Part shown: positions 1-64,000 of the stretch, one piece after another | Position numbering within the stretch: the first letter of the stretch is position 1 | Layout: each line of letters begins with the position of its first letter | Assembly (NCBI GenBank): GCA_963827515.1 | Contig: CAWHBF010000021.1 | Coordinates: 290,067-354,066 of the forward strand | DNA length: 64,000 bases | Reading direction: 5' to 3' | Source of the DNA: an uncultured Acidobacteriota bacterium | GTDB lineage: Bacteria > Acidobacteriota > Vicinamibacteria > Vicinamibacterales > UBA2999 | The notes under the pieces: generated by a model | The model's input: the letters and a program-made list of their open reading frames with translations, nothing else | Told to the model about the DNA's origin: nothing | Databases searched by the model: none | Translations under genes and position numbers: made by a program

Positions 1-881
<881 letters not shown>

Positions 882-903
882 ATGTGGTCATGATGTGAGT
901 TGC

Positions 904-945
904 CTCTTGGCTTTGGTCTCTGGTCTTAGGCTCTTGGTCTGGTCT
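904..945. repeat. heptad-periodic low-complexity element, single arm (ctcttgg ctttggt ctctggt cttaggc tcttggt ctggtct)
   Basis: About six tandem 7-nt units. On the minus strand they read AGACCAGACCAAGAGCCTAAGACCAGAGACCAAAGCCAAGAG, ending ~20 nt upstream of the acnA start. Same unit type as the elements at 36.6, 38.7 and 39.4 kb. Confidence 0.7.
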
Positions 946-1095
946 ATCGGCATCTAGGCTCTCGCATCTGGACGGCGAACTGCCATGCGCCCGAGAGACC
1001 AGCGCCCAAGGCCTGAAGACCACTTTTGATCATACCCCGCGCGAAAGCATGTCGAGAAGTACGGAGACGACGCCAGCAAGGTTTCGGCGCCAATC

Positions 1096-2232
1096 TCAGG
1101 ATGGTCGCGTGCGTCTCGCCGCCACCTCGAGAACCGCGGCGGCTGCCCGTCCACTGGCCCCGGACGAGCCCAGCCGATCTCTGACACCTCGCAGCGCCTC
1201 TCGCATCACGTCATAGCGCGTCAGATCGGTCAAGAGTCCGATGGCTTCCGCAGCCACCCGCTCAGGCGTGAACTCCTCCTGAATCAGCTCGGGCACGACG
1301 CGGCGTCCAGCGATGAGGTTCGGCATCGCATAGGTATCGACATTCAGGAATGGCTTCCCGAGCCGGTAGGACAGTGCCGACACGCGATACACCACGACCA
1401 TTGGCCGCTCGTGCAAGGCGGCTTGCACCGTCGCGGTTCCCGACGCGGTGATCACCACGTCCGATGCCGCGAGCACGTCGTCCGCGTGCCCATCGACGAT
1501 CGTGACTCCGCTCGTCGATAAAGCGCTGAACATCTGGTCCGACAGGCCAGGCGCGCGTGCGACGACGAACTGCACCCCAGGCACCCGGGAGCGAATGAGC
1601 GGCAGCGCCGAGGCCAGGACGGGAGCGATGCGTGCTACTTCGCTCCGACGACTGCCCGGTAGCAGCGCCACGGTCGGCACCTCTGGCGACAGACCGTGCG
1701 CTCGTAGAAACTCGCCGCGCGGTTGCGACGCTCGAGCCAAGTCCACGAGCGGGTGCCCGACGAACTGGACCGGCACTCCGGCTCGCTCATAGAACGCCGA
1801 TTCGAACGGAAAAATCACCAGCACCTTGGTGACGAACCGCTTCATCGTCTCCATGCGACGTGGCCGCCAGGCCCATAGCTGCGGGCTGACGTAGTAGACA
1901 ACCGGCACGCCGAGGCGCCACATCGCCGCAAGGAGATGGAAGTTGAAGCCGGCGAAGTCGATGGCCACGAAGACATCCGGACGTTCGGCCTTGGCTGCCG
2001 CAACGAGACGTCGATACATGGCGTACGCCTGGGGAAGGATGCGCACGATCTCGGTGAGCCCAGCCACCGACAGTCCGGCGAAGTTCCCGACCAGCCTGGC
2101 ACCGGCCGCTTCCATCCGCTCACCACCGAACCCGAAGATTGTGGTGGAAGGTGCACGAGCGCGGAGCTCAGCGACGAGAGCGGCGGCGTAGAGATCGCCG
2201 GACGGCTCGCCGCAGGAGATCATGACGTTCAC
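1096..2232 (-). CDS. lpxB: lipid-A-disaccharide synthase
   Basis: 378-aa ORF starting MNVMISCGEPSGDLYAAALVAELR, with full-length GT19 LpxB-like sequence. Start is GTG at 2232 or ATG at 2223. Confidence 0.9.
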   Translation of the reverse strand: MNVMISCGEPSGDLYAAALVAELRARAPSTTIFGFGGERMEAAGARLVGNFAGLSVAGLTEIVRILPQAYAMYRRLVAAAKAERPDVFVAIDFAGFNFHLLAAMWRLGVPVVYYVSPQLWAWRPRRMETMKRFVTKVLVIFPFESAFYERAGVPVQFVGHPLVDLARASQPRGEFLRAHGLSPEVPTVALLPGSRRSEVARIAPVLASALPLIRSRVPGVQFVVARAPGLSDQMFSALSTSGVTIVDGHADDVLAASDVVITASGTATVQAALHERPMVVVYRVSALSYRLGKPFLNVDTYAMPNLIAGRRVVPELIQEEFTPERVAAEAIGLLTDLTRYDVMREALRGVRDRLGSSGASGRAAAAVLEVAARRTRPS

Positions 2233-2239
2233 GCTTCTG

Positions 2240-2400
2240 AGTTCTCTGTTCTCGGTTCGTGTTCAGGTTCGGTGCTGGGTTCGCGGTTCTCGGTTCGGGG
2301 TTCAGGTTCGAGAACAGAGGTTCGGGGTTCGGGAACAGAGAACCGTGAACTTGAACCGTGAACCGAACCTGAACACGAACCGAGAAGACAGAACCAAGAA
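2240..2400. repeat. ~150-nt palindromic element built from NNGGTTC / GAACCNN heptads
   Basis: Left arm 2246-2273 (ctgttctcggttcgtgttcaggttcggt) versus right arm 2362-2391 (accgaacctgaacacgaaccgagaagacag). A 24-nt stretch is a perfect reverse complement; the interior is made of imperfectly complementary ggttc/gaacc heptads. It fills the M16-lpxB intergenic gap. Confidence 0.8.
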
Positions 2401-2419
2401 GTGTGAACGACGAGCTGCT

Positions 2420-3904
2420 CTACGGTCCTCTGCGGAGTGACGCCGACATGAGGTCGAGCTCTTCGATCGGTACGATCTCGAAGTCGGAGAACCCGACCCG
2501 TTCCAGCTGCGGGACGAACTCTGACGCGTTGCCCACGAGCACGATCGACAGCCGGTCGGGACGCACGTAGGCGCGGGCGACACGCTGGATGTCATCCGGC
2601 GTCACCCGTTGGACGCGCTCGCGGAAGGTGCCGATCTCCTCCACGGGCAGCTCGTAGAACACCACGTTCAGCACTTGCGTGGCGATGTCGTTCGGGGTCT
2701 CGATCGTCAACGGAAAGCTCCCGGCCAGATAGGCCTGCGCGTCCGACAGCTCCCGCAGGGAGACGCGCTCGCGCTGGAGCTTCGAGATTTCGTCGACCAT
2801 GAGTCGAAGAGCCTCGCCGGTCGTTTCGGTACGGGTATCGGTCTCGGCCACGAAGTCGCCCGTCTCTTTTCGCGCCTCCGCGCTCGCCGACGCGCCGTAC
2901 GTCAGCCCGCGCTCGGACCGCAACACACGATGCAGTCGGTTCGCGCCCTCGCCCCCGAGGATCTTCACCGCAAGGTCGAACGCCAGATAGTCCGAATGCT
3001 TTCGCGGGATCGCGATCTGACCGACGCGGATCTCCGTCTGCACGGCGTCAGGCTTGTCCACGATGACTATCCGCCTGGCCGACGGCGGCGGGTCGATCAC
3101 CTTGACGGGCTCGATGGCGGCGCGAGGCCAGGCGCCGAATACCCGTTCGGCGGCGGCGAATCCTTCTTCACTGCTGATGTCCCCAACGATCGCGAGGATC
3201 ATGTTGTTGGGCACGAAATTCCGCTTGTGATACGCCTGAAGATCGGCGCGCGTGATGGCGGCCAAGGTCTGCGGGGTACCGCTGTTCGGTAGTCCGTAGG
3301 GATGAAAGCCGTACACCAACCGATCGAACAAGGTGCCGGCGATGTAATCGGGATCCTCGGCACTGACCTGCAACGACGACATCGTTTGTTGCTTCTGCCG
3401 CTCGATCTCTTCGACGGCGAACGCGGGGTTCCGAACGATGTCGGACAGCAGTTCCATGGCCACGCCGAATGAATCCTTCATCACGACCACGTTGACGAAG
3501 CTCAGGTCGGAGCCGGAACCGGCGCCGAGCGCTCCGCCGATGAAGTCGATCTGATCGGCGATTTGCTCTGAGCTCTTCGTGGTCGTCCCCTGGTCGAGGA
3601 GGGTTCCAGTCAGGCTCGCGACGCCAGCCTTGCCTGGCAGGTCCTGGACGGACCCCGCACGCACCACCATCCGCATGCTCACGGCCGGCTGCTCGTGGTG
3701 CGCGACCGTGATCACCTGGAGCCCGTTGACCAGCGTGCGCACCTCGTACGGCGGGAACTTGACGGCACGTGCGGGGAGCGGCTGCGGCGGGGGTTCCGAC
3801 GGCCAGTTCGAGACCTGCGCGCTCACCGCACTGGTGTACACCGCGAACCCAACGCCCAGCACGCCCGGCAGGAGTCCGAACCCCAGCAACACGCGTCTCC
3901 TCAT
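2420..3904 (-). CDS. M16-family peptidase-like protein, non-catalytic partner (no HxxEH motif)
   Basis: 494-aa ORF with a signal-like N-terminus (MRRRVLLGFGLLPGVLGVGFAVYTSAVSAQ) and M16 fold-like sequence. The zinc-motif position reads GVASLTGTLLDQG. ATGA overlap with the upstream M16 gene. Confidence 0.8.
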   Translation of the reverse strand: MRRRVLLGFGLLPGVLGVGFAVYTSAVSAQVSNWPSEPPPQPLPARAVKFPPYEVRTLVNGLQVITVAHHEQPAVSMRMVVRAGSVQDLPGKAGVASLTGTLLDQGTTTKSSEQIADQIDFIGGALGAGSGSDLSFVNVVVMKDSFGVAMELLSDIVRNPAFAVEEIERQKQQTMSSLQVSAEDPDYIAGTLFDRLVYGFHPYGLPNSGTPQTLAAITRADLQAYHKRNFVPNNMILAIVGDISSEEGFAAAERVFGAWPRAAIEPVKVIDPPPSARRIVIVDKPDAVQTEIRVGQIAIPRKHSDYLAFDLAVKILGGEGANRLHRVLRSERGLTYGASASAEARKETGDFVAETDTRTETTGEALRLMVDEISKLQRERVSLRELSDAQAYLAGSFPLTIETPNDIATQVLNVVFYELPVEEIGTFRERVQRVTPDDIQRVARAYVRPDRLSIVLVGNASEFVPQLERVGFSDFEIVPIEELDLMSASLRRGP

Positions 3905-5250
3905 CGGGGTGTCCCCTTGGGAAGAATGTGCAGCACGACGCGGTTGGTATCGTTGAAGTACGTCCGTGCCACGCGCTGCACATCCGCCGCAGTGGTCTTC
4001 ATGAAGATGTCGAACTCGCCGTCGGCTGTGGTGATGTCGTTGTGGATCACGGCAGCGTGGGCCAGGTGCGTGGCCTTCTCTTCATTGGATTCGCGGCTCA
4101 AGATGTAGTCACGCGCCCACTGGTTCTGCGAGCGCTGCATCTCCTGCTCAGTCACTCCCCCGGTCTTCAGCTTGTCGAATTCAGCGATGATCGCCTTCTC
4201 TGCCGCCTCAGGGGTCTGTCCCGGCTGAACGATGCACACGGCGAAGAACAGGTTGGGGTGCTCCGTGATGTTGCCGCTACCAAACGCGGTCAGACACAAG
4301 CGCCGGTTGTAGATGAGTTCTCGCGAGATTCTGGCGCTCTGCCCGTCCGACAGGATCTTCGACGTCACGTGGAGCGGGTAGGAATCCGGATGCCCGTCGT
4401 AGGTGATGTGGTACGCCACGACGACGGCCGGCAAGGGCCAGGCCTCTTCGACCACGGCGCGGCGTTCCCGCGTCATCGGCGCTTCCGTCGGAATATCCCT
4501 CGGTACCGGCCGTGTCGCCTTGGGGACACGGCCGAAATACTGCGTGACCATCTGCAGCGCTTGGGCCGAATCAAAGTCCCCGACGATCGTCACGGTGGCG
4601 TTCTCGGGCACGTAGTACGTTCTGTGAAAATCACGCACGTCGGCGATGGACGCTGCCTCGAGGTCCGCCATACTGCCGATCGTCGGGTGCTTGTAGGGAT
4701 GGGTGAGGAACGAGTTGTCGTAGATGATCTCGGAGAGCCGGCCGTACGGCTGATTCTCGATGCGCATCCGCCGCTCTTCCTTGACCACCTCTCGCTCGCG
4801 CCGGAATGCCGCCTCGTCCACTCGCAGCGTGGCCATGCGATCCGCTTCCATCCACAGCGCCAGGGGCATGTAATGCGCCGGCAAGGTCTGCCAGAAGACC
4901 GTGATGTCCTCGGTGGTGTAGGCGTTGCTCTGGCCGCCAACGCCCGCAATGATGGACGTGTGCGATTCCGGCTCCACGTTCTTCGAGCCCTTGAACATCA
5001 TGTGCTCGAAGAGGTGCGCAAACCCTGTGCGTCCGGCCCGCTCGTTCTTGGAACCGACGTGGTACCACACGGACACGTGCACGATCGGCGTCGAGTGATC
5101 CTCGGACAGGATCACGCGCAAACCGTTCGGCAACGTCGTGATCTGATATTGGAGCTTCGGAGGACGAACCGCGGCCTGCATGGGCGTCAGCGCCACCGAC
5201 GCAACGATGGACACCGCCAGACAGGCCGCCAGGCGAAGGTACCAGCGCAT
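3901..5250 (-). CDS. M16-family zinc metallopeptidase (pitrilysin/PqqL-like), catalytic subunit
   Basis: FAHLFEHMMFKGS contains the HxxEH zinc motif. I prefer the internal ATG at 5250, which gives a signal-peptide-like start (MRWYLRLAACLAVSIVASVA) and removes the overlap with the upstream gene. Confidence 0.85.
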   Translation of the reverse strand: MRWYLRLAACLAVSIVASVALTPMQAAVRPPKLQYQITTLPNGLRVILSEDHSTPIVHVSVWYHVGSKNERAGRTGFAHLFEHMMFKGSKNVEPESHTSIIAGVGGQSNAYTTEDITVFWQTLPAHYMPLALWMEADRMATLRVDEAAFRREREVVKEERRMRIENQPYGRLSEIIYDNSFLTHPYKHPTIGSMADLEAASIADVRDFHRTYYVPENATVTIVGDFDSAQALQMVTQYFGRVPKATRPVPRDIPTEAPMTRERRAVVEEAWPLPAVVVAYHITYDGHPDSYPLHVTSKILSDGQSARISRELIYNRRLCLTAFGSGNITEHPNLFFAVCIVQPGQTPEAAEKAIIAEFDKLKTGGVTEQEMQRSQNQWARDYILSRESNEEKATHLAHAAVIHNDITTADGEFDIFMKTTAADVQRVARTYFNDTNRVVLHILPKGTPR

Positions 5251-5261
5251 ATGGCTCTGGA

Positions 5262-6059
5262 TTATGGCACGCGGAAGGGACCGAGGCTTGAAATGCGAAA
5301 TCCCGCGGTCATCCATCGCACTGTCGAGAATTCGAGCTGATAGGGATCCACTCGCTGCTCGGCGGCCAGGAACAAATCGAGCGTCGCACTTCGACCCGCA
5401 AACCGGACGCCCCCCTCTCCACGAAAGCCGAACTGATTGCCCCGTGCCTGCGTGCCGTCCACGCCGAGCATGCGCCAGGCGCCGGTCGCTATGAGAGCCG
5501 CCCGCGGCTGCAGCATCAGGCGCGTGGAGACCACGCTATCGATCTCCCATCGGTAGTCCACGTACGAGTGCTGGATCACAGTCCTGATGTCGGCGCGTGC
5601 CTCGTAGTCCAAGCGATCGCGGCGGCCTCCTCCACGAATCCGTCCGCCTACCATGTTCCAATCTATGGCTTGGCGCTTGGGACGATCGCTGAGATGCCGG
5701 GACACATGGTGGAAGACGCCGGCGACCTCCACCGCAGCCGCGCGAACGGACGCCGACGCTTCGAGGGTGTAGTTGCCTTGATTCGGGTCGAACATCCTGA
5801 ATTCGCTCCCGAGGATCGTCTGATAGTTGGCGAGAAAGGTGACGCGACTGCGCCCGATGCTCACGAGATCGATATCGCTCCCGAAGTTGGCATCCCACAC
5901 GTAGCGCATCTCTTCACTGAAGAGATGCTCCATGCTGACGTCAAAATCAAGACGCGGGAGAAACGCCACCGTGGGTTCGGCAGCCGGATCCGGGGTCTGC
6001 GCGAAACCCGACCCGACGCTCGCCGCGAGCGCCACCAGCACCAGGACGGCCGACCTCAC
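5262..6059 (-). CDS. secreted hypothetical protein, possible outer-membrane beta-barrel
   Basis: 265-aa ORF with a signal peptide ([21 protein letters not shown]) and alternating hydrophobic pattern. Embedded between lpxD and the M16 pair. No family recognised. Confidence 0.5.
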
Positions 6060-7102
6060 CGAGGAATGTCTCCGGGCGGTTCGGCGCGGGACACGAGGTC
6101 AGCCAAACGCGCCTCGAGCTCCGTGAGGCGGCGTTTCAGCTCCGGCAGGCGCTTCACCAGGACCGACGCCTTTCGCCACGTCGGCAGGTCTATCGCCGGA
6201 TAGCCGCCGACCACGGCACCCGGCTCGAGCGAGTTGGTCACACCCGACTGCCCCACCGCCATGCTCCCCCGTCCGATGGTCAAATGCCCGCCCACCCCGA
6301 CCTGCCCGCCGAACACCACGTCGTCTCCGATCTCCGTGCTGCCGGCAATGCCCACCTGCGCAGCCATGAGGACGTTGCGGCCGACGGTGACCCCGTGGGC
6401 GATCTGCACCAGGTTGTCGATCTTCGTGCCGCTCCGAATACGCGTTTCGCCGACCGCGGGCCGATCCACGGTCGTATTGGCGCCGAGCTCGACATCGTCT
6501 TCGATCACGACGATGGCGACCTGTGGGATCTTCTCGTGCGTCCCGTCCCCTCGTCTCACGAAGCCGTAGCCGTCGCTCCCAACCACGACCCCGTTCTGCA
6601 GTACCACACGGTCGCCGATCACCACTCGTTCGCGAATCGACACGTTGGAGTGAATGACACAGTCCGCTCCCACCCGCGCTCCTGGCCCGATCGTCACATT
6701 GGGAAACACCACCGTGCGGTCACCGATGACGACGTCGGCGGCGATCGACACGAAGGCTCCAATCGAGACGTCCTCACCCATTCGCGCGTCAGCGGCCACA
6801 GCGGCCATCGCGTGCACGCCGGCCGCGGGCCGCCAGGCCGGCGCGAATAGTCCGACGGCGCGGGCAAACGCCAGATAGGGATCGGCCGTTCTCAGCATGG
6901 CGCAGGGCGCGGGCGGCACGCCTTCGCTCAGCAGTACCGCCGACGCGCGTGTGTGCGCCATGGCCGACTCGTACTTGGAATTCGCCAGGAACGTCAGGTC
7001 GCCCGGCTGCGCGTGCTGAATACCGGCCACGCGGACGATGTCGATGTCGCCGTCGCCGTCGAGCCGGCAGGCGAGTTGCTCAGCGAGATCCCGTAGCTTC
7101 AC
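6056..7102 (-). CDS. lpxD: UDP-3-O-acylglucosamine N-acyltransferase
   Basis: 348-aa ORF starting [44 protein letters not shown], followed by hexapeptide (LbH) repeats, typical of LpxD. Confidence 0.9.
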
Positions 7103-7121
7103 GATGTCTCGAGAGAATCTA

Positions 7122-7820
7122 TCACGCGTGACGTGAGGCCACTCGCGCGAAGAAGATCGTCAGATGCTGGAGTCGCAGCCGATCCGCAATGTCCTGGATG
7201 CGCGCCTCGCGCGCTGCTGTTTCCAGCGACGCGAGGTCTCGAAGCTCGGTGAGCGGCGGGCAGGGCCGGCCCGACCACGTGATGCGGTGAAGGCCTTGGG
7301 ACGCGCCCCGCATCGACAGCCAGTGTCCAAAGACGCGGAAGGTGAAGTAGTACGCCAGTATATTGGGTCCCGGTATGAGCGCGATGGGTCCGGACACAAT
7401 CAGCCCGACGGCGTCGATCGCCAGCCACAGCCGGTGACGCTCGTAGTCGCGTCGGAGCGTGCGACGGACGAGCGTCATCACCTCCTCGAACGTCATGTCG
7501 TGCGGATGCGCTGCCTCGGCGGACGTGAGACGCCGGAGGTTCCAGAGCAGGCGCTGCTCGGCGATGCGCTGCGCCACCCAGCCGAGCAAGCGGTCCTGCT
7601 TGCGTCCCAGCCAGGACTTGGATGCGGGCGACGCGTCGCGCTGTCCATCCTCGGCAGCCCGAATCATCTCGACGAACCGGCGCCGGAAACGACCGAACAG
7701 ACCGCTCGTGGGCTCTCCGTCCACCTCGGCCGGCGGATCGACCGACGGCTCACAATACAGCTCGTACTGGTCCTGGCCGATCGGAATTACGTACACGTCC
7801 ATCGGCACTGACGATAGCAT
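7122..7820 (-). CDS. conserved hypothetical membrane protein
   Basis: 232-aa ORF with plausible codon usage and one or two hydrophobic segments ([31 protein letters not shown]). The start could be ATG 7802. Confidence 0.5.
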
Positions 7821-7838
7821 CCCACGTAGACCGGCTGT

Positions 7839-9566
7839 TCAGCGGATCAGGCGGACGCGAGACGGTAGATCCGAACGGATGGGCGAGCGCCGCGAAAAGT
7901 ACGCCGCCGCGATCTCCACGTCGACACCAACGGTGACAGGATCGGTTCCCGAAGCGAGAGCGGAGACGTCGTCCCCTCCACCCCAGAGAAAATTGCTGGT
8001 CGCGACTCGGTAGGTTCGATCAGGAAGCAACGGAGCGCCGTCGATGCGGACAGATGTGCGATCGACGCGCTGCCCCCGAGGCCGCGAGGCGTCGTACGCG
8101 TATGTCAGGCTGCTCGAGACCGGCAGGATGCGCGTGCGCGCAGCGCCGAACTGCTCCTCGAGCAACCGGAGCAGGGCGTCGCCCCTCAGCGACTTCACGA
8201 TGAGCTCGTTGGCGAACGGCAACACCGAAAAGAGCTGCGCGAAGGTCACCGGGGCCGATGCCGCCCCGGCGGGCGCGACGAGATCCGCGCGAATCCCCCC
8301 GGAGTTCCAGAACGCCACATCCACGTCGCCGATGCGTGCCTCGCGCGCACCGTCGTGCATGGCATCGGCGATGACGCGCCCCAGCGAGGACTCCCCTGCC
8401 GCGTCGGGCGTTCGCATCAAGCTGCCCGTGATGGTCCCGATGACGCGTCCTCCGACTTTCTCGGCAACCGGGCTATACCGCGCGATGATCGCCGACTGGG
8501 CAGGGTCCTTCGGCACGTCGCGTGTCACGATCAGGTTCCGAGCCGACTTGGCGATCACTTCGCCGTCAGAGCGCCGGATGCGCAGATCGATCTTCGTCAC
8601 CAGGCGGCCGCCCGATGAGGCGCTCGTGACGAGCTTCCCGCCAATGCCGCAGTTGTAGGCCTGGTGGCTGTGGCCGGAGATGATGACATCGATATCATCG
8701 GACATTCGGGTGGACACGTTACGGAGATCGTTGGAGATTCTGTCGCACCCGTTCACGCTCCGGCCTTGCTGATCCCCGCCCTCGTGCATCACGACCACAA
8801 TCGCGCGCACGCCCTGCTTTCGCAGCGCACTCGCCGCTTCGTTCGCAGCAGCCGCTTCCTCCCCAAACGTCAACCCGCGCACGCTGTCCGGAATGATGAT
8901 GCTCGGCGCCTCCTGGAGCGTCAGGCCGATGAAGCCAACCCGCACGCCACCCAGCTCACGGATGGTGTACGGAGGAAACAGCCGCCTGGGCTCCGATCCT
9001 TGCAGCCCCGCTCGCGCAAGCATGCCGGAATCGGCCTGACTGGGATCGAGTGTGATGTTCGCAGCGACATAGGAGAAGGTTGCCCCCTTGAACGCCGTCC
9101 CCGCGAGGCACCCATCAACAGGATGGCAGCCGCCATCCTGAACCCTCCGGAGCTCCCACCATCCCTCGTCCAGCTCGTGATTGCCGACGGCGGACACGTC
9201 CAAGCCGGCGAGATTCAGGGCTTCGATCGTTGCCTCGTCGTGCGAGAGGCTCGACAAGAGTGGCGAGGCGCCGATGTTGTCGCCGGCAGAAACGACGACC
9301 GTGTTGGGGTTGGTCCGCCGCAACCGGGCCAAATGGGTCGCGAGGTACTCGATGCCGCCGGCGTCGGTGGTCCCAATGCGTCCGTTCGCACCCGAGGCAG
9401 GTTCGAGCGCGCCATGAAAATCGTTGATCGCGAGCAACTGCACATCGACCGTCGCAGGCAGCGACTGCGCACGCGGCAGCGCGGCGAGCGCCGGCCGCGG
9501 CCACAACGACAGAGAGGATGGCGATTCGTGAAAAGCGCGCCACGAGTCAGAATGATAGTCGAACAT
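7839..9566 (-). CDS. bifunctional metallophosphatase / 5'-nucleotidase (UshA-like)
   Basis: Motifs LLAINDFHGALEP, GDNIGASP and GNHELDEG, plus a C-terminal 5'-nucleotidase domain. The ORF-track start (9746) overlaps nfo; internal ATG 9566 or 9587 is preferred, so the start is uncertain. Confidence 0.8.
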   Translation of the reverse strand: MFDYHSDSWRAFHESPSSLSLWPRPALAALPRAQSLPATVDVQLLAINDFHGALEPASGANGRIGTTDAGGIEYLATHLARLRRTNPNTVVVSAGDNIGASPLLSSLSHDEATIEALNLAGLDVSAVGNHELDEGWWELRRVQDGGCHPVDGCLAGTAFKGATFSYVAANITLDPSQADSGMLARAGLQGSEPRRLFPPYTIRELGGVRVGFIGLTLQEAPSIIIPDSVRGLTFGEEAAAANEAASALRKQGVRAIVVVMHEGGDQQGRSVNGCDRISNDLRNVSTRMSDDIDVIISGHSHQAYNCGIGGKLVTSASSGGRLVTKIDLRIRRSDGEVIAKSARNLIVTRDVPKDPAQSAIIARYSPVAEKVGGRVIGTITGSLMRTPDAAGESSLGRVIADAMHDGAREARIGDVDVAFWNSGGIRADLVAPAGAASAPVTFAQLFSVLPFANELIVKSLRGDALLRLLEEQFGAARTRILPVSSSLTYAYDASRPRGQRVDRTSVRIDGAPLLPDRTYRVATSNFLWGGGDDVSALASGTDPVTVGVDVEIAAAYFSRRSPIRSDLPSRVRLIR

Positions 9567-10599
9567 GCTTCGTATCGGCGCGCACATGTCGGTGTCCGGA
9601 GGCGTGTCGAAGGCTGTCGACCGCGCGCGCATCCACGGGTGCGAGGCCCTGCAGATTTTCACGAAGAACGCAAGCCAATGGCGAGGCAAGCCACTCGACC
9701 CTTCCGAGGTCACAGCGTTCCGCACGCGCATCGAGGAGACCGGCATCCATCCGGTCGTGTCGCACGCCAGCTACCTCATCAATCTGGCCACGACCTCAGA
9801 CGTGCTCCGCGCGCAATCGCTCGAAGCATTCATCGACGAGCTCGACCGGGCTGACACCCTCGGACTGATGGGCGTGGTCATCCATCCTGGCACGTGCACC
9901 GCCGGCAGCGAGGAGGATGGGCTCCGACTGATCGCCGAAGCGATTCACCGGGCGTTGGACGCTCGGCCGCAGCACAGGACGATGGTGATCCTCGAGCACA
10001 CTGCTGGACAAGGAAGGACGCTCGGGCACCGGTTCGAGCACCTCGCGGCGATCATCGCTCACCTCCAAGGGTCACCGCGGATCGGCGTGTGCCTGGACAC
10101 GTGTCATCTCTTCGCGTCGGGCTACGACATCACTTCTGATACAGGCTATCGCGATACCTTCGACGCCTTCGAGCGCACCATCGGCTTCGATCGACTGATG
10201 GTGTTTCACGGAAACGACTCGAAAAAGGTGCTCGGGAGCCGCGTCGACCGTCACGAGCACATTGGGAAGGGCTGTATCGGCGAGGAGCCGTTCAGGCGTC
10301 TCCTGCACGACCGGCGATTCGCCGGACTGCCACTGCTGCTCGAAACCGAGAAATCGAAAATCTCCGACAAGCCCGGGCTGATCGCTCTCGATCCGCTGGA
10401 CCAACAGAATCTCGACACCCTCCGGCGGCTTCGAGCAGAACGGACACGCGTGCGTGTAGAGCGCAGGCTTCAGCCTGCGCGCGCGCAGCCACGTTCGCGA
10501 CGGTCTCCGCTCGACCGCGTCAGCGAACGGAGGCGAATTTCGGGAAGCGGAATCCCGTCTTGCGCGGCGGCTCCGGCGCGAGGCCCGCTGACGGATTGA
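9565..10599 (+). CDS. nfo: endonuclease IV (deoxyribonuclease IV) with ~50-aa non-conserved C-terminal read-through
   Basis: MLRIGAHMSVSGGVSKAVDRARIHGCEALQIFTKNASQWRG... is an AP endonuclease 2 / TIM-barrel sequence. The conserved part ends near LDTLRRLRA (~10440). The tail crosses a REP element and overlaps the convergent gene by 80 nt. Confidence 0.85.
   Translation: MLRIGAHMSVSGGVSKAVDRARIHGCEALQIFTKNASQWRGKPLDPSEVTAFRTRIEETGIHPVVSHASYLINLATTSDVLRAQSLEAFIDELDRADTLGLMGVVIHPGTCTAGSEEDGLRLIAEAIHRALDARPQHRTMVILEHTAGQGRTLGHRFEHLAAIIAHLQGSPRIGVCLDTCHLFASGYDITSDTGYRDTFDAFERTIGFDRLMVFHGNDSKKVLGSRVDRHEHIGKGCIGEEPFRRLLHDRRFAGLPLLLETEKSKISDKPGLIALDPLDQQNLDTLRRLRAERTRVRVERRLQPARAQPRSRRSPLDRVSERRRISGSGIPSCAAAPARGPLTD
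10452..10482. repeat. REP-like palindromic element (tgtagagcgcaggcttcagcctgcgcgc)
   Basis: GTAGAG head followed by an 8-bp stem gcgcaggc/gcctgcgc around loop ttca. Same family as the copies at 13.8, 26.6, 46.2 and 54-57 kb. Confidence 0.75.
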
Positions 10600-11686
10600 G
10601 AATCGAACCGACCAGCCGGCCGAACTGCTTGGCGATGTCAGCGTTGTTGCCGAAGGTCAGAGGGACGCCGGCATTGAGCGCCGTGGCGACGCTCTTGTAG
10701 TCGCTCGGAATCGTCAGGAAGATCTTCGAACCGAGCGCGTCTTCGATCTCAGCGAACGGGATCGGATACGGCTCGCCGGCTCTGTTCAGCAGTACACGGA
10801 CGCGATCGCCGGAAAAGCCCATCTCCGCGATGCATTCGATCAGCCGCCGCGCGTTGCGAATCGACGGCACATCCGGATTCATCACGACACCGATCGTGCC
10901 TGACGCCCTCAGTGCGGCGAGCGCTGAAGCGTTGATCTGACAACCCGCGTCCACGACGGTGTACTCGCAGCGATCCGTAAGCAGATTGAGGACGTTTTCG
11001 ATCGCATCGCCGTCAGCGCCGCTTGGCCGATGAAATTGATCGGATCCCGGCAGGAGCTCGAGTCCGGACAAGTGCTTGGCGAGCAGGCCATCGAGAAGGC
11101 TGGCATCCAGTCGACCGGAGTTCTCGATCGCATCGAGCACCGTGTACCGGCTGTGCACCCCAAGAAAGAGCGCTGCGTCACCGAGACCCGGCTTCAGGTC
11201 GACAACCACCGTCTTTCGCTTCTTGCCCGCAAGCTCGACGCCGCAGTTGACGGCGAGCGTCGTTGTCCCCACGCCGCCCTTGGCCCCGATGAAGGTGATC
11301 ACCGAAGAGGACCTGCCGGAGCTGCCGGACGCACGCCGGCGCTCCGAAAGCCGCTTGATGCCATCTTCCAGAGCCCCGTCGGGCGGGGGCCACGCGAGGA
11401 CCTCGTTGGCGCCCGCGTGCATCGACTGCAGGATCAGCTCGGAGCTGACCGTCTTCGCGACGAGAAAGATGCACACGATAGGCGACGTCGTCCGCAACCG
11501 TTCGACCACCGACATCGCCGACGACAGGGCGTTGCGGCCATCCACGACCACCAGATCGGGGGTGCCCTCCACCGGCGACCGGTCGTCGAGCACACTGACG
11601 GCCGCACGTCCTTCGCGCAGCAGACGGGCAATCTGCCGCTTGAACGCGTCGTCGTCACTGTAAACGGTGGCAACCAGGTTGGCCAT
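10520..11686 (-). CDS. CpaE/TadZ-like protein: receiver-like N-domain fused to a MinD/ParA-type ATPase
   Basis: Deviant Walker A in ITFIGAKGGVGTTTLAVNCG, with a CheY-like N-terminus (DLVVVDGRN). Internal ATG 11686 (MANLVATVYSDDD) is preferred over the ORF-track start at 11797. Confidence 0.75.
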   Translation of the reverse strand: MANLVATVYSDDDAFKRQIARLLREGRAAVSVLDDRSPVEGTPDLVVVDGRNALSSAMSVVERLRTTSPIVCIFLVAKTVSSELILQSMHAGANEVLAWPPPDGALEDGIKRLSERRRASGSSGRSSSVITFIGAKGGVGTTTLAVNCGVELAGKKRKTVVVDLKPGLGDAALFLGVHSRYTVLDAIENSGRLDASLLDGLLAKHLSGLELLPGSDQFHRPSGADGDAIENVLNLLTDRCEYTVVDAGCQINASALAALRASGTIGVVMNPDVPSIRNARRLIECIAEMGFSGDRVRVLLNRAGEPYPIPFAEIEDALGSKIFLTIPSDYKSVATALNAGVPLTFGNNADIAKQFGRLVGSILNPSAGLAPEPPRKTGFRFPKFASVR

Positions 11687-11911
11687 GACTTCCGTGGAGG
11701 TCAAGCAAGCGCCAGGCCAGAAACGAACACGGTCGTCCAGGGTGACACACCTCAAGACGTTCACAATCGACGACCAAAACCGTGACCGCCCGCACAACTT
11801 TGTAATCGTTGAAGGCCCGATCTCCGTCGGCCTTCGTCATATTCGGCGGACGAACCAACGTCGGCAAACGGTATGGCGATTGCCCTTTGTGCGGGTGGGA
11901 GTGGACGCAAC

Positions 11912-12340
11912 ATGCCACAGGGCACAGGACTACCGTTGATACTCGCCGTCGAAGCTGATTCCCGTCAGGCGGCCGAACTGTCGTCGCTGTTCAAGAACGA
12001 ATTCAGCGCCGAGCTGGTACTCGGCAGTTCTGCACAGCAGGCCCTGGCGGCCGTCGGCACGCGCATACCGGACCTCGTGCTGACCTCCGCACTGATTCCC
12101 CCCAAGGACGAAGCGGCCCTGACGGCGTGGTTGCGAAAACTCGGCGATGCGGCTGCGCACGTCCAGACCGTGACGATACCTGCGCTGTCGACCTCGAAGG
12201 CAACCACGACCGGCCTGGGCACCAAGGCGCTCGCCCTCGTGCGGCAGCGACCGTCCGTTTCAGCGCCGGACAGTTGCGACCGAGCCGTGTTTGCCGACTA
12301 TGTGGCGCTCTATCTCGACCTCGCATCTGGCGAGCGATAG
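11912..12340 (+). CDS. receiver-like (pseudo-receiver) domain protein
   Basis: LILAVEADSRQAAEL...IPDLVLTSALIPPKDE has a CheY-like beta1/beta3 pattern, but the phospho-acceptor Asp position reads T/S. Divergent from the CpaE-like gene. Confidence 0.45.
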   Translation: MPQGTGLPLILAVEADSRQAAELSSLFKNEFSAELVLGSSAQQALAAVGTRIPDLVLTSALIPPKDEAALTAWLRKLGDAAAHVQTVTIPALSTSKATTTGLGTKALALVRQRPSVSAPDSCDRAVFADYVALYLDLASGER

Positions 12341-12487
12341 CCTCAGAATCCTTCAACCTTCTGCTCGCACGCACGCTGGCTACGCCAGCGGCGCCTCGAC
12401 ATCCTCCAGCGGATTCGACGACGATAGGACGGCAAAACCATGGATGGGAAGCCTCCCGAGTCGGATGGGAGCGCATGTACTGGAGCG

Positions 12488-13735
12488 ATGAGCATACCGG
12501 GACGCCGTCACAATGGGCGCGAAGTCGTGGTCACGGGGGCCGGGGTCCTCTGCCACATGGGCGACGATCTCCCGACGCTGGAGGACATGCTGCGCGCTGG
12601 GCGCGGTACCCCCTTCGCGAAGTACCTCCCGGCGGTACAACTGAACGCCCGCTGCCAATTGGTCGGCACCTACCCGGGCGAACTGACCGATGACGACGTC
12701 GGCGTGAGCAAGGCCCAGGGCCGCTTCATGGGACGACAGTCGCGTCTCGCGCTGGCAGCCGCCAGGCGCGCGATGGCGCAGGCGTGTCTGGATCGCCGGG
12801 ACATCGCCGTCATCGTCGGTTCTGGTGCGGGTGACGTCCGCACGCATGTCGAGATTCAGGACCGCCTCGCGGAATCACAAAACATGCGGCGCATCCTTCC
12901 CACTGTCGTGCCACGGTTGATGGCATCAACGACGTCGGCCAATCTCGTCAACGTGCTCGGTACCACCGGTCCGTCCTTTACGACGAGCGCCGCGTGTGCG
13001 GGAGGCGCGTACAACCTTCTGCTGGCGGCGATGCTCATCGAGTCCGGCCATTGCGAGGCGGCCGTCGCCGGCGGTTGCGAACAGGGGGACCCGCATTTCC
13101 ACGCGGGCTTCGACTCCATGCGGGCCTACAACCCCGAAGACAACGAAAATCCCGAACGAGCGTCGCGGCCCTACGCCGCCGACCGCGCCGGTTTCATCTT
13201 CGCCGAGGGCGCCGGCATCGTCGTGCTCGAAACCCGCGCAGCCGCCGAGGCGCGCGGCGCGACCGTCCTCGGGGTCATTCGCGGATGGGGCATGTCGAGC
13301 GACGGTGAGGGCGACATGGTGGCGCCGTCATCCGACGGCGCCAGGCGCGCCATGGATGCCGCGCTGGCACACGCCGACTGTCGCCTGACGCGATCGATTA
13401 CATCAACACGCACGGAACGTCGACGCCGGCCGGTGACATCTCTGAAGTGCGCGCCATTCGCGCGGTGCTGGGTGACCGCCATGTGCCCTACTCGTCCACC
13501 AAGGGATACACCGGGTCACACCGTATCTGCAGCCGGCGCCATCGAGGCGATCTTTACGCTGGCCATGCTGCGCGGAGGGTGGCTTGCGCCGTCCATCAAC
13601 GCAACCCCGCTCGACCCAGAGCTCCACGACTATCCGCCGATCGTCGAGCCAACCTCCCAACCGCTACGGCACGCGTTGTCGAATTCGTTCGGATTCGGCG
13701 GCACCAACGTCACACTCGTGCTCTCCGCGCCCTGA
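12488..13735 (+). CDS. beta-ketoacyl-ACP synthase (KAS I/II, FabF-like) with an internal out-of-frame segment (about 13378-13516)
   Basis: [10 protein letters not shown]..., active-site Cys context [14 protein letters not shown], and C-terminal [15 protein letters not shown]. The expected HGTSTP and SSTK motifs are encoded only in the neighbouring frame (see findings). Confidence 0.8.
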
Positions 13736-13785
13736 CGCGCGGACCAAAGCTACTCGATGGACCGCTCTTCGATTCGGCGTAGAGC

Positions 13786-13846
13786 GGAGGCCTTAGCCTC
13801 CGCGGACACGCGCACGCTGAAGCGTGCGCTCTACGGCGAAATGCAA
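13786..13846. repeat. two REP-like units in inverted orientation
   Basis: gcgtagagcggaggccttagcctccgcggac is followed by acgcgcacgctgaagcgtgcgctctac, the reverse-complement unit. Confidence 0.75.
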
Positions 13847-13875
13847 ACCGCTCCAATCCCCCTGGGAACGGCCGG

Positions 13876-15303
13876 TCAGGCCGATACCGCCAGCGTGTCA
13901 CTGGACGGCAGCAGCTTGGTGAGATCTACTCCCTGCTCGCGCCGCGGCAGAGTTCCCACGACCTGCCGCTCGTAGGCGCCTGAACTGTTCCGGACCGAGG
14001 TATCCACTTCACCGAGGAGCCGTTCGAGGTCGTCGCTGACCAGGCCCAGGACCGGATGCATGGGATCTTTCGGATTCGTGCGAATCACGACTCCGGTTTC
14101 GTCACGGTTGGTCCGGACGAGCGAACCCAACGGGAAGAATGTCACCGCCGCGACGAAGGCCTTCACGAAGGCGGTGTTGAACCTGATGCCGGCCTGTCGA
14201 GCCAGGACCAGGCACGCATGTTCGGGACTTAGAGGCTCGCGATAGGACCTGGAGCCCGTCATGGCCTCGTATACATCGGCCACCGACACGATCTGACTCA
14301 TGATGTGGGGCGTGGCGTCTCCAAGGTCTGGATACCCGGGCTCACTCAGCCCACGATGGTGTTCGAGGGCCACGACCGGGGCCATCGGATGCAGGCCTGG
14401 AGTCTCCATCAGAATTTCCGCGCCGAACGTCGTGTGTGCCTCGATCAGCTTGCGCTCGGCCCGGTTGAGCGCCCCTGGCTTCTTGACGATCTCGAGCGGG
14501 ACCCTCGTCTTCCCGATGTCGTGGAGCAACGCCGCTTCGACCAGGATGAATGTCGTGGCCTCATCGAAGGCCAGCTGCCGCGCGAGTAACAGACTCAGAA
14601 TCGCGACGTTCACCGAATGGCAATACGTGAGGTTCTCGTACTCCTTGAGGGACAGGATCTGACCGAGCGCGGCGTTGCTGCGTACGACCTCGCCAATGAG
14701 CAACTGCACGAGATCGCGCACCGTGGCGGCGTCGAGCGACCCGCCCGATGAGACGGTGTCGAAGGCCTGCTCGGCCTGCGCCAAAGACTGCGCGTAGAGA
14801 GGATCGAGCGGCGACGTCGGGGCGTCGGGCCATATTCGCCCGCGCCAGCGCGTGTCGAGCGGCACGATCCGGCCGAAACTGATGTGACGAATACCTCGCG
14901 CGGCGAGGCGCGCCTCGAGATTCTCGCCCGAGGTGTTGTCCCTGACCTGATCCAGGAGTTCCGCCGCAAGGCGAATCTCGTCCCGTTCGACGCCCGGGGT
15001 GATGTGCAGACTATCGATGCCGAGCGTCCCCAGCTCGCTCAGGGTCTGCGCCGTCGCCGTCGCCATTCCGTCGTCGCGATATGCCACGCCGTCCAGGTGG
15101 ACTTCGCCGCGGATCACGTCGATCGTCAACACAGGACTCTGCCGCAGGTGCGCCTGGACGATGGCATGTAGCTCGTCGAGCTTCTGCGCGATGACAGGAT
15201 GCCCGGACGGATACATGCCGGCGAGCCGGCGCAGGCTCACGAAGCCTCTCAGCAACGCAAGCGCGTCGATCGGGTCGGTGCCGGAATCAATCGTGGTCGT
15301 CAT
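13876..15303 (-). CDS. HD-GYP domain protein (putative c-di-GMP phosphodiesterase)
   Basis: AALLHDIGKTRVP and ALEHHRGLSEPGYPDL match HD and HHxxGYP motifs. About 200 aa of N-terminal non-enzymatic region. Confidence 0.85.
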   Translation of the reverse strand: MTTTIDSGTDPIDALALLRGFVSLRRLAGMYPSGHPVIAQKLDELHAIVQAHLRQSPVLTIDVIRGEVHLDGVAYRDDGMATATAQTLSELGTLGIDSLHITPGVERDEIRLAAELLDQVRDNTSGENLEARLAARGIRHISFGRIVPLDTRWRGRIWPDAPTSPLDPLYAQSLAQAEQAFDTVSSGGSLDAATVRDLVQLLIGEVVRSNAALGQILSLKEYENLTYCHSVNVAILSLLLARQLAFDEATTFILVEAALLHDIGKTRVPLEIVKKPGALNRAERKLIEAHTTFGAEILMETPGLHPMAPVVALEHHRGLSEPGYPDLGDATPHIMSQIVSVADVYEAMTGSRSYREPLSPEHACLVLARQAGIRFNTAFVKAFVAAVTFFPLGSLVRTNRDETGVVIRTNPKDPMHPVLGLVSDDLERLLGEVDTSVRNSSGAYERQVVGTLPRREQGVDLTKLLPSSDTLAVSA

Positions 15304-17561
15304 GAATGCTGCAGCAGTGCGCGTGCTCTGGCGCCCACTCTCCTCAGAGCGGGGTTCCAGAAGCGAAACCGAAGAGGCACAAGCTCTGTAAGCGCCGGTT
15401 CCAACCCATGGCCGGGAGAGCGGCCGGCCCGGTCGATCAACCGCACCACCGTCTTGGGATTCGCCATCACGAAGGCGCGGTGCCCCAGAAGGTCAAGCAA
15501 CTGTGCGTGTGCCTGCTCGAGGGGGAAGTGCCAGAGGGCTTCCTCCGCCGGACCCTGTGTGCGGGCGCCACCCTGGCGGACCACCGCACCCACTGCGGAG
15601 ACGGCCGCGTCCGTGCCGACCCGAGCGAGCGCTCGCAGAGCTTCCCGGACGACTGCATCGTCGGGATGCGCGAGCTGTTTCGAAATGGCCTCTTCGTACC
15701 CGGCACCCGCGAAGCCCAGGACCCGTACCAGCACGGCCGTCGCCGACACCGTGCCGTCGCCGACGTGCTTCACGAGGCCTGGCGCGAGAATCCCGGCCTG
15801 ATCGCACAGCAGTTGGGTCAGTGGACGCTCGAGCGTGTGCCGCTCGGCGCTCTTGAGCCGCTCGAACAGTGGTGTGGCAAGCCCGGTGCCGACCGCCGTG
15901 ATGATCTCCACGGCCGCGGCCCGTTGAGTCTCGCCGGCCTCGTACATCGCGAGCAGCCGACCGATGCGAGCTGAATCGAAATACGTTTCGAGCGCCGCCG
16001 AAATCACGTCGGCGACGTCGGGGCGCGGTCCCCGTAACTCGTCGACCAGGCGTGCGAGTCGGGTGAGCGACGAAGTGACCTCGTCCAATCGTCCCGCTCG
16101 CTCCAGATCGAGGAGCAACTGCAAGACCGGGCGCAACAGCCGCTCCACGAGGACCGGGCTGGGCTCGAGCCGCACGAGGTGAAAGGCGCATTCGAGACGC
16201 GCTCCCAGCAGGTCTGTCTCGAGGATTGTGGGGGCAACGCGCGCGATGATCTCCGCCGTCGCGGCGTCGATGGACAGGTCGTACGCGCAGAACTCCTCGA
16301 AGGATTTGCACTCGCCCGCGCTGACGCGAATCAACTCTCGGATGCGCTGGTCCAGCGCGGACTCGCCACCCTGGCCTGCGGAGCCCGCCCCCAGCCGAGT
16401 CCGCACCCGATCCTCGAGCAGGGTCGCCATGGACTCTCGCCGCTCAGCCGTCAGTTCCAGCCGGTTGAGCGCGGTCGCCAGAAGCTCGGGCGCGGCCGTT
16501 TCGACGTCGAGTAACAAGGAGAGCGCGTCCGCGAGATCGACATCCGGAAAGTCCTGGAGCACTGCGCCGTCCGGCTCCCCGTCCAGCAGCCCCGGAAGAA
16601 CAGTCTTCTGAAGGAGGTTCTGCCTCCGGTTCGTATCGAGCGAGAGCACCGCCCCGGCCAGCTTGGCGAACATGACACGCGCGAGTCTCGGCTCGAGAAC
16701 GCTGAAGAGTTTCGTGACGTCGCTGAACTTGCGCTCGAGCGCGGTCGCGGGTGTGACAGCGGACCCTTCGGGGCCATCATCGGCTAGCCGCAGCAGCATC
16801 GTTGCCAGCGTCGTCGGGTCATCCACGAGGATCGCCAGATCCGGCAGTGACACCGACCCGAGTTCCACGCCAGGGTCCGTTCGGATCCAACCGGTATCGG
16901 GCGGATACAAGTGAATCGATGGACCATCGGCCAACGACGCACTCTCTCGGCGGTGCCGCTCTTGTGCGAGGAGGAGCGTCCGCGCTTCCGGTGGGGAGCC
17001 GATGTGCAGCACCTCCGGTCGATGGGCCATCGTCAATACGATTCGGTCCACGCCATGTTCGACCAGCGTCTCCGCCAGCGTCGGAGAACCCTCGTCGCCG
17101 CGTGGTGCGTGCACGTCCTCGCAGAACCGAGACAGGTCGCGAATCGACGCGGCGCGGTCGATTTCGATGGTCGACACGCGGGCACCGTGCAGCCGTGACG
17201 CGAGTTCGTGTTCGATCACCGTCCCCGCACCGAACTTCAGTTCGCCGGCGCGAAGCTCGCGAGGGTCGACCACGAAGACCAGCCGCTCGCTACCTGGCAC
17301 GCGACCGAGGGCCGAGTGGCACGTCGTGACGGCGTCCACGCACATCGGGCTGTTCGCCGGGTAGGTATGGAAGTACTGCAGCGCTCGAGCGAGGAGTTTG
17401 AGGCATTCCTCGATCGGCGACCCAGCCTTGGCCGACGCTCCACGAACCCCGTCAACGGGTGTCGACCGGTTCGAGGCTCGTGACGCTTGTGCCGGATCGT
17501 CACCAGAACGGGTGGGGCGGATCTCGGTTTTGTAATCGGCCGCCGCTGCGACACCCGACAT
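15300..17561 (-). CDS. large hypothetical protein with helical-repeat (HEAT-like) C-terminus
   Basis: Long ORF with a 4-nt stop/start overlap with the HD-GYP gene. C-terminus reads ...AHPDDAVVREALRALARVGTDAAVSAVGAVV (HEAT-like). I prefer ATG 17561 (preceded by GGAGAGG) to the ORF-track start 17825, which overlaps the next gene. Confidence 0.6.
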   Translation of the reverse strand: MSGVAAAADYKTEIRPTRSGDDPAQASRASNRSTPVDGVRGASAKAGSPIEECLKLLARALQYFHTYPANSPMCVDAVTTCHSALGRVPGSERLVFVVDPRELRAGELKFGAGTVIEHELASRLHGARVSTIEIDRAASIRDLSRFCEDVHAPRGDEGSPTLAETLVEHGVDRIVLTMAHRPEVLHIGSPPEARTLLLAQERHRRESASLADGPSIHLYPPDTGWIRTDPGVELGSVSLPDLAILVDDPTTLATMLLRLADDGPEGSAVTPATALERKFSDVTKLFSVLEPRLARVMFAKLAGAVLSLDTNRRQNLLQKTVLPGLLDGEPDGAVLQDFPDVDLADALSLLLDVETAAPELLATALNRLELTAERRESMATLLEDRVRTRLGAGSAGQGGESALDQRIRELIRVSAGECKSFEEFCAYDLSIDAATAEIIARVAPTILETDLLGARLECAFHLVRLEPSPVLVERLLRPVLQLLLDLERAGRLDEVTSSLTRLARLVDELRGPRPDVADVISAALETYFDSARIGRLLAMYEAGETQRAAAVEIITAVGTGLATPLFERLKSAERHTLERPLTQLLCDQAGILAPGLVKHVGDGTVSATAVLVRVLGFAGAGYEEAISKQLAHPDDAVVREALRALARVGTDAAVSAVGAVVRQGGARTQGPAEEALWHFPLEQAHAQLLDLLGHRAFVMANPKTVVRLIDRAGRSPGHGLEPALTELVPLRFRFWNPALRRVGARARALLQHS

Positions 17562-17704
17562 TGACGCCTCTCCGGGCCGAACAAGTGCGGCCAAACACAT
17601 TGGTACACAGACACTTGGCGCTCCAACCGCCCTGTTGCGGTCGAAGCCTGACACTGTCGGCGTAGAGGCGAGGGCAAGGATCGGGCCGCGTGGAGCCGTA
17701 CGCC

Positions 17705-18616
17705 CTAGGGCACGGTGACCGTCTGAACGAAGGGTCGGCCACGTCCCCTGAAGCGCATGTCGCTGACGGTGACTTGGGTGCCCTCGGACGTGCGATCGAA
17801 CGTCCAGAACGGAAAGCGAGACCACACGAGAAACCCACGCACGGGAGGCGCCCCACGTGCCTGTGCTACACGTGGGTCGCCCCCGCCTTTCTGGGTCACC
17901 GTCGGGTCAAACGTGACGCGGGTAGAGAACCAGGTGAATGTGCCCGTCACGTAGTAGCTGCCCGCGTCGACAATGATCTCGCGCTGAAACGGAGTGATCG
18001 GCAGCGGTCCAACCATCAAACTGCTCGGCTCGAAACCGTGCTCCGCGCGCCACGTCTCAGCGACGATGCCGCGCGCCAACTGCGCTGTCAGACACATGGT
18101 CGCAATGTAGACCGTCGCGATCACGAGAGCCTGCCGTGCCGGGCCGGAACCGCCACGCCTGCGTGCGAGCCAGACCCCGACGCCCAATGTCAGCCATAGC
18201 CACGGATCGATGATGAACAGCGTGTCGCCGTAGAACCAGCGCCCGTCGAACGGCATCAGCAACCGAATGCCATAGCTGTTGAGCCAATCGAGCGCGACGT
18301 GTGACAGGACGCCAACGTACGACAACAGGAGCAGCCACCCCATCCGTACCGGCACGCCGTCCGCCCGCACGGACCTCATCCGGCCGATGGCGTAGAAGGT
18401 TGTCGCGAGTAGGACCGGCAACAGGGCCTGTGCCATCGTGCCGTGCGTCCACCCACGACGGAACGCCACTGACGGCACGTCGGTCGCGAACACCAACACG
18501 TCGAGATCGGGAAGATTCGCCGCGATCATCAGCGTCGACTGACCGAAACGGGTGCGCTGCTTGAGGCCTGCTTCACCGAATGCGGCGCCGACGAGCGTAT
18601 GGCAGACGTTGTCCAT
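17705..18616 (-). CDS. membrane-bound metal-dependent hydrolase (YdjM/DUF457 family)
   Basis: MDNVCHTLVGAAFGEAGLKQRT... is followed by several TM segments, typical of DUF457. Internal ATG 18616 chosen. Confidence 0.7.
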   Translation of the reverse strand: MDNVCHTLVGAAFGEAGLKQRTRFGQSTLMIAANLPDLDVLVFATDVPSVAFRRGWTHGTMAQALLPVLLATTFYAIGRMRSVRADGVPVRMGWLLLLSYVGVLSHVALDWLNSYGIRLLMPFDGRWFYGDTLFIIDPWLWLTLGVGVWLARRRGGSGPARQALVIATVYIATMCLTAQLARGIVAETWRAEHGFEPSSLMVGPLPITPFQREIIVDAGSYYVTGTFTWFSTRVTFDPTVTQKGGGDPRVAQARGAPPVRGFLVWSRFPFWTFDRTSEGTQVTVSDMRFRGRGRPFVQTVTVP

Positions 18617-18714
18617 GGCAGATTCCGAGCGTGGACGCTCGGCTCCACGCGACCGCAGTATTTCGGGTGCCGCGCATGGCGTGACGTCGACGGCCGATGA
18701 TAGCATCGACGATC

Positions 18715-19017
18715 ATGTCATCTGGGCTCACGATCGCCGACGTGGAACGCGTCGCGGCGCTCGCGCATCTCGATCTCACGGCTGACGAGAAAACGTTGTT
18801 CACACGTCAGCTGGACGGCATTCTCGACTACGCCCGCCAGCTCCAGGCCATCGACACGAACGGTGTGCCGGCCACGGCTCATGTGCACGCGCACCAGGAG
18901 AGCGAGCGCGAAGACGAACCACGTGCGTCGTTGTCACTGGCGGACGCGGTCGAGAATGCTCCAGACGCGAATCTCGAAGCAGGACTCTTCCGCGTGCCAC
19001 GCGTCATCGGCGGCTGA
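18715..19017 (+). CDS. gatC: Asp/Glu-tRNA amidotransferase subunit C
   Basis: [48 protein letters not shown] is a canonical GatC sequence. Confidence 0.9.
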
Positions 19018-19018
19018 C

Positions 19019-20473
19019 ATGGTGCACGACAGCGCGCGCACGATCCGTGATGGGATTGCGGCCGGTCGATTCTCGGCCGTTGAAGTCTGCCAGACGTTCC
19101 TCGACCGGATCGAAGCGACGAATCCCTCGCTCAATGCGTTCACGCTCGTCGCGGCGGACCGTGCGCTTGGTCGTGCCGCCGAGATCGATCGACGACGGGC
19201 CGCGGGGGAAACACTGGGGCCGCTGGCCGGCGTACCCGTGGCCATCAAAGACAACCTCTGTGTGCGGGGCATGCGAACGACGGCCTCGTCACGAATCCTC
19301 GATCGTTTCGTGCCGCCGTTCAACGCAACCGTCGTGGAGCGCCTCGAGGCCGCCCACGCCGTCATCATCGGCAAGACCAATTGCGACGAGTTCGCCATGG
19401 GATCCTCGAACGAGAACTCGGCGTACGGCCCCGTGCACAACCCCTGGGCGGCCGACCGCACGCCTGGCGGCTCGAGCGGTGGCTCGGCTGCGGCGGTGGC
19501 CGCGCGCTGCGTGCCGCTCGCGCTCGGCTCGGACACGGGCGGATCCATACGCCAGCCCGCCTCGTTCTGCGGCGTGCTCGGGCTGAAGCCCACGTACGGG
19601 CGCGTATCGCGGTATGGACTGCTCGCCTTTGCGTCCTCGCTCGATCAGGTCGGTCCCATGGCCCGCAGCGCCGCCGACGCGGCGCTCACGCTGAACGTGC
19701 TCGCGGGCCCCGACCGGGCCGACGCCACCTCGTCGCGGCAGCCGGTGCCCGATTTCACGGCGGGGCTGACAGGCAGGATTGCTGGGCTCCGGGTGGGAGT
19801 ACCGCGAACCTTCGTCAGCGAGGGAGTGGACGAGGGTGTTCGTCGGGTGTGGGACCAGGCGCTCCAAACTATGCGCGACGCCGGCGCGACGCTCGTGGAC
19901 GTGGAGCTGCCACACGCCAAGTACGCGACGCCGGTCTACTACCTCGTGGCGTCCGCCGAAGCCAGCTCGAACCTGGCGCGCTACGACGGTGTGCGGTATG
20001 GATATCGTGCGGCCGGCGCCGGCGGACTGAAGGAGATGTACAGCCGGACCCGAGACGAGGGGTTTGGCGCCGAGGTCAAGCGGCGCATCATGCTCGGCAC
20101 GTACGTCCTGAGCGCCGGCTACTATGACGCGTTCTATCTGAAGGCCCAGCAGGTGCGCACGCTTCTCCGCAGGGACTATGACGCGGCCTTTGAGAAGGTC
20201 GATGTCGTCGCCATGCCCACCAGCCCGATACCGGCCTTTCGTCTGGGAGAAAAGACCGCCGACCCGCTCCAGATGTATCTGGCGGATGTCTTCACCGTCA
20301 GCGCCAATCTGGCTGGACTGCCGGCCATCAGCATCCCGTGCGGCTTCGTCGAAGGATCCGAACGTCTCCCCGTCGGCCTGCAGGTAACTGGGAAAATGTT
20401 CGACGAGTCGACGCTGCTCCGTGTGGCCGACGCGTACGAGCGGATCACGGACTGGCACACGCAGGCGCCGTGA
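19019..20473 (+). CDS. gatA: Asp/Glu-tRNA amidotransferase subunit A
   Basis: Amidase signature [12 protein letters not shown] plus full-length GatA similarity. ATG 19019 lies 1 nt after the gatC stop; the ORF-track start at 18863 is upstream read-through. Confidence 0.9.
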
Positions 20474-20494
20474 GCGGCGGAACGGGTTCGAACC

Positions 20495-21346
20495 TTACTT
20501 GAAGATCGCGCGCAGCGCCTCGAACTGGCTCGCGTCGGTCTCGTCGATCTTCATCGGCGTCACCGAGACCCAGCCATTTTCGACGGCCCAGAAGTCCGTC
20601 CCTTCAGGCTGCGGCTCACTCTTCCGCTCGGTGTACTGATTCCAATAGATCGTCCGGCCCGATGGGTGTTTCATCTCCACGAAGCTCTCGGTGCCGGTTC
20701 GGACCTGCCCCTGTCTCGTGATCATGTAGCCCTTGTAACCGCCCGCCGGCACGCCGGGAATGTTGACATTGAGATACGTGTTCGGTGCCAGACCCCACTG
20801 CTTGATGCGGCGGGCGACCCACACCACCTCTTCGGCCGCGTAGACGAGATCCTTCGGGAACGCCGCCCCCGACATCGACGCCGCGATCGCGGGAATCCCA
20901 TGTCGGGCGGCCTCTCGCGCCGCGCCAGCCGTGCCCGACACCTGCGTGGACAGGCCGAGGTTGTATTCAGTGTTGACGCCAGATACCACGAGGTCGGGAC
21001 GCGGCATCAGGATGTTCCTGATCGCGATGTTCACCGTACTCGCGGGCGTGGCGGTCAAGCCAATCGCCGGCAGCCCGTTCGGCAGAGTGAAGTCCTGACG
21101 GAACACGGCCTCCGAGGTGATGATGGCCTGTCCCTTCCCGGTCTGATTCTCGGCAGGCCCCACGATGATGGGGGTACCGATCGCCTGAAGCGCTTGTGCC
21201 ACCGCGGCGATCCCCGGCGCATTCACGCCATCGTCGTTGGTGACGAGAATGCGGTACGGTGGCGGCTGGCGGAACTGCTGCGCGTCCACGGGAGCGAGCA
21301 GACAAAAACCGGCGAGCAGAACCACGAGGATGCGCAGTCTGTGCAT
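20495..21346 (-). CDS. surE: 5'/3'-nucleotidase SurE with an N-terminal signal-like peptide
   Basis: ILVTNDDGVNAPGIAAVAQAL is the SurE signature. The N-terminus MHRLRILVVLLAGFCLLAPVDAQQ looks like a Sec signal. Confidence 0.85.
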   Translation of the reverse strand: MHRLRILVVLLAGFCLLAPVDAQQFRQPPPYRILVTNDDGVNAPGIAAVAQALQAIGTPIIVGPAENQTGKGQAIITSEAVFRQDFTLPNGLPAIGLTATPASTVNIAIRNILMPRPDLVVSGVNTEYNLGLSTQVSGTAGAAREAARHGIPAIAASMSGAAFPKDLVYAAEEVVWVARRIKQWGLAPNTYLNVNIPGVPAGGYKGYMITRQGQVRTGTESFVEMKHPSGRTIYWNQYTERKSEPQPEGTDFWAVENGWVSVTPMKIDETDASQFEALRAIFK

Positions 21347-21458
21347 GCGAGGAGATTATCAGATCGCAAGCGCGGCGGCGGCCGCTGCCGGGAGAGTCCA
21401 CTTGTCGGGTCGGCCCGCGTGACCTGGATTCACGAAGACCCTGAAGGGATCGAGTGCC

Positions 21459-21483
21459 GGGTGCTGAATCAACCTCAGCACCC
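21459..21483 (-). terminator. stem-loop downstream of hsp20 (gggtgctga-atcaacc-tcagcaccc)
   Basis: 9-bp perfect stem ~20 nt after the hsp20 stop on the minus strand. No clear U-tract. Confidence 0.3.
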
Positions 21484-21502
21484 GAGCACTCGAGGGTTTG
21501 CC

Positions 21503-21949
21503 TTACGCGGCGACGTTCACCGTGATCGTGCGCGGCTTGGCGTCCTCACGGAAGGGTAGTTTCACCGTCAGCACGCCGTTCTTGTATTCGGCAGTGACGC
21601 GCGACGCATCAACGGTCGTCGGCAGACTGAACGAGCGGCTGAATGCGCCGTACTGCCGTTCGACGCGGCGGAACTGGTCCTCCTTGACGTCGGTCGGGCG
21701 CTTGCGCTCGCCGCGCAGCGTCAACGTATCGTTCGCGACGGTGACCTCGATGTCCTCCCGGGTCATGTCCGGGAGCTCCGCCTTGATGACCAGGTCGCGC
21801 CCGTCGGTCTCGTAGATATCGACCGGCGGTGTCCAGGTGCTGGGTCCGTTCACGTCCTCATCCCGAAGATAGACGTTGCCGAACAGCCGATTCACTCGGC
21901 CCTGCAGCGTCGCGAACTCACGAAACGGATCGACTCGAACAATAGCCAT
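21503..21949 (-). CDS. Hsp20/alpha-crystallin family small heat-shock protein
   Basis: MAIVRVDPFREFATLQGRVNRLF...PPVDIYETDGRDLVIKAELPDMTREDIEVTV...GVLTVKLP. ATG 21949 is preceded by AGGAGG. Confidence 0.9.
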   Translation of the reverse strand: MAIVRVDPFREFATLQGRVNRLFGNVYLRDEDVNGPSTWTPPVDIYETDGRDLVIKAELPDMTREDIEVTVANDTLTLRGERKRPTDVKEDQFRRVERQYGAFSRSFSLPTTVDASRVTAEYKNGVLTVKLPFREDAKPRTITVNVAA

Positions 21950-21960
21950 GCTTTTCCTCC

Positions 21961-23667
21961 TCATGCGCCTACGACTTCGCCTTCTTTGACGTCCGGTGTT
22001 TCCGGGGACTCTGACCCGGCACCCGACGCCTGTTCCTTTGCTTGCTTCTCTTTCGCGTACGCCTCGGCTTCCGCCCTGTTGCGCTCGTCCACTTCGTCGC
22101 GTCGCGCCTTGTCTTCCGCGGCATGCGCTTGGGCGTCTTTCACCATGCGGTCGACCGCATCCTTTGTCAGGCCCGACGACGCGGTGATCGTGATTTTCTG
22201 CTCCTTGCCCGTGGCCACATCTTTCGCCGTGGCGCTGACAATGCCGTTGGCGTCGATGTCGAACGCCACCTCGATCTGCGGCACACCCCGTGGCGCCGGC
22301 GGCAGACCCGTCAGGTGAAAGCGGCCAAGCGTCCGATTGTCGCCAGCCATCGGCCGTTCACCCTGGAGCACATGCACCTCGACGCTCGTCTGACTGTCAG
22401 TGGCAGTCGAGAAGACCTCGCTCTTCCGCGTCGGTATCGTCGTGTTCCGCGGAATGAGCGTGGTCATGACACCACCCAGCGTCTCGATGCCGAGCGACAG
22501 CGGGGTCACGTCCAGCAAGAGCACGTCCTTCACGTCGCCCTTCAGCACGCCGGCCTGAATGGCCGCACCCACGGCGACGACCTCATCCGGATTCACGCCC
22601 TTGTGCGGTTCCTTGCCGAAGTACTCCTTGACGAGCTGCTGAATCTTCGGCACTCGGGTCGACCCGCCGACGAGCACGACCTCGTCGATGTCCGACGGAT
22701 TGACGCCGGCGTCGGCCAGCGCCTGCTTGACCGGCGCCATCGACCGCTGCAACAGGTCATCGACGAGCTGTTCGAACTTGGCCCGCGTCAGCTTCATCTG
22801 CAGGTGCTTCGGTCCGGTCTGATCCGCCGTAATGAACGGCAAGTTGATGTCGGTCTCGATCACGGTGGACAGCTCGATCTTGGCCTTCTCGGCGGCTTCC
22901 TTCAGCCGCTGAAGCGCCATTCGATCGCGACTGAGATCCAGGCCGTCGCTCTTCTTGAACTCAGCGACGATCCACTCGACCACACGCTGATCCAGGTCGT
23001 CGCCGCCGAGATGCGTGTCGCCATTGGTCGACTTGACCTCGACAACGCCTTCGCCGACTTCGAGGATCGAGATATCGAACGTGCCGCCGCCGAAGTCGTA
23101 CACGGCGATCGTCTCGTCCTTTTTCTTGTCGAGACCATAGGCCAGCGCGGCCGCCGTGGGCTCGTTGACGATGCGGAGCACGTTGAGGCCCGCGATACGG
23201 CCGGCGTCCTTCGTCGCCTGACGCTGGGCGTCATTGAAGTAGGCCGGTACCGTGATGACCGCGTCGGTCACCTCTTCGCCAAGGTGATCCTTCGCCGCCG
23301 TCTTGAGCTTTTGAAGAATCATCGCGGAGATTTCCGGCGGCGAGTACTTCTTGCCGCGTACCTCCACGGACACGTCGCCGTTCTCCGCTCGCGCGACATG
23401 GAACGGGACACGTGTGGCCTCCTGGGCCACCTCGCTGTGCTTGCGGCCCATGAAGCGCTTGATCGAGAAAATCGTGTTCTCGGGATTGGTGACTGCCTGC
23501 CGTTTGGCGACCTGACCGACCAGCCGTTCGCCGTCCTTCGTCACGCCGACCACTGAAGGGGTCGTGCGTGCGCCCTCCTGATTCACGATGACCGCGGCCT
23601 CTCCCCCTTCGATGACGGCAACGACGGAGTTCGTGGTGCCGAGGTCGATACCAATTACTTTGCTCAT
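21961..23667 (-). CDS. dnaK: Hsp70 chaperone DnaK, short form (568 aa, C-terminal lid truncated)
   Basis: [22 protein letters not shown]..., DLGGGTFD and the other Hsp70 signatures are present. Only ~68 aa follow [10 protein letters not shown], versus ~130 in E. coli DnaK. Confidence 0.9.
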
Positions 23668-23689
23668 GTCTGAATACCTCAGGTCTTGA

Positions 23690-23718
23690 ATAGTAAACAG
23701 TATATGAGTTTATGTCAA
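23690..23718 (-). promoter_or_regulatory. sigma70-type promoter for dnaK (TTGACA-17 nt-TACTAT)
   Basis: Minus strand reads TTGACA (23718-23713), a 17-nt spacer, then TACTAT (23695-23690). GAGG Shine-Dalgarno precedes the dnaK ATG. Confidence 0.5.
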
Positions 23719-23754
23719 TATGATTATCTTAGTCTATTTACACTCATATGTACT
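23699..23754. promoter_or_regulatory. inverted repeat AGTATATGAGT ... ACTCATATGTACT in an AT-rich divergent control region
   Basis: 8-nt perfect core ATATGAGT / ACTCATAT separated by 32 nt. One arm lies inside the dnaK promoter spacer. The surrounding ~90 nt is the most AT-rich stretch in the window. Confidence 0.4.
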
Positions 23755-23863
23755 CGAAGATCCTCAGGCCAGCCCTTCTGCGGGTGCCTCAATAGCGGCG
23801 CAAAGAGCACTAAGACGCCACGCCATGCACAGCCATGCACGGGCGAGGCGGTCGTGTGCGATC

Positions 23864-24322
23864 ATGGACGGGCCGATGGCTCAGTCCCCACCCCTCCTGC
23901 CCGGCGACGCTACCGACCTCGCTGACGACATCCGAGAGCTCTTCGACGACCTGTCCCGCAAGGGCTCCGGATCCCAGGGAACCTATTCCGGCGACTGCCA
24001 CCCGTCGCTCGATGTTCGCGAGACCGAGCTGACCGTGGAGGTGACGATTGACATCGCCGGGGTGCCGGCAGAGTCGATTCGCGTGCTGTTTCGATCGGGC
24101 GTGCTGCTCATCGCGGGTGACAAGACACCGGCCGCGACGCCGGCGCCTCCAATTTTTCATCTCGTCGAGAGGGCGTTTGGACGCTTCGCACGCGCCGTGC
24201 GTCTTGGCAGCGCATTCGACGTGCAGGGCGCACGGGCGGCCCTGCGTGACGGCGAACTGACGATCACGCTCCCAAAGCAGCCCGAACGACGCGGTCAGGC
24301 ACACCGCATCCCAGTCGGATGA
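23864..24322 (+). CDS. Hsp20/alpha-crystallin family small heat-shock protein
   Basis: ...HPSLDVRETELTVEVTIDIAGVPAESIRVLFRSGVLLIAGDK...GELTITLPK. ATG 23864 preferred over the ORF-track start 23720. Confidence 0.8.
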   Translation: MDGPMAQSPPLLPGDATDLADDIRELFDDLSRKGSGSQGTYSGDCHPSLDVRETELTVEVTIDIAGVPAESIRVLFRSGVLLIAGDKTPAATPAPPIFHLVERAFGRFARAVRLGSAFDVQGARAALRDGELTITLPKQPERRGQAHRIPVG

Positions 24323-25152
24323 ACATCCTTTTCATCGGAGACATCATCGGCCGCCCTGGTCGCGAGCTGATCCGTGTGGGTCTCCGCGCGCTCGTGGATC
24401 GCTACAGCCTCGATCTCGTCATCGCGAACGCGGAAAACTCGGCCGCCGGGTTCGGCATTACCAAGGACATCGGGGACACGCTGCTCGAGTGGGGCGTCGA
24501 TGTCATGACGTCGGGCAATCACATCTGGGACAAAAAGGAGGCGATGCCCTACATCGCTGGAGAGCCGCGCCTCCTTCGTCCGGCTAACTATCCTGCCGGT
24601 GTACCAGGCCGCGGAAGCTACGTGGCGCAGACCGGCGACGGACGCGCCGTCGGCGTCATCAACGTCATGGGTCGAGTCTTCATGCTCAACATCGACGACC
24701 CGTTCGCCGTGGTCCTGCGGGAGATCGAAGCGATCCGACATCGCACGCGCGTCATCATCGTCGACTTCCACGCGGAAGCCACGAGCGAAAAAGTGGCGAT
24801 GGGATGGCACCTCGACGGAAAGGTCACGGCAGTTCTCGGCACGCACACCCACGTGCAGACGGCCGATGAACGAGTACTGCCGGGTGGCACCGCTTACCTG
24901 ACCGACGCCGGGATGACCGGCCCGCACGATTCCATCATCGGCATGGAGAAGGAGCCTTCGCTCGCGCGCTTCCTCAACGCCATGCCGTCGAGATTCGAAC
25001 CCGCCACGGGCAATCCCCGGTTGAACGGTGCGGTGATCGAGGCCGACGACAAGACGGGCCGAGCGACGAACATCACCCGCATCAGTTTCTCCGAACGGGA
25101 GCTGCTCGAACTGCCGGCGACCATCCACGCGACGCCGACACGAACCGCATGA
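24319..25152 (+). CDS. YmdB-family metallophosphoesterase (2',3'-cyclic-nucleotide phosphodiesterase-like)
   Basis: [18 protein letters not shown]...[15 protein letters not shown]...[10 protein letters not shown]...[10 protein letters not shown]...[14 protein letters not shown], typical of the TIGR00282/YmdB family. Confidence 0.85.
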
Positions 25153-26580
25153 CCTCGCTGCTCGATCTGCCTTTCGACGAGCCGGAACGACCGGCGCCTG
25201 TCGTCCCCGACGCTCCGCCGCGACGACGGATCCTCACGGTCTCGGAGCTGACTGCAGATGTCCGGACGCTTCTCGAAGAACGATTCATCGAGGTCTGGGT
25301 CGAGGGCGAACTTTCGAACAGCCGGGTGTGGAACACCGGGCACATGTACTTCACCCTGAAGGACGCCGGCGCGCAGATCAAGGGCGTCATGTTTCGATCG
25401 GCGCTCCGCGCACTTCGATTTGCACCGCAGGACGGCCTTCGCGTCGTGGCACGCGGACGCGTCAGCGTCTACGACCCCAAGGGGGAGTATCAGCTCGTCT
25501 GCGAGCACCTCGAACCCGAGGGCCTCGGCGCTTTGCAGGTCGCCTTCGATCAGCTCAAGCAGAGACTTTCGGCGGAAGGCCTCTTCGATCCGGCCCGAAA
25601 GCGGGCACTCCCCGTACTCCCCAGGAAGATCGGCGTCGTCACGTCCCTCGATGGAGCGGCCATCCGCGACATCATTCATGTGTTGCGCCGCCGCTATCCC
25701 AACGCGCACATCGTCATTCGTCCAACGCGCGTCCAGGGAGAAGGTGCGGCGCCCGAGATTGCCGCCGCGATTTCCGCAATCGGGAGGGTCCCCGCGGTTG
25801 ATGTCGTGATCATCGCGCGCGGCGGTGGGTCGATCGAAGATCTCTGGGCGTTCAACGAGGAGATCGTCGCGCGGGTGATCGCACGCTGTCCGGTGCCGAC
25901 GATTTCCGCCGTGGGCCACGAGACCGACGTCACGATTGCTGACTTCGTCGCCGATCTTCGAGCGCCCACGCCGTCGGCGGCCGCCGAAATCGTCGTCGCC
26001 AGGAAGGACGACTTCGCAGCCCGCATCGACCGGCTGTCGCACCGTGTCCATTCGACCATGCAGGCGCGTGTGCACAGGTGCGAGTCGCGGTTGCGGGCGC
26101 TCGAGGCAAGGCCAGGCTTCGCTGGCTTCCGTGGCCGGCTGGCCATGCGCGGCCGGCATGTCGCCGACGTCACGCACGAGATCCGCCGCGCGATGCGCCT
26201 CCGCATGACCGCCGCCGAGCGGACTGCCCAGTCGCTGCAGCGAACGCTCGAGACCTTCGATCTGCGCAGGCGGCTCGGACGGGTTCGCGCGCGTCTGGTC
26301 GCGGCCGATGGTCGGTTGACAGCCGCCAGTGCGACGCAGCCGTCATCGTGCCGACCGGCAGTTACGCGGAGCAGCCGCACGGCTGGAAGCGCTCAGCCCT
26401 CTCGCCGTGTTGGGCCGGGGCTATGCGGTCTGCTGGAACGCCGACCGCACCGCGGTCATCCGCGAGGCAAGTGCGGTGGCTTCGGGTGAGCACGTCCGCG
26501 TCACCCTGGCACAGGGCGAACTAGAATGTGCGGTGACGGGCCGCAGAGACACGGCGACGGGACTTCCCAGGTCCGGCTAA
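25149..26580 (+). CDS. xseA: exodeoxyribonuclease VII large subunit, frameshifted near 26328
   Basis: N-terminal OB fold [44 protein letters not shown]. The conserved C-terminus [52 protein letters not shown] is encoded in the +1 frame (ORF 26329-26580). Confidence 0.85.
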
Positions 26581-26654
26581 AGCCGGACACTACGTACGCA
26601 CTGAGCCATTGACGGGGCGTGCGAGACGATCGTAGTGTCCGGCTTCAGCCGGAC
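26571..26654. repeat. composite REP-like palindrome (two 24-nt arms, each containing its own small hairpin)
   Basis: gtccggctaaagccggacactacg ... cgtagtgtccggcttcagccggac. The left arm supplies the last codons and the TAA stop of the frame-corrected xseA. Confidence 0.8.
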
Positions 26655-26760
26655 CCTTGTGACAGACACACTGAGACGATGACCGGAAAAAGACTGCTCT
26701 GTGCTTCTCTTCATCTGTGGCCCGTGAGAGTGCGCACGCGGCCTGCAAGGATGGATACGC

Positions 26761-27018
26761 GTGGATGACACGATCAAGGACTTCGAAGCGGCGATCGCCG
26801 AACTCGAAGCACTCGTGAAGAAGCTCGAAGAAGGTGACATCCCGCTCGAGACCTCCTTGAAGCTTTACGAGAGGGGCGTGCATCTCTCACGTTTCTGCCA
26901 CTCGCGGCTCGAAGATGCGGAACGCCGCATCGAAGTATTGAACGAGCGCGGACAACTCAAACCCGCTCCTCCATCGCTCGGCGACGACGACGATGCAAGG
27001 CCGAAAGGCAAGGGTTAG
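26761..27018 (+). CDS. xseB: exodeoxyribonuclease VII small subunit
   Basis: FEAAIAELEALVKKLEEGDIPLETSLKLYERGVHLSRFCHSRLEDAERRIEVL is a canonical XseB sequence. Confidence 0.9.
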   Translation: MDDTIKDFEAAIAELEALVKKLEEGDIPLETSLKLYERGVHLSRFCHSRLEDAERRIEVLNERGQLKPAPPSLGDDDDARPKGKG

Positions 27019-27113
27019 GGCGTCGACGAGCGTACGCATTACAGGTTCACAGTCTGACTCCACAGTTCAGCGAGTATCTTCAAGCGAGGCGCGGTGAGAT
27101 CGAGGCAGCGCTC

Positions 27114-27977
27114 GTGGGTGCGCTGCCGGCTCCACCGCAGTGCCCTGCAGTCATCGCGACCGCCATGGGCTACAGCCTCGCCGCGGGCGGAAAGCGGCTT
27201 CGACCGGTACTCTGTTTGGCCGGCGCCGATGCTGTGGGTTCGGATCGCGAACTGGCGATGCCGGCCGCATGTGCATTGGAGCTCATCCATACCTACTCGC
27301 TCATCCACGACGACTTGCCGGCCATGGACAACGACAGTCTCCGGCGAGGTCGACCGACGTTGCACGTCGTGGCAGGCGACGGCCTGGCCATCCTTGCCGG
27401 CGACGGCCTGCTGACGGAGGCGTTCGCGCTGCTGGCCCGAGCCCCCGCGAGCGCCGATCCCGGCATCGTCGCGCGCAAGCTTCGTGTCATTGGGCTCATC
27501 GCCGACGCCGCCGGCGCTGCCGGCATGGTCGGCGGACAGGCAATCGACCTCGCCTGCACCACTCCAGATCCGTCCGGCCGGCTCGCTCCGCCACTCGACG
27601 CCGAGGGCGTTCGACTCATGCACGCGCGCAAGACGGGCGCACTGATACGGGCGTCGGCGGTGGCAGGCGCCATCATGGGGGGAGGCGGCGAAACCGAAAT
27701 CGGCCACATCGATGCCGCGGCGGCAGAGTTCGGGCTCGCCTTCCAGATCGTGGATGACATCCTTGATGTCGAGGGTGTCTCCACGCTCCTTGGAAAAACA
27801 CCGGGGAAGGACGCCGTAGCCGGCAAACCGACCTACCCTGCGTTGTACGGCCTTCCCGCCGCGCGACAGATGGCGACCGAATGCCTCGAGCGCGCTGAGG
27901 GCTCCTTGCGCACGGCTGGTCTGGCCGATTCCTGGCTGATGGAGATCGGTCGCTGGATCGTGAATCGGTCGAATTGA
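27114..27977 (+). CDS. ispA: polyprenyl diphosphate synthase (FPP/GGPP synthase type)
   Basis: LIHDDLPAMDNDSLRRG (first DDxxD region) and FQIVDDILD (second). The in-frame upstream sequence (...QFSEYLQARRGEIEAAL) suggests the true start lies upstream of GTG 27114 at a non-ATG codon. Confidence 0.85.
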   Translation: MGALPAPPQCPAVIATAMGYSLAAGGKRLRPVLCLAGADAVGSDRELAMPAACALELIHTYSLIHDDLPAMDNDSLRRGRPTLHVVAGDGLAILAGDGLLTEAFALLARAPASADPGIVARKLRVIGLIADAAGAAGMVGGQAIDLACTTPDPSGRLAPPLDAEGVRLMHARKTGALIRASAVAGAIMGGGGETEIGHIDAAAAEFGLAFQIVDDILDVEGVSTLLGKTPGKDAVAGKPTYPALYGLPAARQMATECLERAEGSLRTAGLADSWLMEIGRWIVNRSN

Positions 27978-27978
27978 C

Positions 27979-28707
27979 GTGGCCAAGGTCCGCCTCGATC
28001 AGCTCGTCGCGGAACGGGGTCTCGCGCCGTCGCGTGAGCGCGCGCGAGCGCTGATTCTCGCCGCGCAGGTCAGCGTCGAAGGCCGGGTGATCAGCAAGGC
28101 CGGAACACAGGTCGAGGTGGACGTCGAGATCGCCCTGCTTGGACACGAGCACGAGTGGGTGGGCCGCGGCGGACTCAAGTTGGCGCACGCGCTCGACACG
28201 TTCGGCATCGACGTCACCGGACGAGAGGCGCTCGACATCGGGGCGTCGACGGGCGGATTCACCGACGTCCTCCTCAAGAGAGGCGCGTCGCGTGTCGTCG
28301 CACTCGACGTCGGGCACAACCAACTCGACTGGGCCATCCGGAGCGATCCGCGTGTTGTCGTCGTCGAACGCTTCAACGCACGACGGCTGACGGCGGCCGA
28401 CCTTCCAGCCCCGGTGGACGTCGTCTGCATCGACGTGTCGTTCATCTCGTTGCGGCTGATCCTGCCAGCCGTGCCGCCGCTCCTCCGGCCCGGCGCCGAC
28501 GTGATCGCCCTCGTCAAGCCGCAATTCGAAGCGGGACGAACCGAGGTCGGCCGCGGGGTGATTCGCGACCCCGCGATCCATGCGCGAGTGGTCGACGAGG
28601 TCAGCGCCGCCGCGGCTGCTGTAGGATTGACACCCAGAGCGACCACACCTTCGCCGATCACCGGACAGAAGGGCAACGTCGAATTCCTCCTGCACTTGCG
28701 CCCATGA
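27979..28707 (+). CDS. tlyA: TlyA-family rRNA (cytidine-2'-O)-methyltransferase
   Basis: MAKVRLDQLVAERGLAPSRERARALILAAQVSVEG (S4 domain) followed by LDIGASTGGFTDVLL (FtsJ-like SAM motif). Confidence 0.9.
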   Translation: MAKVRLDQLVAERGLAPSRERARALILAAQVSVEGRVISKAGTQVEVDVEIALLGHEHEWVGRGGLKLAHALDTFGIDVTGREALDIGASTGGFTDVLLKRGASRVVALDVGHNQLDWAIRSDPRVVVVERFNARRLTAADLPAPVDVVCIDVSFISLRLILPAVPPLLRPGADVIALVKPQFEAGRTEVGRGVIRDPAIHARVVDEVSAAAAAVGLTPRATTPSPITGQKGNVEFLLHLRP

Positions 28708-29588
28708 ATGTCAGACGTGTCGGCATCGTCGCCAAGAACGGCCTCGTCGCCGCATCCGAGCACGTCTCACAGCTCGGAGCATGGCTGCGCGCTCGGGGAG
28801 TCGAGGCGGTGTACGAAACCGATACCGCGACCCTGGCGGGATCGGCTGCGCAGGGTGCGCGCACGGCGACGCGCGATCTGCTGCCCAACGACGTCGATGT
28901 GATCGTCGTACTGGGAGGCGACGGCACGCTGCTCGCGATGGCGGCGCGCATCGCCCGTTCGGGGCGCGACATCCCCATTCTTGGCGTGAACTTCGGGAGC
29001 CTCGGTTTTCTCACGGAGATTCGTATCGACGAGCTCCTGCCGTCGATGGAGAGCGTGCTCGGCGGCACGGCCACGCTGGACGAACGCGCGATGCTCGAGG
29101 CCGTCGCGTACCGGAACGGTCAGGTGTTCGACACGCGCATCGTCCTGAACGATGTGGTCTTCACCAAGGCGGCGCTCTCACGCATGATCGAGCTGTCCGT
29201 CTCCGTCAGCACCGGATTCGTGACGCGCGTCAAGGCCGATGGACTGATCATCGCCAGCGCAACGGGCTCCACTGCGTACAACCTTGCCGCAGGCGGCCCC
29301 ATCGTCCATCCCATGGTGGATGCGTTCGTTCTCACGCCGATCGCCCCACATACGCTGACCAATCGTCCCGTCGTCATTCCCGGCAGCACCGTTGTCGAAG
29401 TGCGGCCGCACGCGAACGGAGAGCCGGAGGACGTGTTCGTCACCTACGACGGCCAGTCGGGGTACCCGCTCAACGAAGGCGACCTCGTCCAGGTGCGCAA
29501 GTCCGCACACGTGTTGAGACTCGTCAAAGGCCCCGCGCGCGGGTACTTCGAAGTGCTGAGAGAAAAGCTGAAGTGGGGCGAGCGATGA
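28704..29588 (+). CDS. nadK: NAD+ kinase
   Basis: MNVRRVGIVAK..., VVLGGDGTLL, GVNFGSLGFLTE, ASATGSTAYNLAAGGP. ATGA overlap with the tlyA stop; the ORF-track start 28155 is read-through. Confidence 0.9.
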   Translation: MNVRRVGIVAKNGLVAASEHVSQLGAWLRARGVEAVYETDTATLAGSAAQGARTATRDLLPNDVDVIVVLGGDGTLLAMAARIARSGRDIPILGVNFGSLGFLTEIRIDELLPSMESVLGGTATLDERAMLEAVAYRNGQVFDTRIVLNDVVFTKAALSRMIELSVSVSTGFVTRVKADGLIIASATGSTAYNLAAGGPIVHPMVDAFVLTPIAPHTLTNRPVVIPGSTVVEVRPHANGEPEDVFVTYDGQSGYPLNEGDLVQVRKSAHVLRLVKGPARGYFEVLREKLKWGER

Positions 29589-29672
29589 CTGACGCGCGCC
29601 TCGTTCAGCGGCTGGTTCTCGCCGCTCTAGCCCCCTTACTCGCCTGTAACCTTTAACCGATACATTCTGCGA

Positions 29673-30434
29673 ATGATCCTCAGATTCGGAGCTGCGACCG
29701 ATCAGGGACGGGTCCGTTCCCGCAACGAAGACCGCTTCATTGCAGACGGGAACCTGGGCATTTTCGCCGTCGTCGATGGCATGGGCGGTCATTCCGGGGG
29801 TGAGTTCGCATCAGCCACGATTAGCGAGGCCGTGGCGTCGTTCATCAGGGAGTCGGCCGAAGACTCGGACATGACCTGGCCAACCGAACTGGACGCAAAC
29901 CTCTCGCCGCTCGCCAATCGGCTGCAGGTTGCCGTCCGTGTCGCCAACAGGACGCTGGCCGCCCGCGTACGTGAGCGGGGCGGCATGGAGGTCAGCGGCG
30001 CCACCGTTGCGGCCGCACTCTTTGGTGACGATCACGTCGCCGTCTCTCATGTCGGCGATTGCCGCGTCTACCTGCTCGGAGAGGGCCATCTCGTGCCAAT
30101 CACGCGCGACCACTCGCTGGTCGCCGAGCAGATTGCGCAGGGGCTCATCAACGAAGAGACCGCCAAGACCCACCCCTTGCGCCACGTCGTCACCCGGGCG
30201 GTTTCGGGTCAGAGCGGCATTGCGATCGACACGATCGATCTGGAGGTTCGGCCCGGAAACCGCTTGATTCTCTGCTCGGATGGAATCCACGGCGTTCTGA
30301 CCGATAAAGAGATCGCCGCCCTGATGTCGGCCACTGAGCCGTCGCTGGACGAAGTGTGCAAAACGGTGATCGCGGCGGTCAATGCCCGTGGCGGGCCAGA
30401 CAACGCGACCGTGGTGGTGATTGAGACTGGTTGA
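29673..30434 (+). CDS. PP2C-family Ser/Thr protein phosphatase
   Basis: ATDQGRVRSRNEDRF, VVDGMGGHSGGEFAS, LCSDGIHGV and GGPDNATVVVIE are PPM motifs. Confidence 0.9.
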   Translation: MILRFGAATDQGRVRSRNEDRFIADGNLGIFAVVDGMGGHSGGEFASATISEAVASFIRESAEDSDMTWPTELDANLSPLANRLQVAVRVANRTLAARVRERGGMEVSGATVAAALFGDDHVAVSHVGDCRVYLLGEGHLVPITRDHSLVAEQIAQGLINEETAKTHPLRHVVTRAVSGQSGIAIDTIDLEVRPGNRLILCSDGIHGVLTDKEIAALMSATEPSLDEVCKTVIAAVNARGGPDNATVVVIETG

Positions 30435-30473
30435 GACTGAACTCGAGTAAGTGACCAAAGACTCAGTAAGTTA

Positions 30474-32099
30474 GTGGCTATCTCGCCCACGAGAATCGGA
30501 GAATTCGACATCCTCCGCCAGATTGGCTCTGGCGGCATGGGCGACGTGTATCTGGGGCGGGATTCCAGGCTCGATCGCCAGGTAGCCATCAAGGTTGTTC
30601 GAGCGGAAGTCCGCGACCAGGCGGCGCTCGACCGGTTCTTCCGCGAGGCGCGAGCCGCCGCCGCCCTGCGCCACCCGAACATCGTCACGATCTATACGTG
30701 CGGTCAGCACGACAAACAGCCGTACATGGTGATGGAGTTCGTGGACGGCGAATCGCTGTCCGAGGTCATCCGGCAGCGCCGAAATCTGATGCTGTCCGAC
30801 AAGCTGTCGTACATCGAACAGGTCTGTGCCGGCCTCCACTACGCCCATCTGGCTGGCATCGTCCACAGGGACGTCAAGCCCGCCAACATCATGGTGGACC
30901 GCCAAGGCGTGGTCCGAATTCTCGACTTCGGCATCGCGCGGATCGAGGGATCGGCGATGACGCTCGACGGAACCATGGTCGGATCGTTGAACTACATGTC
31001 GCCGGAGCAGATGCTCGGCAAGACCGTCGACCATCGCAGCGACATGTTTTCACTCGGCTCAGTGGCGTACGAACTGCTGTGCTACCAGCAGGCGTTCAAG
31101 GGCAGCATGAACGACGGGCTCCTGCAACGGCTGCCGCACGAGGATCCTCCTCCGCTGGCCACGATTCGAAAAGACCTGCCCCCGGAGCTCGAACAGGTCA
31201 TCGCGAAGGCGCTGCAGAAGGTCTCGGACGATCGCTATCCCGACCTGGAAGCGATGCGTGCGGCGATTCTTGAAGTGAAGCGGGGTCTCGGACAAGACGA
31301 CGTCCGCACCATCGTGGTTCGACCAGTCGGGCGCGCGGCGTCGGACGCCGCGGCGCCAGCCCGCAACGAGAGTTCGGCGAAGCCCGGTGCGTCGTGGGGT
31401 GATGCTCACACCGAAGTGCCGGAGGCGTCCGCGCCACGGCCTGCATGGGCAACACCCGTCCCGACTCGCTTGGTGCTAACCCCTCGGCCGGTCGAAGCCC
31501 CGGTGACAACCCCGATACCCAGCGCCATTAGGCCGGCGACTACCGCAACGACGAAGAGGTCGTCGACGACAACGCACACCAGTGTCGAGCCGCCCTACGT
31601 ACCACCCCCGCCCGCTGAACGGACCTCCGCTGTGAAAGGGGTTCTGGTCGGCTCGATTCTGGGCATCGGCATCTTCGCCGTCCTCTCTGCGATGTCCTGG
31701 CAGGCGGCACCACCGCCGACACCCCTGGAACGAGAGCGGCCCGCGATCGGCCTCGCGCTCGAACAATTTCGAGTGGCCTATCGCACGCGCGACATGGAAG
31801 CGATGACGGTGGTGTTTCCAGTGATTCCGACGCAGACCGAACAGGCGATGCGGCGAACGTTCAACACGTGCCTGGTCTATGAGGTCATGTACGACGGTGT
31901 ACGTGTGAGCATGGACGCGAATGACAGCACGTTGGCGACAGCGGATGTCCGCAGCAGCCACACGTGCACGCCGAAATCAGGGGGCCGGGAAACGACCACC
32001 GACAGGCACGATATCCTCTCGCTTCGCAAGGTCGGTGACGCGTGGCTGGTCGACAAGACCTCACCCGTCCCGATCTCTGTGTCGCGCGGCGCGCGATAG
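30474..32099 (+). CDS. Ser/Thr protein kinase with one TM segment and a C-terminal extracytoplasmic domain
   Basis: GSGGMGDVYLG, VAIKVV, HRDVKPANIMV, DFGIA. A Pro/Thr-rich linker is followed by TM segment VLVGSILGIGIFAVLSAM and a ~140-aa C-terminal domain of NTF2-like size. GTG start. Confidence 0.9.
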   Translation: MAISPTRIGEFDILRQIGSGGMGDVYLGRDSRLDRQVAIKVVRAEVRDQAALDRFFREARAAAALRHPNIVTIYTCGQHDKQPYMVMEFVDGESLSEVIRQRRNLMLSDKLSYIEQVCAGLHYAHLAGIVHRDVKPANIMVDRQGVVRILDFGIARIEGSAMTLDGTMVGSLNYMSPEQMLGKTVDHRSDMFSLGSVAYELLCYQQAFKGSMNDGLLQRLPHEDPPPLATIRKDLPPELEQVIAKALQKVSDDRYPDLEAMRAAILEVKRGLGQDDVRTIVVRPVGRAASDAAAPARNESSAKPGASWGDAHTEVPEASAPRPAWATPVPTRLVLTPRPVEAPVTTPIPSAIRPATTATTKRSSTTTHTSVEPPYVPPPPAERTSAVKGVLVGSILGIGIFAVLSAMSWQAAPPPTPLERERPAIGLALEQFRVAYRTRDMEAMTVVFPVIPTQTEQAMRRTFNTCLVYEVMYDGVRVSMDANDSTLATADVRSSHTCTPKSGGRETTTDRHDILSLRKVGDAWLVDKTSPVPISVSRGAR

Positions 32100-32118
32100 A
32101 TCCACCGAGACCGCAGTC

Positions 32119-32418
32119 TCAACCGCCGGTGACGACGTATTCGACACGGCCGAAACGGACGATGTCGCCGGCGCGGAGATAAGAGCTCAACTGCTCCCGC
32201 CCATTGATGGCAATGCCGTTCGTGCTCCCCAGATCGTCAATCGCGAGCAACCCATCAGGTTCGGCGGTGACGCGTGCGTGCAGACGCGATAGGCTGGCGT
32301 CGTCGATGTTGATGTCAGCCTGCCGACCTCGGCCGACCGTTATGGATTGACCGGGCGGCACCTCGATCACCGGCAGACCAGATTCGGGCGCGCTCGGTTC
32401 AAGACGAAGTCCTGACAT
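32119..32418 (-). CDS. FHA domain protein (99 aa)
   Basis: ITVGRGRQADINIDDASLSRLHARVTAEPDGLLAIDDLGSTNGIAINGRE. Internal ATG 32418 chosen; the ORF-track N-terminus overlaps mltG. Confidence 0.85.
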   Translation of the reverse strand: MSGLRLEPSAPESGLPVIEVPPGQSITVGRGRQADINIDDASLSRLHARVTAEPDGLLAIDDLGSTNGIAINGREQLSSYLRAGDIVRFGRVEYVVTGG

Positions 32419-32437
32419 CTCGACAGTAAATATACTC

Positions 32438-33499
32438 TCAGCGACGCGCGGGCAAACGCGCTGCGTCCGCTTGTCTACGGAAATACAGAATCTGAAATTC
32501 CCTGACGTTGCGGTTGTGTTCGGTGAGGGTTCGAGCGAACGCATGAGACCCGTCATTGCGGCTGACGAAGTACAGGTAGTTGACATCGGCGGGCATCAGG
32601 GCCGCCCGAAGCGACGCTTCCCCAGGCGCCGCGATCGGTCCTGGCGGGAGGCCCGGGTACCGGTAGGTGTTATAGGGAGAGTCGAGCGCCAGATCCTGCC
32701 GTCGAATGTTGCCGTTGTACCGTCCCGCACGCCGCAGCGCGTACACGACGGTCGGATCGGCCTGAAGCCCCATGCCGATCCTCAGCCGATTCCGATAGAC
32801 CGCGGCCACGATCGGTCGCTCCGAAGGTGTTCCCGTCTCCTTCTCCACGAGCGACGCCAGCGTCACGACCTCTCTCGCGGTCAGACCCTGCTGGTTCGCG
32901 CTCGCGCGCAGCTCTTCGTCGTAGACGGCGAGAAACCGTTCGACCATCATCCCGATCAAGCGTGACGCTGGTGTCCCTCGGGGTAGGGCGTAGGTTTCTG
33001 GAAAGAGATAACCCTCGAGATCGACACCGGCGGTATCGACGTCCTTGACGGCCGACGCGTCCGAAGCCGCCTTGATGAACTGAGCCGAGGTACCGAAGCC
33101 ACGAGCTTCAAAAAGCTCAGCCATCTCCAGGATGGTGAGGCCCTCGGGAAACGTGATCCGCCGCGCGTGCACGTCGCCGCGGGCGATCTTGAGCACGACA
33201 TCGGTGGCAGCCATCGGACGATCGAACAGATACTCACCCGCTTTGAGATCGCGGGAGCGGCCGGTCCACCAGAGCGCGGCGCGAAACGTCCAGTCGTCTC
33301 GGACCACGCCTGCCTCGACGAGGCGACGGCCTATCGCGGTCGATCCAGCGCCTGACGGAATATCGATGAACTGCTCCGCCTCACTGGACCCCTGATAGGG
33401 CTCCTGGATGCGCGTCCACAATGCACGACCGGCAACCAGAGCGCCGACGACGCTCGCCAGGAGGAGTGCCCCGGCGGTCAGCACGATCGTCCGCTTCAC
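32438..33499 (-). CDS. mltG: endolytic murein transglycosylase (YceG family)
   Basis: 353 aa with an N-terminal TM segment and a full-length YceG/MltG-like sequence (...YNTYRYPGLPPGPIAAPG...). Confidence 0.9.
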   Translation of the reverse strand: MKRTIVLTAGALLLASVVGALVAGRALWTRIQEPYQGSSEAEQFIDIPSGAGSTAIGRRLVEAGVVRDDWTFRAALWWTGRSRDLKAGEYLFDRPMAATDVVLKIARGDVHARRITFPEGLTILEMAELFEARGFGTSAQFIKAASDASAVKDVDTAGVDLEGYLFPETYALPRGTPASRLIGMMVERFLAVYDEELRASANQQGLTAREVVTLASLVEKETGTPSERPIVAAVYRNRLRIGMGLQADPTVVYALRRAGRYNGNIRRQDLALDSPYNTYRYPGLPPGPIAAPGEASLRAALMPADVNYLYFVSRNDGSHAFARTLTEHNRNVREFQILYFRRQADAARLPARR

Positions 33500-33960
33500 G
33501 ATTCGGCGTCCTGACCGAGGGTCCCCGGGCGATGGGCGCCGATATCCAGGTAGTCCTGAAGAATGATGGCGGCGGCAGCGGCATCGAGCCTCGTCTTCCG
33601 ATCCCGCCAGTCCTTGATCCTCAAGGCCAGACGGCTTTCGGCCTCCCGACTCGTAAGGCGCTCGTCCTGAAGCGTGACCGGAAGCCCGGTCAGGCGACCA
33701 AGCTCCTCGGCGAAGACACGAACGCGAGCGGTCATGTCATTGGCAGAACCGTCGAGGCGACGTGGCAGGCCCACCACGAGCGCGGAGACGCCGTCTTCCT
33801 CCGCACGCAGACGCGCGATCTCCGCAGCCGTCGTGCGCGCGGCATCTGCCTCGAGACCAGTGGGCCGGAGCACCCCCACCGGCCTGGCGAGCGTCGCGGT
33901 CGCATCGCTGATCGCAACCCCGATGCGCCGCGCTCCGACGTCGAGCCCGACAATACGCAC
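33496..33960 (-). CDS. ruvX: Holliday junction resolvase-like / pre-16S rRNA nuclease YqgF
   Basis: MRIVGLDVGARRIGVAISD...LVVGLPRRLDGS...DERLTSREAE is a canonical RuvX sequence. Confidence 0.9.
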   Translation of the reverse strand: MRIVGLDVGARRIGVAISDATATLARPVGVLRPTGLEADAARTTAAEIARLRAEEDGVSALVVGLPRRLDGSANDMTARVRVFAEELGRLTGLPVTLQDERLTSREAESRLALRIKDWRDRKTRLDAAAAAIILQDYLDIGAHRPGTLGQDAES

Positions 33961-33987
33961 GTTATAATTGTCTCACTCTTCCACGAC

Positions 33988-35169
33988 ATGACCTTTCGCA
34001 TCACGCTGTGCATCACGGTCTTCGCACTCGGTATCGGGCTGCGGGCCCAGACGCCCAACGGCGTGTCCGCTGAGGAAGAGGCGCGTCGGATCGCCGACCG
34101 CATCCGTGGACTCCAAGCGGAATCCGATCGCCTGGCCGGTGAGGCCCGCACACTCCTCACTGACCTGCGCAAGCTCGAGGCGGAACGTAACCTCCAAGTC
34201 GAACGCGTGCGTGACGCAAAGGCCGCGATCGTCGAGATTCAGACCGCCATTGAGGGTACGGCGCAGCGTCTGCTGGCGCTCGAAGCGCAGCGCATCGCAG
34301 AGCTCCCGGCGATGGAGACGCAGCTCGTCGACATGTACAAACGTGGACGCTCCGGCTTCGCGAGACTCGTGCTGAGCGCAGGAGGTATCCGGGAGTTCGG
34401 CCGCGCCACGCGCGCCGCCGCCGCCATGCTGCGCGTCAGCGAGGAACGTGTGACCCAACATCGCGCGACTGCGCAAGCGCTCGGCCAGGAGCGTGCGAAG
34501 CTCGAAGCTGAGCTCGACGCGAGGCGCGCACGTGAGGGAGAGGCGCGTCTCGCGCAGGCGGCCGCCGACAAGGCGGTGGCGGACAGCGCCGCCCTGCTGA
34601 CGCGCGTGGACTCGCAGCGCGACGTGAACGCGCGGCTCGCTGGTGAACTGCAGGTCGAGCAGGCTCGACTCACGCAGCAGGAGGCTGACCGGGTCGCGGC
34701 CGCCGCTTTGCCTGCGGTCTCGAACGCGCCAGCGACCCCCAGCAGTGCACCAGCGCTGACCTTCGGGCCGACGGGACCACCGCGGGGCGCACTCCTCTGG
34801 CCAGTTTCGGGGAGAGTCACGGGCCGCTTTGGACGGCGCGTGACGCCGACCGAGGATCCGGCGGCAGCCAACGGCATGGAGATCACCTCGAGGGAGGGCA
34901 ACCCTGTCCGCGCGCTCCATTCGGGCACGGTGTCGTTTGCCGGTCCGCTCGCCGGCTTCGGCAATCTGGTCATCGTTGACCACGGCGACAACGCCCTTTC
35001 CGTGTACGGCTATCTGGGCTCCTTGTCGGTGAACCGTGACGACATGGTCATGAGTGGCGCGGAGATTGGGCGTGTCGGCCTGGCGCCCGCTGGGACCGCC
35101 ACCCTCTTCCTCGAGATCAGGATCGACGGACGCTCCGTCGATCCCATACAATGGTTGAGACCGCTCTGA
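33988..35169 (+). CDS. EnvC-like coiled-coil protein with degenerate (non-catalytic) LytM/M23 domain
   Basis: Signal sequence MTFRITLCITVFALGIGLRAQ and a long coiled coil. The C-terminal M23 fold lacks the metal ligands: NGMEITS in place of HxxxD, YGYL in place of YxHL, LFLEIR in place of HLHFE. Confidence 0.8.
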   Translation: MTFRITLCITVFALGIGLRAQTPNGVSAEEEARRIADRIRGLQAESDRLAGEARTLLTDLRKLEAERNLQVERVRDAKAAIVEIQTAIEGTAQRLLALEAQRIAELPAMETQLVDMYKRGRSGFARLVLSAGGIREFGRATRAAAAMLRVSEERVTQHRATAQALGQERAKLEAELDARRAREGEARLAQAAADKAVADSAALLTRVDSQRDVNARLAGELQVEQARLTQQEADRVAAAALPAVSNAPATPSSAPALTFGPTGPPRGALLWPVSGRVTGRFGRRVTPTEDPAAANGMEITSREGNPVRALHSGTVSFAGPLAGFGNLVIVDHGDNALSVYGYLGSLSVNRDDMVMSGAEIGRVGLAPAGTATLFLEIRIDGRSVDPIQWLRPL

Positions 35170-35203
35170 GCCAGTCGCGTCAACGGCCTCCAGCAAATCC
35201 GGG

Positions 35204-36376
35204 GTGTTCATGAGCTCCCGCAACCGTCTGCTCGTCCTGGCGATATCGGCCCCAATCATCGCGTTTGCGTTCGTTGGCGGCTATTTCGGCCGCGCGATGG
35301 CGCAGGACGACACATACCAGCACCTCCGGGTGTTCGAGGACGTCGTCTCCCTGGTCCTCAATAACTATGTAGAGCCGGTGGATGTCCGCGACGCGATGGG
35401 CGGCGCCATGCGGGGGCTGGCAGATAGCCTGGATCCGGAGAGCGCCTATTTGACGCCGGAACTGGTCCGAAGCCGCGAATCGAACGACCCCGGAGGTCCT
35501 GCCGAAGTGGGTCTCGACGTCACGAGGCAGTATTACCTGCGCGTGGTGTCCGCCCGGGACGGTTCACCCGCGGCCAAGGCCGGTATCCGCGCGGGCGACT
35601 TCATCCGAGCCATCGACAATCGACCCACGCGCGACATGTCGGCGTATGAAGGGAGTCGCCTGTTGCGAGGAGCGGTGGGATCCAAAGTGTCGCTCCTCGT
35701 CATCAGGGGAAACGCAGCCGACCCGCACATGGTCGACCTGGTGCGAGAGCAGGTCGCCGGCCCCGAGCTGACCACACGGATGGCGGACTCCACGACCGGC
35801 TATGTTCGGGTGGTTCAGTTCACGGCTGACTCGGCCACGCGGATCAAGCAGGCGATCGATGCTCTGGCCAAGACGGGAGCCTCTCGATACGTGATCGACC
35901 TCCGTGGCACGTCGCGTGGCGATCTGGATGAGGGGGTGGCGGCCGCGCGCCTGTTCGTCAAAGGGGGAACGCTCGCAATCCGGCTCGGCCGCGCGGATCA
36001 GCGTGAGCCGATCGCCGCACTGCCAACAGACGGCGTCGTGACCTCCCCGGTCGCACTGCTCGTCGATATCGGCACCGCTGGGGCCGCCGAAGTGTTCGCC
36101 GCGGCGCTCGACGGCAATGGCCGCGCCGATACGATTGGCACCAACACGCTCGGACGCGCCGCGCGCCAGCGACTCGTGAAGCTGCCCGACCAGAGCGGTC
36201 TCTGGCTCACCAATCAACGGTATCTCACGCCGTCTGGCACTCCGATCCACGAAACCGGGCTCGTGCCTGATGTCATCGTGGAGCTATCGGAGGTCGAGTT
36301 CGGTGCGATGCCACCGACGCCGGACGAGACGCTGCAGAAAGCCGTCGAACTCCTCGCGACGCGCCTCGCTGCCTGA
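35204..36376 (+). CDS. S41 (C-terminal processing peptidase)-like protein lacking the Ser/Lys dyad
   Basis: N-terminal TM anchor, PDZ region and S41 core. GTAGAAEVFAAALDG aligns with G[ST]ASASE (catalytic Ser becomes Gly), and TLGRAA aligns with TFGKG (catalytic Lys becomes Arg), at the exact 25-residue spacing seen in E. coli Prc S430/K455. Confidence 0.8.
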   Translation: MFMSSRNRLLVLAISAPIIAFAFVGGYFGRAMAQDDTYQHLRVFEDVVSLVLNNYVEPVDVRDAMGGAMRGLADSLDPESAYLTPELVRSRESNDPGGPAEVGLDVTRQYYLRVVSARDGSPAAKAGIRAGDFIRAIDNRPTRDMSAYEGSRLLRGAVGSKVSLLVIRGNAADPHMVDLVREQVAGPELTTRMADSTTGYVRVVQFTADSATRIKQAIDALAKTGASRYVIDLRGTSRGDLDEGVAAARLFVKGGTLAIRLGRADQREPIAALPTDGVVTSPVALLVDIGTAGAAEVFAAALDGNGRADTIGTNTLGRAARQRLVKLPDQSGLWLTNQRYLTPSGTPIHETGLVPDVIVELSEVEFGAMPPTPDETLQKAVELLATRLAA

Positions 36377-36436
36377 GCAACAGCCGCGCGCGTCATCGCG
36401 AGCGATCGCACTCCCCTACCCGATCCACTCGGCGTT

Positions 36437-36445
36437 TGTTATACT
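36437..36445 (+). promoter_or_regulatory. possible extended -10 promoter (TGTTATACT) for tRNA-Val
   Basis: TGnTATACT lies ~35 nt upstream of the mature tRNA 5' end. No good -35 element. Confidence 0.3.
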
Positions 36446-36480
36446 GACCGTTCGGGTTAAAGCCTGAATTTGCAACAGAT

Positions 36481-36557
36481 AGGCGCGTAGCTCAGCTGGT
36501 TAGAGCGCCTCCCTGACACGGAGGAGGTCAGTGGTTCGAGTCCACCCGCGCCTACCA
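36481..36557 (+). tRNA. tRNA-Val (anticodon GAC), CCA encoded
   Basis: Manual cloverleaf: acceptor AGGCGCG/CGCGCCT; U8 A9; D-arm GCTC-AGCTGGTTA-GAGC; anticodon arm CCTCC-CTGACAC-GGAGG; variable AGGTC; T-arm AGTGG-TTCGAGT-CCACC; discriminator A followed by CCA. Confidence 0.9.
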
Positions 36558-36663
36558 ATCTTGGTCTTTGGTCTCTAGTCTTTGGTCTCTGGATTCTGGT
36601 CTTTGGACCAACGACCAGGACCGAAGATCAAGAACTAGAGACCAGAGACCAAAGACCAGAGAC
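36558..36663 (+). repeat. heptad-periodic hairpin: (TYTGGTC)~7, spacer, (GACCARA)~6
   Basis: tttggtc tctagtc tttggtc tctggat tctggtc tttggac / gaccgaa gatcaag aactaga gaccaga gaccaaa gaccaga. The arms are complementary, with G.U pairs only in the + sense. Confidence 0.8.
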
Positions 36664-36680
36664 TGTCTTCCCGTCTTCCA

Positions 36681-38642
36681 ATGCCTGACGTCACCATCAC
36701 ACTACCGGACGGATCTCACCGGACGCTGCCGGTCGGCTCGGCCGTGCGCGATGTGGCCGCGGGTATTTCTCCGCGTCTGGCCAAGGCGGCACTGGCCGGC
36801 GTGGTCAACGATCGTCTGGTCGATCTGACGTTTCCCCTCGACTCTGACTCAACCGTACGCATCGTCACACCGGAAAGCCCCGAAGCGCTGGCGCTCTGCC
36901 GGCACAGCACGGCGCATCTACTGGCCGCCGCGGTGACGAATCTTTTTCCCGACGTGCAGTGCGGGATCGGCCCCGCGACCGACGAGGGCTTCTTCTACGA
37001 CTTCGTCGTCCCGCGACCGTTCGTACCCGAAGACATCGAGGCCATCGAGGGGAAGATGCGCGAACTCGCGCGGCAGGACCTCCCGTACGAGCGCCAGATG
37101 TGGCCACGCGAAGAGGCGCTGCGATTTTTCGGCGCCCGCCGGGAGCCATTGAAGGTTCAGCTGATCGACGAGAAAACCGAAGGCCAGCGTGAGGTGTCCT
37201 GCTACACCATCAAGGACCGCGCCACGTTCGTGGACTTCTGCACCGGTCCGCACGTGCCGTCAACGGGGAGGCTCAAGGCCTTCAAGCTCCTGAGCACCTC
37301 GAACGCGTATTGGAAAGGCGACGCGAAGAACCAGCCAATGCAGCGGGTCTACGGCACGGCGTTCATCGCGGAGAAGGAGCTGCAGGAGTACCTGCAACGT
37401 CTCGAGGAAGCCAAGAAGCGGGACCATCGCAAGATCGGGCGCGATCAGAAGCTGTTCATGTTCCATCCCTGGGCGCCCGGCGCCACGTTCTGGCTGCCGA
37501 AGGGAACGGTGCTGTACAACACGCTCGCCAACTACATGCGCGAGGTGCTCGTGCCGGCGGGGTACGAAGAGGTCAAGGCGCCGATCGTGCTGAACAAGGC
37601 GCTGTGGGAAACGTCGGGACACTGGCAGCACTACCGCGAGAACATGTTCCTCGTCGACAGCGAGGGCGAGCAACTCGGGCTCAAGGCGATGAACTGTCCG
37701 GGGCACTTCCTGATGTACGCGAACGAGATGCGCAGCTACCGGGACCTGCCGATCCGATTTCACGAGCAGACGCCGCTGCACCGCAACGAGGCGTCAGGCG
37801 TCCTGTCGGGGCTCACTCGCGTGCGTCAGTTCAGCCAGGACGACGCTCATTGCTTCGTGATGGAGTCGCAGATCGCCGAGGAGGTCGAACGGCTCCTCCG
37901 GCTCGTGCAACGCGTCTACGGCGACTTCGGCCTGACTCCCGAAATGAAGCTCTCCACCCGGCCGCCGGAGTTCCTCGGCACCATCGAAACCTGGGACCTG
38001 GCCGAGGCCGGACTGCGGCAGGCGCTCGAGGCGGCGGGGGTCCGTTACACGGTGAATGCGGGCGACGGGGCCTTCTACGGACCGAAAATAGATTTCGACG
38101 TCATCGACGCGATTGGACGCAAGCATCAGTGCGCGACGATTCAACTCGACTACATGCAGGCAGAGCGGTTCAACCTTACGTATGTCGGAGCCGATAACGC
38201 TCAACACCGCCCGGTCATCATTCATCGCGCGATTTTCGGGAGTTTTGAGCGGTTCATTGCCCTGCTCATCGAGCACTTCGCCGGGGCCTGGCCTCTCTGG
38301 CTGGCCCCCGTGCAGGTCGCCGTTTTGCCGATTGCAGACCGTCACCTGGCCTATACACGGACCGTTCGCGACCAGTTGGCGGCGTCGGGGATGCGGGTCG
38401 AACTCGATGAGCGTTACGAGAAGATTGGCTATAAGATCCGAGAGGCTCAACTTCAGAAGGTTCCCTACATGCTCGTCGTGGGAGACCGGGAGGCCGCCGA
38501 CGGGACGGTATCGGTCCGAAGTCGCTTCGGGGGAGACCTTGGCGCGAGGCCGGTGCAAGAGTTCGTGACCGCAGCGCTCGAGGAGATTCGCTCGAGAGCA
38601 CAGGGCGCAACGGTTGCGCCCGCCGAGAAGCAATCGGCGTAG
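36681..38642 (+). CDS. thrS: threonine--tRNA ligase
   Basis: 653 aa. TGS domain MPDVTITLPDGS..., editing-domain motif HSTAHLLA, class II core and anticodon-binding domain; full-length ThrRS. Confidence 0.95.
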   Translation: MPDVTITLPDGSHRTLPVGSAVRDVAAGISPRLAKAALAGVVNDRLVDLTFPLDSDSTVRIVTPESPEALALCRHSTAHLLAAAVTNLFPDVQCGIGPATDEGFFYDFVVPRPFVPEDIEAIEGKMRELARQDLPYERQMWPREEALRFFGARREPLKVQLIDEKTEGQREVSCYTIKDRATFVDFCTGPHVPSTGRLKAFKLLSTSNAYWKGDAKNQPMQRVYGTAFIAEKELQEYLQRLEEAKKRDHRKIGRDQKLFMFHPWAPGATFWLPKGTVLYNTLANYMREVLVPAGYEEVKAPIVLNKALWETSGHWQHYRENMFLVDSEGEQLGLKAMNCPGHFLMYANEMRSYRDLPIRFHEQTPLHRNEASGVLSGLTRVRQFSQDDAHCFVMESQIAEEVERLLRLVQRVYGDFGLTPEMKLSTRPPEFLGTIETWDLAEAGLRQALEAAGVRYTVNAGDGAFYGPKIDFDVIDAIGRKHQCATIQLDYMQAERFNLTYVGADNAQHRPVIIHRAIFGSFERFIALLIEHFAGAWPLWLAPVQVAVLPIADRHLAYTRTVRDQLAASGMRVELDERYEKIGYKIREAQLQKVPYMLVVGDREAADGTVSVRSRFGGDLGARPVQEFVTAALEEIRSRAQGATVAPAEKQSA

Positions 38643-38651
38643 GAATACTCG

Positions 38652-38759
38652 CTAGTCTTTGGTCTTTAGGCTTTGGTCTTTGGTCTTTAGCTTTGGTCTT
38701 TGGACCCGAGACTGGGACGAAAGACTAGAGACCAGAGACCAGAGACCAGCCAAGACCAG
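38652..38759 (+). repeat. heptad-periodic hairpin: (TTTGGTC)~7, loop, (AGAGACC)~4
   Basis: ctagtc tttggtc tttaggc tttggtc tttggtc tttagc tttggtc tttggac ccgagactgggacg aaagact agagacc agagacc agagacc agccaag accag. The right arm ends at the infC GGAGG. Confidence 0.8.
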
Positions 38760-38770
38760 CGGAGGATGAT

Positions 38771-39370
38771 ATCGCTTTCGACCGTTCGCCCCGACGTGAC
38801 GACCGTGTTCGCACCAATGAACGCATCCGAGTTCGAGAGATCCGGGTCATTGACGAAACCGGACAACAGCTCGGCATCATGCCTCCGCCACAAGCGCTGG
38901 TTATCGCAAAGCAGAAAGGCCTCGACCTCGTCGAGATCTCTCCGACCGCGGTGCCACCGGTCTGTCGGATCATGGACTTCGGCCAGTACCAGTACCAGGA
39001 GCAGAAGCGTGCTCGGGAGGCCAAGAAGCACCAGCGGGTGATCGAGGTCAAGGAGATCAAGTTCCGGCCGAAGGTCGATGTGCATGACTACGACTTCAAG
39101 AAGAAGCACATCGAGCGCTTTCTGGCTGAGGGCGACAAGGTCAAGGCGACGATCTTCTTCCGTGGTCGAGAGATGGCGCACCCCGAGATCGGGCGGCGCA
39201 TTCTCGAGCGACTGATTGCGGAACTTGCCGACGTGGCCATCGCGGAGACGATGCCCCGGCAGGAAGGCAACCAGATGCACGTGATCCTCAGCCAGAAGGC
39301 TGGGCGCAAGGTTGCGAAGCCGCGGCCGGCGGACGCACCGAAAGAAGCGGTCCCGGCGCCGGAAGAGTAG
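38771..39370 (+). CDS. infC: translation initiation factor IF-3, probable AUC start codon
   Basis: The frame is open from 38729. It encodes conserved [60 protein letters not shown] upstream of the first ATG (38879). The only start-like codon is ATC 38771, 6 nt after GGAGG. Confidence 0.8.
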
Positions 39371-39423
39371 ATGCCCTGAGGCGAGGCAAGTGCAAAGTTC
39401 AAAGTACCAGAAGTGTTAAGTGC

Positions 39424-39490
39424 CTAGAGCCCAGAGCCCAGAGCCCAACTAAAGACTAGAGACCAAAGACTAACAAGAGACTAGAGAGAG
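39424..39490 (+). repeat. heptad-periodic A/C/G-rich leader, single arm (ccagagc x3, gagacca, aagacta ...)
   Basis: ctagagc ccagagc ccagagc ccaacta aagacta gagacca aagacta acaagag actagag agag runs up to the rpmI ATG. No complementary GGTCT arm nearby. Confidence 0.7.
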
Positions 39491-39688
39491 ATGCCAAAAC
39501 TCAAGACACATCGCGGCGCGGCGAAGCGCTTCAAGAAGACCGGAACCGGAAAGATCGTTCGGGCCAGCGCGTTCAAGCGCCACATCCTGACGAGCAAGAC
39601 CACGAAGTCGAAGCGACAGATGCGGGGCACGCGTCAGGTCGCCGACGAGGACGCGCCGAAACTGCGGCGCATGTTGCCGTACAAATAG
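39491..39688 (+). CDS. rpmI: 50S ribosomal protein L35
   Basis: [43 protein letters not shown]. Confidence 0.95.
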
Positions 39689-39759
39689 GCGGGCGGCCTT
39701 CGGGCTGCTGATCCAGTACATGTCGAGTCGGACTACGGTCCGTCTGTCAGAGGAATGAG

Positions 39760-40131
39760 ATGCCGAGAGTCAAACGAGGAACAGTTCGCCGCGCCAAGCG
39801 TAAGAAGCTGCTCACGCGCGCCAAGGGTTTTTACCAGACCAAGAGCAAGCTCTACCGCGCGGCCAAAGAGGCGGTCGATACCGCCGGGAAGTACGCTTTC
39901 GTCGGTCGGAAGAACAAGAAGCGCGAGTACCGGCGGCTCTGGGTCGTCCGCATCAACGCGGCGGCACACGAGAACGGGCTGAACTACTCACAGCTGATGC
40001 GCGGACTCAAGGCGGCGGGCATCGAGCTCGACCGCAAGATGCTGGCCGACATGGCCGTCACCCAGTCCGCGGCGTTCGCCCAGGTGGCGGCGCAGGCCAA
40101 GGCCGCGCTTCCCGCCCCGGCGAATGCCTGA
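39760..40131 (+). CDS. rplT: 50S ribosomal protein L20
   Basis: [39 protein letters not shown]. Confidence 0.95.
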
Positions 40132-41215
40132 CGCTACCGATCGCTCCACCGTGGACGCGCTGCGCGCGGACTTCCGCGCGCGGCTCGCCGCCGCCTCCTC
40201 CGATCGCGACCTCAAGACACTGAACGACGAGTTCCTGGGCCGGAAGAGCGGCTCGGTGACGACGCTCCTCAAGAGCCTCTCCTCGATCCCCGCCGACGCC
40301 CGGCGCGAGTTCGGCCAAGGCGTCAACGCACTCAAGACCGAGATCGAATCGGCGCTCGACGACAAACGCGCAGCGCTGGCATCGTCGCGGCCGCCGGCCG
40401 GCGCGGTCGATGTCACGCTCCCGAGCCGTCAGATCCCGCTGGGACGCGTGCATCCGCTGATGAGAGTCAGGCAGCAGGTCGAGGACATCTTCGCCAGGAT
40501 GGGCTACGAGATCCTCGAGGGCCCCGAGGTCGAAGACGACTACCACAACTTCGAAGCGCTCAACATGCCGCCGGATCATCCCGCACGCGACATGCAGGAC
40601 ACGCTGTACCTCGACGCGCCGATTGTCGGCGGCACATGGGGCGCCCACACGGGACGGCTGCCCGAGGCGCAGGTGCGCGCCGCCACGCTGCTGCGCACCC
40701 ATACGTCCGCGATGCAGATCCGCTACATGAAGACGTTTCCGCCGCCCGTGCGGATCATCGTCCCTGGCCGCGTGTACCGTCGTGACAACCTCGACTTGAG
40801 CCACACGCCGATGTTCCAGCAGTTCGAGGGGCTCGTCGTCGGTCCCGGCATCACGCTCGCCGATCTCAAGGGCACTTTCGAGGCGATGCTGAGAGCGCTC
40901 TTCGGCGACGTCAAGGTGCGCCTGCGTCCCAGCTTCTTTCCGTACACCGAGCCCAGCGCCGAAATCGACATGAGCTGCCAGAGCTGCGCCGGCCGCGGAT
41001 GCGGCACCTGCAAGCAGAGCGGGTGGATCGAGATCCTTGGCAGCGGCATGGTGCACCCGGCGGTCTTCGAGGCTGTCGGCTACGACCCAGAACAGGTTAC
41101 CGGCTTCGCGTTCGGCATGGGCATGGAGCGCGTCGCGATGCTGAAATACGGCGTGGACGACATCCGCCTGTTCTATGAAAACGACCTCCGCTTCCTGGAG
41201 CAGTTTCCCGCGTGA
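40124..41215 (+). CDS. pheS: phenylalanine--tRNA ligase alpha subunit
   Basis: 363 aa with class II motifs (...[11 protein letters not shown]..., FRRD-like [31 protein letters not shown]). Confidence 0.95.
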
Positions 41216-43276
41216 GGATTCAGTTCTCCTGGCTGCGCGAGTTCGTGGACGTGCCCGGGTCTCCCGCAAGCGTGGCGCAGACGATGTCCGTGCGCGGATT
41301 CGCCGTCGAAGGAATCGAAACGCTCGCCGACGGCGATGCCGTGCTCGACTTCGAGATCACCGCCAATCGCCCTGATTGCCTGTCCCTCATCGGCATGGCG
41401 CGCGAAGTGGCGACGGCGTACGACCTGCCGTTGCGTGCGGCGGGTCGTCCTCCAGTTCCGGCGGAGTGCCGCCGCAGGCGGACTTCGCCGATTCGAGCGG
41501 CACCCGCCGCGATCACCATCACGATCGAAAACCCCGACCTCTGCCCTCGCTACGTGGGTGCGGTCGCCGACGTGAATGTGAAGCCATCCCCGGCCTGGAT
41601 GCAGGCGCGCCTGCACGCCGCCGGCGTGCGACCGATCAACAACATCGTGGACGTCACCAACTACGTCCTGCTCGAGCTCGGCCAGCCCATGCACGCCTTC
41701 GACCTCGAGGCGCTGGCCGACGCGACGATTCGCGTGCGAACCGCGATGCCCGGCGAACGGATCCGCACGCTGGACGGTCAGTCGCGAGAGCTGTTGCCGG
41801 AGATGCTGGTCATCGCCGATGCGAAACACGCCTCCGCGATCGCCGGTGTCATGGGCGGCAGCAACTCCGAGGTCACGAACGCGACGAAGACCATCGTGCT
41901 CGAGAGCGCTTACTTCGACCCTCGCTCCGTTCGCCGTACCGAGCAAGAAGCTCGGACTGCGTAGCGAAGCCAGCATGCGCTTCGAGCGCGGGGCGGATCC
42001 GGGACTGCCCGCGATCGCCATGGCACGGGCGTTGGCCTTGCTCGAGGCGATCGACGCCGGCCACGGTCGAGGCGCCGTCGTCGACTGCTACCCGAATCGC
42101 CGCGATCCGCTGCGCCTGCGCCTCCGCCGCGCCAGGATTGCCGGCCTGCTGGGTGCCGCGCTGCCGGATCCCGACGTCCGCCGGATCCTCGACGGCCTCG
42201 GCTTCACGCTGCACGACGTCGCCGACGGTTGGGACGTGGATGTACCGACGCGACGCGTGGACGCGCTGCGCGAAGTCGATCTGATCGAGGAGCTGGCGCG
42301 CCACTATGGGTTCGATCGGCTGCCCGTGACGTTTCCGTCGCTGGACTCCGCCCCGCGACCACTCGATCCTCGCATCCTGCAGGCCCGTCACCTCCGCGCG
42401 ATCCTGACCGCGGAAGGGTTTCACGAAGCGGTGACGTTCGGCTTCATGGCACAAGCAGCGGCAGCGCGCTTCGCGGCTGAGTCGGATGTCGTCGCCATCG
42501 CGAATCCGCTGTCGGAAAACTTCGCTGTCCTGCGTCCGTCGGCGCTTCCGGGACTGATTGACGCCGTGGCGCACAACCGGCATCGCCAACAGCGGGACGT
42601 CCGGCTGTTCGAGATTGGGGCGCGATTCTCGCGAACCACCGGTGAGCGTCGCGCCGTGGCGTGCGTGTGGACCGGCGCCGCCGCGCCGAGTCACTGGGCT
42701 GGCGGCGCGCGCGACGTCGACCTCTTCGACATGAAGGGTGTTGTCGAGCGCGTTTGTGAGGCGGCAGGCGCATCGATTGACTCGACGTCCGCATGCCGTG
42801 AGCCGTGGCTGACGCCCGGTCGATCCGCTGAGGCGCGCGTGAACGGCACACGGGTCGGACTCTTCGGTCAGCTCGCGGCTGATGTGGCCAGCGCCCACGG
42901 GCTCCCCGCCGATCCGGTCTATGTGGCCGAGATCGATCTGGACGTCATCGAAGCTCTCGGGCGGTCAGGTGATCTGCGCGTGGAGCCACTGCCGCGATAC
43001 CCATCGGTCACGCGCGATATTTCCGTGCTCGTCGACGACACGCTCGCCGCAGCCGACGTCCGTGCGACAATCCATGGCGCGGCGCCGAACACGCTGGTTC
43101 GAGTGGTTGAGTTCGATCGGTACCAGGGCGCGGGTGTCCCCGAGCTCAAGGTGAGTCTGTCGATCCGCCTGACGTTCAGATCGGCCGAGAGAACCCTCAC
43201 CGACTCCGATGTCCAGATTGCGATGGAACAAATATTATCCGCGCTAAAAACCCGTCACGGCGCGGTCCAACGCTGA
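41212..43276 (+). CDS. pheT: phenylalanine--tRNA ligase beta subunit, frameshifted at ~41941
   Basis: [14 protein letters not shown]...ANRPDCLSLIGMAREVA... runs in frame 1 until ...FDPRSVRRT. It continues as SKKLGLRSEASMRFERGADPG... in frame 2 (ORF 41819-43276). Skipping g41941 joins the two parts. Confidence 0.85.
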
Positions 43277-43284
43277 CAAAACTC

Positions 43285-43608
43285 GTGCTACCATTCGGCT
43301 CTATGGCTACTCCCCTCGCAGAAGCGGCAATCATGACAAAACAGGTAATGATGCGTACGCCCGATCTCGAGCCGATCGATCGACTCGAGGAAAAGATCAA
43401 GCTCTTGGTACAAATGGTGACGCGGCTTCGTGCGGAGCAGTCGAAGGCGGCTGACGAAAACTCGCGCCTGTCACGCGAAATCGATGCCCTTCGCGGGCGA
43501 TTGTCCGACGCGCAGGGCGCGAGCGCGGAGATCGAGGTCCTCCGTGGGGAACGGGATGCCATACGTGACAGGGTCAGCGAAATGCTCTCGCAGCTGGAGT
43601 CCCTCTGA
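43285..43608 (+). CDS. coiled-coil protein, ZapB-like (cell division)
   Basis: LEPIDRLEEKIKLLVQMVTRLRAEQSKAADENSRLSREIDALRGRL... is a single coiled coil directly upstream of zapA. The start may be ATG 43333. Confidence 0.5.
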   Translation: MLPFGSMATPLAEAAIMTKQVMMRTPDLEPIDRLEEKIKLLVQMVTRLRAEQSKAADENSRLSREIDALRGRLSDAQGASAEIEVLRGERDAIRDRVSEMLSQLESL

Positions 43609-43685
43609 ATCGTTCGAGTGCCCTCAGATGTTCGATCTTCGATCTAGAGTCCTCACTACCCCGACCACGGACTGACGACTGAAGT

Positions 43686-44003
43686 ATGGGAGGCGTCGTG
43701 ACGGTTGAAATTGCCGGCCAACAGTACCCAATCCGCAGCGGCTTGGACGCGAACTACGTGGCGGAGCTCGCCGCCTATGTCGACCAGAAAATGCGCGCGG
43801 CGTCCGACGCGGCGCCGGCGACCGACCGGCTCGGGCTGGCGGTGCTCGTGGCGCTCAACCTGGCGGACGAATACTTCCGCGCGCGCCAGCACGACACCGG
43901 CTTGGGCGGCGCGCTGAACGAGCGGGCGCTCAGACTCGAGCAGCTCCTCGACGAAGCGCTCAAGGGCTCGGAGTCCGTGAAGTTCCGTGAGCTGAGCGCC
44001 TAG
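43686..44003 (+). CDS. zapA: cell division protein ZapA
   Basis: VTVEIAGQQYPIRSGLDANYVAELAAYVDQKMRAASD...LAVLVALNLADEY is a typical ZapA sequence. Confidence 0.85.
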   Translation: MGGVVTVEIAGQQYPIRSGLDANYVAELAAYVDQKMRAASDAAPATDRLGLAVLVALNLADEYFRARQHDTGLGGALNERALRLEQLLDEALKGSESVKFRELSA

Positions 44004-44056
44004 CCGGCTGCAGCAGCTGACTCGACAACTCACGTCGTTTCACAGACTTACACTTC

Positions 44057-44085
44057 TTGACCGGCCCGCAATCGCGGGCTAAGAT
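44057..44085 (+). promoter_or_regulatory. near-consensus sigma70 promoter TTGACC-17 nt-TAAGAT
   Basis: TTGACC at 44057-44062, exactly 17 nt of spacer, TAAGAT at 44080-44085. The predicted TSS near 44092 coincides with the start of the closing stem of the 6S candidate. Confidence 0.55.
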
Positions 44086-44091
44086 CTTCAA

Positions 44092-44278
44092 GCTCCTGCT
44101 TTGCTCGTGATGGTTTTCGGAGGCTCGTCTGAGCCAACGTACAACCCAAGTGAGCCGCGAGGTCGCGTGTTGTGCATGCCTCTGTTGCGAGGAAGCCTGA
44201 AGCGAGACCGATAACAGCGGTTCCACCTGCTTTCGCAGGTTCACTCGACCTCCCCACACGGCAAAGCGGGGCGATTTG
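44092..44278 (+). ncRNA. ssrS: 6S RNA candidate (~187 nt)
   Basis: Non-coding gap downstream of zapA, which is the classical ssrS position. Closing stem CCTGCTTTGC (44095-) pairs with GCAAAGCGGG (44261-), and GGAGG pairs with CCTCC further in. The apical part GCATGCCTCTGTTGCGAGGAAGCCTGAAGC resembles E. coli GCAUGCUCGGUCCGUCCGAGAAGCCUUAAAAC. Dedicated promoter upstream. Confidence 0.6.
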
Positions 44279-44365
44279 TCCTTCCAGCCCGCTCGGCGTC
44301 GGCGACCAGTCACCCGACTCGAGCGTCTTTGTCGCTCCGGTCGTTCGGCAAACGCACCTGATTCA

Positions 44366-45400
44366 ATGACTGCACTCACCACCGCGCCGATCCCTTCGAC
44401 CGACGCGCCTGGTCGCCAGGTGTCCGACCTGGGCGAGCGCGCCTTGATCGAGCGGATCACTGGCCGCCTGGCGATGCCGTCATGGGTGGTAGTCGGGCCC
44501 GGAGACGACGCCGCGGTACTCGAGCCGGAACGGGGCGCGTTGGACGTCCTGACGACCGACGCGCAGGTCGAAGGCGTGCACTTCGATCGCCGGTTCGTGC
44601 CGCCCGAGGCCATCGGGTATCGGGCCCTCGCCGTGAATCTGAGCGATTTGGCGGCCATGGGCGCCAAACCTCGGGCCGTGCTGCTCTCGCTCGCGCTCCC
44701 AGACGCCCTGGACGTCACGTTCCTCGACCGCATGATGGACGGGATGCTCGGGCTCGCCGCCGAACACAACGTGGCGGTGGTCGGCGGAAACATCACGCGC
44801 TCCCTCGGCCCCCTGATGGTGGACGTGACGGCGATTGGAGCCGTCCGCCCGCGGCGGCGAATGACGCGCGACGGTGCCAAGCCAGGCGACGGCGTATTCG
44901 TCACGGGCACAATCGGGAACGCTTCGGTTGGCTTGCACGCGCTCCAGCAGGCCGGGCAGCACCCCTACCCCGCATCAGAGCAACGTTTTCTCCGGCCCGA
45001 GCCGAGAGTAAGAACAGGAATGATGCTTGGGCGCAATCGGGCCGCGTCATCGTGCATGGACCTGAGCGACGGTCTCGCCGATGCCGTGCGTCAGATCGGC
45101 GAGGCGTCGCACGTCGGTATCACGCTCGATGCCAGCGCGCTGCCGATCGATGGCGAGGTCCGGCACTGGCACCAGACACAAGGCCACGACGTCATCGACG
45201 CGGCGATCTGCGGTGGCGAGGACTACGAGCTTCTCTTCACCGTCCGGCCGGCACACCACGGCCGCCTGCGTGACGTGCGCAAGCGGATCGGCGATCTCCC
45301 GCTCACGAGAATCGGCGTCGTGACCAAGGACCGCCGTTTGCTGCTGACAACGTCGGGGAGCCACCGGGAGCTTCCCATGGGATTCGAGCACTTCCGCTGA
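44366..45400 (+). CDS. thiL: thiamine-monophosphate kinase
   Basis: LGERALIERITGRL...GDDAAVLE...TDAQVEGVHF...GYRALAVNLSDLAAMGAKP...CGGEDYELLF. ATG 44366 chosen. Confidence 0.9.
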   Translation: MTALTTAPIPSTDAPGRQVSDLGERALIERITGRLAMPSWVVVGPGDDAAVLEPERGALDVLTTDAQVEGVHFDRRFVPPEAIGYRALAVNLSDLAAMGAKPRAVLLSLALPDALDVTFLDRMMDGMLGLAAEHNVAVVGGNITRSLGPLMVDVTAIGAVRPRRRMTRDGAKPGDGVFVTGTIGNASVGLHALQQAGQHPYPASEQRFLRPEPRVRTGMMLGRNRAASSCMDLSDGLADAVRQIGEASHVGITLDASALPIDGEVRHWHQTQGHDVIDAAICGGEDYELLFTVRPAHHGRLRDVRKRIGDLPLTRIGVVTKDRRLLLTTSGSHRELPMGFEHFR

Positions 45401-46107
45401 TGGCGCTGATCATCTCGCGGTCACTGTGGCGCAAGTTACTGGTGATGGCCATCGCCATGGTGAGCTTCGTGTTCCTCTACGAGGTCGGAACCTTTGATTC
45501 GCTCCAGGTCGCCCGGACCGGTGCCGTGGGTCCAGCGGGTCTTGCGACAGGTACGCGACATCTGTTCACGGCGACTGCCTACTGCAAGGGCACGAAGACG
45601 GCGTCCGGTGTCAACGTGCGAACCGGCATCGCGGCGTCGGACGCGGCGATCCTGCCCGTGGGCAGCGTGGTGAACATCACGACCGGCACGACGAAATACA
45701 ACGGTGTCTACACCATCATGGACACCGGCCCCAAGGTGCAGGGGCGTCTCGTCGACATTTACATGTGGAGCTGTCACGACGCCTTGGCGTTCGGACGGCA
45801 GCAGATCGAAGTCACCGTGCTGAGGCTCGGCTGGAACCCCGGGGATAGCGTGCCGAGCCTCGTGGATCGACTCTTTCGCCGCCGTGAGGCCACACGCGCG
45901 ACAGCCGCGGCGGCCCCTCCCCCCGCACCGGAGCCCGCGGTCATTCTAGAGGAGGACGCTGCCGCCGGAAGCCTCGAGCCGCTGCACTTCGATGCCACGA
46001 GCGCCTCCGCGGTCTCATCCCCGTCGTCAGAAGCGCCAGCGTCCGACTTCGCTCAACCCGAACCGCCGGCCCAGCCAGCCGCGCCCGCTGCGGCGGCCGC
46101 TCCCTGA
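45400..46107 (+). CDS. 3D (MltA-like double-psi beta-barrel) domain protein with low-complexity C-terminus
   Basis: N-terminal TM segment. FTATAYCKGTKTASGVNVRTGIAASDAAILPVGSVVNI...YTIMDTGPKVQGRLVDIYMWS is 3D-domain-like. Confidence 0.7.
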   Translation: MALIISRSLWRKLLVMAIAMVSFVFLYEVGTFDSLQVARTGAVGPAGLATGTRHLFTATAYCKGTKTASGVNVRTGIAASDAAILPVGSVVNITTGTTKYNGVYTIMDTGPKVQGRLVDIYMWSCHDALAFGRQQIEVTVLRLGWNPGDSVPSLVDRLFRRREATRATAAAAPPPAPEPAVILEEDAAAGSLEPLHFDATSASAVSSPSSEAPASDFAQPEPPAQPAAPAAAAAP

Positions 46108-46133
46108 ACATCCGTCCGCGCCGTTCAACTGAC

Positions 46134-46316
46134 GCGCAGGCTAAAGCCTGCGCTCTACGTTTGCGCTGAAGAGCTCGACGGCTGCGTCTACGCCGTGTAG
46201 CGCATGCTAAGCGTGTACGCGTGTAGCGGCACGCTTGAGCGTCGCGGACGCGACAGGCGTGCGACTCGGGTTGGGGCCGGCTGAAGCCGAGCGCACGCTT
46301 CAGCCGTGCGCGGACC
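46134..46316. repeat. cluster of 4-5 degenerate REP-like units
   Basis: gcgcaggctaaagcctgcgctctac; gtgtagcgcatgctaagcgtgtacgc; gtgtagcggcacgcttgagcgtcgcggac; gccggctgaagccgagc; gcgcacgcttcagccgtgcgcggac. Confidence 0.75.
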
Positions 46317-46332
46317 TCAGGGAGCCGGCCCC

Positions 46333-48142
46333 CTACGCCGTGGAAATGGCGTCGCTCGGCAGTTGCGCGCCGGATCGTTCGCGCGCTTCGAACTGCAGTC
46401 GGTAGAGACGATGGTAGATGCCGCGCGCCGCCAGCAGCTCCTGATGCGTGCCAGCCTCGCGCAGTTGTCCCTTGTGCAACACCAGAATGCGGTCCATGTC
46501 CTGGATCGTCGAGAGCCGATGTGCAATCGCGATGCTCGTGCGGCCGCGCATCAGCACCTTGAGTGCATCGCGAATCAGTAGTTCGGTATCCGTGTCCACG
46601 CTGGACGTGGCCTCGTCCAGGATGAGGATGCGCGGATTGAATGCCAGCGCCCGCGCGAACGATAGCAACTGTTTCTGTCCGACCGAGAGGGTCGCACCGC
46701 GCTCCGCAACCGGTGTGGCCAGCCCCAGCGGCAGCCGGTCGACGAACGTGTCGGCGTGCACGGCGGCGATCGCCTCACGAATGGCCTCGTCGCCGATCGC
46801 CGCGTTGCCGAGCCTCACATTGCTCGCGATGGTGCCTGAAAAGAGATGCACGTCCTGCAGCACCAGGCCGAACATCGCCCGCAGGTGCGCGAGATCCATC
46901 GTCGCGAATATCGACACCGTCGATCGTGATCCGGCCCTCCTGCACGTCGTAGAACCGCAGCAGCAGGCTGGCGATGGTCGTCTTGCCCGCACCGGTGGCG
47001 CCCACCACGGCCACACGCTGACCTGGCTCGACGCGGAACGACACGTCCCGCAGCACGGGATCCCCCTCGACGTACCAGAAGGTCACGTGCTCGAACGCGA
47101 TGACGCCTGGCCCCTCCGGCCGAAGGGCACCGGCGACGGACGGCTGGATCTCCACCGGCGTGTCCAGCAGCGCGAAGATGCGCTCGGACGAGGCCATGGC
47201 GCCCTGAAGAATGTTGAACTTCTCGGACATGTCACTGATCGGCCGGAAGAACCGCTGCGCGTACATCAGGAATGCCACCAGCGAGCCGAGCGTGAGCGCA
47301 CCCTCACTCACCCACCACCCGCCGACCCAGAGGATCAACGCCGCAGCGAGGGCGCTGACCATCTCGACCGCCGGATAGAACACCGCGTAATAGAAGATCG
47401 ACCGTATGTTCGCGTCCCGATGCTGTCGGTCGATCTCGTCGAACGCCGCGAAGTCCTGTGCTTCCCTCCGGTACAAGTGCACCGTCGTCATTCCCGTGAT
47501 CCGCTCTTGGAGGAAGGCGTTGATGCGCGCGATCCAGGTACGGACCGTTCGGTACGACTCACGGACGTTGGTCCGGAACCACTGCGTGACGATGGCGATG
47601 AGAGGGAGCACCGAGAAGGCGACGAGCGCGAGACGCCAATCGAGCCAGATGAGGACGCACGTGATACCTGCGAGCGTGAACAGATCGCCGAACACCGAGA
47701 CCACGCCGGACGTGAACAGCTCGTTCAGGACGTCCACGTCGGTCGTCACCCGAGTCATCAAGCGCCCGACCGGATTCCGGTCGTAGTAGCGCAGATCGAG
47801 TCGCTGGAGATGGCCGTGTACCTGCATCCGAAGATCGCGCATGATTCGCTGCCCGATCGTCTGCAGCATCCATGTCTGCAGGTACTCGAGCGTGAAAGAC
47901 CCGACCAGGGTGGCGAGGAACACCACGGCAATCAGACCCAGGCCCGACAGATCACCGGAGGGGATGTACTGATCGATGACGATCTTGGTGAGATAGGGCG
48001 GCGCGAGCTCGAGCGTCGAGTGTCCGACGATCGCTCCAGCAGCCACCGCCACGCTGACTCGATGGGGAGCCAGGTACGTGAGCAGCCGGCGCATCAGCCG
48101 GGCGTCGTATGCCTTGCCGAGAACCTCCTCGTCCTGGCTCAC
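46333..48142 (-). CDS. ABC exporter, fused permease/ATPase (MsbA/MdlB-like), frameshifted at ~46900
   Basis: The TMD plus Walker A ([13 protein letters not shown]) read in one frame up to ...[31 protein letters not shown]...LSVGQKQ...ILILDEATS... continues in ORF 46333-47016. Removing one base at ~46900 joins them. Confidence 0.85.
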
Positions 48143-49891
48143 GACGAGGCCAGCTCCTCTTCGAGCAGCTGCTTCTGATACAGCTCGGCATACACGCCCG
48201 CGGTCCCGACGAGCTGGCTATGGGTGCCCCGCTCGACGATCCGGCCGTCGGCGACGACGAGGATCTGATGGGCCGACCGTATCGTGGACACTCGATGCGA
48301 CACGACGATCGAGGTTCGGTTCCTCATGACGCCGTCCAGCCGCTCGAGGATCTCTTCCTCCGTGTACGTGTCAACGGCTGACAGCGCATCGTCCAGGACG
48401 AGGATCTTGGGATCCACCATCAGCGCGCGTGCAATCGCCGTGCGCTGCTTCTGTCCCCCAGACAGCGTAATCCCCCGTTCACCGACGATCGTGTCGTAGC
48501 CCTTCGGAAAGTTCGGCAGGTCCTTGTCGAGCCGTGCCAGACCGGCCATCTCCTGAGCACGCGGCCGGTGGTCGTGCTCACCACGGGCGCCGAAGGCAAT
48601 GTTCTCGGCGATGGTTGCGCCAAAGAGGAACGGCTCCTGCGGGACGAAGCCGATTGCGCCGCGCAGCACCGAGAGCGGAATCTCACGGACGTCAACGCCA
48701 TCGACGAAGACTGTTCCGGGCGGCGGGTTCCGCAAGCGCACGAGCAGACTGAGCAGCGTGGACTTGCCGGAGCCCGTTCCACCGACGATGGCCGTCGTCG
48801 TGCCCGCCGGGAGCACGGCGTTGACGTCGTGGAGAACCACCTCGTCGCCGTAGGCAAATGTGAGATCCCGGAACTCTACGTGACCTGTGATCTGGCGGGA
48901 ATCAGTGAACTGATCCGTGGCATCGGCATCCGTCACGCCCGGGACGGCATCGAACACGTCCAGCATGCGACTCCACGACGCCATTCCGCGCTGCAGGAGG
49001 TTCGTCACCCAGCCGAAGGCGATCATCGGCCACGTGAGCATCGTCAGGTATGCGTTGAAGGCCACGAGCTCGCCCACGGTGATGCGGCCGGCCACCACTT
49101 CCCGGCTTCCAAGCCAGAGTACCGAGCAGCGCGCCCAGGCCCATGAGGAGGCCCATCATGGGAAAGAACAGCGACTGGATACGAATCAGCCCCCTGTTGC
49201 GCCTGACGTACTCCTCGTTGGCGGCGCTGAATCGCTCGATTTCGAAGGGTTCCTGGCCGTACGCCCGCACGACACGCACGCCGGACAACGTCTCCTGCGT
49301 CATGGCGCTGATCTCGGAGAGCTGCTCCTGGATGAGACCGAACCGCCGGTGAATCGCGTTTCCGCAGACCGCCACCGAGACGGAGAGGAACGGCAGAGGT
49401 ATCAGGGAGTACAGCGTGAGCCAGGGATCGATCGAGATCATCACCGCGATCGCCACGATGAACGTCAGGCCGGTCGTCGTCGAGTACATGACGGCCGGGC
49501 CGATCATCATGCGGACCGCGTTGAGGTCGCTCGTGGCACGCGACATCAGGTCGCCGGTGCGATGCTGCTCGAAGTAGGCCAGATCGAGCCGCTGGAGGTG
49601 GGCAAAAAACTCGTTCCTGAGGTCGTACTCGACGCCGCGCGAGGCGCCGATGATGATGCGGCGCATCACGAAGCGGAACACCCCGCCGATCGCGGCGAGC
49701 GCCAGCAGGGCCAGACCGTAGAACCACAACTTGCCTGCGTCCACCCCGCGAGCCAGGTCGTCCACCGCGTATTTCAGCACCCACGGTCCCGTGAGGGTCA
49801 CGGCCGCCGTGGCTATGACGCACAGAAAACCGAGCGAAAAATCGCGGCGGTAGCGGAGGACGTAGCCCAGCAATCGACGGCCAGGGGACAT
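48139..49891 (-). CDS. ABC exporter, fused permease/ATPase (partner subunit), frameshifted at ~49123
   Basis: The TMD (ORF 48902-49951, start ATG 49891 MSPGRRLLGYVLRY) reads to ...GLGALL. VLWLGSREVVAGRITVGELVAFNAYL... plus the NBD (GGTGSGKST, LSGGQKQR, ILVLDDALS) continue in ORF 48139-49098. 4-nt overlap with the downstream ABC gene. Confidence 0.85.
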
Positions 49892-49934
49892 CTGTATAGT
49901 GTGGCATGCGAGAATGCCCGATATAGCGGTCATC

Positions 49935-50694
49935 ATGCGAACCCGACTCACGCTCGTCGTCCTCTTCCTCTGTACATTTATTCTCGCGGAACCGCGGACG
50001 CTCTACGCCCAGGGCCAGATGGTTGACGTGGGCATCCGGTTCTGGAAACCGTCCCCCGAACTGGTGCTCTCGAGCGGAGGCGTGACCGTCGACTTCGTAC
50101 AGGACTTCGGCCTCGAGGAAGAGTGGTTTCGTGAGTACCCGTGGATCGATCGGCCGCCGCCAGAAGCTGCGGGTCAACTTCGTGAGGTTCGAGTACAACG
50201 CCGAGGCCATTATCGAGCGCACCATCGTGTTCCAGGGTCAGGAATTCACCGTGGGCGCTCCCGTAGCAACCGATGTCAAGTGGGATCAGTGGACGTTCAG
50301 CTACGAATGGGACTTCGTTTCCCGTCCGGGCGGATTCCTGGGTCTGCTGACCGACCTCAGGTACAACAAGGTCGTAGCCTCTATCGACAGTCCGGCGCTC
50401 AGCTCGACGGCGACGACCGACGTCTCGGTGCCGGCACCGGCCTTCGGGTTCATCGGCCGCGGCTACATCGGAGACTGGGCATCGATCACGGGCGAGTTCA
50501 CCGGAATCACGCTGGGCTTCGACGCCTTCGACGGCGAAACGTACGACCTCGATATCTACGGCACCGCGCACTTTGGCCCGCATTTCGGCATCTCAGGTGG
50601 ATACCGTGCGCTGGACATTCACTACGAAGTGGACGACGACATCGGAGACCTGAAGATGAAGGGACCGTACTTCGGCGCCGTGGTCAGTTTCTAG
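49935..50694 (+). CDS. putative outer-membrane beta-barrel protein, frameshifted near 50105-50135
   Basis: Signal sequence MRTRLTLVVLFLCTFILAEPRTLYAQ (frame 0), then the ORF 50131-50694 body with alternating beta-strand pattern and C-terminal ...GPYFGAVVSF. Confidence 0.55.
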
Positions 50695-51428
50695 GGCTTC
50701 CGAGCGACGACCATCAACGAGCTGCCGAACGGTATCCTCATGCGGCGCGCGAACGCCGCTTCGACCCCGACCAGCGTCGTCAGGATCGCGTTCACAGGCG
50801 CAGAGGGCACGGTCAGGTCCGCGTCGCCTCGTGGTTCGCGAAATACCCGCAGCACCCGCTGTAGCGTCCGAACACCGAGCATCAACGGTAGCAGCGACCC
50901 GAAGAGGTAGCTGATCCTCACGACCTCGAGGCCTGCATCCTCAATCAGGCGCGCCGCCCTCTCAGGGGTATAGCGGCGCAGTTCACCCCAGACGTCGCTG
51001 TGATCGCCTCGCAGGAGGTCCATGGCGGTGACGTTCAGCACCACATGCCCGCCGGGCTTCAATAGACGCGCCATCTCCCGGAGCGCCGCGCGGTCGTCCG
51101 GCACGCTCTGAATCACGTCGAACGACGTGGCCAGGTCGAAGCTGCCCGACGTGAACGGGATGTGCTGGATGTCGGCCCGCACGACCGGCCGGCCCACGGC
51201 GCGCGCGCGTCGGATCCCTTCAGGCACCAAATCAAACCCGAACGCGCGCCCGTGCGGTATCAGGAGCGTCTTCAGGTTGAAGCCGGTGCCGCAGCCACAG
51301 TCGATGATGCGCAGGCCCCGGCGCCCAGCGGCGATCTCCTGAATCGCCGGCGCGATGTAGGCTCGAAATCCGTGGAACCAGAAGTGCGTCGCTTCCGCGC
51401 GCGCGGTCAGATCGAGCAGATCGCCCAT
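50691..51428 (-). CDS. class I SAM-dependent methyltransferase
   Basis: IIDCGCGTGFNL (motif I), and FDLATSFDVIQSVPD...LKPGGHVVLNV. Confidence 0.8.
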   Translation of the reverse strand: MGDLLDLTARAEATHFWFHGFRAYIAPAIQEIAAGRRGLRIIDCGCGTGFNLKTLLIPHGRAFGFDLVPEGIRRARAVGRPVVRADIQHIPFTSGSFDLATSFDVIQSVPDDRAALREMARLLKPGGHVVLNVTAMDLLRGDHSDVWGELRRYTPERAARLIEDAGLEVVRISYLFGSLLPLMLGVRTLQRVLRVFREPRGDADLTVPSAPVNAILTTLVGVEAAFARRMRIPFGSSLMVVARKP

Positions 51429-53636
51429 CTAGCGGCGGGCGGACCTGACAGGCAGCGCGCGTTCTCCATAGAGCCGGCGATAGTCGTCCGCAGTCCCTAG
51501 TATCCGTTTCACGTAGTTCTGGGTCTCCGGAAACGGAATGTCGTCGATGAACTCATCCTGGTCGAATCCCGGCCGCTCGGCAATCCACCGTGCGATGCGA
51601 CCCTCGCCGGCGTTGTAGCTCGCCAGGGCGAAATGCGCGCCGCCGAACCGGTCCATGAGGTCCTTGAAGTAGCGCATGCCGAGTTGAACGTTCGTCTCCG
51701 GCTGCGTGAGAAGCCGGCTCGAGTAGCGGATTCCGAGCTTTGACGCGTAGCGCCGTGCCGTCGGCGGAATGAGCTGCATCAGGCCCACGGCGTTGGCCGA
51801 CGAGCGCACGGCGGGCGTGAATGTCGACTCCTGAGCGATGAGGGCCGTCATCAGGTACGGATCGAACTTGTAGCTCTCGGAGTACTTCTTGATGAGCGGC
51901 CAGTAGTCGAGCGGGAAGATGATGCGAAGCACCTCGTCTGGCAGATGCTCGCCGCCGGCCGCCATGAACTGCGGATACGCCCGGCGCATGATGGTGATCG
52001 ATCCGCGTAGGTCTGCAAACCGGTCGGCCGTCTGATCCTGCAGGCCACGGCGATGCCGAATCCAGGCCGTCGTCGCTTGCAGCGCCGAGGAGTCTCCCCA
52101 CGCCCGCTTGGCGTACTCCACTTCTGCGAGCGCCGCGTCATACAGCTCGATAGACGCCAGCGACTTGATCAACGCTTCATTGGGGACGAGCGGGGGCGCC
52201 GCCCCATCGAGGCGATCGGAGACGACGACCGGGCGGACGGGCGCCTCACGGCGAGCGGCGAGCGCGCGCGCCGCCAGCCGTCCGTAGTAGGAGTTCAAGT
52301 AGTCGCCGGCGACGATCCGGTACAGGGCTGACGCAGCGGCCTGGTTGTCCAACTGATCGCGAGACCGCGCTGCCCAGTAGAGCCAAGACGGCCGGTAGTC
52401 GGCTCTCGGAAACGTCGCCGCGGCCGCTTCGAACGTCACGGCGGTTTCGGTGAACCGGCCCTGCTTGTACGCCTGCCACCCGATCTTCCAGGCCGCACGA
52501 TCCGCGTACCGTCCCCGCGGGAAGCGGGTGGCCAGTTCCCTGAATAGACGGTCCGCCTCCTCGTCGTCATCGCCGACAAAGTGCGAGGCGAGATTGTTGA
52601 GCGTCTCTTCCGTCCAGCTGCTGCGGGGGTGATCGGCCGCGAGCGCGCGCGCCAGAGGCACATACCCAGCGCGGTCACCGAGGGTCCGGGTTGCCGTCAA
52701 GTGAAAGAACCGCGCCTCCGCCTCGAAGGGCCCTGGGCGCATGTAGGGCTCGAGCGCCGTCAACGTCGCGCGCGTGCGCTTGAGGTTGAAGTCGCACTGG
52801 ACGATCCGCAGACCGGCCAGGTCCCGGTCGCTGCCCGTCGCGGCCGGGGCCAGCGCGACAAACGCCGCACGCGCCGGCGCCCAGCGGCGAGCCGTGAAGA
52901 GCTGCTCGGCGCGCGCCAGATCGCGCTTCACGCGATCGGGGGTGAGCGTCAGAGACGGGCGAAGACGCGTGATGGCGGCTTCTGTCTCGGCCGCCTTCTC
53001 ACTGAGGGGGAACTCGTAGTGCACACGCTCGTAAGCCTGGACGGCCCCCTCGAGGTCCCCGGCCGCCTCGCGCGCATTGCCCAGAAGAAGGAGCAACTCC
53101 TCCGGCGCGGCGCGCAGTTCACGAACCGCCTGCTCGAGGACCGCGACAGCCCGTTTGGGCGCGTTCTGCGCCATCGCCGATTCTGCCGTCCGCAGCGGCA
53201 GGGCTTCCTTCAGGTAGCCCTCGACTCGCCCGGCGATGACCGAGAACTCCGCGTCTGCTTCGTTCGTACGACCGAGACCGAGCAGTGCGACCCCCGCGTA
53301 ATAGTGGCTGTACGCGAAGAGAGGCGTCGAATCGACTGGTGCGTTTGCGACGAGCGGCAAGCCGGCCGTGAGGCTGTCCGCCTCGATGAGCTTGACGCCC
53401 CGGGCAAACTGCGCGAAACCGCTGTTTCCGCTCTGTGCCAGGCGGGACGGCGCGTCTGGAACCATCCAGTACCGCGACGGCACGGGCAGCGGCGCATGAA
53501 CGGTGTTGGTAACGGGCGCGGGAGATGCTTGAGGGCCGGTGGCCGCCGGGCTCTGAGCCCTGGCACCGACACCAAGGGCCACGCCAATCACGCCGAGGAT
53601 CGCGCCAGCGGTGCGGAACGCTGACGGCGTCACCAC
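51429..53636 (-). CDS. soluble lytic murein transglycosylase (Slt70-like)
   Basis: Signal peptide and a long helical/TPR-like N-domain. C-terminal SLT domain ALIAQESTFTPAVRSSANAVGLMQLIPPTA...ALASYNAGEGRI. Confidence 0.85.
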   Translation of the reverse strand: MVTPSAFRTAGAILGVIGVALGVGARAQSPAATGPQASPAPVTNTVHAPLPVPSRYWMVPDAPSRLAQSGNSGFAQFARGVKLIEADSLTAGLPLVANAPVDSTPLFAYSHYYAGVALLGLGRTNEADAEFSVIAGRVEGYLKEALPLRTAESAMAQNAPKRAVAVLEQAVRELRAAPEELLLLLGNAREAAGDLEGAVQAYERVHYEFPLSEKAAETEAAITRLRPSLTLTPDRVKRDLARAEQLFTARRWAPARAAFVALAPAATGSDRDLAGLRIVQCDFNLKRTRATLTALEPYMRPGPFEAEARFFHLTATRTLGDRAGYVPLARALAADHPRSSWTEETLNNLASHFVGDDDEEADRLFRELATRFPRGRYADRAAWKIGWQAYKQGRFTETAVTFEAAAATFPRADYRPSWLYWAARSRDQLDNQAAASALYRIVAGDYLNSYYGRLAARALAARREAPVRPVVVSDRLDGAAPPLVPNEALIKSLASIELYDAALAEVEYAKRAWGDSSALQATTAWIRHRRGLQDQTADRFADLRGSITIMRRAYPQFMAAGGEHLPDEVLRIIFPLDYWPLIKKYSESYKFDPYLMTALIAQESTFTPAVRSSANAVGLMQLIPPTARRYASKLGIRYSSRLLTQPETNVQLGMRYFKDLMDRFGGAHFALASYNAGEGRIARWIAERPGFDQDEFIDDIPFPETQNYVKRILGTADDYRRLYGERALPVRSARR

Positions 53637-54307
53637 CGGCCTCCGTACGCTTCACGGTTGGCGCTCGACACACCGGACGCCAAGGAGTCAACCGGCGCGC
53701 CAGTGAGATATCGAGCCGTCCGAGCTTCGACCACGAGCCCGGCGAATCGGGTCAGGCGTTCGACGGCTGCCAGCCACGACGGAGTCTCGTCGCCGGCCGA
53801 AGGGGCATCCGCGTAGACAACCGCCGCGACGATGCCTCCGAGCACCACCGGCACCGCCGCCGCGTCGCGCAGATCCGTGCCGTGTGCAAACGACGGCCGA
53901 TCGTCCGCGGGAATGCGGCCAGTCGAAGCGCGGCTGACAACCGAAGTCTTCGTGCTCAGCGCCACACCAAGAAGGCCCTTCGGGTCCAACGGAAGCTCAA
54001 TCGTCTTCGCGTCGGTCACTACCCCACTGAAACCCGAACTGTGCCAACCCTTGAGGCGGCCCGAAGCCACCACCAGCACGACGCTTCGTTCCACTTCACG
54101 ACCTACACAGTCGGCAAGGACGGTCAGCACTTCACCGAACGAGGCCGCTTCGTCCAAGAGTCGCAACGCATCAGTCACCCGCACGTCGGCGGCCCTGGCC
54201 TCGATCGCGATGGTGCCTGCCAACTCGCGCAGCGTGCCATCCAGAGGTGCGCGCACCTGTGCGAGCACCCGCTCGATCGCGTCGCGAACGTGATCGTCTA
54301 ACGCCAC
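53630..54307 (-). CDS. hypothetical protein, GAF-like
   Basis: 226-aa reading from GTG 54307 (VALDDHVRDAIERVL...). The ORF-track N-terminus (MSPRTLKRALYANRK) is translated REP sequence. 7-nt overlap with the slt start. TATAAT lies 10 nt upstream of the GTG. Confidence 0.5.
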   Translation of the reverse strand: MALDDHVRDAIERVLAQVRAPLDGTLRELAGTIAIEARAADVRVTDALRLLDEAASFGEVLTVLADCVGREVERSVVLVVASGRLKGWHSSGFSGVVTDAKTIELPLDPKGLLGVALSTKTSVVSRASTGRIPADDRPSFAHGTDLRDAAAVPVVLGGIVAAVVYADAPSAGDETPSWLAAVERLTRFAGLVVEARTARYLTGAPVDSLASGVSSANREAYGGRW

Positions 54308-54360
54308 GATGTTCTTGATTATACGGCTCGATACGGGTGTCGCGGCACACCTGGTGATGT

Positions 54361-54520
54361 CGCGGCACGCTTTAGACCGCTTTCGATTGGCGTAGAGCGC
54401 ACGCTTTAGCGTGCGCGGAGACAAGTGAGGCGCATCGCGTTAGCCGTGCGCCTTGGCGGAAGAGACGCGTTCTAGCGTGCGCGGGCGTGATGTAGAGCGC
54501 ATGCTTTAGCGTGCGCGGGT
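54361..54520. repeat. cluster of ~5 REP-like units
   Basis: Includes two near-consensus copies: gcgtagagcgcacgctttagcgtgcgcggagac (54391-) and gatgtagagcgcatgctttagcgtgcgcgggtgac (54490-). Confidence 0.8.
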
Positions 54521-54540
54521 GACCAACCGTCGCGTATCCG

Positions 54541-55881
54541 TCAGTTGAACGACGGCACTGGAAAGAGCAGGCCGCCGAACAGCAGGTACGCGAAGATGAG
54601 CGTCACGACGACGTTGAAGGCCTGGGCGCCGAGGAATGCGACGACGGGCCGCCCGCCTCCCAATCGCGCGAGATCGCCGAACGATGTTTCCAGGCCTATC
54701 GAGAGGAATGCCAGCGCGAACCATCCCGTGCGGACAGCGTTAAGGAGCGGGCGCGTGTCGCTCACGGCGGCCGCCGGCACGAGAAACGAGAAGACCAGCG
54801 ACACCGCAAGAAAGCCGAGGACGAACTTGGGAAACCGTTCCCAGATCACGCCCGCGCTCACCTGCTGCGACCCGCTCCCGCCGCTGCGCATAGACCACCA
54901 CACCGTGAGGAGGAACGCGGCCACGCCGATCAGCACGTTCTGCGAGAGCTTGACCACCACCGCGGCGTTTCGGGCTTGCTCGCCGACCAGTTCCCCTGCC
55001 GCGACGACGGCCGCGCTCGTGTCGAGCGTGCCGCCGAGCCACGCGCCAGACACCGCGTCAGGCATGCCCGTGACCCGCGACACCCACGGCATCACGAGCA
55101 TCATCGGCACCGCGACCACCAGCACCAGCGACGTGACGTACGAGAGCTTCTTGCGGTCGCCCTGAATGGCCCCGCACGTGGCAATCGCGGCCGACACGCC
55201 ACAAATCGACACCGCCGACGAGAGCATCGTCGCCAGCTCGTCGTCGATGTTCAGGCGCTTGGCCAGCCAGAAGGAAAAAGACCAGACGGTGATCACGACC
55301 ACGAGCGCCTGAGCGATGCCAAGGAGTCCGGCCTCGACCAGCTCCGAGAAGAGGACACTTGCGCCAAGGATGACGAGTCCGATCTTGATGTAGTACTCGG
55401 CCTGAATCGCTCCGGCAAACCAACGGCGCAGGGGCGTCGCTTGTCCAAGGACCAGTCCGATGATCAGCGCAAAGATGACGTATTCGAGGCCCACCGCACT
55501 CGAACCCGAGAATCCCGCAAGAATTTGCGCGAACAAGGCCAGACCGTACAACGCGGCAAATCCGCCGATGAAAGGAACCACGGGGGTACGCATGAGGTGC
55601 GCACCGATGGCCGCCGGAACGAGCAAGAGCACGCCGAGCAACAGCCACCGGGACATGTTGGCTGACGTGAAGACCGTCGCGGAGAGATCGACCGGTGTGC
55701 CCCACCCGAATCGAGGGACGGCCGGTCGAACGCCGGCGATAACCAGCAGGATGATCGCGGCGCCAATCCAGACGGCGACCCAATCTTCATGAAGCGGCGA
55801 GCCGCTCTTTGACTCTCGAGCGACCGTGGCTTGGGAAGCGGCGGTCGTGGCGGCTGTGGGCATGAAGGGCAATATTGACAT
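54541..55881 (-). CDS. YeiH/UPF0324-family integral membrane protein (putative sulfate exporter family)
   Basis: About 10-11 TM segments with a sequence style typical of UPF0324 (…IFALIIGLVLG…, …KIGLVILGASV…). Start at ATG 55881 or 55863. Confidence 0.6.
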   Translation of the reverse strand: MSILPFMPTAATTAASQATVARESKSGSPLHEDWVAVWIGAAIILLVIAGVRPAVPRFGWGTPVDLSATVFTSANMSRWLLLGVLLLVPAAIGAHLMRTPVVPFIGGFAALYGLALFAQILAGFSGSSAVGLEYVIFALIIGLVLGQATPLRRWFAGAIQAEYYIKIGLVILGASVLFSELVEAGLLGIAQALVVVITVWSFSFWLAKRLNIDDELATMLSSAVSICGVSAAIATCGAIQGDRKKLSYVTSLVLVVAVPMMLVMPWVSRVTGMPDAVSGAWLGGTLDTSAAVVAAGELVGEQARNAAVVVKLSQNVLIGVAAFLLTVWWSMRSGGSGSQQVSAGVIWERFPKFVLGFLAVSLVFSFLVPAAAVSDTRPLLNAVRTGWFALAFLSIGLETSFGDLARLGGGRPVVAFLGAQAFNVVVTLIFAYLLFGGLLFPVPSFN

Positions 55882-55924
55882 TATTTCGGCCGCCACAGTA
55901 GCCTCCCCTCTGCCCCGCCTGGCC

Positions 55925-55993
55925 GTGTAGAGCGCCAGTGTAGAGCGCACACTTTAGTGTGCGCGGAGCAGCGCTTTAGCGTGCGCGGACAGG
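55925..55993. repeat. 2-3 REP-like units
   Basis: gtgtagagcgccag tgtagagcgcacactttagtgtgcgcggagc agcgctttagcgtgcgcggacagg. Confidence 0.8.
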
Positions 55994-55994
55994 C

Positions 55995-56639
55995 GTGAAC
56001 CGACGTTTGATTCCCGTGAACCCCAACTCCCGACACCTCCTGGTCGCCGCACTCCTCTCCCTTGCCTCCTCGTCCCCCGCGCACGCACAGAGCGAAGCCG
56101 AGATTCTCGTGGCTGCCATGCAGGATGGCGGCAAGGTGATCTATCTGCGGCACGCGGCCACCAACCAGAACGAGGTGGATACCGGCCGCCTGGGCGATCG
56201 CGCCGGCCAGCGCAACCTGTCGCCTGCCGGCATCGAGCAGGCGAAGGAGATCGGACGCGCATTTTCCGCGCTTCGCATCCCCGTCAACGAGGTACTCGCC
56301 AGCCCCGTCTTCCGTGCGCGCGACACCGCCGAACTCGCGTTCGGCGAGGACCGCGTGATGGTGACCATGGACATCGTGGCGGATGAGTATGCCGGGTCAC
56401 AACTCCGGCAGATGCTCGACGCCATGCCACGATTGCTTCGCACGCGAGCTGGTCCAGGCATGAACCGCATCATGGTGGGCCACCGGACGCCGCTCGAGAT
56501 GGTGATGAAGCGGTCGTTCCCCGACACCGTGCTGCCCGAGGGCGGGATGGCCGTCTTCCAGCCTGGCGAGGACACGCCGCGACTGCTGGGCACCATCTCC
56601 GGCGCGCGGTTCATCCAGTCCGCAAACTCCCGCCGTTGA
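55995..56639 (+). CDS. histidine phosphatase family protein (SixA/PGM-like), secreted
   Basis: Signal-like N-terminus. VIYLRHAATNQNE has the RH(A/G) catalytic motif, followed by ...LSPAGIEQAKEIGRAF...VGHRTP. Confidence 0.65.
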   Translation: MNRRLIPVNPNSRHLLVAALLSLASSSPAHAQSEAEILVAAMQDGGKVIYLRHAATNQNEVDTGRLGDRAGQRNLSPAGIEQAKEIGRAFSALRIPVNEVLASPVFRARDTAELAFGEDRVMVTMDIVADEYAGSQLRQMLDAMPRLLRTRAGPGMNRIMVGHRTPLEMVMKRSFPDTVLPEGGMAVFQPGEDTPRLLGTISGARFIQSANSRR

Positions 56640-56653
56640 CCCCTATCCGCGTC

Positions 56654-56790
56654 GTGGAGCGCACGCTTCGCGTGCGCGGACCGTATACGCGCCTTCCCCG
56701 CGCGAACTCCGTCTCCTGTAGAGCGCACTCCGGTAGAGCGCACGCTTTAGCGTGCGCGGACACGGCGGACGCCGCCGCGAGAGGACCGTG
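56654..56790. repeat. 3-4 REP-like units upstream of ssrA
   Basis: gtggagcgcacgcttcgcgtgcgcggacc; ctgtagagcgcactcc-ggtagagcgcacgctttagcgtgcgcggacacgg; gtgcgcggacaaatggcggac. Confidence 0.8.
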
Positions 56791-56874
56791 CGCGGACAAA
56801 TGGCGGACATGGCCGTGTGACGCACCCCCGCCGACCGATCGCGTACAATAGAGGTGCGCTGCTGTACACCAGTT

Positions 56875-57229
56875 GGGGGCGACTTTGGCTTCGACGGGGG
56901 TAGAGAATCGCGGGATGCATGCCGAGCTCCATTGACTCGTAAAACCGATGGAACATCCGTTAACTGCGGATTCTAACTACGCTCTCGCAGCCTAATAAGC
57001 TGTGAGCGTCTGCCCTGACCTCGCCTGGTGGTTGGGGGTCAGACGCCATTAAACAGGCTGGCTTTCGGATGGCGGCTCGGCGTCCGAGGGTGAGAAATAC
57101 CGGGTCTGGTGTCCGGCGGTTTTTGGCCGCTTCCTCACGCCGGGCATGAGAAATCAGAAGCGGACACGCATGTAGAGTCCTACGAGGACATACTTTCGGA
57201 CGCGGGTTCGACTCCCGCCGCCTCCACCA
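56875..57229 (+). ncRNA. ssrA: tmRNA (transfer-messenger RNA), tag peptide ADSNYALAA
   Basis: 5' GGGGGCGACTTTGGCTTCGACGGGGG pairs with 3' ...GGACGCGGGTTCGACTCCCGCCGCCTCCACCA (acceptor stem with G3:U70, T-arm GCGGG-TTCGACT-CCCGC, CCA). Tag ORF is GCG GAT TCT AAC TAC GCT CTC GCA GCC TAA TAA at 56966-56998. Confidence 0.95.
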
Positions 57230-57358
57230 TCTCTAAGCTATTAGCGTACAAAGGCTTAGTCGATTCACACGCCTCCTAGTTTGGTTCAAATCAGGTACAG
57301 CGCGCCGACACGGCGTGCGCGGCCTCGATCTAAGTGACTGAGGCCACGGCCTTTGTTG

Positions 57359-57393
57359 TTTCGGACGCCTTACTAGTCTCCCGCCACCTCCAC
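57359..57393 (+). repeat. degenerate direct copy of the tmRNA 3' end (att-like scar)
   Basis: tttcggacgc-cttactagt-ctcccgcc-a-cctccac compared with tmRNA 57194-57227 tttcggacgc-gggttcga-ctcccgcc-g-cctccac. 25 identical positions in three blocks. Confidence 0.55.
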
Positions 57394-57443
57394 AAGCCTG
57401 ACGTCCTTCCTCGCTGAGCGTTGCCCAGCGGTATCATTCACCG

Positions 57444-57731
57444 ATGTCGCTCGAGGCGCTGCGGACACACCGACGAACGATTCTCGAACTGGCGGAGCGT
57501 CACGGTGCACGCAACGTGCGTGTCTTTGGCTCAACGGTTCGTGGAGACGCGAGACCCGATAGCGATATCGACATCCTCGTCGAGGTCGAGCGTGGCCGGA
57601 CGCTCCTCGACGTGATCGCCTTCGAGCAGGACCTCGAGGAGCTCCTCGGACGCTCGGTGGAGGTGTTGACGGATGCTGGACTCAGTCCCTACCTCCAGCA
57701 GCGCATTCTCATAGAAGCCGCAGCGTTGTGA
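57444..57731 (+). CDS. nucleotidyltransferase-domain protein (MNT-type antitoxin)
   Basis: RVFGSTVRGDARPDSDIDILVE carries the GSxxRG...DxD minimal NTase motif. 95 aa. Confidence 0.85.
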   Translation: MSLEALRTHRRTILELAERHGARNVRVFGSTVRGDARPDSDIDILVEVERGRTLLDVIAFEQDLEELLGRSVEVLTDAGLSPYLQQRILIEAAAL

Positions 57732-57871
57732 AGGACGACCTGGTCTATCTGCAGCACATCCGGGATGCACTAGAACGACTCGGCAAGACGGCCCCGTGGC
57801 GGGAATGTAACGGGTTGGGTATGGACGTCCCGAGTGCGACTGTTACGGAGAGCGTCCAACCAGAGCGATGA
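57728..57871 (+). pseudogene. truncated HEPN/DUF86 (HepT-like) toxin remnant, 47 codons
   Basis: A GTGA overlap with the MNT stop leads into VKDDLVYLQHIRDALERLGKTA, which matches the DUF86 N-terminus. The sequence then diverges and stops, so the C-terminal Rx4-6H motif is absent. Confidence 0.6.
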
Positions 57872-57896
57872 CAGCCTTCAAGTGCGGATCGGGTCG

Positions 57897-58403
57897 TTAT
57901 CGCTGTTTGAGGATCGCGCGTACGTCCTTGAGCAGGACGAACAGGTGATACGCGTCAGTGGGAGCCGGCGTGAAACCAAACCGTTCGTAGAACGCCCGCG
58001 CGTCGTCGTCCTTCGCGTGCACCGCCATTGCCCGGATGCCGGCGATGTCGGCGGCTTGCAGCGTCCGCAGCATGGCGTCTTTGAGCAGTCCGGACCCGAG
58101 TCCTTTGCCCTGCCAATTGGTGGCCACGGCCAGACGCGCGAGAAGCATCAGTGGAATCGGATGCTTGGCCAGTCCCTTTGCCAGACGCTGGGGCGCGTCG
58201 TCGTACTCGACCTGCGCCACGACGAGCGTGTAGAACCCGACGACTTGGTCGTCCACTACGGCTACATACGTCTGCGAGGCCTCTGCTTGCTGATTCTGAA
58301 ACGCGTAGCGCGCCAGGAAACGGTTGAGCGCCTCCTGCCCGCAATCAAAGGAATCGACGGGGTGCTCGCGGCGCAGCTTTTCAATCCGCGGGCCGTTGTT
58401 CAC
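57897..58403 (-). CDS. GNAT-family acetyltransferase toxin (TacT/KacT-like)
   Basis: ...IEKLRREHPVDSFDCGQEALNRFLARYA...LARLAVATNWQGKGLGSGLLKDA...FYERFGF. GTG 58403 overlaps the antitoxin stop (GTGA). Confidence 0.85.
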   Translation of the reverse strand: MNNGPRIEKLRREHPVDSFDCGQEALNRFLARYAFQNQQAEASQTYVAVVDDQVVGFYTLVVAQVEYDDAPQRLAKGLAKHPIPLMLLARLAVATNWQGKGLGSGLLKDAMLRTLQAADIAGIRAMAVHAKDDDARAFYERFGFTPAPTDAYHLFVLLKDVRAILKQR

Positions 58404-58684
58404 CTGCGCCGACGCTCGAATACGCTCGGCTTCTGCAGGAGCTTTTTCAAACGAGGGTTGGGACGCGCGGGTGCGTCGAGCGCGGCCTGGAAGGCCGCCC
58501 AACGCTCGGCGTCGAGGCCGAAGCGCTGTCGGTCGGGCAGGGTCTCTTCGGCGCGTGCAAGCGCGCTCTCGAGGACGAACTCGCTGACCGAACGCTTCGT
58601 GGCCATAGCGGCGGACTGCAGCACTCGCTTCGCCGAGGGCGTCAGCCGCAGGTCGAGCTTCTCGGTGCGGGTCAGGGTGGGCAT
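58400..58684 (-). CDS. DUF1778/RHH antitoxin (TacA-like)
   Basis: MPTLTRTEKLDLRLTPSAKRVLQSAAMATKRSVSEFVLESALARAEETL is typical of DUF1778. 94 aa. Confidence 0.85.
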   Translation of the reverse strand: MPTLTRTEKLDLRLTPSAKRVLQSAAMATKRSVSEFVLESALARAEETLPDRQRFGLDAERWAAFQAALDAPARPNPRLKKLLQKPSVFERRRR

Positions 58685-59568
58685 CTGCTGTTCCTCGTGT
58701 TTAGAATAGCAGGACTGCCTGACATTGTCATGACACGTTCGCTCGCCCAGCTGGCCAGACCGCAACGGCATTCGGATTCCGACCGGTTCTTGTGTACCTG
58801 ATTTGTACCTCGACCTGGCGATTTGAGCGATTCTGGCGAAGCCGGCACAACGCGGGCCGATTGCGTGAGGAAGATGCCGACGATCATCAGCCCGCTGGCA
58901 AACAATTGCGCGAGCGTCAGAGGACCCACGACGGGATCGTTCACGCGGATGAATTCGATCGTGAAACGAATCAGTCCTGCCATGGCGAGGTAGCGGCCAA
59001 ACACGATCCGATCCGCGACTCCTGAGGCGCGCCAGTGCAACAGAGCCCAACCGAGCCCAGCCAGCGCTGCCGCTTCGTACAATTGGGTCGGATGTACCGG
59101 AACCGCTGTCGGCGGACGTCCGTCCGGGAACGCCACGGCCCATGGAAGACTACTGGGACGGCCGTAGTCATCACCAACGAGAAAGCACCCAATCCGCCCC
59201 AAGAGGTGTCCGGCCGCGAACGCGGGCGTGGCCGCAGCCAGGACGCGGAGCACCGGCGCGCGCCTTCGCAGGGCCAGGATGCCCATGGCGAGGCCTCCAA
59301 ACAACCCTCCATACCAACTGAATCCGCCGCGAGCAAAAAAGAGCGATGAGAAATTCGTCCCACGCCAGAACTCGAGACTCCACGCGAGCTTGGCGCCCAA
59401 CAATCCGCCCATCAAGCCCCAAATAGCCGCATCCGCGATCGTCGACGGCAGTCCCGAGCGCCGCAGCTCGCGGCGAAATAGCCAGAGGCCTACAACAAAC
59501 GCGACGCCGATCATCACGCCGAAGCTCGTGATTTCGAAATCTCCGAAGCGTACGAGAACTGGATACAT
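58672..59568 (-). CDS. lgt: prolipoprotein diacylglyceryl transferase with ~55-aa non-conserved C-terminal tail
   Basis: MYPVLVRFGDFEITSFGVMIGVAFVVGLWL...FSWYGGLFGG...GRIGCFLVGDDYGRPS...HPTQLYEA. The conserved part ends near ...MIVGIFLTQSAR (~58840). The tail overlaps the tacA promoter and start. Confidence 0.85.
   Translation of the reverse strand: MYPVLVRFGDFEITSFGVMIGVAFVVGLWLFRRELRRSGLPSTIADAAIWGLMGGLLGAKLAWSLEFWRGTNFSSLFFARGGFSWYGGLFGGLAMGILALRRRAPVLRVLAAATPAFAAGHLLGRIGCFLVGDDYGRPSSLPWAVAFPDGRPPTAVPVHPTQLYEAAALAGLGWALLHWRASGVADRIVFGRYLAMAGLIRFTIEFIRVNDPVVGPLTLAQLFASGLMIVGIFLTQSARVVPASPESLKSPGRGTNQVHKNRSESECRCGLASWASERVMTMSGSPAILNTRNSRCPP
58703..58735 (-). promoter_or_regulatory. candidate promoter (ATGACA-17 nt-TATTCT) with a perfect 10-nt palindrome TGTCATGACA over the -35
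   Basis: Minus strand reads tgtcATGACAatgtcaggcagtcctgcTATTCTaaacacGAGGAAcagcagATG. The palindrome at 58726-58735 is a plausible TacA operator. Confidence 0.45.
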
Positions 59569-59600
59569 GCAAATCACTCAGCCTCACGACACGATGTCCT

Positions 59601-60571
59601 TTACATGCCTCTCACCGAGGAACGTGGGGATGTCTTCAGTCTCCACGTCAGCCAAACCAGACCCGCGGCGCCCAGCACGAGCGCGGCGGCTAACCCTAGT
59701 TCGTTCGCAGCCTTCGGCAACGAGGCGGAGCCGTTGACGACTCGGAACGTCCATTCCGACACCAGCATGTAGTTGCCGCTGATCAGCAGAACGCCAAAGC
59801 CCGCCATGAGGATCGCGCTGATCGAGTCCCATCCACGGAACGGCGGTCTCGAGTTTCAACAGCAGCGGCAGCGCCCGGCCATCGCCACGGCCGCAATGAC
59901 CAGCGGAATGCCCATGCCCAGCGAGAAGAGAAACAGCACCAGCGGCGCCGTAGAGCGCCGACTGGGCAAGCCCGATGTAGACGACCATGCCGACGACGAG
60001 CGCGGAGCCGAAACAGGTCATGCACCCGGTGGCGAACGCCAGCCCGGCGAGCATCATCTCCAGGCGGGTGGCCGGCTTGTCCGAATGCGCCATGCCGGAG
60101 AGGCACGGGCATCCGGCACACCAGCGGCGCCCTCGCCTTCGCAGCGACGCGCAGCGCGAGTCCGATGACGATGACGCCGGCCGCCATGCCGAAGTACCGC
60201 TGCCACACCTCGAACTGGGCCGTGTCGCCCAGCCGCTGCGCCGCGAACCCGATGAGCGCGCCGGTCGCCGTGTAGAGCAGCGTGAACCCAAGGATGAAGA
60301 AGAACGCCGCCGCGAGCACCTGCCGGCGGCGCGCCCGCTTCGACGCGCCCGCGTCCTGCATCGCGACGCCTGCGAGGGCGGGGATGAAGTACACCGTCAA
60401 CTGGAACAGACACGGCCACATCGCGGCGAGCATCCCGCCGAGCAGCGCCAGTATCAGTCCCCACTGCTCGCCAAGGCCGATCGGCCCGCCGGCTGCGCTC
60501 GCGATATCGGGCATGACGAGCGGCAGGTGCCAGGTGGCCTCCTGTCCGGACGCCAGTCGCAGCGTCATCAT
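59601..60571 (-). pseudogene. ccdA: cytochrome c biogenesis protein CcdA (DsbD-like TM domain), at least 4 frameshifts
   Basis: Pieces lie in three frames: ...LAAMWPCLFQLTVYFIP...VIVIGLALRVAAKA / CPCLSGMAHSDKPATRLEMMLAGLAFATGCMTCFGSALVVGMVVYIGLAQSALYGA / LVLFLFSLGMGIPLVIAAVAMAG / RALPLLLKLETAVPWMGLD / SISAILMAGFGVLLISGNYMLV. Confidence 0.7.
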
Positions 60572-61541
60572 CTGATGGCCCGGTCCCGAACGTGTCGTCG
60601 CGCGCGAACCGATAGAAGGTCGCCCGATGGTGCGGCGAGTCGGTCATGACTCTTGCGGTCGACGAGCGGCACGGCGACTGCCGTTGACGTACAGGTCGGG
60701 CGGGTCGCGTCCGCAGGCAGGTTCGCCGTATGAGTGCGCTCTGTCAGCAGGAACGCGACGTGGCGATCGGGCTCCAGCGCCGCCACGGCGGCTGCTCCGC
60801 CCAGTGCCTGCGTGACGTACTCGGCGGTGGCGTACGTGGCTTCGACGTGCACGCCCGATACCCCGGGATAATCGACGGGTCCGAGATCCCTGCTGAGCGC
60901 AAGCGCCAGCGCCTGCCGCCGGCGCGGCGAGACCGGCTCGGCCGGCGCGGCGCCGCCGGCGTCGAAGACCGTCAGCTTGCCGACGTTCTCCGGATGGAGA
61001 TCGCACTGGACGAGGAACGTCCCGGTCTGCGTCGCGCGTGAAGAGCACCACGTCGACGCTGCTTCCGCCGGCGACACGTACGCGTGCACCTCGTCGCCCG
61101 TCGGCGTGATCCCCGCCGGGAGACGGCGCGCGTGCCGCGACGAACTGGCGGTCATGGTGATCGTGCTCGTCGTCGCGAGCGCTGTCCGTGCTGCGCGCTC
61201 GCCGCCCGTCGATCACCCACGCAAGATCGTCCGGAACCAGGCCCACGACCCTGTAGTGGTGTTCGTCTGGTACCGCGGTTCCGCAGCACAGCTGCACCGG
61301 CTGTCCCGCGGGAATGAAGACGGTGGACGGCTCGATCCCGGCGTCAGAGATGGCGATGTTGAGCGTCAGGTAGTCCGTCGGGCTCTCGAATCGTGCGGCG
61401 CGTGCATCCGCGCCGTGGTCGATCCCCGCGTGCGCGTGACCTTGGGCGGCCGCGGGCTCCTGCGCTGCCGCAAGGATCGCCCGTGCGGCCCAGGACTGGC
61501 AGCGCGGCAGCGACGATGCGGGCCAGCGCAATCTTCGTCAT
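60568..61541 (-). pseudogene. secreted cupredoxin-like protein, multiple frameshifts
   Basis: MTKIALARIVAAALPVLG..., then ...LTLNIAISDAGIEPSTVFIPAGQPVQL...EHHYRVVGL...HDHHD... / GDEVHAYVSP / GGSSVDVVLFT / TGTFLVQCDLHPENVGKLTVFD, alternating between two frames. ATGA overlap with the upstream gene. Confidence 0.45.
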
Positions 61542-63299
61542 GGCTGTTTGTTCAGTTCCTGCAGGTGGGCCACGACCGCCGCGATCTCGGCGTCGTTGAG
61601 CGTGATCCGGCTCATGACCGCCACGCCGGCGAGCGCGGCCCGGACCCGCATCTCGTCGGCCCCGCGGATATCGGGCGCGTTGAATTGCGCGCCTCCCCTC
61701 GCGTTCGGCCCGTGGCACGCCGCACATCCGACGCCGCCGGCGGTCTTCTCGAAGATCGTCCGGCCCAGCGCGAGCGGATTCCGCCTCGCCGCTGCGCGCG
61801 ACGCGGCTGGGCGCCGGCGCCGACGGCTGCAGCGCGGCGACCCGCTGCCGCATGTCGCCCGCACCGCGGCCTTCGGCCCGCCCATGTCGGCCAGCAGCTC
61901 GCCCTTCCAGTCGGGCGTGTAGCGGACGAAGCCGCCCGAGTGCGTGTCGCCGCCGTTCGGCGTGGGGATGTAGGCGTTGACCTTGTGCGTGTTGAGGTCC
62001 AGCACGATCGTCTCCCACCCGTTCATGTTGCTGATCCAGAGCTCGTTCACCTTCGGATCGGGGTGGAGGATGCCGTGATCGATGCTCGACGCCGACCCGC
62101 CGAGGTACATCGGCATGTTGTGAATGAAGTTGCGCGGCGACGTGAACGTCCGCGTCTCGACGACGCCGACCACCGAGCCGTTGTTGTGGGTCCCTTCGCC
62201 CTTGCCGATCGGATAGAGAAAGCGTCTCGTCCCAGTTGAGGGCCAGCCCGTACGGGCCCGCCACGCCGGCGCTGGTGCTGTCGACGACGGTGTTGGTGGT
62301 GTTGTCGATCTTGTAGACGTGGCTGCTGTGGGCGTCGTTGACGTACGTGAACCTGCCGTCGGAGGTATGCGCCATGCCGATCGGGTTGTCGCCCACGAAC
62401 GGAATGATGGTGACCGCGCCGGTCTCCAGGTTGAGCTTCGCAATCCCCGCCGTGTTGTGAAGCTGCCCGCGCCAGGGCGGCGCGAAGACGGACACATACA
62501 CGAAGCGGCCCGTCGGATCGACCGTCGGATACGGATGGCCGATCTTGTAGCCGATGTCCTCAATCGTGATGGCCCTCACGACGCGGTTGTTGTCGTTGGG
62601 ATCGAGGAGCCAGTGGGACCGCCGCCGGGATTGCGGCCGAAGGCCACCATCACGCGGTCGCGCCCCTGCCAGTCCTTGAACGCGGTAATGTGGTGGAACC
62701 AGTCGACGCGAGGGCCTTCCAGCACCTTGTCCAGCTTCAGCGTCCTTGCATTCACGATCATCAGCACGGTCCGGACCTGGCCGGTGGCGCGGACGCGGTG
62801 CATCTGGCCGAGATAGAGCCAGCGCCCGTCCGGCGAGATGCCGACGCCGTGCGGGTTCTCCGTCACCTCTTCGCCCAGATCGAACAGCGCCGACGCGATG
62901 ACCTTCTTGGCGTAGGCGTCGATCACCTGGACGCCCGACTTGAGCGGACGGCCGTTTCGACGCCTTCGCTGGTGAAGTAGACCAGCGGATGCGCCTCGAC
63001 GTCCCAGGCGTCCGGGCCGCTCGAGTCGTATGTCGCCAGCAGCTTCAACCGGCCGCGTATCGACTCCGGCGTGTCCCATCCCGTTGGCTGGGCGGCCGGA
63101 GGAGGAGGCGCAAGCTGTCCGGCCTGCACCACCAGGGTCGGCGTCATCGAGGCCAGTTGCTGCTGCAGCGCCGCTTGTCGGTCTCGAGCGTGTTGAGGGT
63201 CGATTCGGATGCGCCCTGCGCCGTGCAGCCGGCTACCATCGCTGCGGCGACCGCCGCGATCGCTGCCGAAATCCATCGCGTTCCTACAACCCGCTTCAT
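61538..63299 (-). pseudogene. lipoprotein with YVTN-type beta-propeller repeats and C-terminal c-type cytochrome domain, at least 5 frameshifts
   Basis: Lipobox start MKRVVGTRWISAAIAAVAAAMVAGC (ATG 63299 preceded by AAGGAGAGG). Propeller-like blocks (NPHGVGISPDGRWLYL, NPIGMAHTSDGRFTYVNDAHSSHVYKID, GPYGLALNWDE) and the heme motif GGVGCAACHGPN...LNDAEIAAVVAHL are spread over ORFs 62923-63276, 62576-63079, 61344-62579 and 61538-62563. Confidence 0.5.
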
Positions 63300-63405
63300 G
63301 TGCCTCTCCTTGCCTATTCGACTCGGTCTCGTTGGGAGCCGTTGACGGCCGCTCCCAACGCCTGCCACGCGAGACTCGCGCACTTCACCCGGATCGGAAA
63401 CTGCC

Positions 63406-64000
<595 letters not shown>

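Follow-up and report, generated by a model that had tools for sequence, protein, structure and literature searches.

The spacer between the genes for tRNA-Val and threonyl-tRNA synthetase (thrS) raises a simple question: is the long hairpin built from 7-nt repeats that fills it a device for controlling thrS, or something more general that happens to lie there? It was found in a 64-kb stretch of DNA, here called the window, from a member of the Acidobacteriota (order Vicinamibacterales). On balance, we favour the view that it is a heptad palindrome, the product of slippage, whose transcript forms a generic stem-loop, rather than a sensor or operator dedicated to thrS. As to its class, it is very probably a heptanucleotide simple-sequence repeat (SSR, or microsatellite) palindrome, in which two arrays of one 7-nt unit face each other.

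The arrangement of the locus, all of it on the + strand, is as follows. The tRNA-Val gene (anticodon GAC, with an encoded CCA) occupies 36481-36557 (ARAGORN; Rfam RF00005, 64.4 bits). The 5′ arm follows at 36558-36609 with about 6.6 heptads of the form TYTGGTC, read as tcttggtc, tttggtc, tctagtc, tttggtc, tctggat, tctggtc and tttggac, and it is picked up by Tandem Repeats Finder at period 7, by a scan for identity at lag 7 and as one arm of the inverted repeat I2. The loop between the arms is 8 nt long in the I2 register (36610-36617), with a similar apical loop in the minimum-energy fold and an overall estimate of 8-14 nt. The 3′ arm at 36618-36663, seen by Tandem Repeats Finder, in I2 and in the fold, holds about six heptads GACCARA, the reverse complement of the 5′ unit. 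As the initial annotation had it, this arm ends 17 nt ahead of the thrS ATG, and the leader in between (36664-36680), read directly from the sequence, is pyrimidine-rich and has no purine-rich Shine-Dalgarno (SD) sequence; thrS is likewise free of an SD-like motif in 71 of 74 relatives. The open reading frame of thrS itself (36681-38642) is 75-84% identical to those of relatives, and the product of a close relative shows the Pfam domains TGS, tRNA_SAD, tRNA-synt_2b and HGTP_anticodon. Upstream of tRNA-Val, a −10-like box, TATACT, can be read at 36440-36445, within a block that is kept in the close relatives L081-84; it is likely, from its sequence and position, to be the promoter of the tRNA-Val-thrS transcript, and a consensus promoter scan returned no full σ70 match.

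The heptad periodicity of 36558-36663 and its hairpin form, both proposed initially, are borne out by Tandem Repeats Finder, by the lag-7 scan and by RNA folding, which had been suggested as a check. Tandem Repeats Finder reports 36561-36606 at period 7 (6.6 copies, consensus TTGGTCT), the complementary array at 36606-36663 (3.9-4.2 copies) and, within it, 36637-36663 as AGAGACC repeated 3.9 times at 90% match; the higher-order periods 14, 20 and 21 outscore 7. The repeats thus run to at least three head-to-tail 7-nt copies, which defines a heptanucleotide SSR, and their copy number and sequence vary between related genomes, the mark of SSRs of the slippage type. Watson-Crick complementarity between the arms (36564-36609 and 36618-36663) is 76% in a single register and rises to 83-88% when the register is shifted by 7 or 14 nt (I2, I4, I5, I7, I8 and I14). 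The 15-mer tggtctttggtctct, put forward as the perfectly paired outer end of the stem, does have a perfect complement within the 3′ arm; the register is shifted, and the outermost pairs are others. The RNA of 36558-36663 folds at −66.4 kcal/mol (z −7.2), a value equalled by none of 200 shuffles, and the opposite strand is nearly equal to it (−63.7 kcal/mol, z −6.2). Pairing of the heptad variants as G·U also holds in part, with 6 G·U in the best register next to 3 A·C and 1 transversion mismatch.

Similar arrays occur elsewhere in the window. The 64 kb contain 6 arrays of period 7, whereas 200 block shuffles average 0.005, which excludes chance, and the count is 0 at periods 2-5, 8-13 and 15, one at period 6 and three at the harmonic 14. 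They make up 5-6 heptad loci, intergenic without exception. A second hairpin of the TYTGGTC/GACCARA unit (38652-38759, + strand; Tandem Repeats Finder and fold) fills the spacer between thrS and infC, with its 5′ arm at about 38652-38705 and its 3′ arm at about 38719-38759; it folds at −62.5 kcal/mol (z −6.5) and ends right before the infC SD sequence GGAGGA (38761-38766), the AUC start of infC lying at 38771. One relative (L001) holds a matching hairpin at the matching site. Further downstream, Tandem Repeats Finder gives single-arm arrays at 39422-39490 (+ strand), GCCCAGA repeated 3.7 times and then an AGACYARA type repeated six times, which are unstructured (z −0.1) and reach the rpmI ATG (39491); the infC-rpmI spacer, 120 nt long in the window, measures only 28 nt in L081/L082. 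The largest member, a GGTTCNN/GAACCNN hairpin at 2226-2409 on the − strand (Tandem Repeats Finder, I1, fold and Pfam), fills the spacer between the genes for peptidase M16 and lpxB, both on the − strand; its 57-nt arms (I1) are 86% complementary and fold at −98.8 kcal/mol (z −10.9), and its unit differs from TYTGGTC. The last, a single-arm AGACCAR array at 904-945 (− strand; Tandem Repeats Finder and Pfam), belongs to the leader of a gene of the aconitase family and has no structure of its own. The recurring family of the initial annotation is therefore real as far as the arrays go, and it is not all one thing, since one member has a different unit and some have a single arm.

How the element fares elsewhere can be seen in 80 relatives in which the order tRNA-Val-thrS-infC-rpmI-rplT-pheS is conserved. 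tRNA-Val stands directly upstream of thrS in all 80, the spacer ranging from 10 to 304 nt; as the gap is sometimes only 10-14 nt, thrS must be co-transcribed with tRNA-Val, and + strand RNA is almost certainly made across the region, as had been supposed. The spacer is shorter than 50 nt in 12 of the 80, and heptad arrays are found in it in only about 9-14. Two relatives (L001 and L006) retain only the TGGTC arm; L081-84, whose ThrRS falls in the same 90%-identity cluster as that of the window, have a decayed hairpin that folds no better than shuffles; and in many others unrelated REP-like palindromes fill the spacer. With the hairpin absent or one-armed in most relatives, any function would be dispensable, and the hairpin at this site is, judging from the orthologous spacers, dispensable. 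The claim of a selected RNA structure specific to tRNA-Val/thrS is not supported. Paired arms at orthologous sites and covariation between arms had been named as what such a structure ought to show: the former are missing in most relatives and the latter is largely replaced by independent change, with mismatches at multiples of 7 nt, so that both tests go partly against it.

What persists across these genomes is the period. Among the arrays of the 80 relatives, 97 have period 7, and no other period between 4 and 11 has more than 20 (period 8 is also seen in some relatives); in 149 operon spacers the identity at lags 7, 14, 21 and 28 is 0.399, 0.378, 0.339 and 0.308 where about 0.26 is the baseline. 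Within the thrS coding sequence the only period is 3, and E. coli spacers carry no lag-7 signal. The unit itself varies among genomes and among the spacers of one genome (TTGGTCT, CAATGCC, CAGCTAT, GGTTCTC, CTGGTAG and others), and the arms remain reverse-complementary despite the change: many spacers consist of an array, a loop and the reverse-complement array, and the rplT-pheS spacer alone is built in different relatives from CAATGCC/GGCATTG, CACAAGT/ACTTGTG or AATGCAC/GTGCATT. Turnover of the unit with the period kept excludes a sequence-specific reader, whether protein or RNA, and indicates either a mutational origin or a constraint on structure or footprint. In 50 facing-array hairpins of the relatives, Watson-Crick complementarity averages 85%, and 141 of 544 arm-to-arm mismatches are spaced at multiples of 7 nt where 78 are expected (p ~1e-12); mismatches recurring every 7 nt mean that each arm has been homogenised separately. 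Elsewhere, a metagenome probe for the TYTGGTC unit, (TGGTCTY)2TGGTC, was run together with a control probe. At least 120 contigs of 27-71% G+C match it, and such different G+C contents imply that the arrays come from many taxa; a reverse-complement partner array lies within 200 nt of 22 of 80 metagenomic arrays against 2 of 80 for the control, and the arrays of the probed TGGTCTY unit are single-armed in the other 58.

Position and strand speak to a possible role of the RNA. The arrays of the relatives are intergenic in 91 of 95 cases. Co-directional gaps, 64 kb in all, contain 82 of them and divergent gaps, 11 kb in all, contain 4, a density about 3.5 times higher in the former; this enrichment is due largely to orthologous copies of a single operon, so that the counts are not independent. 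Divergent gaps carry no lag-7 signal. An apparent enrichment specific to the thrS operon (0.40 against 0.30 in other gaps) was rejected, crude gene calls having diluted the signal; with one method for both, lag-7 identity is 0.309 in operon gaps and 0.313 in upstream co-directional gaps. The 5′ arms begin 0-10 nt past the upstream stop codon and the 3′ arms end about 20 nt ahead of SD-bearing start codons. Masking of the ribosome-binding site as a general means of translational coupling finds no support at infC and rplT, the 3′ arm stopping there about 20 nt before the start with the SD free; only at two spacers whose arm extends to the start codon, rplT-pheS and peptidase M16-lpxB, might it still apply. 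The excess of G·U over A·C, which had been read as a sign of structure at the RNA level, looked promising in 26 hairpins (47:27) and was lost in 50 (72:55, p 0.16; sign test 22 against 15). The folds of the sense strand exceed those of the antisense strand in stability by 2.7 kcal/mol on average (p 0.002), a difference confounded by G+T-rich single arms, and single arms have no strand or composition bias relative to transcription (G+T above 0.55 in 31 and below 0.45 in 27).

We propose the following sequence of events. First, replication slippage would duplicate or delete units and blocks of two or three units; heptamers are over-represented in bacterial intergenic DNA, and polymerase slippage has been suggested in this connection (PMC4679880, PMC4692102). 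For the period of seven (at times eight), the literature offers the footprint of the polymerase as a possible reason. Second, intrastrand template switching would create the inverted copy, or make it perfect again. Third, each arm would be homogenised alone after the inversion, so that the period and the complementarity of the units persist while the unit sequence drifts freely. Such concerted evolution driven by slippage is, from the pattern of repeats, the probable course. Finally, since the element lies in transcribed co-directional spacers, it would be copied into the tRNA-Val-thrS-infC-rpmI-rplT-pheS transcript, where it should form an imperfect stem-loop of about 40-45 bp a few nucleotides past the tRNA CCA and leave the final 17 nt before the thrS start free. 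There it may act as generic, non-essential punctuation in the manner of REP/BIME elements: as a double-stranded target of RNases, or a barrier to them, it could part the tRNA from the thrS mRNA and cap the new mRNA 5′ end, and in spacers between open reading frames a terminating ribosome would have to open it. That the RNA has any selected role at all is a matter on which we put the chances close to even and a little on the negative side.

The element is of the same kind as the STRR hairpins of cyanobacteria and the convergent arrays of Xanthomonas, here in Vicinamibacterales, and one STRR unit, TTGGTCA, is nearly identical to its TTGGTCT unit. Like the window element, STRRs consist of tandem 7-bp units, are intergenic and often lie between co-transcribed genes (PMC2670836, PMC4692102); several units occur per genome and facing arrays can form a hairpin, as in the 7-bp-repeat hairpin between hupS and hupL, for which a role in transcript stability or translational coupling has been proposed (PMC2670836). 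The window element, on the other hand, belongs to another phylum (Acidobacteriota, Vicinamibacterales) and to a 65% G+C genome, with no evidence of common descent, and here the comparison of 80 genomes shows the unit changing while the period and the complementarity of the arms persist. The GGGAATC heptamers of Xanthomonas (Rehm et al. 2015) lie in intergenic DNA in 89-93% of cases, for the most part between genes of one direction and near the upstream stop codon; they form 70-75 convergent array pairs, potential stem-loops or cruciforms, and their length and sequence differ among close species (PMC4692102). Facing pairs as in Xanthomonas and the STRR hairpins, that is, close and pairable opposite-strand arrays of one unit, are what we find here, whereas the Xanthomonas unit is G-rich, with a G-quadruplex proposed (PMC4692102), and the window units, which differ by spacer, have no G-tracts (TYTGGTC/GACCARA and GGTTCNN contain no runs of three or more G). 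Cyanobacteria having already furnished 7-bp-repeat hairpins between co-transcribed genes (PMC2670836), and Xanthomonas convergent arrays of heptamers (PMC4692102), the family is less unusual than the initial annotation took it to be.

Other heptamer systems are more distant. The TAACTGA direct repeats of Beggiatoaceae and Microcystis (MacGregor 2015) lie mostly in intergenic DNA, immediately ahead of start codons, and a translational role with binding of Csp or S1 has been proposed (PMC4679880); in position they resemble the one-armed arrays before rpmI and the aconitase gene, while among them one heptamer dominates with 1 inverted set in 170, and here units are many and inverted pairs common. 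Geobacter metallireducens has families of elements with four or five tandem heptanucleotides, of which one class is drawn strand-switching with mostly paired sites and labelled as putative global regulatory elements (PMC2700814). Unlike the arrays here, these have a fixed sequence found by BLAST in one genome, are in some cases intragenic and keep their copies at 4-5. A literature search for heptamer repeats in Acidobacteria found nothing. REP/BIME elements are imperfect palindromes in transcribed spacers and at operon 3′ ends, dispensable at a given site and lineage-specific in sequence, and they stabilise mRNA, act as attenuators or obstruct ribosomes near stop codons; a REP is a single unit of 20-40 nt whose one sequence is conserved within its family, moved by RAYT transposases (IS200/IS605-like) and free of 7-nt periodicity. 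The heptad hairpins would work like the REP/BIME elements of enterobacteria and pseudomonads and differ from them by the internal 7-nt periodicity; with 7-nt arrays for arms, units that differ among the spacers of one genome and no single conserved palindrome of 20-40 nt, they are not REP/BIME, in agreement with the initial annotation. A CRISPR array, in which repeats of at least 23 nt are separated by unique spacers of similar length, was rejected as well, the units here being contiguous 7-mers with no spacers.

Nearly as good a fit as a punctuation hairpin is a purely neutral by-product, in which slippage and template switching leave their debris in tolerant spacers with no selected role in DNA or RNA; as the whole account we consider this somewhat unlikely. 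The varying length of the tRNA-Val-thrS spacer and its absent, one-armed or REP-like-replaced hairpins are what it predicts, as are the decay among L081-84, the periodic mismatches of arms homogenised alone, the non-significant G·U bias, the indifference of single arms to strand and composition and the excess of single-armed arrays in metagenomes. It accounts less well for arrays being denser in co-directional than in divergent gaps and for sense folds that are slightly but significantly more stable. Partner arms about ten times commoner than with the control probe, and the many orthologous spacers, such as rplT-pheS, that keep a hairpin with both arms changed, also count against it, weakly, as template switching could produce either.

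The constancy of seven could also come from a molecular ruler rather than chance slippage, either a protein with a 7-nt footprint or a lineage-specific property of the replicase, which we regard as improbable; in the former case a cold-shock-domain or S1-type protein would read or melt the arrays as a general system of operon punctuation and for translational coupling. Taken as a full explanation, a periodic platform in which one heptad is one OB-fold site of about 7 nt (for a cold-shock-domain protein or an S1 domain), and the paired form an ‘off’ state melted by such chaperones so that translation and coupling respond to temperature or growth, is more doubtful still. A fixed period with free sequence is indeed what a footprint binder of low specificity would leave, and the single arms that extend to the start codons of rpmI and the aconitase gene agree with it, as do the precedents of B. 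subtilis CspB, with one protein per heptamer (reviewed in PMC4679880), and of Nostoc, where repeated heptamers close to start codons are suspected of influencing translation (bioRxiv 10.1101/2022.06.06.494920). Csp and S1, however, prefer U/A-rich, G-poor RNA, and the arrays have no compositional preference on the sense strand; the occurrence of period 8 and the spread of TGGTCTY-unit arrays over many taxa further weigh against it.

A dedicated regulator, towards which the initial annotation leaned, be it a signal-responsive leader acting on thrS termination, translation or processing or a device for processing the tRNA-Val/thrS transcript, is very unlikely, having been largely refuted by the comparative sequence data. 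The position between a tRNA and an SD-less start, with the arm ending so close to the ATG, the strong fold and the preponderance of G·U over A·C within this one hairpin would suit it, as would the example of E. coli, whose thrS is autoregulated through its leader. In that operator, mimics of the tRNA-Thr anticodon arm lie by the thrS ribosome-binding site and are conserved with the gene. Here the stem is a repeat array, the loop is not conserved and the element is not conserved with thrS in 80 relatives, so that conservation and architecture reject an E. coli-type operator, as the initial annotation had done; a conserved thrS-specific leader of any kind is rejected by the 80 orthologous spacers and by L081-84. 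The same kind of element in the peptidase M16-lpxB spacer and the aconitase leader also tells against a thrS regulator, and no ligand- or tRNA-binding architecture is present. Rfam at the gathering threshold matched only tRNA, tmRNA and 6S, and its E-value search gave only sub-threshold look-alikes of miRNA precursors, that is, generic long hairpins; the T-box, already discounted initially, the L20 leader and other Rfam families were rejected on these searches. Nor is the hairpin an intrinsic terminator, for the sequence after its 3′ arm, gactgtcttccc, has no U-tract and a terminator scan finds none at any hairpin of the window.

Least probable of all is a DNA-level role, as a cruciform or slipped structure or a site for a nucleoid or topology protein that acts on supercoiling, replication or recombination, for although both strands fold almost equally, G·U bias is absent, three heptads make 21 bp or two helical turns (and period 21 outscores 7), L028/L029 have one array upstream of a −10 box and hence outside the mature transcript, and BIME elements bind gyrase and IHF, the unit changes from spacer to spacer within a genome, so that a sequence-specific protein could not read them all, and arrays are depleted in divergent promoter regions.

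Returning to the slippage-made palindrome, its wider meaning is that in Vicinamibacterales, a soil order rich in uncultured members, heptad arrays, whose period outlasts complete turnover of the unit and whose facing arms match at the level of the unit though homogenised separately, account for a large part of the spacer DNA inside operons. If the ruler reading were true, the order would offer a natural data set for why long microsatellites of bacteria prefer seven. For annotation, the arrays give strong but meaningless hairpin matches, miRNA-like in Rfam, and are easily taken for riboregulators of the adjoining gene. They also matter for assembly, as assemblies break within heptad arrays.

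In our analysis, the best-supported reading of the hairpin between tRNA-Val and thrS (window 36558-36663, + strand) is that it is a heptanucleotide microsatellite palindrome. Directly past the CCA of tRNA-Val(GAC) (36481-36557, +; ARAGORN), the + strand reads a tcttggtc tttggtc tctagtc tttggtc tctggat tctggtc tttggac, then caacgaccag between the arms and gaccgaa gatcaag aactaga gaccaga gaccaaa gaccaga, from which gactgtcttcccgtcttcca leads to the thrS ATG. Tandem Repeats Finder reports period 7 at 36561-36606 (6.6 copies, consensus TTGGTCT), the complementary array at 36606-36663, and a period 21 that outscores period 7. A repeat finder aligns arms 36564-36609 and 36618-36663 with 76% complementarity, and five more registers, offset by one or two heptads, are 82-88% complementary; the hairpin can thus zip in several registers. 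Predicted folding gives -66.4 kcal/mol (z -7.2) for the + strand RNA and -63.7 kcal/mol (z -6.2) for the - strand. The heptad-periodic hairpin described in the initial annotation is thus confirmed by both repeat searches, by the RNA fold it had proposed as a check and by a lag scan against shuffles. Its exclusion of a T-box, the ThrRS operator and REP was also correct. Rfam at the gathering threshold matches only tRNA, tmRNA and 6S in the window; the relaxed threshold adds only sub-threshold miRNA-precursor look-alikes, since any long hairpin yields such matches.

Period, intergenic and co-directional location, unit turnover, per-arm homogenization, lability between relatives and a strong predicted fold characterize the heptad arrays. 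A sliding lag-identity scan of the window finds six period-7 arrays, against a mean of 0.005 in block shuffles, together with one array at period 6, three at the harmonic 14 and none at periods 2-5, 8-13 or 15. The recurring family proposed earlier is real at its further sites, which are of several types: 38652-38759 forms another hairpin of the same TYTGGTC/GACCARA unit (-62.5 kcal/mol, z -6.5), 2226-2409 (- strand, peptidase M16 gene-lpxB spacer) is a larger hairpin of a different unit, GGTTCNN/GAACCNN (-98.8 kcal/mol, z -10.9), and the arrays at 904-945 and 39422-39490 have a single arm and no structure. Across 80 loci (701 kb) in genome assemblies matched by ThrRS protein at 74-84% identity, nearly all of them carrying the label Vicinamibacterales, Vicinamibacteria or Acidobacteriota, the scan finds 97 period-7 arrays, whereas every other period between 4 and 11 gives 2-20. 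In the 149 spacers with a length of 40 nt or more (16.5 kb in total; thrS-infC, infC-rpmI, rpmI-rplT and rplT-pheS, bounded by tblastn), base identity at lags 7, 14, 21 and 28 is 0.399, 0.378, 0.339 and 0.308, respectively, and ~0.26 elsewhere; thrS coding sequence shows period 3 only, and in E. coli the spacers around the thrS operon give no lag-7 signal. The unit sequence is not conserved among relatives (TTGGTCT, CAATGCC, CAGCTAT, GGTTCTC, CTGGTAG, CCCTGGT, AATGCAG) and also varies from spacer to spacer within one genome. The preference for seven is strong, not absolute: a few arrays have period 8, and hairpins of 8-nt units (GAATTGAC; AGTGGAAA) occur in L040 (5939-6066, thrS-infC) and in the tRNA-Val-thrS spacers of L014, L028 and L029. 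By rough gene calls, on which the gap classes are also based, 91/95 arrays of relatives are intergenic, and the 64 kb of co-directional gaps contain 82 arrays, the 11 kb of divergent gaps 4; by one method, co-directional gaps have a lag-7 identity of 0.309-0.313 both within the operon and beyond it, and divergent gaps give no lag-7 signal. The hairpins begin 0-10 nt 3' of the upstream stop codon and stop ~20 nt short of Shine-Dalgarno (SD)-bearing start codons, leaving the SD free; those at rplT-pheS and peptidase M16-lpxB extend to the start codon. Many spacers are built as a 5' array, a loop and a reverse-complement array, and orthologous sites carry the same changed unit on both arms, as at rplT-pheS with CAATGCC/GGCATTG (L003, L013, L018, L020), CACAAGT/ACTTGTG (L006, L024) and AATGCAC/GTGCATT (L037, L052). 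N runs lie within or beside arrays in L049 (7061-7209) and L057 (2063-2189), which indicates that assemblies break or get scaffolded inside heptad repeats; the arrays are probably longer than MAGs show.

We now consider whether the structure belongs to the tRNA-Val-thrS site, where tRNA-Val(GAC) precedes thrS by 10-304 nt, in the same orientation, in 80/80 loci. First of all, the spacer is shorter than 50 nt in 12/80 relatives. Second, among the longer spacers, 32/68 fold with z < -2, 9/68 pass a strict cut-off for a clear heptad array, and a few more contain looser period-7 or period-8 arrays. Third, in most of the remaining spacers (e.g. L003, L007, L008, L011, L012, L017) tRNA-Val is directly followed by one of two unrelated REP-like palindromes, 'TTCGACTCGCC...GGCGAGTCGAAGGGC' or 'ACCTTCGCTC...GAGCTTCGGTTGGCAAGCC'; this spacer is a hot spot at which palindromes of all kinds insert. 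Finally, L005 has a hairpin with the same unit, L001 and L006 retain the TGGTC arm alone, and in L081-84, close relatives whose ThrRS shares a 90%-identity cluster with that of the window, the element is decayed (tggtctt tcatctg tagtcgc ... gaccgaa gacagac; fold z +0.5, no better than shuffles), their infC-rpmI spacer being 28 nt versus 120 nt in the window. With orthologous spacers thus short, one-armed, replaced or decayed, the element is labile and dispensable here. The main rival to a functional reading is a complete lack of effect, which fits nearly as well. A dedicated thrS regulator is less likely: a selected RNA structure specific to the tRNA-Val/thrS transcript is not supported on these counts, and lability across orthologous spacers excludes a conserved thrS-specific riboregulator. 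A separate REP-like palindrome, GTCCGGCTTnAGCCGGAC (window 26570-26655, arms 96% complementary), also occurs in operon spacers of L049, L059, L071 and L073, pointing to an order-wide REP-like family distinct from heptad arrays; two other window palindromes (13758-13855 and 54397-54516) look like further families.

Arm differences had initially been read as G.U pairs in + sense RNA. The best register does contain 6 G.U beside 33 Watson-Crick pairs, but also 3 A.C and 1 transversion mismatch; 26 heptad-armed operon hairpins give 47 G.U versus 27 A.C, and 50 hairpins from all co-directional gaps give 72 versus 55 (binomial p 0.16; per-hairpin sign test 22 versus 15, p 0.32). Sense folds are more stable than antisense by 2.7 kcal/mol on average (p 0.002), a gap to which G+T-rich single arms, self-pairing via G.U, contribute. 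Evidence of RNA-level selection on heptad hairpins is thus weak, because the G.U excess is not significant and the fold gap stems partly from those single arms. A DNA-level role of the element is less likely. Mismatch pairs between arms lie at multiple-of-7 spacing in 141/544 cases versus 78 expected (p ~1e-12), so that a variant is propagated within its own arm while the opposite arm shows no corresponding change, and mean Watson-Crick complementarity between arms (85%) is near unit-to-unit identity within them (79%). The arms are complementary by unit, not pair by pair: they do vary largely independently through per-arm homogenization, yet the unit-level match is kept. A metagenome scan for TGGTCTYTGGTCTYTGGTC, of unit TGGTCTY, matched at least 120 contigs whose G+C span of 27% to 71% indicates many taxa. 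A partner array (reverse complement, matching at 15 or more of 19 positions, no more than 200 nt away) accompanies 22/80 among the matches listed, versus 2 for a control probe, and 13/31 of those listed in contigs of at least 60% G+C; arm co-occurrence is far above chance, although most arrays are single.

Quasipalindrome template-switch mutagenesis is established. We suggest that heptad arrays arise by slippage, acting on single units and on blocks of several units (compare periods 14 and 21), and that template switching may create or re-perfect the inverted arm. The element would be transcribed inside the tRNA-Val-thrS mRNA, where its ~40-45 bp stem may have a generic REP-like effect as a substrate for an RNase III-type enzyme or as a barrier to exonucleases, parting tRNA from mRNA and capping the thrS 5' end; in ORF-ORF spacers, the hairpin would sit at the stop codon. 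The survey summaries in PMC4679880 and PMC4692102 present heptanucleotide repeats as the most abundant 5-11 nt class in many prokaryotes, with polymerase slippage suggested as the cause, and the account of cyanobacterial STRR sequences in PMC2670836 gives typically 7 bp repeats, with a hairpin of this kind between hupS and hupL for which a part in transcript stability or translational coupling is proposed. Xanthomonas has ~185 GGGAATC arrays per genome, ~90% intergenic and for the most part flanked by co-directional genes, close to the stop codon of the upstream one, with 70-75 convergent pairs and extensive variation among sister species (PMC4692102). In Geobacter metallireducens, heptanucleotides in tandem sets of four or five make up families, one of them depicted as paired sites (PMC2700814), and deletion of heptamer repeats alters reporter output in Nostoc, the mechanism being left open (bioRxiv 10.1101/2022.06.06.494920). 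A Csp/S1 landing platform, as suggested for TAACTGA direct repeats just 5' of start codons in Beggiatoaceae and Microcystis (PMC4679880), is a less likely role for the element. Our literature search found nothing on heptamer repeats in Acidobacteria. The family, initially judged the most unusual signal here, is real and statistically overwhelming but is no new regulatory RNA; it is a new phylum-level instance of a known, still unexplained heptamer-repeat class. The pattern of conserved period, free unit sequence and arms matching by unit bears on why long bacterial microsatellites prefer seven, and has some value there.

The order thrS-infC-rpmI-rplT-pheS is conserved in 80/80 loci as far as each contig extends; in the window, thrS (36681-38642) is followed by infC, rpmI (39491), rplT (39760) and, in the gene list, pheS/pheT. 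Some relatives have a tRNA-Val-thrS gap of 10-14 nt, leaving no promoter room, so thrS must be co-transcribed with the tRNA, and the window spacer almost certainly lies in a + strand transcript. A site scan found no terminator-like or sigma-70-like sites at any heptad hairpin. A TATACT -10-like box lies ~35 nt 5' of tRNA-Val (36440-36445) and is kept in close relatives; a (GAGCCCT)n array adjoins the same box in L028 (3599-3680) and L029 (2-69), so arrays can also occupy the promoter-proximal region. The thrS start indeed has no recognisable SD (leader 36664-36680); 71/74 relatives likewise have no SD-like motif in the last 20 nt, and leaders of L001-L080 are pyrimidine-rich (0.59), which suggests SD-independent initiation across the order. 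E. coli infC starts with AUU. Window infC starts with AUC at 38771 behind GGAGGA (start region 38761-38773), and relatives use AUC (64/79), AUA (12/79) or AUU (2/79), with a GGAGG SD in 78/79; an unusual IF3 start codon, mostly AUC rather than the E. coli AUU, is thus maintained. The 90%-identity cluster of window ThrRS also lists many IF3 proteins (160-190 aa), which may reflect thrS/infC fused or mis-joined in some deposited gene calls, or a clustering artefact. The window spacer before rplT (39689-39759) is different, non-heptad, common to L005 and without an Rfam L20_leader match; L019, L028, L029, L038, L040, L051 and L053 share a conserved 'GGTCGCTGGGTC...GCACCCAATAGCCGAAGAGGA' within the 60-70 nt that immediately precede rplT, a candidate leader for L20 autoregulation. 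Elsewhere in the window, a permuted 'tmRNA*' call (57137-57901, ARAGORN) is probably spurious, since it overlaps the tmRNA (56875-57229, tag ADSNYALAA) and has no Rfam support, and 6S RNA (44090-44276) lies downstream of zapA (43686-44003).

Follow-up and report, generated by a model that had tools for sequence, protein, structure and literature searches.

A heptanucleotide simple-sequence-repeat palindrome in the thrS-infC junction of an uncultured Vicinamibacterales bacterium

The spacer between thrS and infC in the 64-kb stretch of DNA analysed here (the window) carries an inverted pair of heptanucleotide tandem arrays, that is, a simple-sequence-repeat palindrome, and the comparison of orthologous loci indicates that it is placed precisely in a junction which in many relatives is reduced to a stop codon, a Shine-Dalgarno (SD) motif and an AUC or AUA start. 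The hairpin is confined to a small subclade, and the junctions of relatives indicate that it is dispensable for infC expression there. It is neither a canonical terminator nor a conserved regulator of IF3. On balance, it is probably a processing or stability site of modest and tunable effect, or else a near-neutral passenger. The element adds a new lineage and a new unit to a kind of repeat that was already known, and the class to which it belongs fills intergenic spacers throughout the Vicinamibacterales. The features of the window on which the argument draws are the following.

898..1025, - strand: looser inverted pair of GGTCT-type heptads, flanked by two minus-strand genes
2226..2409, - strand: heptad hairpin with unit GGTTCNN / GAACCNN, between two minus-strand genes
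36561..36663, + strand: sister heptad hairpin with TTGGTCT / AGAGACC units, between tRNA-Val and thrS
36681..38642, + strand: thrS (threonyl-tRNA synthetase) coding sequence, from the open reading frame list; Pfam TGS, tRNA_SAD, tRNA-synt_2b and HGTP_anticodon
38652-38705, + strand: 5' arm of eight heptads of the TTTGGTC type, including two 6-nt variants; paired in the minimum free energy (MFE) structure
38706-38719, + strand: 14-nt apical loop, CCGAGACTGGGACG, containing a 4-bp mini-stem
38720-38759, + strand: 3' arm of ~5.5 AGAGACC-type heptads, complementary to the 5' arm, each unit with one U.G
38761-38765, + strand: infC SD, GGAGG, with a single C between the 3' arm and the SD
38771..39370, + strand: infC (IF3) coding sequence with a non-canonical AUC start; Pfam IF3_N and IF3_C, translation
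39422..39487, + strand: single-arm purine-rich arrays (AGAGCCC followed by AGAGACT-type) between infC and rpmI, without a complementary arm

The element consists of head-to-tail 7-nt units, beyond chance, in a non-coding spacer that runs from the thrS stop at 38642 to the infC start at 38771. Nine nucleotides, GAATACTCG, lie between the thrS TAG (38640-38642) and the 5' arm, one fewer than had been counted in an earlier reading made without database searches (the sequence-only reading). The 5' arm reads CTAGTC TTTGGTC TTTAGGC TTTGGTC TTTGGTC TTTAGC TTTGGTC TTTGGAC and is called by TRF as a period-7 array (38655-38703, 7.1 copies, score 70), and the 3' arm reads AAAGACT AGAGACC AGAGACC AGAGACC AGCCAAG ACCAG (TRF period 7, 38722-38749, 4 copies, score 49). 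Both are arrays of one unit on opposite strands with the 14-nt loop between them, and the stem has bulges because the 5' arm exceeds the 3' arm by ~1.5 units. When folded as RNA, the + strand of the element reaches an MFE of -62.5 kcal/mol as against -38.1 +/- 3.7 in 200 dinucleotide shuffles (z -6.6), none of which (0/200) is as stable. Hence the heptad hairpin that the sequence-only reading described between the two genes is genuine in its sequence, its coordinates, its tandem structure and its predicted fold. The 3' arm does stop 1 nt short of the GGAGG serving infC, whose AUC is in frame and follows the GGAGG after 5 nt, so that the base of the stem (3' arm end, 38759) is 12 nt upstream of the start at 38771.

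The ThrRS-based retrieval of orthologous loci yielded 80 loci from metagenomes and 80 from genomes, the latter with few exceptions carrying the label Vicinamibacterales, Vicinamibacteria or Acidobacteriota, and the junction set comprises the 153 loci that contain both thrS and infC. The spacer between the two genes varies from 8 to 227 nt in this set, with 58/153 spacers at 20 nt or less, 57/153 at 21-59 nt and 38/153 at 60 nt or more. In its minimal form the junction holds the stop codon, GGAGG, 4-5 nt and AUC or AUA, for example TAG-GGAGGACGAT-ATC. The infC start is ATC in 125 of the 153 orthologues, ATA in 24 and ATT in two, and an SD-like motif is found upstream of infC in 152/153 junctions; these counts imply that it is the non-canonical start and the SD that are conserved, not the hairpin. 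Most of the 153 junctions are without the hairpin, which is therefore not a conserved cis-regulatory RNA structure. As the stop codon and the SD abut in relatives, thrS and infC are probably co-transcribed, and the close abutment of the 3' arm on the ribosome-binding site follows from the insertion of the element where the ancestral junction had nothing but the stop and the SD.

Among the closest relatives the hairpin takes several forms. The locus L081 (94% ThrRS identity) has a homologous hairpin of 143 nt (-75.3 kcal/mol). Between the window and L081 the flanking genes align free of gaps (88.6% nucleotide identity in thrS, 95% in infC) and the spacer shows 79% identity with 17 gap columns; in the MAFFT alignment the gap in the 5' arm measures 7 nt and that in the 3' arm 8 nt. 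The apex of the hairpin is its most variable part in this comparison. The outer parts of both arms retain 88-94% identity, which is above the identity at four-fold degenerate sites (66% across thrS as a whole, 69-76% within the last 600 nt of the gene and 85% for infC) and is a hint that the stem is constrained or that the hairpin templates its own correction. In L082 (90% ThrRS identity) the flanks are kept (CGCTAG ... AGCCCAGACCAGCGGAGG) and the hairpin has collapsed to 44 nt; this spacer retains two outer 3' units and a 6-bp palindrome, remnants that speak for internal collapse and not for a clean empty site. L083 and L088 (84-85% ThrRS identity) have a 10-nt spacer with GGAGGACGAT between the stop and AUC. 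Four further loci, L001, L002, L086 and L087 (82-84% ThrRS identity), carry a degenerate homologue with the loop region GGTGACCGNGAC in common, from which it follows that the structure is not ephemeral. The consensus fold of six homologues reaches just -8.8 kcal/mol, and its covariation term is +0.23. Taken together, the sequences of the relatives indicate that the hairpin is old in a small subclade, expanded in some members and decaying or lost in others.

Unrelated units occupy the same junction in other genomes, for example GGGCTTT/AAAGCCC, CGTCTCC/GGAGACG, CGGTCTT/GGAGACC, ACTACGA, CATTCAG, CTTCGAA and ACCAAAT, and an 8-mer unit, ATTGACGA, is also seen. Some of these arrays form hairpins, and others are single-arm.

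The junction data bear directly on two functions that the sequence-only reading had proposed for the hairpin, modulation of IF3 translation and termination of thrS. A dedicated cis-regulator of IF3, in which a hairpin at the SD would control how readily 30S subunits bind, or the translational coupling from thrS, on top of the start-codon-based autoregulation of IF3, is quite unlikely. The 3' arm lies 1 nt from the GGAGG, the MFE structure extends weakly over the SD, this copy and its homologues favour the sense strand, and the outer arms have changed little relative to L081, all of which would suit such a regulator. However, the 58/153 junctions of 20 nt or less are too short for any structure, the relatives at 84-85% identity lack the hairpin and the one at 90% has it collapsed. 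Conservation in relatives, whose absence the sequence-only reading had named as a refutation, is thus largely lacking, and it is unlikely that the hairpin has a conserved function in translating IF3 or in terminating thrS. Moreover, the distance between array and SD ranges from 1 to ~12 nt in the other genomes, where several arrays are single-arm and unstructured. In the window itself the SD is unpaired in the centroid structure, and partition-function folding gives it about the same accessibility (mostly paired) with the hairpin and after its in silico deletion.

Likewise, it is very unlikely that the element is a terminator or attenuator of thrS, a long hairpin without a U-tract that reduces read-through into infC. 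Hairpins with poor U-tracts are reportedly used by GC-rich bacteria, and this hairpin is very stable and stands immediately past the stop codon. Yet a promoter and terminator scan finds neither a terminator-like nor a promoter-like site at the element and no promoter-like site downstream of it; the sequence 3' of the stem is CGGAGGAUGAUAUC (also given as CGGAGGATGATATC), with no U-tract, and the stem far exceeds the length of terminator stems. In relatives the thrS stop runs up to the SD or overlaps with it (TAGGAGG...), implying obligatory co-transcription, and hairpins of the same class occur between rpmI and rplT and directly 5' of thrS.

Several other elements in the window belong with this one. 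The hairpin at 36561-36663 is indeed a sister of the element, as the sequence-only reading held, and its RNA folds to -63.6 kcal/mol in the sense and -56.0 in the antisense. The two are 71% identical where a unit-shuffled null gives 67 +/- 2%, and their loops and lengths differ; the likeness is thus no more than the sharing of units predicts. The minus-strand hairpin at 2226-2409 (inverted repeat I1) has arms of 57 nt that are 86% complementary. The purine-rich arrays at 39422-39487 reach just -3.3 kcal/mol in the sense. GGTCT-type units occur at four places within the 64 kb. A separate REP-like family is also present in the window.

The class was surveyed in the window plus the 160 retrieved loci (1.2 Mb), with arrays of at least three copies called by TRF. 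Period 7 accounts for 315 arrays, as against 24 of period 6, 52 of period 8 and 37 of period 9, and block-shuffled sequence gives three period-7 arrays. Period 7 predominates likewise in the first 81 sequences (184 of ~276 arrays). The 323 non-overlapping heptad arrays represent 138 canonical units, which average 51% GC where the genome has 65%. About half of the arrays (158) fall into 79 inverted pairs as compared with three same-orientation neighbour pairs, a comparison that is valid only for arrays separated by a gap since TRF merges contiguous direct arrays. Units recur 2.5 times more often within a locus (13.5%) than between loci (5.4%). None of the papers searched links Acidobacteria with heptanucleotide repeats, and among the lineages named in the summaries available from PMC4679880 and PMC4692102 the Acidobacteriota do not figure. 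The many unit types and the high paired fraction appear to be previously undescribed.

The sequence-only reading had also argued, from wobble pairs present in one strand and not in the other, that the structure is one of the sense-strand RNA. The observation itself stands: over the core (38655-38749) the sense RNA forms 40 pairs including 7 G.U (-54.1 kcal/mol), whereas the antisense forms 30 pairs with no G.U (-33.7 kcal/mol), and the MFE favours the sense in this copy and its homologues (-62.5/-51.5, -75.3/-62.2 and -65.0/-60.9 kcal/mol). The conclusion drawn from it is weaker than it seems, as the seven G.U pairs arise from one fixed T/C difference between the consensus units of the two arms (GGTCTTT vs GGTCTCT, the complement of AGAGACC) that has been copied by unit amplification, and do not represent seven separate changes. 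For the class as a whole, strand tests were restricted to the + oriented thrS-infC-rpmI-rplT operon since the crude GC3-based gene caller covered 73% of the sequence. A loose set of 76 heptad-rich spacers, which are whole spacers with some loci redundant, is more stable in the sense in 43 cases and in the antisense in 23 (p = 0.0085); in a strict, de-duplicated set of 31 inverted pairs the counts are 18 and 11 (p = 0.33), with 76 vs 53 G.U pairs, a difference for which a few elements account. These tests are not taken as evidence of selection at the RNA level, although some such selection on heptad spacers is possible; a tendency of the non-template strand to change C to T would lean the same way. 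Single-arm arrays, many of which are halves of imperfect pairs, show no A/T asymmetry (34 vs 29) and an excess of G over C (40 vs 24, p = 0.001). A permutation test for in-register mirroring of variant units is negative, with 27/65 cases exceeding their permutations (median z 0.07), although its power is low on such short arrays.

The same numbers could be read in favour of a role at the DNA level, in which cruciform extrusion, an array of protein-binding sites, or nucleoid or replication signalling would be the function and the RNA hairpin incidental. The class has no significant strand bias (18 vs 11, p = 0.33), its arrays are found in several gene-orientation contexts, and the element folds significantly with DNA parameters (-27.9, z -5.9). 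This is nonetheless most unlikely: 138 units speak against a sequence-specific binding protein, the arrays have no positional regularity, and their fast gain and loss speaks against a needed DNA signal.

This gain and loss is best seen in strains that are nearly identical. In two pairs with 99.9% thrS nucleotide identity (L013/L099 and L003/L084) the rpmI-rplT heptad spacers differ solely by one exact 7-nt unit, and non-repeat spacers in near-identical strain pairs are identical or one substitution apart. The infC-rpmI spacer is a 103-nt heptad hairpin in L028 and only 8 nt in L029, at 97.9% identity. Similarly, the sister hairpin at 36.6 kb is just 53% alignable with that of L090, whose thrS is 94% identical in nucleotides and 98% in protein, and L090 has gained an additional non-heptad hairpin. 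Whole 7-nt units are gained and lost within the class, and whole hairpins are deleted; the class behaves as slippage-prone simple sequence repeats combined with deletion-prone palindromes. The comparison of arm lengths between strains that the sequence-only reading had suggested, expecting slippage in whole heptads, is thus borne out, by the heptad-scale gaps against L081 (7 and 8 nt) and by the exact 7-nt indels in other hairpins of the class between the 99.9% identical strains.

Presence of an entire hairpin in one strain and its absence from another at 98% identity could also suggest that a small element, mobile or dispersed (MITE-, REP- or REPIN-like), landed in the thrS-infC spacer, as could the GGTCT-type units at four places in 64 kb and the recurrence of units within loci (13.5% vs 5.4% between loci). 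Such an origin is very improbable. Within the 64 kb examined, the 36.6- and 38.7-kb copies, with their different loops and lengths, barely exceed the control (71% vs 67 +/- 2%), no target-site duplication is found at the hairpin, L082 does not represent a clean empty site, and the 138 unit types have no fixed full-length consensus. CRISPR, retron, T-box and riboswitch identities were dropped, there being no spacers, no nearby reverse transcriptase and no model match. Rfam, searched at the gathering score and at E<=1, gives no family at threshold, including the thrS, infC and L20 leaders; its sub-threshold matches are to eukaryotic miRNA-precursor models only, weak and far below the gathering score.

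The preferred reading, a processing or stability site of modest effect or a near-neutral passenger, may be set out as follows. Replication slippage would expand and shrink each arm, as the patterns of change suggest, and the arms would be kept complementary in their consensus unit, whether through template switching between arms or through selection for pairing. The thrS-infC mRNA would fold into an imperfect stem of ~40 bp, the base of which would re-join the stop codon and the SD, and through this rejoining a hairpin-type insertion is plausibly tolerated. A stem of this length is a canonical substrate of RNase III. The most probable consequence would be that the stem serves as an RNase III substrate and/or as a barrier to 3' exonucleases, an effect that would part the fates of the thrS and infC mRNAs and whose strength the number of heptads would tune.

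The hairpin of Haemophilus influenzae hmw1A/hmw2A is the best experimentally supported model, by analogy, of what such an RNA does. In hmw1A, RNase III cleaves a long 5'-UTR hairpin containing (ATCUUUC)n and expression is affected, and changes in the repeat are reported to need both RNase III and transcription (Rapun-Araiz et al., 2025; PMC12721329). Both systems have a pyrimidine-rich heptamer repeat as the left arm, a purine-rich right arm, a long imperfect RNA hairpin 5' of the start codon and a copy number that varies by whole heptads; the element in the window likewise offers a predicted imperfect stem of more than 20 bp, made from a heptamer repeat and lying 5' of a start codon. They differ in that the right arm of hmw is a non-repetitive G-rich stretch and not an inverted heptad array, and in that hmw is a phase-variation contingency locus of a pathogen adhesin. 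The RNase III cleavage and the effect on expression, moreover, are demonstrated in hmw, whereas here we infer them.

A bolder form of this reading, which we consider unlikely, is that the arrays are a lineage-wide, evolvable operon punctuation of the Vicinamibacterales, in which inverted arrays, whatever their unit sequence, would spread because the transcribed hairpin itself drives the expansion and contraction of its repeats, and the heptad count would set how transcripts are processed and how strongly neighbours, thrS and infC for instance, are expressed relative to each other. If true, it would explain the excess of inverted pairs (79 vs 3), the complementarity of arms without in-register mirroring, and the conserved outer stems with churning apices.

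Extragenic palindromes are known inside operons from the enterobacterial REP/BIME elements, which can protect the upstream mRNA from 3' exonucleases and are dispensable and strain-variable. REPs, however, are fixed palindromes of 20-40 nt spread by RAYT transposases and not tandem heptads. Closer in kind are the heptamer repeats of other bacteria, among which the cyanobacterial STRR heptamers were reportedly described by Mazel et al. in 1990. According to summaries in two later papers, many prokaryotes have heptanucleotides as their most abundant class of long simple sequence repeat (PMC4679880 and PMC4692102, on Mrazek et al., 2007). As presented in these summaries, the long repeats of 5-11 nt and the STRR heptamers share with the present class an intergenic excess of 7-nt units, a sporadic occurrence across the phylogeny and a proposed origin by polymerase slippage, and differ in being mostly direct arrays of few, genome-specific units (PMC4679880, PMC4692102).

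The nearest architecture is that of Xanthomonas, where 70-75 convergent inverted GGGAATC pairs are known with lengths that differ between species (PMC4692102). In X. campestris and X. axonopodis, as here, tandem heptamers are intergenic in a GC-rich genome (~65%), opposite-strand arrays of one unit lie nearby and are able to form a stem-loop or cruciform, and related genomes, though their repeats differ in length, tend to keep the type, be it single or inverted pair (Rehm et al., 2015; PMC4692102). The Xanthomonas pairs rest on essentially one G-tract unit (GGGNATC) with G-quadruplex potential, whereas the unit here is GGTCTTT/AGAGACC with no G3 tract, the clade has at least 138 units with about half of the arrays paired, and this copy is operon-internal, between a stop codon and an SD. 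In Beggiatoaceae and cyanobacteria, TAACTGA and other heptamers stand beside start codons (PMC4679880). The Beggiatoaceae TAACTGA repeats, for which a role in translation has been suggested, resemble the present element in lying immediately 5' of start codons and in being missing from the same spacer in close relatives; unlike it, they comprise a single unit in 169 direct sets as against one indirect set, with no hairpin architecture (MacGregor, 2015; PMC4679880).

For the locus, what tempts as a conserved hairpin controlling IF3 or thrS is replaced by a hypervariable palindrome that is tolerated in a tightly coupled junction. The clade-wide pattern is more interesting than this single locus. 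This group of soil Acidobacteria, abundant but poorly studied, proves unusually rich in inverted heptad arrays of many units, and the clade offers a natural series of stem lengths at the same operon junctions. This series could be used for testing the effects of long intercistronic hairpins on mRNA processing and coupling, and likewise the generality of the RNA-dependent repeat dynamics of Haemophilus. In practical terms, heptad arrays are a hazard to short-read MAG assembly and to gene calling, either of which they can break or mislead.

Some of the hairpins formed by inverted heptad arrays in Vicinamibacterales gene spacers are long-lived, since many species carry the CAATGC[AC]/GCATTGA and AATGCAA/TTGCATT hairpins, whose units are the most frequent of the sample, at identical junctions:

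About 7240-7500, rplT-pheS spacer: CAATGC[AC]/GCATTGA heptad hairpins in the related loci L003, L013, L018, L020, L084, L105, L111 and others.
rpmI-rplT spacer: AATGCAA/TTGCATT heptad hairpins in L020, L056, L098, L105, L111 and L147.

Neither hairpin is present at its respective junction in the window, where there is an 8-nt overlap of rplT with pheS, and where the rpmI-rplT spacer, 71 nt in length and without repeats, shows 93% identity to that of L081, the relative with the closest homologue of the thrS-infC hairpin.

The thrS genes of the related strains L028 and L029 are 97.9% identical. A whole 103-nt heptad hairpin in L028 (6594-6696) faces an 8-nt spacer in L029 (3031-3038). A further difference between the two is a 58-nt array, built from the 9-nt unit CTGGGTTGC, in the rpmI-rplT spacer of L029. 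The next most common array periods after 7 are 8 and 9. The architecture of the class is not strictly bound to 7 nt, as one hairpin is built from an 8-nt unit:

L040 5939-6066, thrS-infC junction: 128-nt hairpin of the 8-nt unit ATTGACGA.

A sister heptad hairpin is located upstream of thrS, beginning 3 nt past tRNA-Val and ending 18 nt short of the thrS ATG:

36561-36663, tRNA-Val/thrS spacer: sister heptad hairpin, compared with L090 2795-3000 and L081 55-168.

Only 53% of this spacer is alignable between the window and the relative L090, though thrS is 94% identical at the nucleotide level. Directly after the tRNA, L090 carries an additional perfect 17-bp hairpin of non-heptad type, TTCGACTCGGCAGCTTC...GAAGCTGCCGAGTCGAA. 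No recognisable Shine-Dalgarno sequence for thrS is found at 36664-36683, and the C/U-rich stretch TGTCTTCCCGTCTTCCAATG that precedes the ATG there is conserved in L081 and L090.

The infC-rpmI spacer harbours heptads without a complementary arm, and the predicted structure is near nil (-3.3 kcal/mol):

39422-39487, sense strand only: purine-rich heptads, GCCCAGA three times, then ACTAGAG/ACTAAAG types.

Another purine-rich array, of GAGACAG type, occupies this spacer in L081.

The infC start (38771 in the window) is non-AUG across the clade: of the 153 loci, 125 use ATC, 24 use ATA and 2 use ATT. IF3 autoregulation in E. coli is based on the start codon, and the non-AUG starts fit such control. 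The norm of the clade is AUC, not AUU.

Public MAG labels assign L010, L045 and L065 to Bifidobacteriaceae or Bifidobacterium, and L031 to Acidimicrobiia. These labels are contradicted by ThrRS sequences 75-81% identical to those of Vicinamibacterales and by the same operon layout, and the bins are probably mislabelled.

Two structured RNA genes of the window are matched by Rfam:

44090-44276: 6S RNA gene (69 bits).
56875-57229: tmRNA gene (197 bits).

ARAGORN also calls a 'permuted tmRNA' at 57137-57901, probably falsely, as this call shares sequence with the genuine tmRNA gene.

A second repeat family, unrelated to the heptad arrays, and a separate hairpin pair also occur in the window:

10461, 13810, 15821, 46134, 54397, 54497, 55945 and 56738: short GC-rich palindromes, GCGCACGCT-NNA-GCGTGCGC, 20 nt each.
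26570-26655: two small hairpins, GGTCCGGCTAAAGCCGGAC / GTCCGGCTTCAGCCGGACC, as a 25-nt inverted repeat, 96% complementary, 36 nt apart.

The palindrome has 8 matches against 0.43 expected, and its variants are compensatory (GCGCAGGCT..AGCCTGCGC, GCGCACACT..AGTGTGCGC). These palindromes are hairpins of a REP-like or U-less terminator-like kind, and the arrangement of the pair at 26570-26655 resembles a REPIN-like doublet.
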